64,000 nucleotides of DNA from Calcarisporiella thermophila CBS 279.70 (taxonomy: Eukaryota; Fungi; Calcarisporiellomycota). The notes below the pieces were generated by a model. It worked only from the letters and a program-made list of their open reading frames with translations, was not told the DNA's origin and did no database searches. Position 1 is the stretch's first letter; each line of letters opens with the position of its first letter. The stretch is taken from contig NW_027192211.1 of NCBI RefSeq assembly GCF_041956535.1, positions 303,516 to 367,515 of the forward strand, read 5' to 3'. Shown here piece after piece: positions 1 through 64,000 of this stretch. Both the position numbers and the translations under genes were made by a program.

Positions 1-1008
1 GTGAGGAAAGGAGATGGGGGAAGGGATGGTCATTTGGGATGGAATGCGGGGGGGGATCAGAGGCGGCAGACCTGCAGTCATAGAGCAATTTTGGGGAAGG
101 CAGCCAAGGGATGTAATTAAATAAACCGATTTCAGCGGACTAAAAAAGCGGGAGGAAAAAGTTCCCACGTCTCGTGTGTTTGGGCTGTCAAAAATAAACG
201 GTGAAAATAAGGAAAAAAAGAAAATGCGACCCGCCCGCAGCACATTCCAAGTCCCACGCGACTCGCGGAAAATTTAGAGTTGCCCAAGATCTCCCCCGCC
301 CGCCCACCCAAGCTCCCTAAGCAGATCTCCCGCTCCTCCACCCAGCGGCCGGCATCTTGGCTCCCGCCTCCACGGTTGCCCTCCCGCCGCCGTGATTTGC
401 CCAAGTAGGTTTGGTGCCACGACACCTGTGTTTGTAGATCGTGTTTCAGACATCCGCGTGCAAAGCAACAACACGCGCCCCAACGGAAAGGGGCCGGCAG
501 TAGCGGTTTGAATGGAACGAGCGGCTCCAACCCTGGCCTTCGTCCGCTGCGCTATTGCAAGCGGCCGGCCCATGCACCCAGTTGGCCGCGGCGCATCCCC
601 CCGGCCACCACCCGAAACGGCCGACTAGAGCCCGTGTGCAGAGCCGAGCGCCCGGCGGTAAGATTCTCTGACACCGTCATGCAATCCGCATGGTTCGTTG
701 GTTGGGTTTGTTTGCCTTTCAGATTAAGCAACCTAAAGACAGGAGCCAGCGCAAAAGCGGGGGGAGGCGGCGACGCCGTGAGCCTATTTCAATCCGGTTC
801 CAAACTTGGCGATGTCGGATTGGATTCGGACAGCGGCCGTCGGAGTTGAGTGGCGGGTAGGAGCTCAGGAGCTCGGATTGAATTGGCCGTTACGTCTTTT
901 CCTACTCGACGCGCTGCTGTTTGGCCGCGAAAATAAAACGCGCTCTCTACCGAATACCATCTGCAACTAATTAATCCAGATTTCGACGCGTCATTACGTA
1001 CCAAGCGG

Positions 1009-3331
1009 ATGAACAGGCTTCTTGATGACTTCACGGGCATGAAGCTGTCCTCGATCGAGGAGGAGGCCTCTCCATCACCTCCTCCCCATGGCCAGCCCCC
1101 GCTCTCCGCGGGATCCAACGTGACATCGTCGGCATCCTCAAAACCCTCAAGCTCGGAGCCGTCTCGCACAGGATCTGCCATCCCGCCTAAGCAGCTGGAA
1201 TCGGATCCTGCTACAAAGCGCAAATGTGATGTGACACAGATCTGTAGTTATCATTCTCAATCATCTTTCCCATTTTGGTCGATATGGTGCTTGACCTATA
1301 TATACATTTTTCTTTCTGTATATACCATCCCCCCCACCACAGACTTTATGCAGTATTATTTCGACTGGCTGCACTATATCCACACGCGTAAACTAAGAAC
1401 GGAACAGTACAAAGAAGAATTGCGGAAATCGAACGTGAGTAACGCTTGCAAAAATGGTTGATTTCTGTTCTTGACGACGTGCTCCCGATATTTCTCTGCA
1501 TAGCTCTCCATCGAGGAAATGACGGAAAAGTGGAAAGAGTTCTGCGGGAATGAGTCCGCCATGCTACGGAAGCGAAGGACAAGGACCCGTGCCAACGATT
1601 TTCATATATTGACGCAGGTCGGCCAGGGTGGATATGGGGCTGTAAGTGCTATTCTTTTGAGCTCTTTTTGTTCCCTTCCGTGCCGCTCACCAGCATGCTT
1701 GCGGTAATCTCTGTTTGTGCCTATCGCGCACGTCACAGGTATATCTGGCGCGCAAGACGGATACCAGCGAAGTTTGTGCGCTCAAGAAAATGAGCAAAAA
1801 GTTGCTTCAAAAACTTAACGAGGCAAGAATTGTCCCCATGGACGAATCTCTCTAACGCTGCCGGATATCTAACCGCGTCTTGCCCTCTCTCTCGCTTTAC
1901 CTACCTAGATTGATCACATTCTCACGGAGAGAGATGTTCTGACGGCCGCGAACTCGCCTTGGCTCGTAAAGCTACTCTATTCTTTCCAAGATGTGGAGCA
2001 TGTCTACCTCGCCATGGTAAGATGCAGATCATCTCTTCACCCTTCACTGTGTATGGGCTTCAATTCTTGGCTATGTTGAAAGGAATATGTCCCGGGAGGT
2101 GACATGCGAACCCTCCTCAATAATAGTGGAATCCTCCGAGAGGAACACACGCGCTTTTACGTTGCAGAGATGTTCATGTGCGTCAATGCATTGCATCAGC
2201 TAGGATTTTTGCATCGCGACTTGAAGCCTGAAGTGGGTTCCCCTCCTGTCCTCCTGTTGCATTCCATCCAGTTTGGCTAAAATGGACCCTCTTGCAGAAT
2301 TTCTTAATTGACTATAGTGGACACCTCAAGCTGACGGATTTCGGGCTCTCAAAGGGCTCCTTAAGCTCCAAACACCTTAGCACACTTCGCTCAAAGGTTC
2401 GTATATGGTCGATCTCTTTCCTACCACCATTTTGGTTTTGCAGTGACTCCATTTGCTCATCGACGCTTGCTTACCTCTTTTTATCTTCCTCAAACTTTTG
2501 CAGTTTGAAGCCATCAAGAACCAGAAGTTGATCTATCGCTCCTCAATCGAGCGACGCAACATTCACACCATCCGGAGAGCAGAAAACGTGACTTGGGTAG
2601 AGTGTTTTCTGATCTGTCGACCTCTCTTATTCCAGCCCCCTCCCCATTAAACCTCCTCCCATCATCTCCATTGCTGTGGTTAGGCTTATTCGCTGGTGGG
2701 GTCTCCCGATTACATGGCTCCTGAAATTCTCGGAAAAGACGGCTACGATTACGCGGTTGACTATTGGTCCATAGGCTGCATCATGTATGAGTTCTTGGCA
2801 GGGTTCCCCCCGTTCAGTGCTCCCACCATGGACGAGGTGTGGTTGAATGTCTATCGGTGGCAGGAGGTACTGGAGCGCCCCGTCTACACCCGCCCCGAGG
2901 ACCTCGAATTTAATCTCACCGACGTAGCATGGGATCTGATCACACGGCTGATCACAGCGCGTGACCGGCGTCTCGCCTCCATTGCCGAGGTGCAGATCCA
3001 CCCGTTCTTCGCCGGGTGGCATTTCCCCCGGATGCGGGAGGAGGTGCTTCCGCCTTTTGTGCCGCAGCTCGACTCCGAGTTTGACACATCCTACTTCGAC
3101 GACTTCTCCAATCCACAGCACATGGCGATGTACAAGGAGGTGAACGATAAGAAGGAGAAGCTGGAGGCTCAGCTGAAGAGCGAGCCGGTCAGAGACGCCG
3201 TGCCAAGAAATGCCTTTGTTGGCTTCACTTTCCGACATAAGCAGGCGTCACAGTTGCTGGACGGCGTTGCGAAGCGCGAATACGTTAACAGTAGCGATGA
3301 GAGCAGCTACTACCGTGAGTCTCCTTCTTAG
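1009..3331 (+). CDS. DBF2: NDR/LATS-family Ser/Thr kinase, Dbf2/Dbf20/Sid2-like (mitotic exit/septation network), about 9 exons
   Basis: Hand-spliced frame gives TKRKCDVTQIYFMQYYFD, LRKRRTRTRANDFHILTQVGQGGYGAVYLARK, HRDLKPENFL, LKLTDFGLSKG, AYSLVGSPDYMAPE, and an AGC tail FDTSYFDDF...FVGFTFRH. Introns are GT-AG except one GC-AG (1823-1908). Confidence 0.93.
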
Positions 3332-4640
3332 CATAAGCATTCCATGGGGAACGCAGAAGAGGGGGAGGAAGCGGAAGTGCTCTCCCCCTCTTATTCTGAT
3401 GCATTTTGTCTATTAGGTACCATGTTCTAAAGATCCGACTACCGCTCCACAACCTGCACGAAACTCTATTCATTCATTCATATTAAACCTCCTTCTCAGT
3501 ATTTCTACATCTCACATACAGTATAATATCTCTATATCTCTATCTATCTTTAATGGGTTTATTACCAAACAGTGGCCAAGTGGTTGGCTGCGGATGACCT
3601 TTCTGGCGGTTGTTTTTTTTTCTTTGTGGTTGAGTGAGAAAAAGTGATGGCCCTGTCTTAGACCTAACTTAATGGTACTCATCTCCCTGCACCCTCCATG
3701 CTTGAGCCACTAGCATGAACAATAAATTTTCTGCGGACTCTTTTTTTCCCTGCATGGGATCGCTTGCAGAACCGTGTCGCCTTCACTCTTACCGTATAAA
3801 ACAGGTGATGACCGATGGTAAAAGAAACCCATTTATCTTTACAGCAGTAGTAGCTGTCAACATGAAATTCCTTGAGCATTTTCGAATTAGGGGCGACCAA
3901 TGTGCTTAATGAGTATTGTATCTATTCGCGATTCTAATACAGAAGGATAACACCGGCAGGGAATCCCCCTCCAAAAAAAAAATCCTACGTTGACCAATGG
4001 GATCATTTGGCTATCTTTCTGGAAATCCACGCTTTAATAGATGATGCACCAGTATTACGTACTCTACACGGGAAGGTGCTAGACGGGCCACTTTACTGTA
4101 CCTGGCCGGATTTTCAGTATGATTCTCCTAAGGAGGAGGATCCAAGAGGAAAAGCACTTTAGCTTCGATTAGTCTAGTGCTATCATTCACACGGCCAAGG
4201 TGGAAGTGGAGAGATGGAGTGGAGAGATTTCTATGCCCTAAGCGATGTTGGGGGAACTTCTATTGGGGGTGGGCCGAGCTTTTTGGAATGACTCTTGGCA
4301 AGAGGACAAGATTTAATCGAAAGCTGCAAAGCAAACCCAGCTTACGCCTGCGACGGAGAGTCGTAGGCGAAGTATGCACATGTATTCTGCAAAAAGTCAT
4401 GCTAGGGTGGACTCTGCGGAGCCCTGGGACCTTGTCGCTCGCCAATCTCCTCTTTACTAACCGAGTCTTCTAGAAAACACAGCTCAGACAAATCGGAGCT
4501 GAAATTCCAACCAAGACACCCAAGACCTTCTTCTATTTAGAGAAAATGCCTACCTGCCAAGAGCCTGACAAGAAAAATTCTTGGAGTGGATATATAAAAT
4601 TTAATCAACCAGTATACGGCTAGGGAAAAAAATAACAGAC

Positions 4641-5732
4641 ATGCAAAATTCAACTAGTATGGCCTCCCCCGCTTCACAAGAGCCGCCTCAACCACCAGCT
4701 CACTTGTCAAGCTATGAAACCTCAGGACCAAACCAGACACAAGAGATTGAGCCACCTAGCACCGCACATGAACCAGCCCTGCCCGAGTCATTGGCTGAGG
4801 TCGAGGTCCAGCATGATCCAGTTGAGAGCCTGTACGCCATGTTCCCTGAGCTTGACCGCGAAGTGATCCAGGACGTGCTTCTTGGAAGCTGTAAAGGCGA
4901 TATGCAACGGGCAGCAGAGCTGCTGCTCTCTCTTACAGACCCAGAGGCGTATCAGGGGGAATCATCCATGGCGAGAAGAGATAGAGATGTAAGCCCGTCC
5001 TCGAGCGCCAGGGAAGCAGGGCGACGTGACAGTCCTCAACCATCGGACTGGAATCGCACCGAGCAAACCCCCCCGCCGATCACGGTGACCCAGGTCTCCG
5101 GCGATCATGATGCTACAAATTCCCACTATCAGACAAGCACTCCGGCCGACCAGCTCCGTGGGGACGAGGAGCTAGCATTCCGATTGATGCAAGAAGAGCA
5201 GGAGCGGATATACCAATCGATACGTTACTCATCTGCCTCCTCGCCGCAACGCCAACAACGGCCCAACCATCAGGGGCCAGCCTATGGGCTCGATAATCAA
5301 GGTAAGCGAATGCCGAAGCAATCAGCTTGGAGTGAAGAGTGCTTGACATTCCGACGATTTAGATGGCTCGCAGCTAAGGGAGCGGATCACAGCGGCCACA
5401 GAGAGTAAGCCAACCTCCCATGGGCGGCGCAAAAGCATGGGTTATTAATCCATTGTTCTTCAATAGGTACAAAAAAGAGGTTCAGGGAGTGGTACGGGAA
5501 AATAAGCAATCGCCCGGTACCCAAGCAGGCATCGGACGGAGCCCAGGGGCAGCCGAGTGTAGTGCTGCATGTGCAGCATGATGATCGGCCAGGTACGATC
5601 TGTCTGTTTGTTATTGGTATCCGTTTCCTTTCCTCTTATCTTTCTTCATGGTCAATAGTGGATCGCCGTTGGGCAACCACCCCTGTGCAAAGCACTACAC
5701 TCATAGATCCAGCCTACACGCCTCGGGAATAG
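4641..5732 (+). CDS. CUE-domain ubiquitin-binding protein, Cue5-like, 4 exons
   Basis: CUE motif VESLYAMFPELDREVIQDVLLGSCKGDMQRAAELLLSL; UIM/MIU-like QLRGDEELAFRLMQEE. Three GT-AG introns keep the frame to TAG at 5730-5732. Confidence 0.8.
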
Positions 5733-5954
5733 CCGGTTTGACCATTAGGGGAGAAATATTCATACTCGTTTTATCCTTATTCACCCTATTCTTTATTGCA
5801 AATGTATATTTTTTTTTCGTTTTCTACAACCGTGTAATTCATACCACATAAGACTATCTTAGTAACCGCGAAAGCAACAATAAATTCCTTAAAGGTCGCT
5901 AGTCAACGGTAAGGTAGAGTAGAGCCACAAGAGGTTAAAGGGGCGTGGGAGAGC

Positions 5955-6387
5955 TCAAACGGACTCGGCGCGTTGCTCCCGCCCTTGTTCACGCTTTCGT
6001 TCTTCCAGCGCACACTGCATATTTTTGATCTGCTTGTTGCTCAGCAGCTGCGCGATTGTGTTGCGACTCAAGTCAAAAGAGACTCTGCGATTATGTTTCT
6101 GGAACGGGGGATTTGTAATAGCGGGGGACATCTAGCAATAGACAAATGGCTTGAGTCTCTAGAGATGGATGCAATTAGCCATTTGGAAAATCACCTCGTG
6201 CGGCGTGCAGGTGGTGTTAGGAAATTCGCCTATACGACCCTTGCCTTCGTATGTACTCTGAGCACGCCATGGGATTAATGGAGAAAAAAAAAAATCATGG
6301 TCAGTCTGTGTCCAGATGACGGTGACCATCATTCATGTCATGCCTTACCCTTCTTGATGAACTCTTGGAACGTCTTTTTCTTGCCAT
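5955..6387 (-). CDS. Small 92-aa basic protein with RVxF (RRVSF) motif; not in the ORF track
   Basis: Exons 6387-6349, 6257-6195 and 6131-5955, joined by phase-0 introns GTAAGG..CAG and GTGATT..TAG. Protein: MARKRRSKSSSRRSTYEGKGRIGEFPNTTCTPHEMSPAITNPPFQKHNRRVSFDLSRNTIAQLLSNKQIKNMQCALEERKREQGREQRAESV. Confidence 0.6.
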
Positions 6388-7203
6388 GTAAAGCTGTCAG
6401 CTCCAACAATTCCATTCACACTCTATCTTAGTCGCAAAACGGGAGGCTTCGATATAGAGCCCTCAGTCAATTGTTAAGGATAACAATGGTGAGGGGAGGA
6501 TATAAAATCAAAGGAGGGGGGGAGGGCAGGTGCAAAAGGTTTCTGATGTTCTTTGAGATGGTGTCGGCTTGGAAGAGAGCGAGAGGGGATTGGCAATCAC
6601 TTTTGGCAATGACTTTCAAGAGGAAAGAAGTGCCAGAAAAATCTCGATTTTTATTGAGTATGGAGGGTTGCTGCACCACGTCTCGTGATCTCTCTCGTAT
6701 CTTACGTTTTTTCCAAATACGTTTTCGAAGCCAAAATAGAAAACACTAAACGCGATTAAATTGCGACTTGCGTCTTCGTGGAATCATGAAAATAAAACAT
6801 GGGCAACCACCACCGATGGCGACGCCAGCTAAAGCGTCAGGCTGCAGTGATCAGCACCAAGAAAGACTGGTTTCCTCTAGGGCCCCGGGGTGATCCAATG
6901 TTTCTTCTCCATGAGCTTAATGACGAATTAACCCTCGCTTATCCGGAGCTTATGTAGCATAAGATAGGGTCAGGATATTTAGAGTTGGGCGTGTAACCTT
7001 TCCCCAAGCAGCTCGCCATTTCCAAGCCTGCTTTCAAAAACGCATCCTTGAATGGCCATTTTGCTCAGGGTGTTTCATCCTCCCCTCTCCTCCCCCTCTC
7101 TCATATCAGATGTGGATATTTTGTTTTATTGTATACCAAGAATTTTATGGTTTAAAAGTAGGTGTAAGAGAGGAGGGAAAAGAAAAGAGACTCAAAGGAA
7201 TAT

Positions 7204-9880
7204 TTACACTAGCTCTGTATCCTCCAAATATCGATACTGGGACGGCGATGAGGTCGGAAGCCGGGGGGGGGGGAAAAGAAAGCAAGGCGGGGGACCATTA
7301 GCAGAAACCCAATGGGAGCAGAGCGAAACCAAGAATACATACCTCAAATCGGAATTCGGACTTCTTGCGCTGGCACCAGGCCCCCTCGTAGTCGAAGTAG
7401 ATGTACGTGCCCTCCTCATACTCGTCTGTGATCGCGCGAGGCTCCTCGTGGCGCTGGAACCATGTGAGGTACTTTTTGTGGAACCGCCACGATTGCCGTT
7501 TCAGTTCCCGGGCCGCGAGATACTGCTGATACGTCCCTGCCTGGTAGTAGAAGATGAAGAAGATGGTGTCGATATCTAGCCGTTCGAATAATGCCGGGTG
7601 ATGGGGTAGAGGTTGTTGTGGGTAATGCGCGGGGGTGGGGTAAGGGTTGCGTGGAATGTAGTGGCGGGGGCGCTCCATATCGAGAAGGTCCGGCAGGCAG
7701 GCAAGGCTTGTCTCCAGCATCGCATGTAAAAATTCGCGGTCATCACGGTGCTGTTGGGATTGCTCCTTGGTTGCTTCGAAAGGCGCAACCAGGTCCTTGA
7801 GCGATGGTGGCAGCTTGGTCTCGATCTCGGCGGCCGGAGACTCCCTGGAGTCCTCTGCGGGCGATAATGCGGACTCCTGCAGATGGAAACACAAATATGG
7901 AGATGAGAGGCTACTGAGCTCACCAACATACCCGCGTTTATACATACCTGCTTCCCGGCCTGATCGTCGGACGGCTGCTCGTGTAAATCCCCGACTGGAG
8001 ATGCGGTCAAGTCTCGTGAAGCAGGCGACATCGCTTGCCTTGAATCTACCTCCTCAGACTCGGTTGTGGGAACAGAGACTTTTTCTCTTGTGGCCGATTC
8101 GGATTTCGGCGAGGTGGGCAGAGCAGCGGAGGGAATGGAGTGAAAAGCCGGAGGTGATGTCGCAGAGGGAGTAGAGTAGAGCTGTTGGGGCTGCTGGGAT
8201 GGAACAGGCTCCTGTTGCGACGTCGGTTTTGGCATAATAGCTGCGCGTTGAATGGGGAGGGCTGTCTTTGCAGGGGATTGCGGAATCGGCATACCTAAGG
8301 AAAATAAGAGGACGAGTTTAAATAAAGCCAAAAAAAAGCCCTTGGGTTCAAGATATATGTACTGGTCTCTATGATGTCGGAGTGAATAATCGCAAAACAA
8401 AATGGATCAGTAAAACGGTAGCCTTTAGAAAGTCATCCACGAACTTACTTCTTTGCGGCGCTGGAGGTTGTTTCGAAATTTTTGCTGGCTGTGCCGGTGG
8501 TGTGAGCTAATGCATTATTTGGTACAAAATCAATTTTTCCACCGCATACATAGATACACTTAGTGAATTATTAAAAGGGCTTACCTCCTCTGGTTCTTTG
8601 ACTCGTTTATGCGGTGATATACTTTCTGCACCAGCCTCATCCTTTGCCCTCTAGATAATGAGTGATGGAAGTGGGGAGGGGAGAAGCATTGCTTAGATAA
8701 TATTGAGCAAAAAGAAAACAAGTGATCCTAGCCAACCTCTTTAGTCGTTCGTGAATCGTCTGTGGCGCTATCATCTTTGCTTCCGGCATACTCGTCGTTC
8801 ATTATTCCATAGAGTGCTTCTTCCTCCTCGAGCTCTAGATCATTGTATATATCTTCGTCCTCGATGAAATCATCCTCCTAGACGTGGGGCGGTATGTCAA
8901 TTGGCCATTCATGCAGGCAAAATACATAAAACGAATCAAAGCTGGGCCCATACCTGATTGCTTTCTACATAATACCGCACATCTTCTTGTAATGGAGTCA
9001 CTCTATCCACCGGGATCCTGTCGTTTTCCAGCAACCGTAATATTAACTCCAGTCGACTTGTGTGCCATTTATGTCGCTCAATCAGATGGTCTATCTCGGC
9101 CAGACGCTCCATCTTGGAGTTGTCCTTACGTCCTTTCCTCGCTGCAATCTGAAGCGTTTCCATCTCGGCCTCTAGAGTCTCGATTTGCAGACCCAAATCC
9201 TCGACGCTCTGTGTGATCCATGCGCAGCAATCCACCTTCTCTTTCTCCTTGGGATCTAGTTTGGCCATCTGGAGCAGCCCCTCTTTTGAATATGCCTTCG
9301 TTTTCATCTCCTTCTCGCAGGCCTTGAACTTCTCCATTTGCTATTTGGAAATAAACAAACCAAATCCCGTCAAATCTCGATCTCGGAGCCTAAATGCTCT
9401 CTACTGTCAGGCATAAATAAGAGAGGACAGCAATCGCACCTGTTCTATCAGCTTGCGGTTTTCTGTTAATTGGCTTTTGTCCTTGATCTCATTGGAGGCT
9501 ATCCAGGTTCTGATTTGGTCGCGTAATCTTTGTAGCTTCTTGATTTCCTTTTTCAGATCGGCCTCGAACTTCTCCTTCTGATTTGCATTGGTTGCTGTCT
9601 GGATTTTATCAAAGATCTCCTCGAACGTTTCGACCCCCTCGGAAACCTTTTTCAGTACACGATCGATTTCGGCTATTGTTCGCGATGGATGAGCAGAAAG
9701 CAGAAGAGTTAGTAATGAGTTGGGACGGGTCTCTCATTATTTTATATCCATTTTCATCAGAATATGGGTGTTTTGAATCTCCTGGTAAAATACCAAGTCA
9801 TCGAGCGTAACCTCTCCCCTTCCCTCGATTTTCCCTTTTAGTCACCCTACACACTTACTCTGTAATTTTCTGTTTGCCAT
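7204..9880 (-). CDS. NOT3: CCR4-NOT complex subunit Not3/Not5 (CNOT3)
   Basis: N-terminus [24 protein letters not shown]...[23 protein letters not shown]...[22 protein letters not shown]-terminal NOT box [44 protein letters not shown]...FRFEYRYLED. Confidence 0.95.
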
Positions 9881-10098
9881 TGCAGGCTATTTTCAAAATT
9901 AAAATAAAACTTTGAAAAAACGGGAGTGATGAATTGCAAACTTATTAAAAAAAGTTTTGATGAGCTATTTCGAATGGTTCAGCGAGGCGCAGCAATATAA
10001 ATTGGCCGTCACGGGGTACAAGGTTGGGTGTACGCGTTCTAAATTGGCCATATTCTCTCTTTTGACTTTATTAATCATTGTGGAAACTTTTGGTTGCC

Positions 10099-11170
10099 AT
10101 GTCTTCAGAAGCCATTGCTGTGGGAGGTGGCTATGTAGTGCAACGGGTAGGATGGATTCTTTGTATTTTGGAAGTAAACTCCTATCACTTATCTCCTTCA
10201 TAATTGTTTCTTAGGTCGTCCCTGATGACAATAACTGTCTCTTCCGATCAGTAGGTATGAGAAAATGGCCCATTTTATTATAGATTGATATACAATTTCA
10301 TTCAAACTTCTTTTTTTTTAATATTTATGATATCAATCGGCACAGGGTAGTGACTTGAGACAAACGGCAGTGCCTATTATTTTGACTGCTCTAATGATGC
10401 TGTCTTTATAGATATGTCTTGGAGCAAGATCCTAGTGTAGTGGCAAAGCTGAGAAAGCGTGGGTACAATTCTGGCATTAACAATACTATTAATTTACACA
10501 GCCATTTGAACTGTCAATAGTTGTTGCTGATTGCATTCGCAAAGATACCGACACATACTCCGAAGCCTTTCTCGGAAAACCAGTAGAGGAGTATTGCAAC
10601 TGGATTATGAAGGAGAGCTGGGGCGGCGCAATCGAACTGAGCATTTTATCCAAGGTTTATGGTGTCGAAATTGCGAGCATTGACATCCAGACTGGGCGGG
10701 TGGATCGTTTTGGAGAAGGGGAATATGCCCAGCGTGTCATATTGCTGTATAGTGGAATTCGTAAGTATACCCCACCGCTTTTCTATGCCTCTCTTTTTGT
10801 ATTTCGATACCACTGTGTGTTGTGTATAAACGATTTTGTAGATTATGATGCTGTGGCAATGACCCCCGATCCGAACGCTCCTAGGGAGTTTGATCAGACA
10901 CAGTTTGAGGTCAGCGATGACGCGGTGCTCCCTGCTGCGCTGCAGCTCGCCGCTCGCCTCCGAGAGGTTAGCATTCTCGCATCCATTTTTTCCTATTCAA
11001 CCAGAGACTAATATGCCATGTATTGGACATGACAGAAGAGGCAGTACACCGACCTTGCCAACTTCACGCTTCGGTGTTCCGTCTGCCAGACTGGATTGCG
11101 CGGCCAAAAGGAGGCGACTCAACACGCGCTCCAGACAGGGCATGCAAGTTTCGAGGAATACCTATCTTAG
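10099..11170 (+). CDS. OTU1: OTU1/YOD1-type deubiquitinase (OTU domain + C2H2 Zn finger), N-terminally short; includes a predicted 1-nt exon at 10346
   Basis: [18 protein letters not shown] (catalytic Cys), [21 protein letters not shown] (catalytic His), [31 protein letters not shown]. Confidence 0.9.
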
Positions 11171-11355
11171 TCAGCTTGAGACTATTGCGTTATCTTTTAT
11201 ATTTTTATTCATTTTTTTTTCTTTCCCATTAACTGCACAAATAATAGAAAGTATAATAACGTATTTTTTTTTTTTGCTTCCGTAAGACGGCAATAGATTT
11301 AAATGTTTTTGATATTTTTTTTATTTCCCTTTATTTTCAAACAACAAATGCATCT

Positions 11356-12022
11356 CTACGCAGAGGCTTTCTGTGTAGCGGGGTTCACCTTCTTGCCGTC
11401 CTTGTTGAAGCGGAATCGTGGAGGAGGGTTGCGATCCCGACGGCCCTCGCGAGAACGAACGCGCACGATATGGGCGTGGATGGCGCAAGAGACGCAGTAG
11501 TGGAGCTTGACATACAGCTTGGGGAGGGCGTACTCCTGGTAGATGGAAGCCTCGGTGATATCACGGACGGCAGCGGATTCGACCATGTTGCGCACGGTGA
11601 AGCGCTTGATCGCCTTGTCTTTGGGAACGCAGCGAGCACAGTTGGAGCAGCGGACGGGCTTAACGTGGCCACGGCCGTGCTTATTACGTCCATTGTTGCG
11701 GCGCTTGGTCGTCTATTAATCAAGAGACATTAGTTGACCGATTCACTGATGGTGGAAGAAAAAGAAAATCTAGGGTGGAGTTTCTCGGCACATGAAAGAG
11801 ACAGAAAATCGCAGGTTATGAAGATTTTCATCATCGGAATCAGCTCCGCTAATTCCGAGTAAAACCCTGTCTCCCTCTGATTGCATCATGGTTGATCATG
11901 GAGAACAAGTCCATCACTTCATGATCCCGTTCACCATCGAAATATCCACTCCATAGTGCCAAACAACATCCCCGCTGTGCCAGTAATGATGGATGGATGG
12001 AAACAGATAGATTACTCACCAT
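11356..12022 (-). CDS. RPS26: 40S ribosomal protein S26 (eS26); exon 1 is the ATG alone
   Basis: ATG|GTGAGT intron of about 305 nt, then [56 protein letters not shown]...[21 protein letters not shown]. Confidence 0.97.
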
Positions 12023-12428
12023 GATGGTATTTTCCGCACTCCTTGTCGATAAACGGAATTAAATGGGGGAGGGATTGGAAAAGAGGAGGAAAAGAAGAAA
12101 TGGCCGAATCTCCTCCGCCTTTGAAATCGGCTATCACTGAAACTTATCTGAAACTTGTAATCCATCCATCTTTACCTGTAGACGTGAAGAAAAAGAGGCA
12201 GAATGGCATGCAGAGTGCTATAATTCTTTTGGACTACGGGCTGACTTTTTCACAATGCGTTTGAATGGCTAACATTTCTCATCGATAGTCTCCAAGATTC
12301 CACACATCCATTACGAAGGTATAGTTATAATGATAAAAAAAAACAATTTCTATTGAAATAAAAGCTCCACTTCATCTCCAGCTCCTTTCACAACACATCA
12401 AAAAAAAAAAGCTGAAACAAAGAATAGA

Positions 12429-12792
12429 TTACTCCTGCTTCTCCTCATCATTCCAGTAGGCTCCTAGAACGGGGATTTGGCTAAGGACATCTCTACGCAC
12501 TACAGGCACGTCTGAGAGGAAGAAGCCAGCACCGAGAGCAAGAGCTGCACCCCAGCCGGCAAGAGTAGGGGTTCTAGAAAAGAAAAGATAATTAGAAAAA
12601 AGCACTACTACGGCCACAATTCGGATTGGGCATTAGTCGTGTTGAGATGGACTAGATCGATGACCGATCTTTTGATGTCAACTCTTCTACATTCAACACC
12701 TACACTCTAATGAATTTCTCGGGAGTCACACCAAGGAAGTTGAACTGGTGAGGTACGTTGCGGGGGATACGAGCATACGTTGGTTGGGCCAT
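12429..12792 (-). CDS. QCR10: Cytochrome b-c1 complex subunit 10 (Qcr10/UQCR11-like), 2 exons
   Basis: MAQPTYARIPRNVPHQFNFLGVTPEKFIRVTPTLAGWGAALALGAGFFLSDVPVVRRDVLSQIPVLGAYW: single TM followed by the DVPxxRxDVLxxIPxxGxYW signature. Confidence 0.88.
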
Positions 12793-12888
12793 GGCGGTTT
12801 GAGGAATGTGTGCGACGAATTGGATTTTTTTTTTTTGTTTTCGTCGTAGAAAGGCATATGTTTATGACTGGGGGTCGAGAGAATTGTG

Positions 12889-12896
12889 TGACGTCA
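12889..12896. promoter_or_regulatory. Perfect CRE/ATF palindrome TGACGTCA about 100 bp upstream of the QCR10 start
   Basis: Exact motif is seen; function is inferred from position only. Confidence 0.35.
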
Positions 12897-13406
12897 TCAG
12901 AAGCCGATACAATTTCAATGGATGTTCAATAGATATAGTCTCTTGTATTAAGCAGGAAGTAGTTATGGCACTCCCTCACACTACGTTTTCTATCTTCCTT
13001 ACCCATGTGGGGAACCGATATCAAATAGTTCAATCTGATTATGATCCATAAGATATAGGAAATTAGCTTCATTGCATTCGCTTCAACGCGGCCCATATAT
13101 CTTCGACTCCTCCTGTTGCGTCTATTTCCGAGCGATTTCATGTATAGCCCTAGAGGGCTACATGCCAACATCAACCAAGAAGATACCACACTTCATTCAC
13201 GGCCAAAAAAATACGCCCTTTATTTATTTCAACAACAGTTGATATACGAAGTCATGCGTAAAAAAAATTTCGTACAAGTATAATAATAAAACATATTAAT
13301 GACTTTTGGTTCGCTTTTGTTCACAAGTATATATACCACTCTTAGTATCACTTTAACAACCACACATTTTTGCATTCGATATATATATATATTAGTATAT
13401 GGCAGA

Positions 13407-13821
13407 TCAATGGACCCCCACCGCTCTCGGCATATGGCCGTTGTGCGACATGAAGCTGCTCGAGTTCAGGCGGCTGCGGTACACGTCCAACTGCTGCTGC
13501 ATATACTGCGCCATTTCTTGCACCACAGGCTTGGCTTCCTCCCGTATGATGCCTACGATGTTGGAGGCGCGTCGCGCCATGCTGACATCCTCGCGCTGCC
13601 ACTCACGGGTGGCGTGCGAGGCACCGCGTTTTGCACGCTCCAGCAGAGGGTCGATACGGGATCGCCAGCTCTCAGGAAGCCGAGCGTAGTTTTCGCGAAC
13701 ACGGCTGAGGGCCAGCTCCTGGTACTGCATGCGCCTTTTGTCGACCCGAACATAGACCCGATGAGTGACCACCAGAGGAAGGCGGGCGCCACGCACTATT
13801 GCGCGGGTCTTTTTGTCCTTT

Positions 13822-13856
<35 letters not shown>

Positions 13857-14360
13857 GCGTTGACGTTTGTTGCCACCGCGCTGCGCTGGCCTCTGTCCTT
13901 CACTTGCTTCCTTTTCCTCCAGCGGGGGCAGATACTCATCCACCATGCGCTCCGCCCATTCAACAAGGCCTTCCACCCGCTGCTCCACAGCCTCCACCGG
14001 CTTCAGAGCCGTCCTCCTCATCTCTTCCACCACGGTTCGGGTAGGGCGTTTCACGATGGGAAATTTCTTCTCCACCTCCTGCAGCCCTTTTGTTGCGTAC
14101 TCATCCACGGCCACAAGCTGGGAATGGAAGCGCTGTTCTACGGGGCTTGCAAGCCTGGTTAGATAGTCTGTGGAGACCTCGAGGATGCGGCGCGAGTAGG
14201 GGTTGGAGTTCGTGTAGCTTTGGATGGTTTGTAAACTGTCATGCACGAGTGGAAGATTGGTTAGGCGCCGGATGAAGGTGTAGCGGTTTCGCGCGGGCTG
14301 CGTCCCATTGGCATTGGGTGCCACGGTTTCAGGAGAGGATTTGTCTTGGATTTTCGCCAT
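13407..14360 (-). CDS. Perilipin/PAT-domain lipid-droplet protein (Cap20/Pet10/PLIN-like), single exon, about 317 aa
   Basis: FIRRLTNLPLVHDS...SQLVAVDEYATKGLQEVEKKFPIVKRPT and EWAERMVDEYLPP resemble PAT-domain motifs. ATG at 14360 follows a pyrimidine-rich leader. Confidence 0.8.
13821..13856 (-). repeat. CAG/CAA microsatellite encoding polyQ in the perilipin
   Basis: Run of ctg/ttg triplets on the + strand; Q12 in the translation. Confidence 0.9.
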
Positions 14361-14731
14361 AGAGGGAGGAGGACTTTCTTTCAATTCCCGCAGGAGAGAT
14401 GAGATGAATATTAGAGAATTGGTAAAGAGAGGGAGTGCTAGAGTAAAAGTCGGATGACCAGGGGAGAGAACACGAGAGAAAACGCAAATGCGGGGAAAAG
14501 CGAGGGGGAAGGGGGGGGAAGGGAGAAAACTGAGAGATAAGGAGATATGTGCAGAGAGAAGTGAAAAAAATTTTTTGTTCAAGTTGGCCCGAAAAGGAAT
14601 TAATTAATCGCATATGATAAAGAGATAAAACATATCTTTAGATTAATAAGTTAATTAAATAGTAAGAGAGATTGGGGTCCAATCCTTTCCGTTTTTCCCC
14701 AAGTGCAACATGACTCAGGGGGGGGGGAGTT

Positions 14732-16237
14732 TCAAGCAGAGTAGGTTGGCGGCTGGTGGTACTCAGGAGGGTCCTCAGAGTTGTCGTAGGCGGGGAGGGG
14801 AAGCACCTCTGCCTCATCCGTCGAGCGCAGAAATCTTGGTCGCTGATCATTCCCAGTACGGGACGAGACCAGATTCGCGTCTTCCTCTTGAGTGGTGCAG
14901 ATTGCGATAGGGATATTGAAGCTAACCTTTTTGCTCAGCGAGAGCAGGCTGCCCAAAAACTTCAGCTCGATTCTGAATGAAAGTAAGCAGACAGAAGCAA
15001 AGAATCTTCAGTAAAGCGCCCCGGGAGCGAGGGCAAGCTCGACTAGGGCGAAATGGAGGGGATCCTTACGCTAGAGAATACCGGACTGCAAGATAGGGCG
15101 TGATGATCTCGTCCTCGCCGGCTTCATCCGCCGCAGCCGCCACCAGCGACTCCTCCGGGGTGGAGGCCTCATGCTGAAACTTGCCGAACGAAGGCGTAGC
15201 GTCGGACGGGAGCTGGAAGGTGATGGTGATCGGGTCGGACGGGTCCCCAAAGGCCCCTCCCACGACATCCACCTGCCTTAGGATAGCTTCCTCACGGCTC
15301 ACGAAGTTGGTGCTCTGCCCGTTGATTTGCAAGTGCCGCATCAGGCAGGCTTTGATCTTGGTCGGCGGAGTGCGGGGCTTCTCGGTGAAGGTAAGGCAGA
15401 TCGGAAGCAGGTCTCCGGGGAGGTAAGCCATGCGCGGCAGGGATGCCTCCACCGAGAATCCCGGCAGGCCCCGTTTCATAACGACCGGAGAGTTCAGCCA
15501 GCTTGGTGTGGGGATGAGGGGGAAAATGGTAACGTTGCAGAGGGAGGAGTCTATGTTGGTCAGGCCGGGGCGCTCAAGAGTTGCTTGGATCTTGTACTCT
15601 ACCTGATAGTATCTATGCTGAAATAGAGCGGTTTTATTTTCTCGTTAACTAGCCCAAAGCTCGCCCAATATCAACCGGGGGATCTCATACTTCAAAGGGC
15701 GGAGGGTAGTTCACGTTGGGTAATTGCAGCGCAAAAGGGAACTCATGTTTACCGGGGGCAAGTGTTCCCCAATCTTCGAGAGGCGAGGTGGGAATTGCTG
15801 AATAAACAAACATACTTAATGAACATGCATTCCAGGGATGCCAATTGAGCCATTCAAATCACCTGTTCCCCATGGATAGGTCTGTACTCGAAACAGGGTT
15901 CCCTTCTTCATTCCATACGAAGCGAGGTTATTTTGAAGCATGAAGGCGTGCTCTAGTATGAACCAAACCAATTCAAGCGAATAAGCGCAACCCTCGTATA
16001 ATCTCTAAACGGCATTACCATAGCCATAGAAGGATATCTTCAATCCTCGTGCTCTGAGCTCCTTTGGAATGTCAAGGGTCACCACTCCTGTTCGATACAA
16101 GCACGCTAATTAGAATTGAGCTAGTCAATGGAAGGCTCGGTCGCCGAATTACCCTGGATCAATTGGAGAGGGTAGAACACCGGGGCTTCGCCGTAATCGT
16201 CGGAAAGAGCAACCGCGAAGGAATTTATTACTGTCAT
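14732..16237 (-). CDS. Alpha-arrestin (arrestin N and C domains with PY motifs), 6 exons
   Basis: VFYPLQLIQGVVTLDIPKELRARGLKISFYG; LAPGKHEFPFALQLPNVNYPPPFE; SLPRMAYLPGD; tail LPAY, PPEY, PPTY. All introns GT-AG and frame-consistent. Confidence 0.85.
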
Positions 16238-16932
16238 TGCAAGCAAAGGCAGAGAGAGGAAAATAAGAGCGAGTGCGAGTGGAGTTGAACCTGTGAATCG
16301 CAACTCTATTCCACAGAGGCGTGATGAGATAGATTGAGTCTCCGCACAAATAAACCCGCCCGAGTGTTCGACCGAGTCATTGTTGCGCTTCATGCTGTTG
16401 TCGCTTTTTAGCAACTTCGCCCGGTAACCGTGCCCCTAAAGTCAGCCACAGGACAAAGGCGAACAGTAAACCGAGGCCGGTAGAGGAGTGGCTCAGGGAC
16501 AAAAAGCCGCCGGGCTCCATCGATCGATACAAGTGACGGCTGTGATCTTGGCTGCCATGTGCCCAAATATCCAATCAAGCTCGGATACGCGGTGTGGGGA
16601 GAAGGTCAAAGCCAGATGATGCGCACCGGGTGGCTTAAAGAAGAAGGGGCATCGCCGGGGAGCAATAAGGGCCGGCCCTACACGAAAAATCCTTAGCGAA
16701 GAGGCTGTATAGAATAGAATTTAATAATGTCATGGAGCACCTGGTTCCTTTCAATCTAACCTTAGATGAGCGAGGAAGCAGCTGTCCGCTTTTACGTCTC
16801 CAATTCTGCGCTGTTACCATGCTTGGATGGAATTAGTAGAAATTTTCTACATTCACAGCCACAGTGACGTCGACCCTTTGTTCCTAATCTTTTCTCCTGA
16901 AGTCATTGAATTGTGCTGATCACACTGGAGGA

Positions 16933-19900
16933 ATGAACCCGATGAACCCTCAGGGAATACCGCCAGCCTACCAATCACCACCGGTTCAACAGCAGCAAAG
17001 GCCGCCAAGTGCTGGTGGGTTTGCACCGGTGCCCCCATCGCAGCGGCAGCCGCATCAGCCGATCCAACAACAATCGCAACAACAGCAACAGCACCAACCA
17101 CAACAGCAGCAAACCCGTCCACAGCGACACTCTATGATCCTGCCTCCCACTCAACCCTTATTCTACCAGCAACCCCCCCAGCAAAGGCAGCCACTGGCAC
17201 ATCCCTCCCTTCCCGGTTCGCAACAGCATCCTTCATCATCAGATGCTCCCCCGCGCCCAATATCAGGTAAATATTAGAAGCCCAAATTATAATTCAGTCA
17301 GGAAGTAATTGGGAATTTTGATGTTTGAAAAGGAGTTCCAGCGGCCCAAAGCCCGGGATTACCTCTTTCCCCCCCATATACCCAGACTTCAGTGCCAGCC
17401 GGCTATCCCTCCGCTAGAGCTAATGCAAATAAACGCGCTTCTATGCCACCCGTGCCATTTGGTCAAGCGCCCGTCATTTCGCAGCCACCAGTTGACACAG
17501 CGGGTATGACACAACAAATGAACGCGATGAACCTCCATGTATGTGATGGATGCCGCATGAAAATGGTTGTCCCATAGTTGATTTTCATGCCTATACATAT
17601 TTAGACAACGCACACCGGGAAAACGCGTCCAAAACGCGTCTATCAACAATTTGGACCGGAGTCCAATGTAGCTGGGGCAGCATCCGTCATATCGCCTCCA
17701 CCACAGTATGGCAGCTTTGGACAGCCTCCTCATGCAAAGCCTCCCCCTCTACCCCAGCAGCCAGGTTTCCAGCACCCTGCCCCTCTGCCACCGCAATCCC
17801 AAGTGCAGCACCCCTCCCAACCCCACGTGGCTCCTAGCCTTGCACCTTACCAACAGCAACAACAGCAGCACCAACCACAGGCACCATTGGTCAATGCCCC
17901 AGTGCCTGCCCCAGTGCCTGCTCCCGTTCCTGCCCCTCAGCATCACCAACACGTGAGTAGGCGCCCTGTATCCATGCCCCCACCTGCCCGACCATCCCTT
18001 CCTCCCCAACCACCAAAATCCCGCATCGATCCAAATCAGATTCCTTCTCCCGTTACAGTGCAGGAGCATGACCAGCAGGCGTTCGTGGAGCAATCCTTTA
18101 TGACTGGATCGAAAGCAAATGTTCCCTTGGCAAGCACTGATTTCCACGCAGTAGATGAAGGTATATATCCGTGATTAAAAGGTTGTGATTTTTTTTGAGT
18201 TATTTCATCAACACTCTAAACAGGCAATTGTAACCCGCGGTTCATGAGGATGACTACCTATAATATTCCCGCAACGGATGAACTCCTGGCAACCTCACAG
18301 ATACCACTGGGAATGATATGTCAGCCGTTAGCGCGTCTTCGCGCTGATGAGGCGCCTATTGCTGTTGTTGACACAGGCGAACTTGGCCCCGTGCGGTGCA
18401 TGCGATGTAAGGCTTATATTAATCCTTTTGTCATGTTTACCGCTGGTGGGCAAAAGTTCGTGTGTAACATGTGCGGATTTGATAGCCCAGGTAATTTTAA
18501 TTTTTTTTTGGCAGCCAGAGATACAAAATCCATTTATCCTGTTCTGGAAAATTTTTTTTATCTTTGTATAGTGCCTCAGGAATATTTCTGCAACCTCGAT
18601 ATGTCTGGTCGACGGCTTGACCTCCACCAGCGTCCAGAACTCTTACATGGCTCAATCGAATTCACAGCCCCCCGGGATTACTGGGCAAGAGACCCGGCCC
18701 CCGCATGTTACGTGTTTGTGGTGGACGTTACCTGGAACGCTGTTCAAAGTGGCATGCTCCATCAGGTCACCGAGGGCATCCGGAAGGTCTTGTATGGCGA
18801 TCAAGGACTCCCCGCTGGAATCCGAGTTGGGCTGATTACTTACGATAAAACAGTCCATTTCTATAACTTGAGCCCGCAACTGGAGCAAGCACAGATGCTT
18901 GTGATCTCCGACATTGATGATGTTTTCGTTCCCGTATATTCGGGCTTTTTGGTCGATCCCATAGAGTCGCGGGCCGTTATCGAGGGCCTACTGGATACGT
19001 TGCCTGTCATGTTCAAGGATAACAAGATATCTGATCCGGTTACGGGCGCGGCCATTCAGGCTGCCTATCAGTCGTTGGTAAATTTTTACACCAGGCTGCT
19101 ACAGTACCACCTTTAGGGGGGGGGAACAGGAGAGATCGGTTCTAAATTTGCTTTTTTTAATGCCTAGACTGACCTTGGCGGAAAGCTCTTTGTTTTCATT
19201 ACCGCGCTGCCCACCCATGGCCCAGGGGCCATCAAATATCGGGAAGACCCGAAACTCTATAATACCGAGAATGAAAAAAATCTCTTCTCTCCGCAAGATG
19301 CATGGTATCGCACCATCGGGGTAAATTGCGTGGATGCGGGCATCTGTGTGGACATGTTCCTCTTCCCTTCTACCTACGTCGACATAGCCACCCTTGGTCT
19401 CCTCCCCTCCATGACCGGTGGAAATACCTACTTTTACCCTCCACACGAGCGTCGATCGGTTGCCGATGATCTTGTCCTCAATACAACGCACGAATTTGGA
19501 TACAACGCCCTCATGCGTGCACGATGCTCCACCGGATTGCGGGTCGTCGAATATATTGGAAATTTCTATATGCGAAATGCCACTGACCTAGAAATTGGAG
19601 GGTTGGACTCCTCGGCTGCATTTGGGGTGGTGTTCAAACACGAAGGCCGGCTATCAGGCAATGAAGCGTTCTTCCAGTGTGCGCTACTGTATACTACCGC
19701 GAGAGGCGAACGTCGGGTGCGCGTGCACAATCTGTCTGTACCGGTGGTGTCTAATTTGGGCAACGTATTCAGATACGCGGAAATGGATACCACCATGAAC
19801 TTGTTGGCCAAAGGCGCGGTGATGCAGGCGACCACCAAACAGCTTCGCGAAGTACGGGACTCGCTGACGGAGAAATGCATCAAGATATTGGCGGCCTATA

Positions 19901-20801
19901 GGAAACACTGCGCGACCTCCACCTCGCCCGGTCAGGTAAATAGCAGCCCTCCTTGCTCTGCCGTTTTTGCTGACCTATTACACTCCGGCTCACTAATCCG
20001 CTAACAACCACACCATCAACAACAATAGCTCATATTGCCCGAATCTTACAAACTCTTCCCCATCTACGCTCTCACCCTCCTCAAGTCCAAAGCATTACGT
20101 AGTGGCACTGATTTGAACAGTGATATGCGAGTATACCATATGCGCTTGCTGAAGTCGATGGGGGTGTCGGATAGTATTGCCTATTTATACCCACGGATAG
20201 TTGCTGTGCACAACCTTCCTGAAAACGCTGGTGGTCCGGATCAGTACGGGCGCATAAGAATGGCTCCGCTTGTACGAGCATCGTATGAGCGCTTGGAAGC
20301 GTCGGGGGCGTATCTGATCGGTAAGTTTCGGGCGGCGGATTGCTTCCCTTCTGTCCACGGGACCCTGTTTTTAATCCACGCGAAATCTATGTCTATAGAA
20401 AACGGCCGGAAGTTAATGTTTTGGCTCGGTCGGCAGGTGCCAGCCGAGTTTTTGAAGGATGTGTTCGATGTGTCAAGCCTAGAGCAGATAGAAATTAGTA
20501 TGGTGAGTACATGGAATCTGTGGGATGAAGGGTAGGATGAATATCTAACCAAGGAATGCTCTACTAGTCTTCTCTCCCACAACTTGACACCCCACTTTCT
20601 CGCCAGATCCGTGGTCTAGTCATGAGGATGCAGTCGGACCGTCCACGACATCTTGTGTTGCATATTGTGCGCCAACAGCTCGATGCGACGGAGTTGGAGG
20701 TAGCGGCGATGCTTGTGGAGGATAAGAACAACGAAGCAATGTCTTATGTTGATTATTTGTGCCACGTACACCGCCTTATACAAAATGAAGTCAATAACTA
20801 A
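16933..20801 (+). CDS. SEC24: COPII cargo adaptor Sec24, SEC24C/D (Sfb3/Lst1-like) type
   Basis: P/Q-rich N-terminus; SRIDPNQIPSP; GNCNPRFMRMTTYNIP; Zn finger RCMRCKAYINPF...CNMC; trunk VFVVDVTWNAVQSG; QCALLYTTARGERRVRVHNL; end SYVDYLCHVHRLIQNEVNN. Confidence 0.95.
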
Positions 20802-21448
20802 TATCCTATACATCGTTATCTTGGATGAAGGGGCAAAATTTGGTCGGTTATTTTTTTATTTGATATATATATATATATATACTATCTATACACTCTACAC
20901 CTTTATTTTCTATTATTTGAATGGGGATTAAAATTTTGGGATCCGATTTTTGCGTGCTGAAGAAACTTCCTCTGTACCCTCGCCATTTTTTGAAAACATC
21001 CTCCTTAATTCCTCTTTTTGGGCTTTTTTATTACGAGCACCGCTCGCTTGAAGTGGTTGAGCCACAATATAGTGTTCTCGAGAGACCAGCAGACAAAATG
21101 CCAAGCAAGAAAAAAAATAACAATGACGACAAAACTTGCTTGGAAGCTGGTTATTAAACTTGGCTATTCACTTGATGAATGAAGAATAGCTTGGCAACTT
21201 GAAGTAACTAGTTTGCTCTGCAAGCCAGTTCAGGTTGACTTGTTAGTATATAATAATTGACAGGTTAACAATTAACTCCTTAGAATTTTCTCCCATGTCA
21301 AAATTGGAATACCGTTTTGGGACTGGGGCTTCTTGTTTTTTACCGATTAATCCGCATCCCAGTTTTTTTTTATAATGCCTTCTCCAATTAAAATAGACTA
21401 TATGAGCTGGACCAATATGAATTCTACGAGAATAAAAAAGAACTCTTT

Positions 21449-21521
21449 TGCAGAATCCCGGGATCGAACCGGGTACCTTAAGATCTTCAGTCTTACGCTC
21501 TCCCAGATGAGCTAACCCTGC
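21449..21521 (-). tRNA. tRNA-Phe (GAA), intronless
   Basis: Reverse complement GCAGGGTTAGCTCATCTGGGAGAGCGTAAGACTGAAGATCTTAAGGTACCCGGTTCGATCCCGGGATTCTGCA folds to a cloverleaf with anticodon GAA; oligo-T terminator downstream. Confidence 0.95.
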
Positions 21522-22537
21522 ACTGGATCACGTGCTTGGGAATGCATCCACTACTTTAATCAAGACGCAAAAAAGTAACGCTTTTGCCCTGGAGCCCTGC
21601 CAAATGTCAACTTTAGAGCGTCGTTGTACTAGGATAGTCGACTTTAAAATTTTACCCTCTATCGCTTAATAGCAGGTGTCTATCACTGTTCTACGAAGCA
21701 AATTTTATTCATTTATTTCATTTTTTGAGGCGCATTAAGTAGATTTACATAATATATCATCCAGTCAGTTGTGTAGTGCAGTGAATGGGGGACAGCCTAT
21801 AGAAAGTGCCATAGAAAGCACCCATTTTACCACCATTGATTCAAGTGCAATCTGTCAATGGAAGATTCCATCGAATATCACAAATCCCTGCATTTGTCTG
21901 GCATTTCGACCAAGTAGATCCAGGTTTGAACATCGCCTTGTTCAGCATTTTGTGTATTATTTATCTATTTTGGTCGTATCCTAGTGCAGCCTTGCTGTAT
22001 GCGCCCCTGAAGTATCTCAATTCCGGTCTTAGGATTGCATCGGATCCATACTAAAATACGAAGTTTAGTTTGGATGCGACGCAATCCCATCAAAATGAAG
22101 CATGTGGAACAGAGTGTCAAATGTAGAAATATTAAAGCAAATTCAAAAGAAACTAGCCATGAATAATGCCAAACAACTCTTGCTCAAAACAGTTACTCGC
22201 CTTCATTTAGCCTATCTAGCCCCTTCGGAACTTCGAGGATTTAAATGGCTTTTTAAGGATTATTAAGGGCCTTTTTTTAATACTCTCACATGTTATTTTT
22301 GTGGAGGGTCAGAATATCACTACTATATTTTGTCTTATTCTCCTCCCGTCAACCCCTTATTTTATAAATATAAATGGAACACTTCTTGTACACGTGCAAG
22401 TGCCTTGGCCATGCATGGGAGCGGTTCTATAGGGGGCGGGATGGCCCAACTTCATTGCACCCCCCCCTCATCAAAAAGGGGAACGAATGCGGAAAGGATT
22501 GTATTATTACAGAGATACAATTAAATATTCACCAAGA

Positions 22538-23550
22538 CTAGAATTTTTCATCCACAATCCCGGTCGCTTCACATGCCAAGTTCCATGCTGCTTTAGCCTT
22601 TTCCATATCATAGCTCTCTTCGCTTGAATCTACCACTTCCTTATACTGAAAATACTTCCCGGAAACACCCTCAATTGCCTCACTCGTTCCGTAATAAAGA
22701 TATTCCTCTCCCGCCACCTCTGCGCTTCTCGCAACGCTTATCAGCCATGGGAATAGGTTGCGCATTGCCCAGCGGAGCGGCCACCACGAAAACCGATTCA
22801 AATTTGTGGCAGGAACGAAGCCAGGCGAAACGGCATTGCAGGTAACTCCGGAATGAGTTTCAGCGAGGCGCGATGAGAGAACATAAATGTGATAGAGCTG
22901 GAGGAGCTTTGAAAGCCCATAGAAAGTGCGCCAGGAATATGCTTTGTTGCCGTCGAGATTTTCAGGGTCAAAGAGATAAATAGGACTGGCATCTTTAGGA
23001 AGACGGCGGTTCGGATCGTGAAGCATGGACGTGATAGTAAGGATTCTTCCTTTAGTCGTCTTGAGCAGAGGAAGCAGCTGATGAGTCAGGTAAAAAGTTC
23101 CTACGAAGTTAGTCGCACAGGTCTTCTCAAAAATCCGGGTATCGCTAGTAAATTCACGTTCCGTGCATATCATGCTTGCGTTATTGATGAGAACATGGAG
23201 AGGGAGATGCAATTCTTGGAAAGTGGCTACGGCTGTGCGGATAGATTCGAAGGAAGAAAGATCCAGAGTCAAGCCTTGTACGCTTTCTTTTTCCTGAGTA
23301 AGCGCGTGCAGAGAATCGAGAGCCCCTTCGAGTTTAACTTGATCACGCCCAGTTATAACCACTACAAAGCCAGCATGGAGATAACATTTGGCCGCTTCGA
23401 ATCCGATTCCATCGGTACCTCCTTTTAATGATAAAAACCAGGAGGGGAATGGAAAGAAGGGTATGAACTGACAAAAGTAGTTTCACGACATCATTAAAAA
23501 TAATTCATTTTACCTGTAATAAGCACTACTTTTTTATTGTCAGAAGGCAT
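22538..23550 (-). CDS. Short-chain dehydrogenase/reductase, retinol dehydrogenase/WWOX-like, 2 exons
   Basis: MPSDNKKVVLITGGTDGIGFEAA (TGxxxGIG split by the intron), LHVLINNAS, NFVGTFYLT, catalytic YGLSK, VSPGFVPATNL. Confidence 0.9.
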
Positions 23551-23738
23551 TGAAGGAGTTGTTCACAAGAAATGTAATGTTCCCTTGAATTAATCTAAAA
23601 AAAAAAAAAGAGAAAACAGAGACGACTTTTACAAATATTATGAATAGTGAAATTAGAGAGGCAAAAAAGAAATCAAGAATTGACTATCATTATTGAGAGA
23701 AGGATGAGATTGTTCTTAGATAAATATCGTCCATGAAA

Positions 23739-25795
23739 TTAAATTTGATGCTTTAATGCCCCTAAATGCTGCATTTCATGAGCGACTCTTTCGTATATGT
23801 CTTCGGCGGGCCGCAAGCACTTTTCCACTTCGTTCTCCATTGCGCTGCCCTCCTTTCTCCTCCGATAGGCCTCCCCACTTCGCTCTGGATTGGCACGAGC
23901 TTCTAGGCCTCCGCCCTCCGAAAACCTCGGAGAACGTTGCCCCAGTAGTAGGATCTGTTGACTCCATCTCTTCAACTTGAGCTTAGTGTTGGGTTTTACC
24001 GGGCGTGGCATTTCTGCAGGGGTTATGGGTTTGACGGTTAGGGGGGGCTGCGAAGGTGGTCGAACTTTTTTCGGGTTGGCCGCTCCACCTTCTTCGATGG
24101 GAGTGAGAGAAAGTGAATAGGTATGCTGCCATGTCTCTGGGATGAGGGATGCGACGAGGTCATCAAACTCCATCCCCACGCTTCCCACTCCGAACCCGTT
24201 GTCATCGACATTGGTCTTTTTTGGCTCCACTAGCTCTGGAACCCGGGGGGGAGGAGGAGGTTCCGTATCATGGTTTGCAGACTCCTGCACGGGAATAGGG
24301 GCGGTAATTGACGGCGAAAATGGACCCTCGCTCTGTAAGGGATGGATAGAGTTGGAGGTGGGTGACGGGGTGTGTGATTCAGCGATGGCACCTGCGAGAG
24401 AGGATGTCGACGAAGACTGCAACTGGAGTCCACCCAAGTCAAAGGAGGAAAAGCTGAGGAAAGAGATCCGCTTTTCTACTTCTATCCAAACGAAATTCAA
24501 AGTTAAAGTCTCCCCTCCAAAGAATACTAGGTCATAGTAGCAGCTATGGTCGCAATTACCTTCTTTTGCTTGGTGAAGATAATCGAAGGAACTGACGGGT
24601 TTGCTCTGCAGTGAAGATTTTCTTGACAGCCCTCTGCTAGATGCCATGGACGACATTGGGATGGACCAAGCTCTCTGAGTCTTTTCTGGTGTGTCTTCAT
24701 GACACTGCTTCATTAGTGGCGGTGAAAGAGGTATTTTCTTGTGGGGGAATTTTCCATAACGCATGTATCCAAGGCCTTTTTTGACCCACGGCGAATTCGC
24801 TGGAGGTTCGGGGAAATCAATCGAACGAATGCTGGAATGGTCTGGGCGTTGCAGAGAAGAGGCGAGGCTCTTGAGGAGTATGTGGTCAAGCCTCGACTCG
24901 GGTGGAGGAGCACGCCCATCTTTACTAGTGCGGTTAGTAGGCTTTTGGGAACCCACAGTAGCCATTTCATCCGTGGTAATCAAACCAGGTGACTTAAGGA
25001 TCGAATCTCGCGAAGAGCTATCATTTTCATTGCCATTTTCTATAGTTGGCGGGAGAAGATTTTCTTTGTTCGAGGATGAAGAGATAGGGGGAGAGGGGGG
25101 GTCGTCGTTCTCATCTAGGCATTCTGCCTCGGACGGTAGCCGGAAGAGTTGCAGTCTCTTGAACGAGTTTGAAATAGAGAGTCGCTTTAGCTCTTTTTTC
25201 CTCTCTGGTTGAGGCTCCTGCGGAGTCTCCTGGGGCAGTGCAATGGGGATGCGTTTGCTGATCTCAAGCCGTGGCGAGCCGGATTCAGATTCGGTAGAAT
25301 CGGGTGTCTCATCGAAGAAGCTGAGAGCGCGTCGAGCTCGAAAAGATTCCAGAATCTGCGGATCGAGCTCAATAAAGTATACCTGACTAGCAAGAAATCG
25401 TCCAACGACGCCCTCACAGTATCCCTAATAGATATAGGATTACGATGTGCATATGAGTATCTTCGGTTTACGTGATGAAATCAGCTTACTAAATAAGTGT
25501 CATCTGCAATATGCTTGAGCACCGTGATTCGTTCGCCTAAATCAGTGTGCAAAGGTTTAATTTGCTTTTTTCTCCTAATCAACAAGGATAAAGAACCGAG
25601 ATTACCTATCAGGAACATGAGCTCATCTTCCTCTTGGGCGAGAACATTGGTCCTTGCAACGCATGTGCCGATTCCTCCTGGGGTTATCAGTAGAATTGAT
25701 TAGATCAATAGATCAATGGTGAAAAGTATAACGCTTTAGTTTCTACCTTTGACCGCAAACTCCTTCAATTCATTTAAACTCATGTCCATATCCAT
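23739..25795 (-). CDS. Protein with an N-terminal degenerate SH3-like domain and a long S/P-rich disordered tail
   Basis: Spliced N-terminus MDMDMSLNELKEFAVKGGIGTCVARTNVLAQEEDELMFLIGERITVLKHIADDTYLGYCEGVVGRFLASQVYFI; the frame is continuous into ORF 23739-24983. Confidence 0.7.
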
Positions 25796-28563
25796 ATTAA
25801 ATATTATATAAAAATGCTAGAAAACGAATGGTTAAGAAACGAAAAAAAATTAGGCGAGCTATATAGGAGAACAATGAAGAGACTAAGTGAAGGTGCAATC
25901 CGTAGTTATTGTGACAATAACAGAGAGTAGAATGAAGAGGAAAAGTAGAAAAGAAAAAGCAAAGGATGCAGATATTACAAATGAATCCGAAAAGAGAGGG
26001 TGCCTGAGAATGTCGGAGAAGTCATTACAAGCCTAGTGTGGGTTTAGTTTGAAGAGAGGGAAGGGAGGGGGAGAACAGGGCGAGAAAGAGTCGAGGGGAA
26101 AACAAACGCTGCGGGCGAGAAAACAAAAGCGTTCAGAACATTTTGCAGCCGAGAGAGCATTGTATATAGCCTTTTTCAACCCGTCGCCTTCAGGGTGTCT
26201 GCTTGTTGACGTGTTTTTGCGGGGGCCCCGCGCTAGAAATAAAAATGCACTTACATGATTACACGTGCATTACATCTGAAGAAAACAGTCAACAAAGGGC
26301 CGCTGAGCCAGGAGGCCACCCAGGCTCCAGATGGAAATGGGTGGCAACTGACTGCCGATCGAGTGTAACACGTCCGATTATTAAATATATGCCAAATTGC
26401 GCAGTTTCATTGCTCATCACGAGAAAAAGCATTGGAGAAATTATGACTGAGAAACGTTACCTAGAAATTGGTCCCATCCTCCTACCCACAAGATTAAATC
26501 TGGCCAAGACCACAGCTCCACTCTACTCAATTATCTTTTTTGCGTCCTTTATCCCCGCTGTTTGCACTAGTGAGCAGCTTTGGGCCATTGTTCGCGGAGA
26601 TAGCGCTTGGGAAATTATGCAAAGGCGTCAAATCTGGTTAGCTATAACTTGGTTTCATTTCATTTTCCGGTTTTCTCACTCCAAGGAACTATAGGTTAGC
26701 AGATGGGTCCCAAATGGCTGTATTTGCCCGTCGCCGAGCAGACCCGGAGAGCTGACACAATCTGTAGCTAACTGTTCTGCAGAGCAGCTACTATCGTTCG
26801 TTGATAGAGGCGAAACTTTTGCATCCGGCAAGATTTGGAGTGGAATACCCAAGGAAGTTTGATCCGGGTTAGAAGAAAATTCCTTAAGATGCGACTCATA
26901 AAACCCACTTCCATCATTAATCAGAAACCCGTTGAAATTTGCTCATTCAACTAGTAAAGAATTATCAACCAGTATAAGTAATTCGGACATGGTTAGGCAC
27001 GAAAGTGGGGGAAGATATTTGTGATTGGCTGAGTCGTTGTGGACCATGGATATGCAATTAAAGAAATTAGCAGTTGATAATTGTGAACAATACTGTTACA
27101 AGAAAAGCGGGGGTGTATTGAAAGAGAAAATTTTGCCTGTGATGGGAAAGTAGGGGATCCTGGCATTCCATGTTTATATCCTAGTAATAAAATTATTTCA
27201 CTGGCCAAGGGAGATTAGTGCTGGTAAAACTTGGACATCAGTGGGAGATTGTACGAGAATCTATTACTCTATTGTATCTAGTGCAAAGTTTATGAAAGAA
27301 TGGAAGAAGAATTGGCGTGATAGAAAGAACGAGCAATTAAAGGGATGGGTTAAAATAGATTGTGTGCATTCTGTTATGAGATCAGTTGAAAATTATTGAT
27401 TTCAAAATATTTGCACAGGATACCAAAGTAGTTGTAGCTACATTGGTATCCGTTCGAGAGCTCATTGATTTGAACAAAATGAGACATTGTAGCCAAAACC
27501 ATATCTCAAATACGGGCATTTTTAACGAAGGTGGGTTAACGCTGTTTCCCAACAATAAGTCATTTTTTAGTGAACTTCTGCAAATCTTTTATTAGGCCTT
27601 TAATTTCAATACTCTGAGGGATGGTCATAATAAATTACAACCATCGTACAGAATAATCGATACCAGAAATACCCAATTATACCTAAAGCTCAGCATATGT
27701 TTAAAATTAATCAAGCAGCAAAGCATACAGACGTATTCAATCAAAAAACCCCATAAAATATGACTTGAAGGTTACGAAATATCCTGAAACTATACTTTAG
27801 GAGGAGTATTGTTTTTTTTAAGAGCATAACAGCCCCTACCAATAGGCAGTAGAAATGACTCTACCGAGAGCAATATACCTTCCGTAAAGGTCACAAGACT
27901 AAACACTATGCTATTACGGCCTTCGAAATTCAGGCGGGAAACTGTTTATTTTATAAGAAAATTTTTCTCCGCTTCTTCTTCATATAGCTCTATTCCAAGC
28001 ATGCCCTAAGAACGAATCGATATGAAGTTGCTGCCAAAATGCAGGGCAGGAAGTCCATTTCGCTTGTTGTAGAAAATCATTGTGAAGGAGAAAATGAATC
28101 TTTTGTTAAGTGTATGACTCGTTGAGATTAAAAACAGGTGACTTTAAAGGTCGAATCAACCTCGGCCTAATCCATTAGAAAATTTTTACTTTGGCTTCTT
28201 GTCGCTATGACTTTAACGTGAGAATCTATGTATTAACAATGATACAAATTGAATACATGTGTCTATATCACAGATTCAAATACAGGAAGACCAGCAGTCT
28301 CCAATGCCGAGTGTGGAGTGCTAATACAACCATGATATTCATTATATTTGGGATTCGGAGACTAGGAGTCAGTTCAATGAAGGCCAAGCCTCAATCATGT
28401 GATGTGACTGAGGCACAGCGTTTCATCGGAGCCGTTCATAGGGAAAGAGAAATCCGAAGCTGCGTATTCTTGGTATTCATTGGAGAGCAACTGGTTGTCA
28501 TCAAGAGAAAAGAGAAAGCGGAGAAGAGAGGGGCAACTATTAAGGAAAAAAATTCTCTTAATT

Positions 28564-31500
28564 ATGCCGTTTCAGCCTTTTACTTTCCAATACATACTCC
28601 ATGGAATTACACTAGATGATCCCTCAGCATCGCCTCCGACCCCACAACAAGGAATATCGCGATTCACGCGACGCCCTCACAGTGGATCCGGCCAATCGAG
28701 CTCGAACGCTTCGCGTAATCTTCTGTCGACTTCACCAAAGACGGGACGCCTAGTAGGATGGAACGTAGGAGGGCAAAATTCTTCACCGCAAGTGTCTGTA
28801 GAGACTGTGGAGGCATGGGGTAATTCTTACGAATTCTTTGCATATTACACGTATAAGAGTCTAATACCTATGGTTGCGCCCATCAGAAAATAATTTATAT
28901 ATTGGAACAACGGATGGACATGTGCTGCACTACGTGTTGGAAGAGCGGATATCGCCCGAGAGTGTAAGTGGCACTCAAGATTATATTCATTATGTGTATA
29001 AACTTTATAGCTATGAATCGATAGAACATACCCAAAAGTCGACTGGTGGAAAAACTCAATCTCGGTTTTGGAAAAAAAATTGTTGAGCGAATATCGCTGC
29101 TACCTCAGATCAGTAAAGCGGTGGTTCTATGTGGTATGTTTTTTGTAATTTCTATAGAGAAATTTTCGCGGGTCGTGACTGACTGAATTTCCTTGGACAG
29201 ATTCCTCGATATCCTTCTATAGTCTTCCGGACTTCGAGCCCCTTCCCACTGCTAACTATCCGATCATTCGTGGCATAACCTTCTTCTGTTACGATGTATC
29301 TCGGGAAGGCGAGACAGAGCCAGACGGCTCTGTGAGAATATGTGCAATTAAACGTCGTGTTATCCACTTTTACCGCGTCAATCAGGGCCTCTTCATGGAA
29401 CGAGAATTGAGTTTGCCTGATGGTGCGATTTATGCCGCTTGGTATGGCTCCCATATCTGCCTGGCAGATTATCACCACTATTTGATTGTCGATGTTCCGG
29501 CGGGGCGTGCAGTACGTCTTGATGTGCCACACCCGAGTACGGTCACCACCGAAGGTCGTGGGATGCTTAAGCCGCAGATTGCGGTGGTAGGCGAGGGTGA
29601 GTTTTTGGTTGCGTCCGCCTTGGGCGACCGCTCCATCTTCGGTATCGGGATGTTTGTGTCGGTGACGGGCAATGCAACTAGCCGTGGCACCCTTCATTTT
29701 TCAAGTTATCCGCGATCTCTGTGTGTGGAGTATCCATATGCCATTGCTCTTCTTCGCACTGGGGTCATTGAGATAAGCAACATTATCAACCAAGAGCGTT
29801 TGCAGGAAATACACCTCTCGGCCGGAGATTGTCGTGGAGTATCGCTCTCGCTTGGGATGAAAATGTGGGTGGCTGTGTTATCAGAACGACTGCGAACAAG
29901 ACGGTTGAATGCTGCGGACCATGCTGGGAGTGATCAGGTATCGAAACTGGCGACGTTAACAGCACGGCTTCTGATTTATGGGCGAGACTCGATCATGGCC
30001 TTGGTTGCAACACCACTCGTAGTTCAAGTGGACAATATGTTGGATGAGGGACGGTTGGAAGAGGCGCTCGTTCTGGCCGATCAAGCTGCTTCAACTTTGC
30101 CCCCCGATAGGCAGCAGAGCACACGAATGGTATATGTGCACGGAAAAGTCCGGACTGTAGTTTAGTTACTGATGACTATTCCCCTCCCAATTAGATGCAT
30201 GAGTTGGAGTTTATTTATCAAAAGACGGGCTTAATTTATTTTGGAGAGACACTCTTTGACGATGCATCTACTCTATTAGAGAAGGGAAACATTGATCCTC
30301 GAGTGCTTATTAGTCTGTTTCCGGAAGTGGCCATCCCTGCTGTTGAGCGCGAGCTGGAGGAAATGGAGCTGTATGAAGGGGTGCACGAGGCACTGAGGAA
30401 TTTAGGAAGTGTGAACCAGATCAGTAAGTGTTTTGCCACACTACGAGGTCGAATTCCCTGTTACTACAATTAGCCACTGACAATCTCATAATGTAGTTGA
30501 GAAGTCGGTGTCTAAGATGTCCTCCGATGACGACTCCAATGCTGTCAAGGAGCTCGCTACTGTGCTTCGCACCAATGCCTATGAGATGCTTATCAAATTT
30601 TTGTCACGAGCTCGATCACGACTACGGCGTCGACCCGCCTTGACGGGGGATGTGCTTACGGCCATAGACACCGCGCTTGTGAGAATATATGCCATTTGCC
30701 AAATGGACACGGAGCTTTATTCTATGCTAGAGAGAAAGAATAGCTGTAGAATAGAGGATTGTGAACCTGTATTAACCGCACACAAGGTATGGGCGATTTT
30801 CAATCCTGACCCGATAATATGTCTCTGATGGGTGAGCACTTGACATAGAAATACTACGCTTTGTCGGTATTATATCTCTCACAGCACCACTACGCAGAAG
30901 CCCTGGACATATGGACCAAGTATGCCTGCTCATACGGAAATGTTATACTTCAGTTATTAACTCGTTTTTTCAGGATACTCTCCTCTGAGCTACACGACCC
31001 GGGGTTTAGCAATGGAATGGAGCGTCTTGTGGAAATGCTGGCAAACTTGGAGGATCGGGAGGAGCTTGTTGAAAAGTATATGTGGTGGGTGATGGAGCGA
31101 GAGCCGTCCGAGGGGATAAAACTATTTACTCTACCTAATCCCAACCATGTATCCATGAAATTCGATGTGGACGAGGTGTTGTCGCGACTGGACAAGTATG
31201 GACAGGAGTATGTGAGAACATACCTGGAGTATTTGATTTGGAAGAGGCATAGTCAGGTGCGTGTTGCATCTCAGCTAATAGGACTACTGTAGCTTGACTA
31301 ACTTGAGTTTAGATGGATGCTCACCACACGCGAATCGCTTTATTATACATTGACGACGTATCCTCGTCCTTTGGGCTTGATACTACGAATAGACTGCAAG
31401 AGTTTGCACAGGATTTTGCAGAGCGCTCGGTCGCCTCATGCTCCATCCCTCCGGTCGCCGCCTCTCCTCCCCCCTCCCCTCCGCCCTCCTCCCCTTCCCC

Positions 31501-32487
31501 GGGCACTTTTCTATCGGCGGTGGCAGAGCGGGTCGAAACAGATATTTTATGTCGAAATCGCTCGAAATTGCTGGACTTTCTGCAATGCTCTGAGCTCTAT
31601 GATACAGAGGCTATCTTGGCGCGATTACTGGAAAGCTGCCACGGAGAGCTGAAGGCTGAGATTGCCATTGTTTATGGAAAGGTATTGCTACTTGCACACA
31701 TTAAGCACAGTTGAAAAAAGGTACTCACATTTTTGTTCTTTATGTTGCCATCGTAGCTTCGAATACATGACAAAGCACTCCGAATTTTAGTGGATGAGCT
31801 CAAGGACTTCCTCGGAGCCGAGGCCTACTGCTTGAATAACGGGCAAGTCATCGGGCAGATCGAAAAGAGCCGTCTGCTTGTTCGCAGCGAAAATAGCAAG
31901 AAGACGGCGGCAAGAAAATCGGGCGTGGAAAAAAATCGAAGAGAGCTGTTTATGATGTTGCTGCGAGCATATCTCGCGATGCCCAATCTGCAAGTGTTAT
32001 TTTATCCAAGCTATCCCTCCCCCCTACATTTATTCATTTTTCTATACAATGCTCTCTGCTGTTCATAGAGTACTGATGGTGTCCCAGACGATGCGTCTGT
32101 TAAGCAGACAAGCCATCTATCTCGATGTGCTGGAAGTCCTTAAAATCCTGCCGGATTTTATCTCTGTGGAGATGTTGAGCGAGTTTTTGGTGCGCTCGTT
32201 GCGAAAACATTTGCATGAACACCGGCAGCTGCGAATACTAAAGTCTCTGAGTTTTGGGGAAAACCTAATGGTATGTAGGGAATTCTTGACCCTTCTCTCT
32301 ATGCAGTGCTTGCAACCTCTATTTGTTCTAGGTGAGTCACGATTTGTACCGCATCTACGAGGACCGCGGGCCCGTCGTCATCACCGAGGATACGGTGTGC
32401 ACGGTGTGTCAGCAGGTGATCGCTGACTCTGTCTTTAAGCGACTGCCTAATAATGACATTCTCCATCTTCACTGTTCCAGAAACTGA
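28564..32487 (+). CDS. Vps39/Vam6/TGFBRAP1(Vps3)-family tethering subunit (CNH domain, clathrin-like repeat, C-terminal Zn finger)
   Basis: VEAWENNLYIGTTDG; IDTALVRIY; YLEYLIWKR; LKDFLGAEAYC; LDVLEVLKILPD; CTVCQQVIADSVFKRLPNNDILHLHC. One GC-AG intron (31990-32068). Confidence 0.88.
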
Positions 32488-33138
32488 TATGCTCTGTTTG
32501 AAAAATATTTTTTTCCCCTCTGTATTTTATATATACTATATCCACTGCAACTCTAATAGATTATTCATTTATTTTTGATTGGTCCGCCTGGTTGCGTAGA
32601 TGGTCTGATTTCAGAATATCTGATAGCTATAAAGAGAAGTTGCAAGAGGGAGAAAAGGGGGGAGGGAGGGGAGAAGTACAGGGCGTGGTCATCGCTGACG
32701 TCCCCTGGTGCACCTGCCTTGTATTCTATTGCAGTGTGCGATCGAGGCATTTAGGTGTGAAATGATGGAATAAGGTTTAATGGTGCAAGAAGTAATTTTA
32801 TTTCAAATTTTTTAAGCTTCATGACTGCTCATGACAGTCCAAAGCGGTTAGGCGGGTGGCTTGTTTCCAGACAATAAGGAAAAAGAAATGATTGAGAATG
32901 GGATCTATTTTATCAAAAACCAGTGCTTTTGATTCAATCTAGGTCGATCTTTGACAAAGACTCTCCACCCATCTCCACACTACGGTTATTCTTTTCCTCT
33001 TTTGTCACCCTATTCTGAGCTTTTCCTTTTTTACCTTCCCCTGGCACCTGGCGACAAGACAACTCCATCGGTCAACTTAACTAATTCCTTTCTCCACAAG
33101 GTTTAAGTACAAAAAAAAAAAATAAAAAAAATCAGACC

Positions 33139-35320
33139 ATGTCTAGCAACCCTCCCGACTACGCAACGGGCGATGTGACTCAGCGCTTGGGACGGAGGAT
33201 CGCACATAATATTGATGATTCCTCGCGGCGTAGCCCACGGGGTCGCGGCAGAGGCAAATTCAAAAAGAGGACGACTGCGTCACCCCGCAATACCACCGAC
33301 AAACTCAAGGTGTTCTCGCCTTCGCCTTCAGAACAATCGGATTCGTCCTACAGCGTGACGCTGCACCCGTCGAGTGCAGAGAGATCTAGAATTGAAAAGG
33401 AGGCCGGAATGGTATCCTCTCGACAGTCCAATGGAAGAAAGCGACGCCTTGGAGAAGGGTCGAGTGGTGATGAAAGCGAGGCAAGCGAATTGTCTGGAGC
33501 ATGTAAGTGTGACATGGAAGTGCCCCCTTGTTCCCTATCCTTGCTCATCCCGCATATTGTCACTGTATTTCTATTTTACTCTAAAAAGTTTCTGATGAGA
33601 GTGCAGAGGGAGACGACCAAGATATCGCCGATTTGAAGCGAGCGCATCGAACGGGCATGCGGAAGTTGGGGCGTATTAGAGGGCAGTTTAATGAATTGAA
33701 AGCTTGGTATGCATGATCAAATTGCATGCTGTATCAGACTTCCTTGACATTTGGTTTACTTTGTGCCACCTCCCCTCCCTCCCCACAGGCTTGTTGAAAT
33801 GCGCTTGAAGGACCTCGCTAAAGAGGTAGAGGAGCTTAAAGTTGGAAATCACAGGGGCATGATGAAGCAGCTCGAGGATGCTGAAAACAAACGTAATAAA
33901 CACTTGCGTATGGCCCAGTACCGACTTCGGGCTTCGGAAGAGGCAGCTAACGCATTATTCGACGGCTTCTGCAAGCAGGCTTATGATGATTTTTTGGTTC
34001 GTAAAAGCGTCTGTTACTCTTGTATCTGTGGGCCTTCAATACCTACCCTTTTTTTTTCTTCATCTTCAGATACGACGACAAGAGCTCCGGGAATACTTCT
34101 CCCAGAGCTGGTTTGTCCAGTTCCGTCAACTGAGTCGAGAGATGAACGGCGCTAGCCCGAGCCCAGAAGATCCCGCCCACCCTGCCAAATGGCCCGTTTC
34201 CGTTCAGATCCCACTCACGGGATTGAATTCAGACGACGCAGTGGATGATTTGCGAGTCATTCGTGGAGATGGGTCCCAAGGCCAGCCGCCCTCGCTCCCC
34301 TCCTCGCCTTCGCAACCCAACCCCTCTCAACTGCTGCCCTCGCCCCCGATTGAAATGCCACCGATCGAGGAGGCCCCAGTCGAACCCTCCCCGTCCTTGC
34401 ATCCAGAACCTGAGCCCGAACCTGAACCTGAACCTGAACCTGGACCTGAACCTGAGCCTGAGCCTGAGCCTGAGCCCGAGTCTGGGCCTGGGCCTGGGCC
34501 TGAGCCTGAGCCTGAGCCTGTACACGAGCCCGAGCCCGAGCCCGAGCCCGCACCCCAGCCGTTGGAGCCGAAGCCTGTCCCTAAGCCAGAATTAAAGCAA
34601 AAGAGGCGAGTGGGGCGCCCACGGAAGCGGCCGACAAACGAGCTAGTCATGGCCAAAATAACCACCCCCTCATTATACCAGCAGGCCGAGAGAGAGAACG
34701 CTAAGGCGCGCGAACAAAAAAACACTCGGCTAGTATGGGAGGAAACCGTGGTGTCCCAGGTGGCGCCCCCCATCCCCGTCGAAACATCCCCGCCCTTGTC
34801 GATGGCTACCGAAACCGCTTCTCCTGCCCCATCCACCACGGACGTGCTGCTGACGCCCTACCCACCCACGAAAAAGCCAACGATCAAAACCAAGCGGATT
34901 GGACGGACCCCGCTTGCCCTTCAGCAGCTCCAGCAGCAGGGGCTGGGTTCGCCCGCCGCCCGCCCGGATGCCCATGCCACGAATTCTGCCTATTCGACCC
35001 CTATGAGCTATCCCCATCCACCTGTGATGCATACCTCGCGCTCTGCGGATTCAACCCCTTACTCGATGCCCAGCGACCTCGGCTCAAGCATGCGAGAGGG
35101 GCTTGGGATCTTCAACGCACCCTCTCCCACCTCCACCTCCGTCGTGCCCACCCACTCCCCCTCCAATTCCGCGGGCTATCCCCCCGATCTCTCGTCCTCT
35201 TCATCGTCCCACGTTGCCTCCTCCCACTCTCCCACGGAGGGAAAACCATTCACGTTCAAACGGAAACGGAAACAAACCTTGATCGACATTATGGACTCCA
35301 CCACTGTAACTAGGTCATGA
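33139..35320 (+). CDS. Sds3-like (Sin3/Rpd3L) coiled-coil protein with an (EP)n tract and an AT-hook, 4 exons
   Basis: Spliced [60 protein letters not shown]...[16 protein letters not shown] matches the Sds3/BRMS1/Dep1 pattern; [11 protein letters not shown] is an AT-hook. Confidence 0.7.
34403..34549 (+). repeat. Hexamer tandem repeat (CCTGAG/CCTGAA/CCCGAG) encoding (PE)n
   Basis: Directly visible; about 24 units with GP, S and VH interruptions. Confidence 0.92.
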
Positions 35321-35765
35321 AGACAAGCTGGATCGTCTGTTTTTTTTTTTCGCTCCTTTTTTCCTTATAAAATACCTCCATCCCTATTCTAATACATACA
35401 CATCTAAATTGATATATATTTTTTTCAAGCTGGCTTTTGATTTTCCCCCCCTCCCCCCCCTTTGTAATATATTGACTTTTCTTTCCCCCCTCCCCTCTCT
35501 CGCTCGGACCCCACTCGCTTCTTCATTGTATGTTTGTTTGTTTTACCTCAAAGCTGAAAAAGACAATGTTATTATATTCCTTTTGTTTTTGTTTTTTACT
35601 TTCTCTCTTAACAAAGAAATCGATATTTAATTAAACATGACTTGCTATACTACTTTTCTATAGGGGGAGAAATAGGGGGTGGAGAGATTAGAGTGGCGAC
35701 TCCTCCTCACATTAGCATTAGAAAAGGGGGAACTATAGACGAGGCGATAACTACATAGAATACAA

Positions 35766-38370
35766 TTAATTTACTGCACTCTTCCACGGGAACAGCCGGT
35801 GCAAACTAGGGCGCTTGTCTAATGACTTGCTTCGGTGGTACGGGTAGGGCCGGCTGTCCTGGGCGAGGCTGGTGCTGGGCGGGGCGGGAGTGGGGCCCCA
35901 AGGTCGAGAGAGCAGGTAGGTGAGGGATTGCATCCAGATATCGTGCCTTTCCCGGGTGCGGACCGAGAATTTCAGCTCGCGCTGCGGCGTGCACACGACG
36001 ATGCACGAGGGAGGAAGCAGCTGGGAAGAGGGGGCATTCATGGCGACGGTGTGGATCGATTCGATAAAGGCTAAACGGGAAGGGGAAAGGGGGGAGAAAA
36101 GAAAATGAGATGGTCTTCACCAGGCCTCTAGAGTTAAAGGGCCCCACTCGACTTACCGCTCTTGACCGTGGCCTCCGAACTGCCCACCACACCAGGCTTC
36201 TGCTCGCTCCAATACAGAGTTCGAGTGTACGGGTGGACCCACACATATCGCAAGTGCCGCTTCGCCGTCGCAAATCCTTTCGTGTACTTCCAGAGGAACT
36301 CCCCCATCATGGTGGAGGTGATCGCGCGCAACACGCTGCGATCCAGCGACGCATTCTCGAAGCTGAGGGGTTCGCTCTGAAGTCGCTTTATTGCCACAGG
36401 CTTTTCGCTGCCTGATTGACCCGAGATAGCGCCCCTCTTTTGCCTCTCCTCCCGAGGCTCGGCCGTTCTCAAGGGAGGGGGTGATAAGGGCTGTCGCTCC
36501 GGAGAAAACAGGGGAAACCGCTCGCTCTCTTCCGATTTTGCGGACGATTTCGCGGTGGGAGGGTGCGAGGGTTCGTTGGGTCGTAGCGGAGCGACGTCAA
36601 TGGGGATCGGTTTATCCAAGCTCCTGGTGGGTTCGGAGCCAGTCTTCTCTCTTTGCCCTCTAGTGGGGGACTTTTTCGGGAGGGCGGGGGTGTCGAGCGG
36701 GGAGATCCACGCGTCCGACTTTTGCAAAAAATCAAAGTTCGGCGAATGCTCCCATCCCTTAGGCTCGTTGCGCGACAACAATGGCAGCGCACTCTTCCCC
36801 CCATTCTCCCCCTCGCAGCGCAAGGGGGAGATCGGGGACGGGGGCGCGATAAACTTGGACTCTTCCGACGGCAGTATGCGCACCACTCTAGCGGTTTTGC
36901 TGATGGAGTTGCTGAGGGAGAGCGGACGAATGCCCCGGCCACTTTCCCTCGGCTTAGCGTCCGACCTGCTGGAGGGAGGCGTGGGCAGCCCCTCGTGTCC
37001 GGCAAACAGGGGGAGCGGGCCATCTGTGTTTTTGCTGGTGGGCGTCGTAACTTCGATCGAGCTTGAGGACGGAGACGGCGATGAGGGCTGGTCGCCGGAC
37101 GCATCCGGGAGCGGCGAGAGGGGCGAGAGCGGAGGGAGCGCGCTTTGCCCTTGCAGGGCGGACAGCTCGGCAAACAGACTGCGTGCGATGAAGTCGCCCG
37201 CCGTTATCATGGCGTCGTATTCGGTGAGCGGGGGTAAAACGCTGGCGTCCAATTCGCCCTCCACGTCCATCAGGCTGTCTTCTTCCTCCTCTTCCTCGCC
37301 TTCTCTGCTCTCATGGCTGCCGCCGGGGGTGCCGGGTTCCTTTTCCCACTCTGCCAATTCCATGCTGCAGTAGGCCCGCTCATCGGCCAGCTCTTCGAAG
37401 TTGGCCACGATCTGGGAGACGGACCTTTGACGAGGCGGGATGGCGATGGGCGGGGCCCCAAGTCTCGGGTGGCCGCGCTTAAACTTGCGGATGTCGGTGC
37501 GAATATTGCGGCGGCGGATTCGTATCCGCTTCGGCAGCTTGGCATTGGAGGAGTGCGCCGCAGCAGCTGACTGCTGCGGCGAATTCAATCCACATGTGCA
37601 TCTTGGCGCGCTTAAAGTGGTGACGTCCGCGTTTGCCGCGGGTCCATCCTCACCCTTGGCGTCCGTCGAAGCCATTTCTGTGGTTGGCGCGACCTGTGTT
37701 GCAGAGGCAGCCCCATCCACGCCCGAAAGTTTCCCTAGTACGCCAGGCCGACCTATCATGGCCGGCCGTCCCTTTTCCTGGCGCGCTTTCTGAGCGTCGG
37801 CCATCGCCTCGTTGACTCTTGAGGAGAGGCCGCTGTTCTCCCTCTGCAGCGTCGTGACTTGTCTATGGAGTTTGGCGAGTTCGTGCTCATGCTTGGCATT
37901 GAGAGCCTCCATCTCCTCCTGGAGTCTCTCCTCGCGCTCCCGTGCGAGGTCCATCTGGTCGGACGCGGCAGCGACCAGCTCGCGCAGGCGGATCTGGTTG
38001 GCCTTTGAGAGCTCGGCGCTGCGCACCTGGTCCGCGAGCTGGGAGCGGACTTCCTCGAGCGAGATTTCGAGCGTCCAGACAAGCTCTTTGAGTTTCCCTG
38101 CAGGGGGATGAGGGGGGGAGAAGGCGTGTGTTAGCGGAATCGGGTTGGGGGAAGAAAACGGGCTGGGGGGGGGGGGCGGGCCTTACCTTCATTCAGCTCC
38201 TTCTGTTGTAGTTGTTTGGCCTGGATCTCATTGAGGGCATCCAGCTCAGCAATGCGGGTCTCCAGCTCGCGCAGGCGATGGTCCTGGGCGGGAGGATCGT
38301 TGCACTGGTCCCGAGGCCTTGGGTGCCTGGCGGGTGGCGAGGGGCGGGGGTAGAGTTTATCGCGGAGCAT
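35766..38370 (-). CDS. Cortical anchor protein with an N-terminal coiled coil and C-terminal Num1/Mcp5/ApsA-type PH domain, 3 exons
   Basis: RAITSTMMGEFLWKYTKG...RHLRYVWVHPYTRTLYWSEQKP...IVVCTPQRELKFSVRTRERHDIWMQSLTYL. Start codon is uncertain. Confidence 0.8.
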
Positions 38371-38609
38371 AATAGGGTTTAGAAGGAGGCAAACAAGCGA
38401 GGGCGAAGAGGAGAAGGAGGAGGACGAGGGGAGGCCGCGGCGGCGGGAGGCTGTGGTTCATAGGCAGGGCAGAATGCGGGCCGTAACAATATGAGGAAGT
38501 TTTATTAATGAAAGACGGGGAACTTGGTGTTTGAAACCGTTTGCTATTTCGCCTTGTTTCAATTTTGTTTAGAGCCGCGTAACAAGAGTTGGGACTGATG
38601 AGGCCCCGG

Positions 38610-38853
38610 CCAATGGCGCGCGCGCGCGCGCCCATAGGCCGGCGGGCTACAGCGAAACTCGTTTTCAATATAGCGGCAATCAATTTCCCATTTCCCCCAG
38701 GCTCGGCCCTGCGCGCCCATAGGCGGGCGGTTGCAATCAGGCCCGCCGCCCCGTCCCCAGCGATCGCTGCACCAGAGGGGCGAACTGTAATCCTCGCCCG
38801 ATCTCTGCCGCCCCCCTTGCGGTTGCAAAGGGAAATCATTAACTCCTTATAAG
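38610..38853. promoter_or_regulatory. Divergent GC-rich promoter: CCAAT, (GC)8 tract, 20-bp near-perfect direct repeat, TATAA at about 38848
   Basis: ccaatggcgcgcgcgcgcgcgccc; gcgcgcccataggc[c/g]ggcgg at 38626-38645 and 38711-38730. Confidence 0.5.
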
Positions 38854-39098
38854 GAAGGGGGTGCATATGGAAACTTGTTTTTTTTTCTGCTCTTCTGTCT
38901 CCCTTACAAAGGATTGGGGATGCGAAATGAGTGGAGGGAAAAAATAAACGCCTCTCCTACTCCAGCTCTCTTTCTCTCTTCGCTCGACGCTGTGTTTTCC
39001 CCTGCTTCTTTTCCCCCTTCTCTCTCTCCCCCTACTGATTGCCCGCCTAAGTGCCCTGCCCGCTCCCCCCATCAGCTCCCAGCATCCCCCCAAGCCTG

Positions 39099-40431
39099 AT
39101 GTACGCGTCTGCAAACTACAGCACGCTCTCGCTCCTCTCCTCGACCGCATCCTCCTCGCCATACCAGCGGCCGCACCCCGCTCCCAACGCCCTCACACAC
39201 TACTCGCTGTCCGCAGCCAGCTCGCCAATGTACCTCCAAAATCCCGCCTCCGCCTCAGCCCTCTCCGCGCGCCCCTCCTCGCCCCAGCTGACCCAGCAGC
39301 AGCAGCACCACCCGGATCCCCTCGCCACCGACTCCTACAAATCGCACCCAGCCTACTCCGCCCTCACCCCCGCGTACTACCCGTGGAATTCGGCCCACCT
39401 GTCGTGGTCCTCGGCAACATGCGCGGCCGCCGCCGGGGGCGCCGCCGGCGGAATGGTCTCGGGAATGACGATGCATGCGCCCCCTCCAAAGCCGCGCCTG
39501 ACAACCACCGTCTGGGAGGACGAGGGCACCTACTGCTACCAGGTCGACGCGCGCTCGGTGGCCGTGACCCGTCGAGAGGGTAAGTGGAGCTGAGACGCTC
39601 GGCTGACTCCCCCCCCTTCCCCACTTGTACTAACCCATCCTCTCCCGCCTTGCCTTCGCCCGCGCAGACAACGACATGGTCAACGGGACAAAGCTCTTGA
39701 ACGTGGTCGGGATGTCGCGCGGGAAGCGCGACGGCATCCTCAAAAACGAAAAGGGGCGCGTGGTGGTCAAGGTCGGGGCAATGCACCTCAAGGGCGTGTG
39801 GATCACCCTGGAGCGCGCCCGCTACCTCGCCCACCAGTACAAGATCGAGGACGTGATCTACCCCCTGCTCACCGACGACCCGAAGCCGTTCGTCCAGATC
39901 TCTTACCCGTACGTGCGCGCAACGCTGGGCTCTGCCGCGGCCGGGGGCTGGCCGAGAGCCTACCTGCCCTCGTCCGGAGTCGCGGCCCAGATGCCCTCGA
40001 TCAATGGCTGCTACTCGCAGCCGGGGGCCACCATGCCCGCCGCCGTCTCCTACCCCTACTCCTACGCCCACGCTCAGCCGACCCACGCGTATCCATCGCC
40101 CATGTCGGCCTCGCCCGCCAGCAGCGCCTACACCTCCCCTAACCATCACCACCACCACCACCCCCAGCAGCATCACCAGGACCATGAGCTCAGGTCGCAT
40201 TTGCTAGATAGTCACCCCCAGCAGCAGCAGCAGCAGCAGCAACAGAAGCAACAAAACCCAACCACAAAACAACCATCGCAACCACAGCAACCACAACCGC
40301 AGCAGCAGCAGCAGCAGCAGCATTCAAAATCGCATTCAAAGGAGATGGCCACTCCCTCGTGTCTCATGGCCTCCACCCCCGTAGCTCAACACAACCAGCC
40401 ATCTGTAAATACTATCCCTCATTGTTATTAA
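39099..40431 (+). CDS. stuA: APSES transcription factor, StuA/Sok2/Phd1/Efg1 family, 2 exons
   Basis: [81 protein letters not shown]; polyH/polyQ tail. Confidence 0.93.
40219..40320 (+). repeat. CAG microsatellites (polyQ) in the APSES gene
   Basis: Two (cag)n runs are visible. Confidence 0.85.
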
Positions 40432-40871
40432 TTTTCATTGTGCGTGTGGATTAATAGGGCTTTGCGTGATGTCGTCCACGTTTTCTCTTCTCTTTATGAT
40501 ATGGATTCTAATCTCTTTTATTTTTTATATACAAGTATATAGTATATACCTTATTGTTTACTATTCCCCCCTCCTCACACTTGTCCCTTTCTTGACTTTG
40601 TCTTTTTTTCTTTTTTCTTGTGTGTGCGATATTCTAGATATCCTTAGATAACCAATAAAAGTCGTCTGGATATGATTCGGCCCTCGAGTGGGAGAGGAAG
40701 GGGGTTGGCTAAGCTGTGGTTTGGTTTCTGACCAAGGGGGAATTTACAAAAAAGCGATGAATGACAAATAGAGAATAAATAATGCAGCAACGGGGGAGAG
40801 AGGATGCAAGCTGATGCAATGCAGAGGAGGGAAAAAAAAAATGTTGCCCTAACCGGACGAAAATGCTAACC

Positions 40872-42898
40872 TCATTCCATGCCCTTAGCATACGGGAAGA
40901 CCTGGTGGTCGTAGAGCAGCTTTCCATCGGGCCCGTAGTGGAACTTCTCGTAGCACTCCTCGCAGAAGTAGGTGGGGGTCTCGCCCGCCGGTATGTCGTT
41001 GACCGTGATATAGCTGGAGCGGCGAGGAAATAAAAAAAAAGAACGGGTCAGCCCCCTGGAAAAGGCATGGCGCCCAAAACAGAGGAGTGTTCACTGCACT
41101 TACTTAGCAGGGAAGATCTGGCATTGTCTGCATTTGGGCCGGAATGCCCTGCAGCGAAATAGCTGCCGTGGGTAGGATTTCAAACGTTGATCGTCCTGTT
41201 TGTTCAGGAGGCGGACCTGGCGGAACGTCACGATGTGCTCACACTCGCCCTGGTGCATCAGCACATAGGGATAGTGGAGGCGGATGGCCAGGTCGACGAA
41301 TTTGGTCTCGCCCATCACCCGCGCCTCGGGGGCAAGGCCCCCGTAGAAGACGGACCGCGACTCCCGCTTCAGCCACTCGATAATCGGCCTAGCCAAAGAA
41401 AAAAAAAACAGTCAGTCCGGCCTTCAGAAAAGCCTTTGGGGGGAGGGGGGTGGGAAGAAGGCGAAAAGGGAAGGCGTGGACCTACTTGCTGTAGTCCTGC
41501 GCTTGAGCATAGCGAAGGTCGTTGTAGAACACGTTTTCAACACACAGGAACGACGAGGACACCTTGCGTCGCTGGGTGTTGATCGAGGCTTGGTGTGGAT
41601 CGGACACGAGAAAGTCCGACACGCAGGCCATCGCATCCCGGAGAACGGTGAGGGGCTGCTCCCCGAGGATCTCGAATCTCTGGAGAAGCGTGCCTGGGCG
41701 ATTCGCCACGTCAATATCCACTGTCAGCACCAGGTCGGGGGCCGTGACGTGCTCGTCTGAAGTTTGGATGGACACGTCCTAAGGGAAGGGGGGAAAAGTT
41801 GGCGCCTTGAGGAGTCCACTGCATCATAGGTTTGATTTACCTGCTTAAACACGGGTGCAAAATTCATCCCTAACCGCCGCCTTCCACTCAACACGACCCT
41901 ACTCTCCCGCCTAAAGAGGATGGCGGCTATGTTCAGTATTTCCAGGCTCCACACCAACAAATACAAGCTTCATCTCACTTTAAAGTTTGAAGAGACGATT
42001 GATCAAGCGTCTTGATCATCTCCAGATACTTTCGTTCGACATCGGTCAAAGCCTCTGACTGCTTCCTCGACGGCTCCTCCCCCTCGACCGCGGAAACTTG
42101 GCTTAGTAAATGGATCCCCGAGGGGGTATTGCCGGCTTCAGGCGGGTCCGAGCTGCTGTTCCCCTGGCCTAAAGACACACGTGAATGAAATCCACCCCTC
42201 CGTCACCATCATGCTCAAGTAGATTATACTGACCCTCGCCCTGCTTGGAAAACTTCATCAGCAAGGCCGGCACTTTGGAGGTCGACTCGCGCGTATACCG
42301 CCGCAGAACTTCCCCCCATTCATTCTCCGGCAGCGGAGGCTGTTGGAGCTCACTGTCCCACTCGTCATTCTCGTCCGCCTCTCCAGCAACCTCGGTTAGG
42401 TCATTTCGCGCATTCTCCTCTCCCCCAACCCCCCTACGAAGATTGTCTGGACGCTGTCCACTCTCACTCTCTGCTCTGCCCTCACTCAGACCTTCTCGCT
42501 GGACACCGTGCACCGCAGCTGAGTTTGCACTGGAGCCTGCATTCAGGCTTGCAGTCATGGGGCGGCCCCGCTTTGCTCTCGTGATCTTCTTCTCCTCCAT
42601 GTCCATGTCGTGCCGCTGCCGCAGCAAGGAATACATCATCGGATCACTGAAGATCTGCTTCGTCTTCATAATCTGCTCTCGGACACTATAAATTTGCGTG
42701 ATTGCCTGATTAAACTCGATGAATTGTCATAATTTTCTTTTTCACGGTAGCTTACTCGAACCGCATCTCTCCACCAATGCTGTTGAGCCGATCCAGCTGG
42801 CCGCGGAATGGATCGCTGGCATCCTGGGACACAGAGAGGGTGTTCAGCTCCTGGAGCACCTCGCGGAGATGGAGAAGGGCTTGGATCTCCTGCGTCAT
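40872..42898 (-). CDS. SNAPC3: snRNA-activating protein complex subunit 3 (SNAP50/SNAPC3); 5' end uncertain (may extend to about 43065)
   Basis: QPLTVLRDAMACVSD; SSFLCVENVFYNDLR; MGETKFVDLAIRLHYPYVLMHQGECEHIVTF; CRQCQIFPA; PTYFCEECYEKFHY (SNAP50 Zn fingers). Confidence 0.87.
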
Positions 42899-43411
42899 AG
42901 TGGGCGATGTTCCTAAGAAAACCTCAAATCTCCTATGGGTCAAATCGTAAAAATTTGGCGTGACTTGTTTTTCCTCATTGTACAGATGAAAATGTTTCGT
43001 CTAATTTTCAACTCTTTTCTTCCCAACTTTGAGAGAAATAGGGAAAGGCTTTGACAGCCAAGCATCCATGATAATTGCACTGCACGCACAAAAAAAGAGA
43101 AAATTATATGATATCGAATGAAAAAACGAACTCGCCCCATCAAGAGCAGATATCGCGTTTGCGACCAATGGAGGGAACGAGTTATTCAGGGGGGCGAGCG
43201 CCACTCCATACAGAGTGCCGTACTCTACTAACTCAGCGAGGGAGGAGGGAACGCGTCATTTTCTATTTATTACTCGACCGAGCCAAAAACAGGCATCTCC
43301 AAGGCCATTGGAAGCATCGGCCACCTCGCAAAAGAGAATTTATGCACTATAATCTGTATATTATAACCATGAAAAGACACACATTTACACACACGATGTC
43401 ATCTCACTACA

Positions 43412-44468
43412 TCAAGCAGTTGAACCGCCATTCTGTATTTGTTGCGAGGCGGCAGCACCTTCTGTGGTAGGAGCGGCAGATATCGGGGTGGGTGACTATG
43501 GAAAACAGAGAAATACGGATCAGCCATCGGGAAACCTCCACGAAAACAATTGGAGGAAAGGATACTGACATCGGTTTGCATATATGAGTCCATCTCCGCA
43601 TCCAGCTCCTCAGCCGATTTTGTCGGCCGAGTGCTAACGGCACCTCTCGCGCCGCGCCCGCCCCGGAATCCACCGCGCATTCCTCCACGCCCTGCTCTTG
43701 ATGCAATTCCTCCCCGCGGTATGAAGCCATTGTTCTGCAACCCGGCCTGAGGCGTACTTGACAAAGTATTTGCTGCTGCTTGCCCTGGATTTAGCACGAT
43801 TTCGATTTTCATGGGCCGGCCTGTTTAGGAGGGGGACACGAGCAAAAGGTTAGAGCTAACTAGAGCTTGCCTAAGGATGGATCATTACCATCGAGTGTGA
43901 CGTTATGGAACTTTTGGAACGCTCGAGAGGCATCAACGGAGCGTGCAAACACAATGGCGGCTGTGCCCTTGCTCTGTCCGCTCTGGTCAAAGTTCAGGGT
44001 CACCTTCCGCAAGGGCCCAATTTGGGTTCCAAAGAGCTCCTACAGAAGAAACACGGTGAGATGCCCAGTTATGACGCATTGAATCATGTCTCTGTCCTCA
44101 TGGAACATCCTTGAAGGAGATGTCGCCCTCCGGCTCACCTTGAGATCCTGCTCTGTCACGTTAAAATGGAGATTGGAAATAAAGATTTTGGATCCTGGAT
44201 CGTTTTGTCCTCCTGCCATCCCCGCTACTCCCCCCATGGCATAGTGCGGTGTCATGTATGCAGTCCTAGCTGCACCGTAAGGAGTCGGGCGCGTGTAACG
44301 CTTGTTCACCCCGCCGCGCACAAATCCACCTCCTCTTCCTCCAAACCCACCTCGATTGGGCACAAACCCACGGCCGCGACCTCGGATGTTAGTGCGGGGC
44401 TGTGAGGAGATGATATCATCAAGGGACATGTCGAGGGCTGCATTGCTGTTGGAACTCGGTGTAGTCAT
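43412..44468 (-). CDS. YRA1: mRNA export adaptor Yra1/Mlo3/ALYREF (REF-N, RRM, REF-C)
   Basis: LDMSLDDII; RGG region; SKIFISNLHFNVTEQDLKELF; TLDGRPMKIEIV; KSAEELDAEMDSYM. Confidence 0.93.
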
Positions 44469-44817
44469 GACTTAATGTTGGGAGAATGGTGGGGATCGAA
44501 TGGTGAAGGGAGATCGTGCTCCTTGTATAGCTAATGAAGAAGAACAAAGAGAATGGCTGCGCCTCAAACCGGTCCTGGATCTCCGCTAGGAGATAAACTA
44601 TGACAGGATCGTGTGGCCTTTTTCCAGATGTCTACTGCCCTATTACGGTCAGAAAAAGGAGGCCGCCTTAAAAGAGAGAGTCCACGATATGGCGGGATAA
44701 ACAAATGTGGGAGGGGCATCCGAATTCGAAAACGTAAATGTTGCTTTTGGCGTTTTATTGTTGAAAAAAAATAAAAAACATCGTGTTCGTGGCAACAACA
44801 TATTATGTACAGGACTT

Positions 44818-47800
44818 TTATACATTAAACGACATGACGGCATCGCCCACATGCAGCCGGACGCTCTTCTCTCCGGCCCACTCGAAACGCACCGACTGAA
44901 GCAGCGTGGGCACGTACTTGCACGTGTTCTCCTGCGTCTCCCCAAAGTTAAACGTGAAATTCTGCGCTGGCTTCTGGACGGAGCTGAGCAGCGATGCGGC
45001 GCCCGTGGCGCTGGCAAACACCCCGAGGAGTCCGACGCTGAGGTGCCAAATGCACACCCGGCCCTCCTCCACCGAGCACGAGACCACGATTTTACCGTCG
45101 GCGGAAAACGAGACGGCGGCCACAGCGCGTGCATGGTCCTCGAGAATGGCCCAGCGCGTGGCGGAGCGCAGATCGAACACCACCACCGCGCCCTCGAGCG
45201 TCCCGACCGCGAGGCGCTGCGACCCCTTGTGGAAGTCGACGAAGGGGTAAGTTCGCACCATATCATGCAGCACGACGGACGTGGGCTGGAGCACGGCCTC
45301 GCGCATGCCGGGGGTGTTTGGGTCGAGCGACCTGACAACAGACTCCGCGATCTGGAGGACGCTCCCGAACAGGACCACCGGCTTTTTCCGCACCAGCATC
45401 GAGAGTAACCTCATGTTGAGCACCTGCTCGGCGGGATTCTTCGTCACCAAAAGATCGTGGATCAGGGTGGGCAGAAATAACTCCGGGGTAATCTGCGCTA
45501 TCTGCAAAATGGCCAGCCGAGCCACGCGGACGACGGCGGCCTCTGTCGGGGAGAGCGAGTCGGGGTGCTGATCGTTGGCAAGCGAGAATAGAGTGCGGAT
45601 GACCTCGCCCGCTTTAAGGTGGGGTTCCCACGTTGCAAAGCCGCGAGAAAGCAGTTCGATGGCGGGAATGCGCCAAGAAGATTTCGAGTCGTCGCTGAGG
45701 AGTATCATAAGGGAAAGGGCTACGGCTTTACGTGTACTAACAAGAGGAGGGGGAGGGGGATACAAAAGAATAAAAAAATCGTTAGAATCAAGTGCAAAGT
45801 GGAAGGTGAATGGAATGAGGGGGAAGTGTGGGAGGAGGGGGGTACCCCAAACATACTCTTTAGGAAGCACTGATGGATAGTCCGCACCCATGATCCCCAA
45901 TATAATGGTTGACCGCAGCATATATTGTGGGGATGCGGATGAGACCGCAGGCAGGTACTCCTCCCAACTGCGCACGGTCTTGTTTTGCTCCTCCTCCGTC
46001 ATCTTTGACAATGAGGCGATAAACAGGGATCGCGCCGCCTCTTGGATATCGGATTGCGGATCCTGCCAATATTTCGCAAGTTGGGCCAGGGCGGGTAATC
46101 GGTAAGCGGGGCCGACGGAGTCCGGCAGCAGGCTACCATAGTGGGTCATGAGTTGGCTCGAGTAGGGCTCAAGCCCTTGGACGGAAAGAAGGGACCGGGT
46201 CACCGCTATGATTGAGAGAAGGCGCATCGCAGACATGTTACCTGACACGCACCAGCACGCTTTTCCATCAGCATAGCACGGCGACAGGACAGAGAAATAG
46301 CCATTAGCTCTAATAAAAATATAACAAAACCACCTTGAGCATCCCACAGGAAATGATTGAGCATGTGGAAAAGGCCGGATTTACCCCCGAAGGCCAACTG
46401 TGACCGTGCGGGATGGCCGTGTGATGGATAACTTTTCACTGCATATCTTGTCCACCTCTTCGTCGGTATTCCAAGTCACCAGGGCGGACACTAGTGCACG
46501 TAAGGTCTGTGACTCCGTCGTTTGGGTCTGTTTCGACGCTGCGACCATTAATCCTGTGGCGGAAGGAGGGACCACGGAGGAGGATGTCGTCGGGAGAGAG
46601 GGTGCCTCAGTCTCCTGCGAATGGTTGGCTTCTGGAGCAGAAACGCTGATTTCGCTCTCCTCACTGGGCGAACCCGGGTGCATGGAGCCTTGGTAGATGG
46701 CAGAAATTAGATTTTTGATGTTCACGAGCAGGACAGTAGGTTGAGAGATGGGCATGAGGCTTGCAATGGATTGGCGCAAACTTGCTTTCTCGTCTCTTTG
46801 ACCGAGCGTACTAAACACAACAATATCGGTCGATAAATCACCCCATTGTTTAACTACATGGTGGTGGTCCCTTTAACGCTATCAGCTACATACCTCATCG
46901 GCCACTTAGTATCGTTTAAAATATCTGCTGCGGTGGCACCGTTCACCACGCGGTTAAGATGCGCCGTCTGCAACTCCCAAATAAAGGCGGTCCCATCCTC
47001 GTACATGAGCGCCAGAAAATCCTCGTCTATTCTCCATTGAATGGTGCGAGGTGGGTAAGGATGCCCCGGGAATAAATATAAACAACTCATCTCCTCGAGA
47101 GAGATGATCGACACGGAATGGTCCTCTGCAATGGCCACCACACAGCCCTTCAGCCGGGGGCTGAGGCCCTCGGTCGGCGCCTGTAGCAATTTCACAATTG
47201 GATAGGCGTGATGCCACAGGGTCGTGTGGGTCTCACTCCCCAAGCTCCAAACCCGTAGACCATCCCCCCCAGACACCAAGTACTGGTCCTCCCCACATGA
47301 ATTCTCGTCATCCCTGTTCCTCTTACCAAGCTCGGTGGCAATTGCATTTGCACTCGAATCTTTGTCCCCACACCAGAGTAAGCAGTTGACTTGACGCGTG
47401 TGGCCCCGCAACCGACGCACGCTACTGGAGAAAGCCATCCGACTAAAATTAGGGCCCTGAGCCTCAAAGTTGGTAAAAATCTGTGAAATAGGCAAAATGA
47501 GGATGTCGCCTGTATCTAAATCATGGGTCACCCACGTCAAAGGGAAGGGCAAAGTTAGGCTCAGCGACGGAGAGTTCTGCAGTAGCAGGAGAGCATCCAT
47601 ACCATAACCATACGCCATGAATTTCTCGGAAATCATGGCGGTTGAGGTTATCTTTGGACCCGCGTGTTTTTCCAGTGGCCATAGATCTGATAGCAGCTTT
47701 GCTAATCACCGAACACAAATGTTAGCACAAGGATTGCGTGAATAGATCAATGGGTGAGGCATTTTATAAACCTTGAGGGGCATATTTATTATCGTGTTCA

Positions 47801-49416
47801 ACCGGAAGACTTATGGTGAAGAGGGCAACATTTTCACCCGAAAAACTAGCCACCACCCACCTATCGCTAGAGGAAGACAGCCTTTCGATAGCAGTATAGG
47901 TGATGATTCCTAGGGGTCATGCAAAAAAGGGAGAGGAGGGAAATGAGAGGACAGTATTAGAGGGGGGGGGAGGGAGGAGGGTTAAACTATTTGCAAATTT
48001 AAAACGAATGACGAGTCTATACTTGAGATGTCTCCGGAAAATACTCGAGATGCAACAGGCCTAAAAGTAAAGGTAAAACATCAGCTAACCTCGGAGGAGA
48101 GGCTGGAAATTATATCTCCCAATGGCTATGGATAGATACTCTTTAGCTGAGTTCCCCTCAGAGCTGGTTGCGTCTTTCAAGGAATAGGCATAGATATCCC
48201 CAAACTAGAACAATGGAGTTCGTATTATTGTCATTTATCCAGGCACTCATGTTGAGCTATTTTTACCTCGCTCCAAACTATTATTTGCTCTGCTGATAAA
48301 AATTTTGCTCCAACCCACCGACCACTCTCGGGAATGCACTTGACTTTTAGGAAGGAAGAGACTCTATCTGCCGCCAACTGAACCACCTATTTCGAACAGG
48401 AAAAAAAAAAATAAAGATTTTTTCATCCCATTTAAACTATCTGAATCGCATACGTGAATACATTCAGGCGACAATGTCAGCACCATATCCTTGCGCCATT
48501 CATTCATAAGCAACTCTTTCACTTGGCGGCAATCCTCAAGCATGAGTATGCCCTCGTTGATACGGGAGATGACGAGCTGCTCGTCGATGGACCATGTGCT
48601 TAAGAGGCCGCTGAACGTCGCGGTAAGGAGAGTGGAGCTAGTCGTTTCTATCTCGAATGGTCAGTGAGAATGGAAATGGTGGGTAGAAATGGAAAGCCTC
48701 ACCTTGACCCTGGAATGGTGAAACAGTGGCCCAATTCTTATGCCCTCCCCATATCCGAATTGTCTAAAAACCCAATAATAAAAATGCCTCCATTAGCAAA
48801 TACGTAACAGCGCAGGTCGAAATGGAAAAAGATACCTCCAAGCTTATTAAGTCCAAAATACATATCTCGCTCATTAAGCCCGAAATTAAGAGATACTCTT
48901 TTGAAAATGCTTGGTATATTAAAAGCTTTAAGGGTTTGCCACTATAGCCCCGAGAATTCACGGCAAGGCACCGGCCATCCAATAGACTCCAGCGAGCAAT
49001 CTCACTAAAAGAAAGATAAATGCTTCACGTATAAATCCTGAGCGCACACAAGTGAAGGGATGTGGCATTATTACCCGTCCGCTGCCCCGCTCACAATGGC
49101 TCGCTCCTCCTCGTCCTCTTCGTTCGTCACTACTACACACGTCACCGGAGCAGAGTGGCCAACAAGCAGGAGTTTGGGCAACAGCTTGTTCACAGCCAAG
49201 CACCCCTAAATCAGTTTTCATTTTACACAAACTTGATGCACCCGAAGGCAAAAATACCTGGATCTCTTCATGTTCCGAATGCTGAATACTCCAGATTAGT
49301 AGAGTGCCGTCACTGTGTCCAGTCACTATGTAGGAGGATGTCGCGTATGTACACGTTACATCAGCAGACGGAGGGCAAGACCAGAGCACTAGAGGAAGGA
49401 TTAAAGACGAAGCCAT
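44818..49416 (-). CDS. WD40 protein, WDR7/WDR72 (Rabconnectin-3 beta)-like, about 13 exons
   Basis: N-terminus LILPLVLWSCPPS...IVTGHSDGTLLIW...LLVGHSAPVTC; DGRCL; CVVAIAEDHSVSI...LFPGHPYP; LAKYWQDPQSDIQEAARSL; C-terminus QRLAVGTLEG...HARAVAAVSFSADGK. All introns frame-consistent. Confidence 0.85.
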
Positions 49417-50833
49417 ATAACACTGACGCGGATATACTATACAACTCCAATTTTTCTAATGGGATTCAAAAACTCGGCCGCCACTATGACTTTTCTTCAC
49501 GTCTTCTTTGCCATGAGCAAGTGGCTTGTTGAAGATCTGCTGGGAGGCCGGGGCCACAGTCACGGCGTGCTCCGAAGAATCTCATTTCCATGCCAGAAAA
49601 CTGGCTCAGCAATTTGATGTTTGGTCGATCTGCAAATAACTGGATGCACTTCGCTTTGGCCCTATCCGGTCTCTCGTTTTAAACTCAAGAGCATCATAAA
49701 ATAAACCGTCCGACACATCACATAATCATACTCCTATATCAGGTTCAACCCTACGGCAGTGTCTTTCCTTTCACCCCAACTAACTCAATTTTTGCCTCCA
49801 TTCTTCCTTCTCTCCCTCGGCACTTCCCTCTTGGTCTATAATTGTGGCCTGCAGGCCTTGCTTTGGCCGTCCGCCTCGTAAGAGGTGCCTGCAGTGTCCG
49901 TGAACCCATTCGTAAATGGCTTTGGCAGCAAAGTGCGATAGAGTTCCACTGTCCGGCAGCCAAATAATGTGCATTATAAAACATCGATGAGTCCCAAAGT
50001 GCCACCAATAAATAGGAGATGGCGTACGACTGAAAGCCTATACATTCAGAATTCCTTTACTAGCGTGACTTGAAACGCACCCAACTTGGGTGCCATTCGT
50101 GTCAAATTGGGTCTTGTAAAGACTAGTAAAATCAATAATGACGCTAATCTTCTCTGCGGAAGCTCCCTAGTCATGGGGAGAGAGGAGGGGAGAATGATCG
50201 CCATACTTGCCTGGTTTCAAACCTGCGACTCCAAAACCTCACTGCCTCAACTCGGGTGGGCCGAGCTTGGCCCAAGTACGATTAAACAGGTCGGCTCCTC
50301 CACCCGGGGCGCAAGCCGAGGGAGGGGAAATGGCAAGAGATGCTTCGGGGCAGAGATATTCGACGGGCTTGCGTGGAGCCGCGTCCCGAGGAGCGACCTG
50401 TGTGGAAATGGATGCAGATTCATGGAGGAGTGGGGTGGCACAAGCTCTCGAGAATCGCGGGCCTTTTCACGTTTTTCTCAAATTGCGGCGATGCACTCGA
50501 AAACGGGTCGCCCAAAAATGCGAAAATGAAATATTGTAGAAGTAATAACTCTTGTATTAACGATCGAGTTTTCCGGTCTGTTCCCGCTGCCGCCACCCCC
50601 GACTCCCCGCCTTTGTTTATTTTTTTTTCCCCCAGGCCTTGTCTCGAGGAACGCAAGCTCGCCTATTTCCCCCGCCCCCTCCCCAACTCATCGTGCGCTT
50701 CATCCGCATAGTACCTCTGCTTTTCCCTCTAATGACTTTCATCTCTCATTGCCTCTAAAATCTCTCCATCATTCCCCTAGTCTATTTTATCCCTCCTCCG
50801 CATATCATTTTACACACCCATTCGTAAATTACA

Positions 50834-52860
50834 ATGCCATGTTGCGCTTTGCCACCAGCATGTGCTCGTTTGCCTGTCGGCATTCGGATTATGCTCTTCA
50901 CCCTCATTCCATGTATCGTCGTGTTCATTCTATTCTTTGTTACCCTCTTCAAAATGAACACCGTCAATGCAGCCGGTCCCTCCATTCATCAAGGTTGGTC
51001 AGGATTGAATTTGGGATAGCACTTTGTGCAATTTTACGCTAACTTGAATGTGAACAACTCGTAGATATCATCCAATATCTACCAAACACTACATTTGTGG
51101 GAGCGGATGGGCTGTCACCCAGCAAGATTTATGCCGATGGAGTGATGCAGGTCCCCAACTTCCCGGGACCAGAGAAGAGCGGGCTCTCGGTAAGAGTTGA
51201 AAGCCCTCTTAGGTAAAGAGCACCGAGGAAGGACCCCTCACCCCCCCCCCCTTTTGATTCTGTTGCTAGGGCATCCTTTACGAGCAAACTTGCAATCCAT
51301 CCTCGGACGCATCGAATCCTGCCAGGCCCAAGCCTCGAATCGCCCTTGTGGGCCAAGGCGATTGCTCCATCCTCATCCAACTCACGCTGGCTCGCCATTC
51401 AGAATCGGCGTCGGCCGCTATCCTCTATGGCGAAGACGACATCATAAAGACCGTTGCCAAGAGCGGAGGGCGTATCCCCGTTTTCTACGTGCCTAAAGTG
51501 GCAGGTGTGGAGTTGCAGGAAACTCTACGTTCCCAGAACAACACCGACGGGCGGTGGGTCCGAGTGGTGCTTATCCCCGCGGTGCAGAGCTCTGCGGGGA
51601 TATGGGAGCTCACCCTCATTCTAGTCGTGGTACTACTCGCCATCTCGCTCATGACGTCGGCAGCGTTGCAATGCCATATGTGGAGATCGAGACGGCGCCA
51701 GGCCCCATTCGACGACCTGCTCGAGCTTGCGATGAACGCACAGCCTCGCCCCAAACCAAAACTCACCGTTCCCCCCGAAGTCCTGGCCACCTTCCCCGTG
51801 CGAAGCTACTGCCCTCCCAACGCGCACCTCCAAGTGAATTCACGCCCAACGTCTCGCCGCCCGTCGAGCGCCTCGGTCAACAGCAACCGGTCGCTACGGG
51901 CGATCGAGCTGGCCACTGCCCTGGATCGGAGACCCAGTGTGGCGTCGAGCGTGATGAGCGTGGACACCTGCGCCGTCTGTATAGAGAGCTACAAACCGGG
52001 CGATCAGATTCGGCGGCTCCTTTGTCAACACGAATTTCACGTAGAGTGCATCGGTAAGCATCCGTGGCTCCCCACGATAACCTAACATAAATGGCCCCGC
52101 TCATTCATTGCCTTTTCCCCCCTCCATTTTAGATCCATGGCTGACGGAAAAGAGTGCGACTTGTCCACTTTGTAAATATCTTTGTGTCTCCGAGGACCCA
52201 TCCGACCAGACCGAGAAACCAAATCCCACCCCCGCCGCTGATAATACGCCGGCAACAGAAGCAGATGCGGACGACGAGGCATTCACCACAGAACGGAGGC
52301 CAAGTGCATGGCGGTTATGGTGCGGAAGCTCGACGCGGGTGGATGAAGACGGCGATGGCGTGTCCACCGTGGGGTACGTGAGCCCGATTGGCAGCCCAAC
52401 CAGCCCTACCAGTCCCGTGAGCTCACATAGTCAGGGGGCATTACCGCCCGACCTTGTGGTGGTGGATTTGGAGATGGGGACTAGTTCAGAGGAGGGCAAA
52501 GATCCAGAAGAGGGGGCGACCCAAGGCGACAGAGCGATCGCAGGAGAGGGTGCCGAGGAGAGCGCGCCCCACGAGGTAGCCATACCCATGGGCGAGGATG
52601 AAGGAGCGATAGCAGAAAAGGCACACAGTGAAAAGGCTCCGGTTGAAAGCACACAAAATGTAGCAGTACCAGCTGGAGAAACGCAAGTCGAGGATACGCC
52701 GGCCGATTTGGTGCAAGAGGAGCTAGCTGTCGAGACACTGAGCGAAGCGAGAGAAACCTCCACCAATGATACCCTTTCCACCCCGTCACCAAAAGTGACA
52801 TCAGCACCTGTGGACGACCCATGCACTGAAGAGCTGAACGACGAGAAGACAAGCCGATAG
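50834..52860 (+). CDS. PA-TM-RING-H2 E3 ubiquitin ligase (RNF13/RNF167/Goliath-like)
   Basis: Hydrophobic N-terminal segment; PA domain [11 protein letters not shown]...AAILY; [20 protein letters not shown]; RING-H2 [43 protein letters not shown]. Confidence 0.9.
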
Positions 52861-53328
52861 TTTGCATTGCATTGATACCAATCCTTTTTTTTTTTACTTT
52901 CTTCCCATCCTGCATATTCTGTCATACTCTTGTTTATTTTATTTCAAACCTCTAATTGCCATAATATACAATTTCAATTTCAATGAGCAAAGCATGTGGT
53001 TTATTTGTCCAAAAAAAAAAGGTCAGAGCAATGAAACATGAAAGTGTCAAAAAAAAAAGAAATAAATAATAATATTAAGAAAAAGAAAATCAAAGTTAGA
53101 AAAATTAAAATTAGTTCCAGCAATGTAATAGGAAAAAAAAAAGACAAGAAAGAGCAAGCGTTAGCTTCAAAAAAATAAACAAACAGTAATTTCAACCAAG
53201 ATATTATAAAGTAGAAAAACTGATGGAAACAGGGGGTTACTACACAACGAGGGAAAATAAACACTCACAATATCACAATGTGTATATGAAAAAAAAAAGG
53301 ATATGGGAAAATAAAAGCAAACATAATT

Positions 53329-54468
53329 TCAAAACTCAAGGGGAAAGATATCCTCCTCCACGTTGAACCAGTCTTCGTTGCCGTCCTTTTCGCAATCCAC
53401 GTCATCTTCAAGCGGGACCGGCCGCGAGAAATGCATCCCATCGTTCACATCGTCCGACCAAGAGAAGGCAACCCCGGAGTCGAAGCAGGCGGCCCCGGCG
53501 GCAAAAGCGTCCGCCGAGAGGAGCATGTTCGCGGGCGAGGCGAACGAAGGGCCGTAGCCTTCATCGACATCCAGCCTGTCATGGATGACAAGAGGCCCTG
53601 CCGACTCAACCCACGCTCGTACGTCCGAGATGGAGGGCCGCTGCTCAGGGCGGATGTCCAGCAAGGCCCACACGATCCCCAGGCACTCCCGCGAGAGCAT
53701 GGGGAACATGCGGCGCAGCACCTGGGGATCCTTCTGATACGCCCCGAAGACGGGGTCCCGCTTTGGGCTTGCCTCGCGCCAAGGGTTTTTCCCCGTCAGC
53801 AGCGCAATGAGCAGGATGCCCAAGGCCCAGACGTCACCCTTGGCGGAGTGGTACGGACCGGTGTGGTCGGAGGCGTCCAAATGCTGCTCGGGAGCGAGGT
53901 ACGGCAGACTGCCGCACCCGTATTCGCTCGAGAGCCTGTCCGGGGTGGCCAGGCCGAAGTCGGCGAGTTTAAGATGGGGGGGCGAGCGGTTGGAAGGGAC
54001 AGGGCGGAGGAGTAGGATGTTTTCGGGCTTGATGTCGCGATGGTAAATCCCCCTTGAGTGGCAATGCTCCACCGCGTCCACCACCTGGAGAAAGCACTCC
54101 TTTGCGACCTCCGAGTCCAGCCTGCCTTGCTCCATGATCATCTCGTATACGTCTCCACCCGTGCACAACTCCAGAATCAGGTAGAACGCGTCGTCCGCGT
54201 CAACCACGTCTCGCAGGTGGAGGATGTTAGGATGGGGAGGAAGCATGGAGTGGAGAAGCGCCTCCTGGTGCAGCAGGCTATCCTGACCCGGGTCTCCACT
54301 CTTGGCAAGGCGTTTAACCGCGTGGAAGATATTTTCGCGGTCGCGGGCAAGGTATATTTGGCCGAACGAGCCCGTGCCCAGAACAGAGAGGGGCTCCAAG
54401 TCGGAAGGTAGAGGGGTGCCGATGAGGGGCTTTGAGAGATCGCTCAGTTCGGAGAAGTGAGTAGTCAT
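53329..54468 (-). CDS. Ran1/Pat1 (Sks1/Vhs1)-family Ser/Thr kinase, single exon
   Basis: LGTGSFGQIY; HRDIKPENIL; LADFGLATPDRLSSEYGCGSLPYLAPE; GDVWALGILLIALLTGKNPWREAS (family-typical). Confidence 0.88.
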   Translation of the reverse strand: MTTHFSELSDLSKPLIGTPLPSDLEPLSVLGTGSFGQIYLARDRENIFHAVKRLAKSGDPGQDSLLHQEALLHSMLPPHPNILHLRDVVDADDAFYLILELCTGGDVYEMIMEQGRLDSEVAKECFLQVVDAVEHCHSRGIYHRDIKPENILLLRPVPSNRSPPHLKLADFGLATPDRLSSEYGCGSLPYLAPEQHLDASDHTGPYHSAKGDVWALGILLIALLTGKNPWREASPKRDPVFGAYQKDPQVLRRMFPMLSRECLGIVWALLDIRPEQRPSISDVRAWVESAGPLVIHDRLDVDEGYGPSFASPANMLLSADAFAAGAACFDSGVAFSWSDDVNDGMHFSRPVPLEDDVDCEKDGNEDWFNVEEDIFPLEF

Positions 54469-55361
54469 GTAGAGGGGGAGAAGATGCGGAGGGTATGGGG
54501 AGATGGCGAGGGTGAGCGGAGATGTCCCAAGTGAACCCGGGTAATAACAAGAAATACAACCCAATATATAGAGGAAATAATTAACAAAGACGCACAACGA
54601 CCAGCGCAAAATGGAAGATGGAGGGGGAGGAGATCAAGGGAAAAGGAGCATGATTCCGGGGGGGAGGAGAAGCTTTTGCAATTTCTAAGAAAGATTAATT
54701 TGCCTTTGCGTGGAGATGGAAGAGAATGTGGCACCCTTGGTGCAACCGAATCATGCTTCGAGCTGTGGCGGGCGGGGAGATTGCAAATGAGAGAAGGAAG
54801 AATGCAAGGAGGTCGAGGGCAATGCTGGGATGCACGGGCGATAGAGGAGGTGTGGAGTGCAGGCAAGCGGGAGGGGGAGAGGGGAAGCAAGGGGAGGAAG
54901 GGCGGCAGGCCTCCAACGACCCCTTCGCCATATATAACCCAAGGCCCAAACCTTTTTTCTCGACTCTTTTAGCAATAAATTAATTAGAACTGTAATTCTC
55001 CTCAGCTGACCATCAAAACAACTTCCTTTTTCCTCCGCCTTGCAGCCATTCCTCTGTTCCCCAAGCCCTCATCCGTGACAGCCATGACCGAATGCTTCGC
55101 ACACCCGCTCCCACAGTCTGGAACGCGATGCGCAATAATGCTTTGCACCCAAATGTTTTTTTTTCTTTTTGCCCCAAAAACTTGGTTTTTTTATTTCTTT
55201 GCTTCGGCCGACCTTGCGCAGAATATTTGTTCGCTTGCATTGACCTAACTCTTTTCCAAGAATAGGAAGAGAAGAAAAACAAAAAGAAGACGGCGTTTCG
55301 CGGCAGCGTACCTCTCCCCACCCCTCCTCTAGGTGCAAGCGCGAAAAAATAAAAGATTTTG

Positions 55362-55445
55362 TGACGAGGATGGGATTCGAACCCACGCCTGCTGACGCAG
55401 ACTAGGACCTGAACCTAGCTCCTTGGACCACTCGGACACCTCGCC
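55362..55445 (-). tRNA. tRNA-Leu (CAG), long variable arm, intronless
   Basis: Reverse complement GGCGAGGTGTCCGAGTGGTCCAAGGAGCTAGGTTCAGGTCCTAGTCTGCGTCAGCAGGCGTGGGTTCGAATCCCATCCTCGTCA; anticodon loop TT-CAG-GT; discriminator A; TATATA about 30 nt upstream; oligo-T downstream. Confidence 0.93.
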
Positions 55446-57114
55446 TCGCTTGATTCGGAATCAGTCGGCGGCTATATAAACCTCAAATCTGAGCCTAGAA
55501 ATTGGACTCCCGAGTTTATCCCCGCCATCCGTAACCGAAAAAAAGTTCCTCCTTGCCAAACCTCGCCGGCTAAACTCTCATAACAAAAACTAGCCTTTCT
55601 GGGGTTGTGTCCATTCTTTGACACCATCGATCAGCTCTTTGACACATTATTTGACTCTTGCGGTGTAAACGGAGCAGGTTCTTCTTCCAAGCTCCAATTC
55701 CGCACCTCAGCGTGTTTGGCATAGTTTCTGGCCGAGATGGTATATTTGTAAGCGTGACTGATTGGATTCTTGCTTAACGGGCCACGATTTATGCTGCATG
55801 GCTAGTGCGACATCTTGTTGAGGAATAGTGTGCTTTATTAAAGGATCCAAAATGGCGGAGGAAATTTTGATTTCACGATAGCGAATGCATTCACTTAGTC
55901 CACCCTGTACCAATGGTCTCTCCGACGCACTCGTCTCCTCGGATCTCCTCGAAATCATAAACCTCTGCCACCCAGAGCCCATCGTGTCGTATCCTCCGCG
56001 AGGCCTAATACAGTAACTAATGGTCCACTTTTTCCCAGAGTCATTAAACTCCAATTCCAAACTAAGGGCTCGGCTTCCAACTCTTCGGCCTACTGAGGGT
56101 GAGCCTTCACCTTTTTTTTTCCACATCTCTTCTCCCTTTGTATTTGAACTCTGAGCAACCTCGCCACCGATAGCTCTAGGATTTCCATTGCTAGGGAGAT
56201 AATTAGGGCCAACGAGACATGGACGCCCTATTGAAGTAACTGCACCCCGTTGGCTCGAATCAACACATGTGGCAGCCTGAGTACTGCTATGAGAGGAAAG
56301 TAGAATCGAGGACGCGACTCAGATGGACTATTTTCTCCTTTTAATCCCACCAGGGTTAATAGCATATCTATGGTTTATCATCGCTTGATATGAGATGAAC
56401 CAATCCAACTCGAATTTTGCCCTGTGCACTGTCTCCTTTGGCATACCCAAAGAATCCTAAAAGCAAGGCTCTAAAGAATGCCGAACGGGAGGGTCAGTCG
56501 AGCCAAAACCCACCCGGAACTTAGAAAATGGACAGTCAATCCCATTGAAAGAAAAAAAAAAGGAAAACTAAGTTATTAAAAACTCCGTTCAAAAACACAC
56601 GTACCTATTCTTTGATACATGACACTTCGATTGGATATCAGCTTCAGCTTCTTTTTAATGGATTACACTCCATCAAAAAAATCGTATATGAAGAGAAGGG
56701 TGAAAATATTGGACAAAAGTAACTTATGACTGTCAGTATTGGCCATGAAGCCTTCAGCTCAGGTCTGGCTGGCTGAGAACGGAGGAAGAGGGAGAAACAG
56801 GAGACGCTGTGACGGTGCAGAGCATAGTATTGTGGGAGTATTCTACAAGGGGAACCCTCTTCCCCCGTTTTTGCACCAAGCCATTTTTCTTCTGTTCTCT
56901 TTGGCATTGCTATTTCTGATTCCATATTCAAAGGAAGAAAGCCTAAGATATTTTCATTTTTGGACAGTGGCCTATTAGGTTCAGTGGCGAACATGGCCAC
57001 ACAGATGCAGGTATTCAATCGCCGACCCCCTAGTATCTTATCAATTTTCGTTTAATTATTTTTTATTCGGTGTCTAGTCGATTGCATTCTCTTTACCCCC
57101 ATTGTTTGCAAGAA

Positions 57115-58364
57115 ATGTTTGAAAAATTTGAACAGTAAGGGTAGTTCCGTTGTGCATTCCTGTCCAAATTCGATCGTAAAACCGGCCATTATCTTGATGT
57201 TCTTTTTATCTATGTTAGGATAGGTTTTATAGGGCTGGGATCGATGGGCCTGCCTATGGTATGTCATTCCCCTCGTGGGAATCATCATCCGCGCTGGAAT
57301 CCACGCTCATTCATTCCATGACTATGCTTTTAGGCCTGTAATGTTCAGCGCTATCTCAGTTCCGTACCTCGCCATGGCAAGGATCTCCTGGTGTTCAACC
57401 GCACCCCTTCGCGCGCTGATCGTGTGCTTAAAATGGGCGCCAAACTCTCATCCTCTGTGGAGCAATTGCTTGACACATGTCAATTGATCTTTACCTCTCT
57501 TGCGGATGACACGGCCGTGTTGGAGATTTTCGAACAATTGCTGGAACAATGCGATAAAGCCGCAGGGAAGGTGTTTGTTGATTTGTCAACCATAGCTCCC
57601 GAGACCGCCACGAAGATAGAGAGCGAAGTCAAGAAATGCGGCGCGCATTTCTTAAGTTGCCCCGTCATTGGTAAGTAGAGCGACGAGAATGAGCCCCCCG
57701 CGTAATAATGTATTCATTTCTTGATCGCGTTGGTGTGTAGGCCCTCCCGCCAAGGCCGAGAGCAAAGATCTTCTTTGCGTCCTTTCCGGCCCAAAAGAAC
57801 TAAAGGCCAAGCTCGAGCCTCTATTTCTCGGCGGCATTGGGCGCAACATCCACGATGTTGGAGAGGAGCCCGCTCAAGCCGCCAAGGTGAAGCTCATCAT
57901 GAATTCGTTCATCCTGGGAACGTTTGAGCTAGTTGCGGAGGCCACCACGATGGCCGAAGCCTCAGGGATCGGAGGAAATCGAATGCTCGACGTGCTGGGT
58001 GACTATTACGGGGAGAAGGCCCCATTTTTGGTCAAGGGCAAAGACATGGTAGAGGAAAATTACAGGGTGAAAGAAGGAGAGAAGGCGGGGTTTTCTATCT
58101 TGAACGCATTGAAGTGAGTGAGACAATTCCTCCCCCTGTGTTTTCCAGTGACCACATTCCCACCATTAATTCGGATCTTGGCTTTCCAGAGATTGTAGGC
58201 ACATCCTCTCCCTTAGCAGCCAGACCAAGGTGGACGTCTCGGCCGTAAAGGTGGCCCACGGCAACCTTGAAAAGGCCAAGGACATGGTGGGGGGAGACAT
58301 GGATATATCCGCCATAGTGCTGCCGTTAAAAGAGCAGGCCGGTGTACGCGCCACCCGACGTTAA
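57115..58364 (+). CDS. Beta-hydroxyacid dehydrogenase (3-hydroxyisobutyrate dehydrogenase/glyoxylate reductase family), 5 exons
   Basis: MFEKFEQIGFIGLGSMGLPMA; VFNRT; VFVDLSTIAPET; FLSCPVIGPP; catalytic-Lys motif AAKVKLIMN; ALKD. Confidence 0.88.
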
Positions 58365-58724
58365 TCAGGGTGGCCCCTCGTGTGCCCCTCCCTTCCTCTC
58401 CCCCACCTCACCCCCGGTTTTCCTTTCTCTAGTGCAGAGTTTTTGATCCATTTTTCATCCCCATCTTGTTCTTAGTAAACCTCTTATTGAAATAAAAAAA
58501 TAAAATAAATAACATAAGGGAGGACACACCGTGAAAAGCAGTTCGCAACAGGAGGCAGAGGTATATATGGAAAGGAGTCACAATAGGCATTAGGAATCGT
58601 ATGAGAATAGTAAGTAATGTAGAGTAAAATAAGAAAAGAGAAGAGAAAGGAGAAGAAAAAAATAAGAAAAAACACATCGTAACGATAGAAATACAGCGCA
58701 ATCAAATATAAATATAGAAAGACA

Positions 58725-60048
58725 TTATGCAAACAACAATCCTCCCCGATCCTGGCGCCTTCGTGACTTTTCCTTCTCCGACCCATCCTTCTTCGGGTGG
58801 TATTCCGACAGCTCCACCCTCTCCTGATACACCCCCCCTCCGTTCTCGTCGCTCTCCCAGTAGCTGGGCGGGATGTCGCGGCACACTTCTCGGTAGGGGG
58901 GGAGCTCGTCGCCCTCCTTCTGGTCCTCGAGCAAAGGGATGAACACGACCCGGAGTGGGACCCGGAGGTACAGCGTTCGATCGCCGTTGGCGAAGTGAAT
59001 TTCAATTTCAAAGTGGTGCTCAATGGAGCAGAGCGGGCACTCGTAGCTCGGCCGGAGCTTTGGCGAGGACAGTGGAAGGCGGATGAGGAAGGAGGGCGCG
59101 GTGTCGCCGGGAGAGGTTGGGGCCAGCGAGAAGTCGAGGATGGAGCGAGGAAGGGTTTGGGCGGGATGCAGAGGAACCCGAGTCACTTGCTGGAATGTGG
59201 GGTAGGATAGGGAGAAGGGGTCGCCAAACAGCGCGGAGTCGTCAATATCGCGTCTTGGTAGCCTGAAAAGAGAAGTGAAAGAAGCAGCCCAGGAGGGGTT
59301 AGTTCGGGGGAGAGGTGGTGGGGGGGGGGGGACCCTAAGGGAGATACACATTGTGGCTGGGCTCCTACCTGAAGGTCTCGCACTGTACTAGATTCACCAC
59401 GAGTTTGGACACCTTCTCCAAGGGCCAGACTCGGGCCTCCACCGCGACCGTAGCAAAGTCGGCAGGGACCCATTTACTCACGTTAAACTCGAAGCCCACC
59501 TCGCCCTCGTCGCGTTTGCCATAGTAGCAAACCTTGGGCGGCTTCATGTGGAAAACTCCACAGTATCGGGGCAGGAAGTGGTGCACGATGGACACGTCCT
59601 TGACGGAAATCAGAGGATTCGACATGGTGGTATGATTCATGGAAATCTTGGCCGTCAGCGAGTAGGACACCTTGCCATCCGGATGGTCGAACGAGGGGGG
59701 GAGATGACCAGGCACCGTCACCTCAAAGCCCAGGTCGGTCACCCCGTCCGGCAACGATCCATCCTTCAGCAGCCAGTGCTTCGATCTTCGTAAATACTGG
59801 CACCCATCGTTGCCCTCAATCAGGCCCGAGCGGGCGGCCGAGTCTCCTATGAACACCTGGCACAGGCCCTTGAACGACAGGGTGACCGAGGCGTTGCGCA
59901 GCGGCTTCGACAGGACAAGCCGAACTTTTCCGCGCAGCTTTTTGCGACGCAAGCGCTCCTGGCCTTCGAAGACGACGGTGTCGATGCAGAGGATATCACA
60001 TGCGATGACATGCTTTTGGAGCTTGGAGGTGAGCAGACCCGTGACCAT
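58725..60048 (-). CDS. Second alpha-arrestin-like protein with PY motifs, 2 exons
   Basis: LRGKVRLVLSKPLRNASVTLSFKG; LPDGVTDLGFEVTVPGHLPPSFDHPDGKVSYSLTA; CSIEHHFEIEI; tail LPPY and PPSY. Confidence 0.8.
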
Positions 60049-60413
60049 CTGGAGCGATGGGCTTGTGGTTTATGCAGGTTTCCAGAAAAGAGAGCAAGGG
60101 ATGTTGTCAATGGCAATCGGCGGAATTAATTGTGGGGATGATCCCAACCCGGTAATGTCTTGTATTATTTTTGTTTGTTGGTAAAGAAAATCTTGTTTTT
60201 TTTTCTCCCAGATTCCAATTTGAATTTGGGATTGAATCTTAAAGATCCAGAATTTTGTTCTATGTTCTTGAAATGAGTTTGTCCTCAAATAAATATCGTG
60301 AAACAATTACAATTAATGCAAACGGGATAAAGTGGTGAAAAACCGAACGAGGGAGAGGGGGCCAAACAGGGAAGCTAAGTCGAAAATATACAGTGCGGGG
60401 GGGTTTCTATAGT

Positions 60414-61967
60414 TCAGTTTCTATTGTGTTGATGCTGTAGCAGAGGCTGCCGCTCCGCATTCCCTTCTCTGTCATCGCCTCGGTCCCGATTAGGGCTGCG
60501 GGGATCTCTTTCTGGCCTCCTCACCTCAATTTCGGTATACGTTGTTGATGAGGTTTCACTCCCTGTATCACTCCCGCTTCCAGCTGAATCGGAACCTATG
60601 GAGGCCTCGGATCCCTTGCCCCTCTCGCCACTTCGCCGCCGCAGCCACCAGCGTTGCACTCGGCCGCACCCTCCCAGCACATACGCAAAGCACCCGAAGA
60701 GGAGCGAGATGAACTCAAGCATGTCGCTGGCAAGCTCGCGTAGCGGATCCAGCAGCGACTTCCGCTGAGGCTCGAAGATCCGATCGGGCCGAAGGCGGTG
60801 GTTGGGGTCGATGACGGTGAGGATGCAGCAGAAAACGGTGAGCAGCGTTCCAAGAGAAGTCGTGGCCGACACCATAAACATGATGATCTGCTGGTACCGG
60901 GCGGCCATGATGGGAGGCGCCCCACTCATAATCTGCCCCGTCATCATGCCGGGAATCGCGACGAGGCCGATGATGGAAAGCTGATTGACGGTGGGAAGGA
61001 GGGCTAATCGGCGCATGCCAGCATGGTCAGTACACAAAAACGAAATCCCACCATCTCTAATTTGCTTCGCAAATTACCGTAGCGTAAGCTCTCCATCACC
61101 ACCATTCGCCCGGCCTCCCACCGGGATGCGCCGAAAGCCAGATAGATTTCCGTCTTCTCCATGTTGTCAGTGAGCTGGGTGAGGGACAAGTCGAGGGCGA
61201 GGGAAAGCCCGGTGATGCTGGGCCCGAGAAGAAGCCCCACGATGGGAATGAATGAGGTGGGCTGGAAGATGGGCTGCTGACCCATAGCAAACCGCGTTCC
61301 AAGGATGGCAATGGCAAGGCCACTGAAGCCCATTGACAGGATGACAATTGGAAACTGGCCAGGGAAAAAATGGTCAGTAACGTGCAAATATCTCGGCGAT
61401 ATTAAAGTGAGGCAATACCATGCCAACAAACCGCCTTTTAGTCTTGTTGAAAACCACCTCGCAGGCGCCCAAGAATACAAGAACCACTATTAGCGAAAAA
61501 AAAAAGGCATTTAGTTCCGTTGTGAGATAAAGGACGAGAGAGAAAGAGAGTGAAGGGAGAAAGAGAGCGTGAAAAGCAATACTCACCGGCCATTAGAAGA
61601 ACGATCAAAGGATTCTCGGTAGAGAATACATTTTCGAGGATAAGACCCTATCAAAACATGGCTAGATTGACAAGATGCAAGTATTCGCTTTCAATAATGG
61701 ACCATCATACCATCATCGTCAATTGCAGCACACATCTAATGGCTGCGACTAGTAGCATCTTCTCCAAATGAAGTTGAAAATAGAGTGAAACGGCCACTAA
61801 ACCCCATGGATCCAATTAGATTAATAAATCGCAAGTTGGAGACATCGCTTACCATTGACCAGAATGAATAGCGATGCAAAGCCTACATTCCACCAGGTCA
61901 AATTGACTAGGACATCATCCCCTCCTCCATCCCTGTTCTTCTCCTTGAGTAGAACAGATAAATCCAT
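60414..61967 (-). CDS. UPF0014 membrane protein (FetB/YbbM, plant STAR2/ALS3-like ABC permease), 6 exons
   Basis: AAIRCVLQLTMMGLIL; FIPIVGLLLG; EIYLAFGASRWEA; ALLPTVNQLSIIGLVAIPGMMTGQIMSGAPPIMAARYQQIIMF. Confidence 0.9.
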
Positions 61968-63246
61968 GCGAATTACTTGCCGTAGTTGGCAATCAAAAAA
62001 AGGCTAGGCACGTGGTAATGTCTGTAGGGAGAGGGATGCCTCGAGATGGTGGCAGCTTGGATAATGGAAAAAAAAAAGTGAGGAAAAGTAAAATACTTAT
62101 ATTTTACGGAGGGATAGGCGTGAACCTCTTTAAGTTATATTTGTTTGCGCCGACAACTCCGCCTATTCGAAAGAAAGTGTCGGTTATAGTCTGCCAGAAT
62201 CGGGATATTTCATTGAATACGGGGGGCATTCTTGGCCGACCTAACTACAAATAGGTTACTGCTTAATCATCTAATACTGTCGGACAAGCTGCAGGGCTTT
62301 CTACTAGAAAACATGCTTATATAAGTTCGACGTTTGTTATAGCATTCCGCGTCGATTCTTTTTTATGTAAAGCGGCGTGGCCTCGGTTTCTTCCATAGCA
62401 AACCCCCCCATCTCTAGGGTTCTCATAGGGCGGATAAGGGATATTACGTTTATAAAATAGGACTGTATTATTACTTATAGAGCGTGATGGATGCCGACCA
62501 AGTAAGATGCCAAGCCAAGTTACTCTGGACCACAGGGCTAAAAAACCCGCTGTTATTTTTGACCCGGTTCAAAATGCATAAATCCTCGGGCACTTGTCGG
62601 GTAATTCCTGCGGAGCAATAGGATTAGAAGGATGGTGGAAGAGGTTTTGAAGCTGATCCCATTCTCGAAATATTTCTCCATACCACTAGATACCAGGGCA
62701 TACGAGAAGATGGAGGTTTATTTGTCATCGAATGCATCCGATACTCTTTCAGCGTTAATATTAGATTAGGGTTGGATAAGCTTGGCTCGCTACGGACCGT
62801 TCGAATCAAGAGTTCACTACAGAGATCTCCTTGTTTAGTATTCCATCGGCTCCACTGATGGCAGCCTTGCATGCGTAAGCCCCAAGCTATGGAATGGTAA
62901 GCGAGGTTCAAACTCATTTCGACAGGGCAATCCGAAGGAAAGGCGGGAGGCAATTAGCTGGGGAAGGATCAAGGCCGACTAGCAAGGCCGAGATCCAGTC
63001 GAGGTCACTCCAATCGGCCGTCCAATGAGAAACAACTGGTGGCAAAGAGTGCTAAATTGCCCTACTCTCGTGACCGTGGAGCGGTCCTTTCCCCTCAATT
63101 TTATTTCCCTTCGCCCTATTCCAAAACGCAGCTGTTCGTGTTCCCTCTAGATGAGTTTATAAAGGACAAGGTTGCTTATCGAGAAGAGGAAGGACACCTT
63201 TTTTTCTCACACAGTATATCCGGTGTTTCTGGCAATGACCAAAAGG

Positions 63247-64000
63247 ATGACGTTGTCAGCTCTATGCCTTCTTCTCATATTAGGTGTTTGTTCATCGGTC
63301 CCACTTTTGTCTCGTGACGAGACGCCCAATATGTTCCCTAGGGTAAACGACGCAAAAACCGCTTTTATTGTTAATGGAGAGCCATGGCTCATGGTGGGCG
63401 CTAATTTCTGGCAAGGTATTTAAATACGGCTCAATCAGATGAGTGGCCATGTTTGAAATTTTCCATATGAATCCCTCATATTAGCTATGAACTTGGGTGC
63501 CGTTGATGAGGCCAATGGAAATCGCGCCGTCTTGCTTCAAAATCTCAAGGACATGCAGGCCTTAGGAATCAATCACCTGCGCATCATGGCCGCTTCGGAA
63601 GGGCCTGACGACCAGCCAGCTCGAATGATCCCCTCACTGATGCCATCTCCTGGGAAGTATAATACCCAAGTGTTTGAAGGGCTGGACTATGCGCTGGATG
63701 TGATATCCAAGCACAATTTCACGGTAACGATGCAGTTGAACAACTTTTGGTCATGGAGCGGGGGAATGGCCCAGTATGTGAATTGGGCCACGGGAAACAA
63801 AACTCAAATCCCATACCCTCCCCAGTGGCCGGACTTCAAGGGCGGTGACTATGTAAGGATTTCGTCCGAGTATGGCTGTTTTCCCTGGTTGCCTATCTCG
63901 TCTCTTGCTCTTCTTTAGGCAACCTTTACCAGATATGCTGCTCGCTTCTACAACGATCCTGCCATCTATGATGAATGCCAACGTATTTGGCGGGAGCATA
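63247..64000 (+). CDS. Secreted GH5 (subfamily 7-like) beta-mannanase/mannosidase, truncated by the window end
   Basis: Signal peptide MTLSALCLLLILGVCSS; GANFWQAMNLGA; GINHLRIMAASEGP; GKYNTQVFEGLDYAL; LNNFWSWSGGMAQYVNWA. Confidence 0.88.

Follow-up and report, generated by a model that had tools for sequence, protein, structure and literature searches.

Internal exons of a single nucleotide have so far been published for two genes of plants and for one gene family of Fusarium, namely Arabidopsis APC11 (PMC4674806), plant VPS55 (PMC8831610) and Fusarium CYP621A (PMC12940212). In both plant genes, the one-base exon has been conserved for a long time, and sequential splicing of its flanking introns has been proposed (Guo and Liu 2015, PMC4674806; Yu et al. 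2022, PMC8831610). The APC11 exon is an A, as proven by base substitution, and has been lost along with both of its introns in some lineages; the VPS55 exon is alternatively used. The CYP621A exon (Nelson and Syed 2026, PMC12940212) is a G in the middle of a glycine codon, embedded in AGGGT between a phase-1 and a phase-2 intron. It is backed by orthologues and transcripts, is missed by gene models, has been reported from Fusarium orthologues only, and is proposed to have originated when a cryptic AGGGT rescued a lost base. A related arrangement is the stwintron of Pezizomycotina, two short introns that are removed in order; the donor, branch or acceptor of the external intron is broken up by the internal one (Fekete et al. 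2017, PMC5587772).

Here, we describe a one-base exon in the OTU1 gene of Calcarisporiella thermophila, a fungus whose lineage has been placed as sister to Mucoromycotina (PMC6899921). An earlier note on this DNA had proposed the exon and had named APC11 as the only known case, a statement that is out of date given VPS55 (PMC8831610) and CYP621A (PMC12940212). What is new here is the gene, the age of the exon and the paired loss of its introns; one-base exons as such are already known. The literature that we covered, incompletely, contained no published one-base exon in OTU1/YOD1 or in Mucoromycota. Like that of CYP621A, the OTU1 exon is fungal, sits in AGGGT as the middle G of a glycine codon between a phase-1 and a phase-2 intron, has support from orthologues and a transcript, and is overlooked by gene models, but it spans Mucoromycota and Zoopagomycota, and an arthropod intron suggests that it may have arisen by gain of a second intron. 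As in APC11, it has been lost together with both introns in some lineages, whereas the identity of its base rests on sequence and on the transcript of an orthologue. Unlike the exon of VPS55, which belongs to a different gene and kingdom, it is probably constitutive.

The gene lies in a window of 64,000 nt, the whole stretch of DNA that was analysed. Searches with single exons of the spliced model, together with the full-length database proteins P0004, P0229 and P0275 as queries, identify it as OTU1/YOD1: the largest exon retrieves 1433 relatives, and exon searches find a single copy in the C. thermophila genome. OTU1 matches the structures of human YOD1 (4BOQ, E 2.4e-40) and yeast Otu1 (3BY4, E 8.5e-33), and the last exon contains the C-terminal C2H2 finger (PF24560, E 1.3e-20). 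Exon 5 alone falls below the cut-off for Pfam PF02338 (E 0.005), and the alignment shows both the catalytic Cys (DNxC) and the catalytic His (GIHYD) of the OTU domain. Judged by its sequence, the gene encodes an OTU1/YOD1-type deubiquitinase with predicted activity; the OTU domain, its Cys and His motifs and the C2H2 finger at the C-terminus are all shared with yeast Otu1, human YOD1 and plant OTU2. With the one-base exon included (Table 1), the frame is open for 211 codons up to the TAG ending at 11170, and the six introns measure 68, 91, 65, 62, 81 and 69 nt.

The UBXL domain is typical of fungal and animal OTU1, is carried by most fungal orthologues and is absent from plant OTU2. No match to UBXL (PF21403) above the cut-off was found anywhere in the C. 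thermophila genome, nor did a search upstream of the OTU1 ATG find a hidden UBXL exon; in the region 9882-10146, only ~220 nt lie between this ATG and the divergent start of NOT3. The predicted protein is an OTU1 orthologue of a UBXL-less, plant-OTU2-like form, resembling in layout the 208-aa plant OTU2 proteins, which also lack UBXL. Yeast Otu1 requires UBXL for binding Cdc48 (10.1101/2025.11.08.687396). NOT3 (minus strand, 9674-9881) itself starts with a 22-nt first coding exon (MANRKLQ) followed by an intron of ~185 nt, and it has a short divergent promoter region in common with OTU1. At the other end, a minus-strand gene at ~11350-11720, which we take to encode a ribosomal protein S26-like product, converges on the 3' end of OTU1.

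Table 1. Exons and key introns of OTU1 in the window, and the corresponding intron pairs of four orthologues
Feature	Position	Strand	Remarks
Exon 1	10099..10146	+	ATG; start shared with public model P0229; no UBXL in front
Exon 2	10215..10254	+	DNNC catalytic Cys motif (Cys24); last base is the first G of Gly30
Upstream intron	10255..10345	+	Phase 1, 91 nt, GTATGA...CAG; weak branch candidate TTAAT at 10318
One-nucleotide exon G	10346..10346	+	Middle base of Gly30 (G-G-A)
Downstream intron	10347..10411	+	Phase 2, 65 nt, GTAGTG...TAG; branch CTAAT at 10391
Exon 4	10412..10458	+	Contains AAG 10428, acceptor of the public model
Exon 5	10521..10760	+	OTU domain core (WGG ... YSGI)
Exon 6	10842..10966	+	Finishes the catalytic His codon (HYD)
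Exon 7	11036..11170	+	C2H2 zinc finger, stop codon
Rhizophagus irregularis pair (L004)			Introns 74 + 77 nt; Mucoromycota carrier
Gigaspora margarita pair (L007)			Introns 91 + 76 nt; Mucoromycota carrier
Thamnidium elegans pair (L008)			Introns 55 + 73 nt; Mucoromycota carrier
Furculomyces boomerangus pair (L005)			Introns 47 + 62 nt; Zoopagomycota carrier; codon A-G-T (Ser)

A single-G exon is almost certainly required in the C. thermophila OTU1. All coordinates in the earlier note hold (donor 10255, acceptor end 10345, G10346, donor 10347, CTAAT 10391, acceptor end 10411), as do its arguments from the frame: joining 10254 directly to 10412 reads D-M-S-W-S-K-I-L-V-stop, with the stop 29 nt inside the next exon, and donor 10251 reaches 10412 likewise out of frame. 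We enumerated, with GT/GC donors and AG acceptors, every single-intron route from exon 2 into the exon at 10412, as well as the two-intron routes from donors 10251 and 10255 to acceptor 10411. Not one of the single introns joins exon 2 to 10412 in frame. The in-frame single-intron routes enter exon 4 late (GAG 10424, AAG 10428, 10435, TAG 10440 or AAG 10448), removing ~6 to 13 conserved residues. Of the two-intron routes, only removal of 10255-10345 and 10347-10411 around G10346 yields the family sequence from introns that are both normal; the remaining ones demand introns of 40-45 nt whose donors are GC or GTGCCT, or whose acceptor is GAG. Longer micro-exons starting from acceptors 10283, 10345, 10350 or 10359 were rejected, since they either run into stops or create insertions and depend on poor sites and introns of 40-45 nt.

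The restored residues fit the family pattern, which places F-x-x-x-small-aromatic at a set distance after the catalytic Cys; according to the family alignment and the human YOD1 structures, the residues after CLFxSV belong to the OTU domain. G10346 is thus predicted to supply the missing base of a Gly codon in the helix that follows the OTU1 catalytic Cys, and to keep the frame open downstream, as had been proposed. The base sits in CAG-G-GTAGTG (10343-10352) with canonical GT-AG introns on either side, and the gap divides into introns of typical size, 91 and 65 nt versus 62-81 nt for the other four. Their weak points are the upstream branch and the +5 position of the downstream donor: GTAGTG has no +5 G, which the other five OTU1 donors have. 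Need for frame and motif, normal intron sizes, conservation in orthologues and presence of the base in an orthologous mRNA all point to a one-base exon.

Other classes of intron and splice site were considered and rejected. Recursive splice sites are zero-length AG-GT junctions from which no base is retained, and OTU1 has AG-G-GT with the base retained. U12-type introns have an RTATCCTT donor and a TCCTTAAC branch; the OTU1 donors are GTATGAGA and GTAGTGAC, with a CTAAT branch. The earlier note had also drawn an analogy to stwintrons, which fails despite the shared pattern of two short introns and ordered removal, as neither OTU1 intron interrupts a splice signal of the other. Both have intact ends, and removing either makes no new splice dinucleotide. 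Taking out the whole gap breaks the frame, and one base of it is retained in the cDNA of the orthologue.

Aligning orthologous OTU1 loci, as the earlier note had suggested, revealed AG-G-GT conserved at the same codon in four other fungi. The sample read at the DNA level comprised ten named orthologues or transcripts plus one animal; in it, Rhizophagus, Gigaspora, Thamnidium and Furculomyces show the same arrangement of a phase-1 intron, G and a phase-2 intron, with introns of 47-91 nt upstream and 62-77 nt downstream. Counting C. thermophila, the one-base exon is found in five fungal genomes from two phyla. The exon base is G in all five carriers, even in Furculomyces, where the residue is altered from Gly to Ser. 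AGGGT occurs exactly once per gap in 5/5 species, at mid-gap, whereas YAGGGTR arises in the core of shuffled gaps in 1.0% of cases for C. thermophila and 0.2-0.6% for each of the four orthologues.

Further support comes from a transcript of Gigaspora. The Logan contig L006 (run SRR9002097) is 95-100% identical to the exons of G. margarita (L007) and is spliced across ~10 introns; we take the run as RNA because the contig is spliced. Neither flanking intron is present, and the contig includes the 61-nt inclusion junction with the G. The corresponding skip junction was absent from L006, although such contigs drop rare variants and could hide minor skipping. We infer that the base is included in C. 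thermophila as well. On these grounds we are highly confident that G10346 is a genuine, ancient and probably constitutive one-nucleotide exon of the single OTU1 gene.

Three other explanations of the gap have to be weighed against the one-base exon. The mRNA of C. thermophila could bypass a decayed exon by using AAG 10428 or GAG 10424, which would shorten the protein by six residues. A public model makes this choice, the +5 position of donor 10347 is weak, and the UBXL domain has been lost too; but the codons that would be skipped still read YVLEQ, as in the family, no AG intervenes between the CTAAT branch and TAG 10411, AG-G-GT is intact, and Gigaspora has similarly wrong models, yet its cDNA includes the G. 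We regard decay as improbable. More improbable still is a single non-canonical intron (GT...TA, GT...AA or one with a donor shifted by one base) that supplies the G and leaves the mid-gap AGGGT incidental. Since the exon is G in all five species, the Gigaspora cDNA would read identically, and from a transcript by itself one could not tell which G has been used. Such introns would, however, be needed separately in five lineages, and would leave unexplained why a motif expected by chance in 0.2-1% of gaps occurs once, mid-gap, in 5/5 species, dividing a double-length gap into two normal introns. An assembly error, with a base missing at an outer junction, is very unlikely and the least probable of the three, because the same phase mismatch and AG-G-GT recur in four independent assemblies.

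The one-base exon is missed by many public OTU1 gene models. The public C. thermophila protein VTP21DRAFT_5197 (P0229, 205 aa) equals the 211-aa reading minus GYVLEQ, which its model loses by using the AAG acceptor at 10428, and it shows a gap against the human YOD1 structures exactly at the micro-exon site. Broken models at this junction were also found in ~8/38 Mucorales, 15-16/19 Glomeromycotina and 2/4 Harpellales; among Umbelopsidales, Mortierellomycotina and chytrids, no entry was broken. These counts were corrected by eye, as our regex classifier wrongly flagged models of Dikarya, Mortierellomycotina, Linderina and one chytrid. The broken models match the states seen in DNA, which suggests that the exon is widespread in Mucorales, Glomeromycotina and Harpellales. 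A Jimgerdemannia model begins right after the junction, which is a hint only.

Both introns are absent from Umbelopsis vinacea (L092), Podila verticillata (L011), Basidiobolus meristosporus (L009), the chytrid Borealophlyctis (L010) and the blastoclad Paraphysoderma (L003). Umbelopsis and Basidiobolus retain the neighbouring introns, ~40 nt away on the upstream side and ~47 nt on the downstream side, so both introns of the pair went together, and none of the fungi read at the DNA level has just one of the two introns. Metagenome genes added no carrier: 73 of 80 loci show the motif and all 73 are continuous through the codon, although these unlabelled loci are best tblastn matches and hence biased toward intron-poor genes. 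In protein models of Mortierellomycotina with the motif (P0164-P0242), the micro-exon codon encodes Ala in 29/29, and carrier lineages hold Gly or AGT Ser, both with a middle G. It looks as if intron loss freed the base in Mortierellomycotina, a group viewed at the DNA level through Podila only.

Among the carriers, Harpellales fall in Zoopagomycota and all others in Mucoromycota. It is implausible that two introns were gained at neighbouring bases twice independently, so the pair would predate the split and would already have been present in the common ancestor of both phyla. A published timetree places Zoopagomycota at 1,252-796 Ma and Mucoromycota at 1,213-678 Ma (PMC12592215), making the divergence of the carrier phyla roughly 0.7-1.2 billion years old. 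An arthropod OTU1 gene (L123/L124) contains one phase-1 intron of 584 nt at the same Gly codon (L123:619-1202), inside which no AG-N-GT was found. A protein tree confirms orthology, with L123 within the arthropod clade (99/88); it leaves deep fungal nodes unresolved, and the history therefore rests on the published species tree. Protein P0075 has a similar intron-like break at the Gly codon at the protein level. The chances are about even that an older phase-1 intron, which animals share, was joined by a second intron inserted one base downstream of it, a gain that would be placed in an early terrestrial fungus; the estimate is no higher because only one animal species was read and the G-G site favours parallel gain. 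The pair would later have been lost jointly in Umbelopsis, Podila, Basidiobolus and Dikarya. Joint loss fits loss via spliced cDNA, since a one-base exon would leave no room for crossover between the introns of the pair. Such a reverse-transcriptase model for how introns are lost has been described (PMC8476143), and the same type of loss has been invoked for APC11 (PMC8831610).

The ordered splicing envisaged in the earlier note is supported, in that the two introns must leave one after another. The first acceptor and the second donor overlap (CAG-G-GT) and cannot both be bound at once, a conclusion also reached for APC11 by Guo and Liu (PMC4674806). We propose two ordinary short U2-type introns that would be recognised by intron definition and removed singly. 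As to their order, we modestly favour downstream-first; upstream-first appears somewhat less likely and a mixed order unlikely. In the downstream-first order, U1 on AGG/GUAGUG would mask the upstream acceptor, and the nearer donor 10347 would pair with the strong CTAAT branch, so that removal of this intron would shut the route for skipping all 157 nt. The branch is consensus CTAAT downstream and the weak candidate TTAAT upstream. Computed against the 5' end of the genome's own U1, the predicted duplex is -7.3 kcal/mol at donor 10347, inside the range of OTU1's other donors, and -5.6 kcal/mol at donor 10255. The genome has two U1 snRNA matches, of which L132 has the canonical 5' end and L133 lacks it at the same offset. 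In the four orthologues, U1 pairing rises by 0.3-2.1 kcal/mol after removal of the upstream intron, which argues for upstream-first.

Skipping gives a premature stop at codon 39, upstream of three later junctions, as the earlier note had anticipated; retention of the upstream intron also leads to a stop at codon 39, and that of the downstream intron to one at codon 31. Products with such early stops would probably be degraded, which would amount to quality control rather than regulation. The earlier note went further and saw a possible on/off switch, in which skipping or intron retention coupled to NMD would set the OTU1 level. All three mis-spliced products do yield early stops, the strong branch and good upstream donor make a 157-nt skip feasible, the structure has been kept very long, and plant VPS55 exons are alternatively used (PMC8831610). 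We nevertheless consider a regulated exon unlikely: no evidence of regulated skipping was found, the G is present in the sole transcript seen, both introns are dispensed with in at least four lineages, and long retention can also be put down to how hard it is for one intron of the pair to be lost. Neither was a conserved intronic element or structure found. The proposed GGCAC/GTGCC hairpin exists and appears in the predicted fold, but only at chance level (z +0.32; 122/200 shuffles fold as well as the C. thermophila gap); it was not seen in the four orthologues, none of which clearly beats its shuffles. A broader proposal is slightly less likely again, namely that early-diverging fungi keep ancient 1-2 nt exons (OTU1, CCDC25, Ras2, others) through a dedicated ordered splicing route and that OTU1 controls whether its base is included, for instance in response to temperature in the thermophile C. 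thermophila, as a decay-coupled switch.

Other tiny exons occur in the same genome. CCDC25/JLP2 contains a one-base exon G (L129:1438) between introns of ~102 and 65 nt, which completes the Trp codon (TG-G) of the WFH motif ahead of TTT CAC. Two Ras2-like paralogues have a 2-nt exon AG (L100:1251-1252; L101:1284-1285) that completes Glu (G-AG) and directly precedes the exon encoding TYDPTIEDSY of switch I. These cases make the splicing feat of OTU1 less exceptional for C. thermophila.

The OTU1 case provides a one-base exon that is conserved over two fungal phyla, has the support of a relative's transcript, and has a readable history. It explains why OTU1 models are broken beside the active site. 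With its 157-nt gap and culturable Mucorales orthologues, it offers a compact natural substrate for studying how the spliceosome orders introns that lie one base apart. Together with CCDC25 and Ras2, it suggests that exons of 1-2 nt are a regular, overlooked feature of early-diverging fungi.
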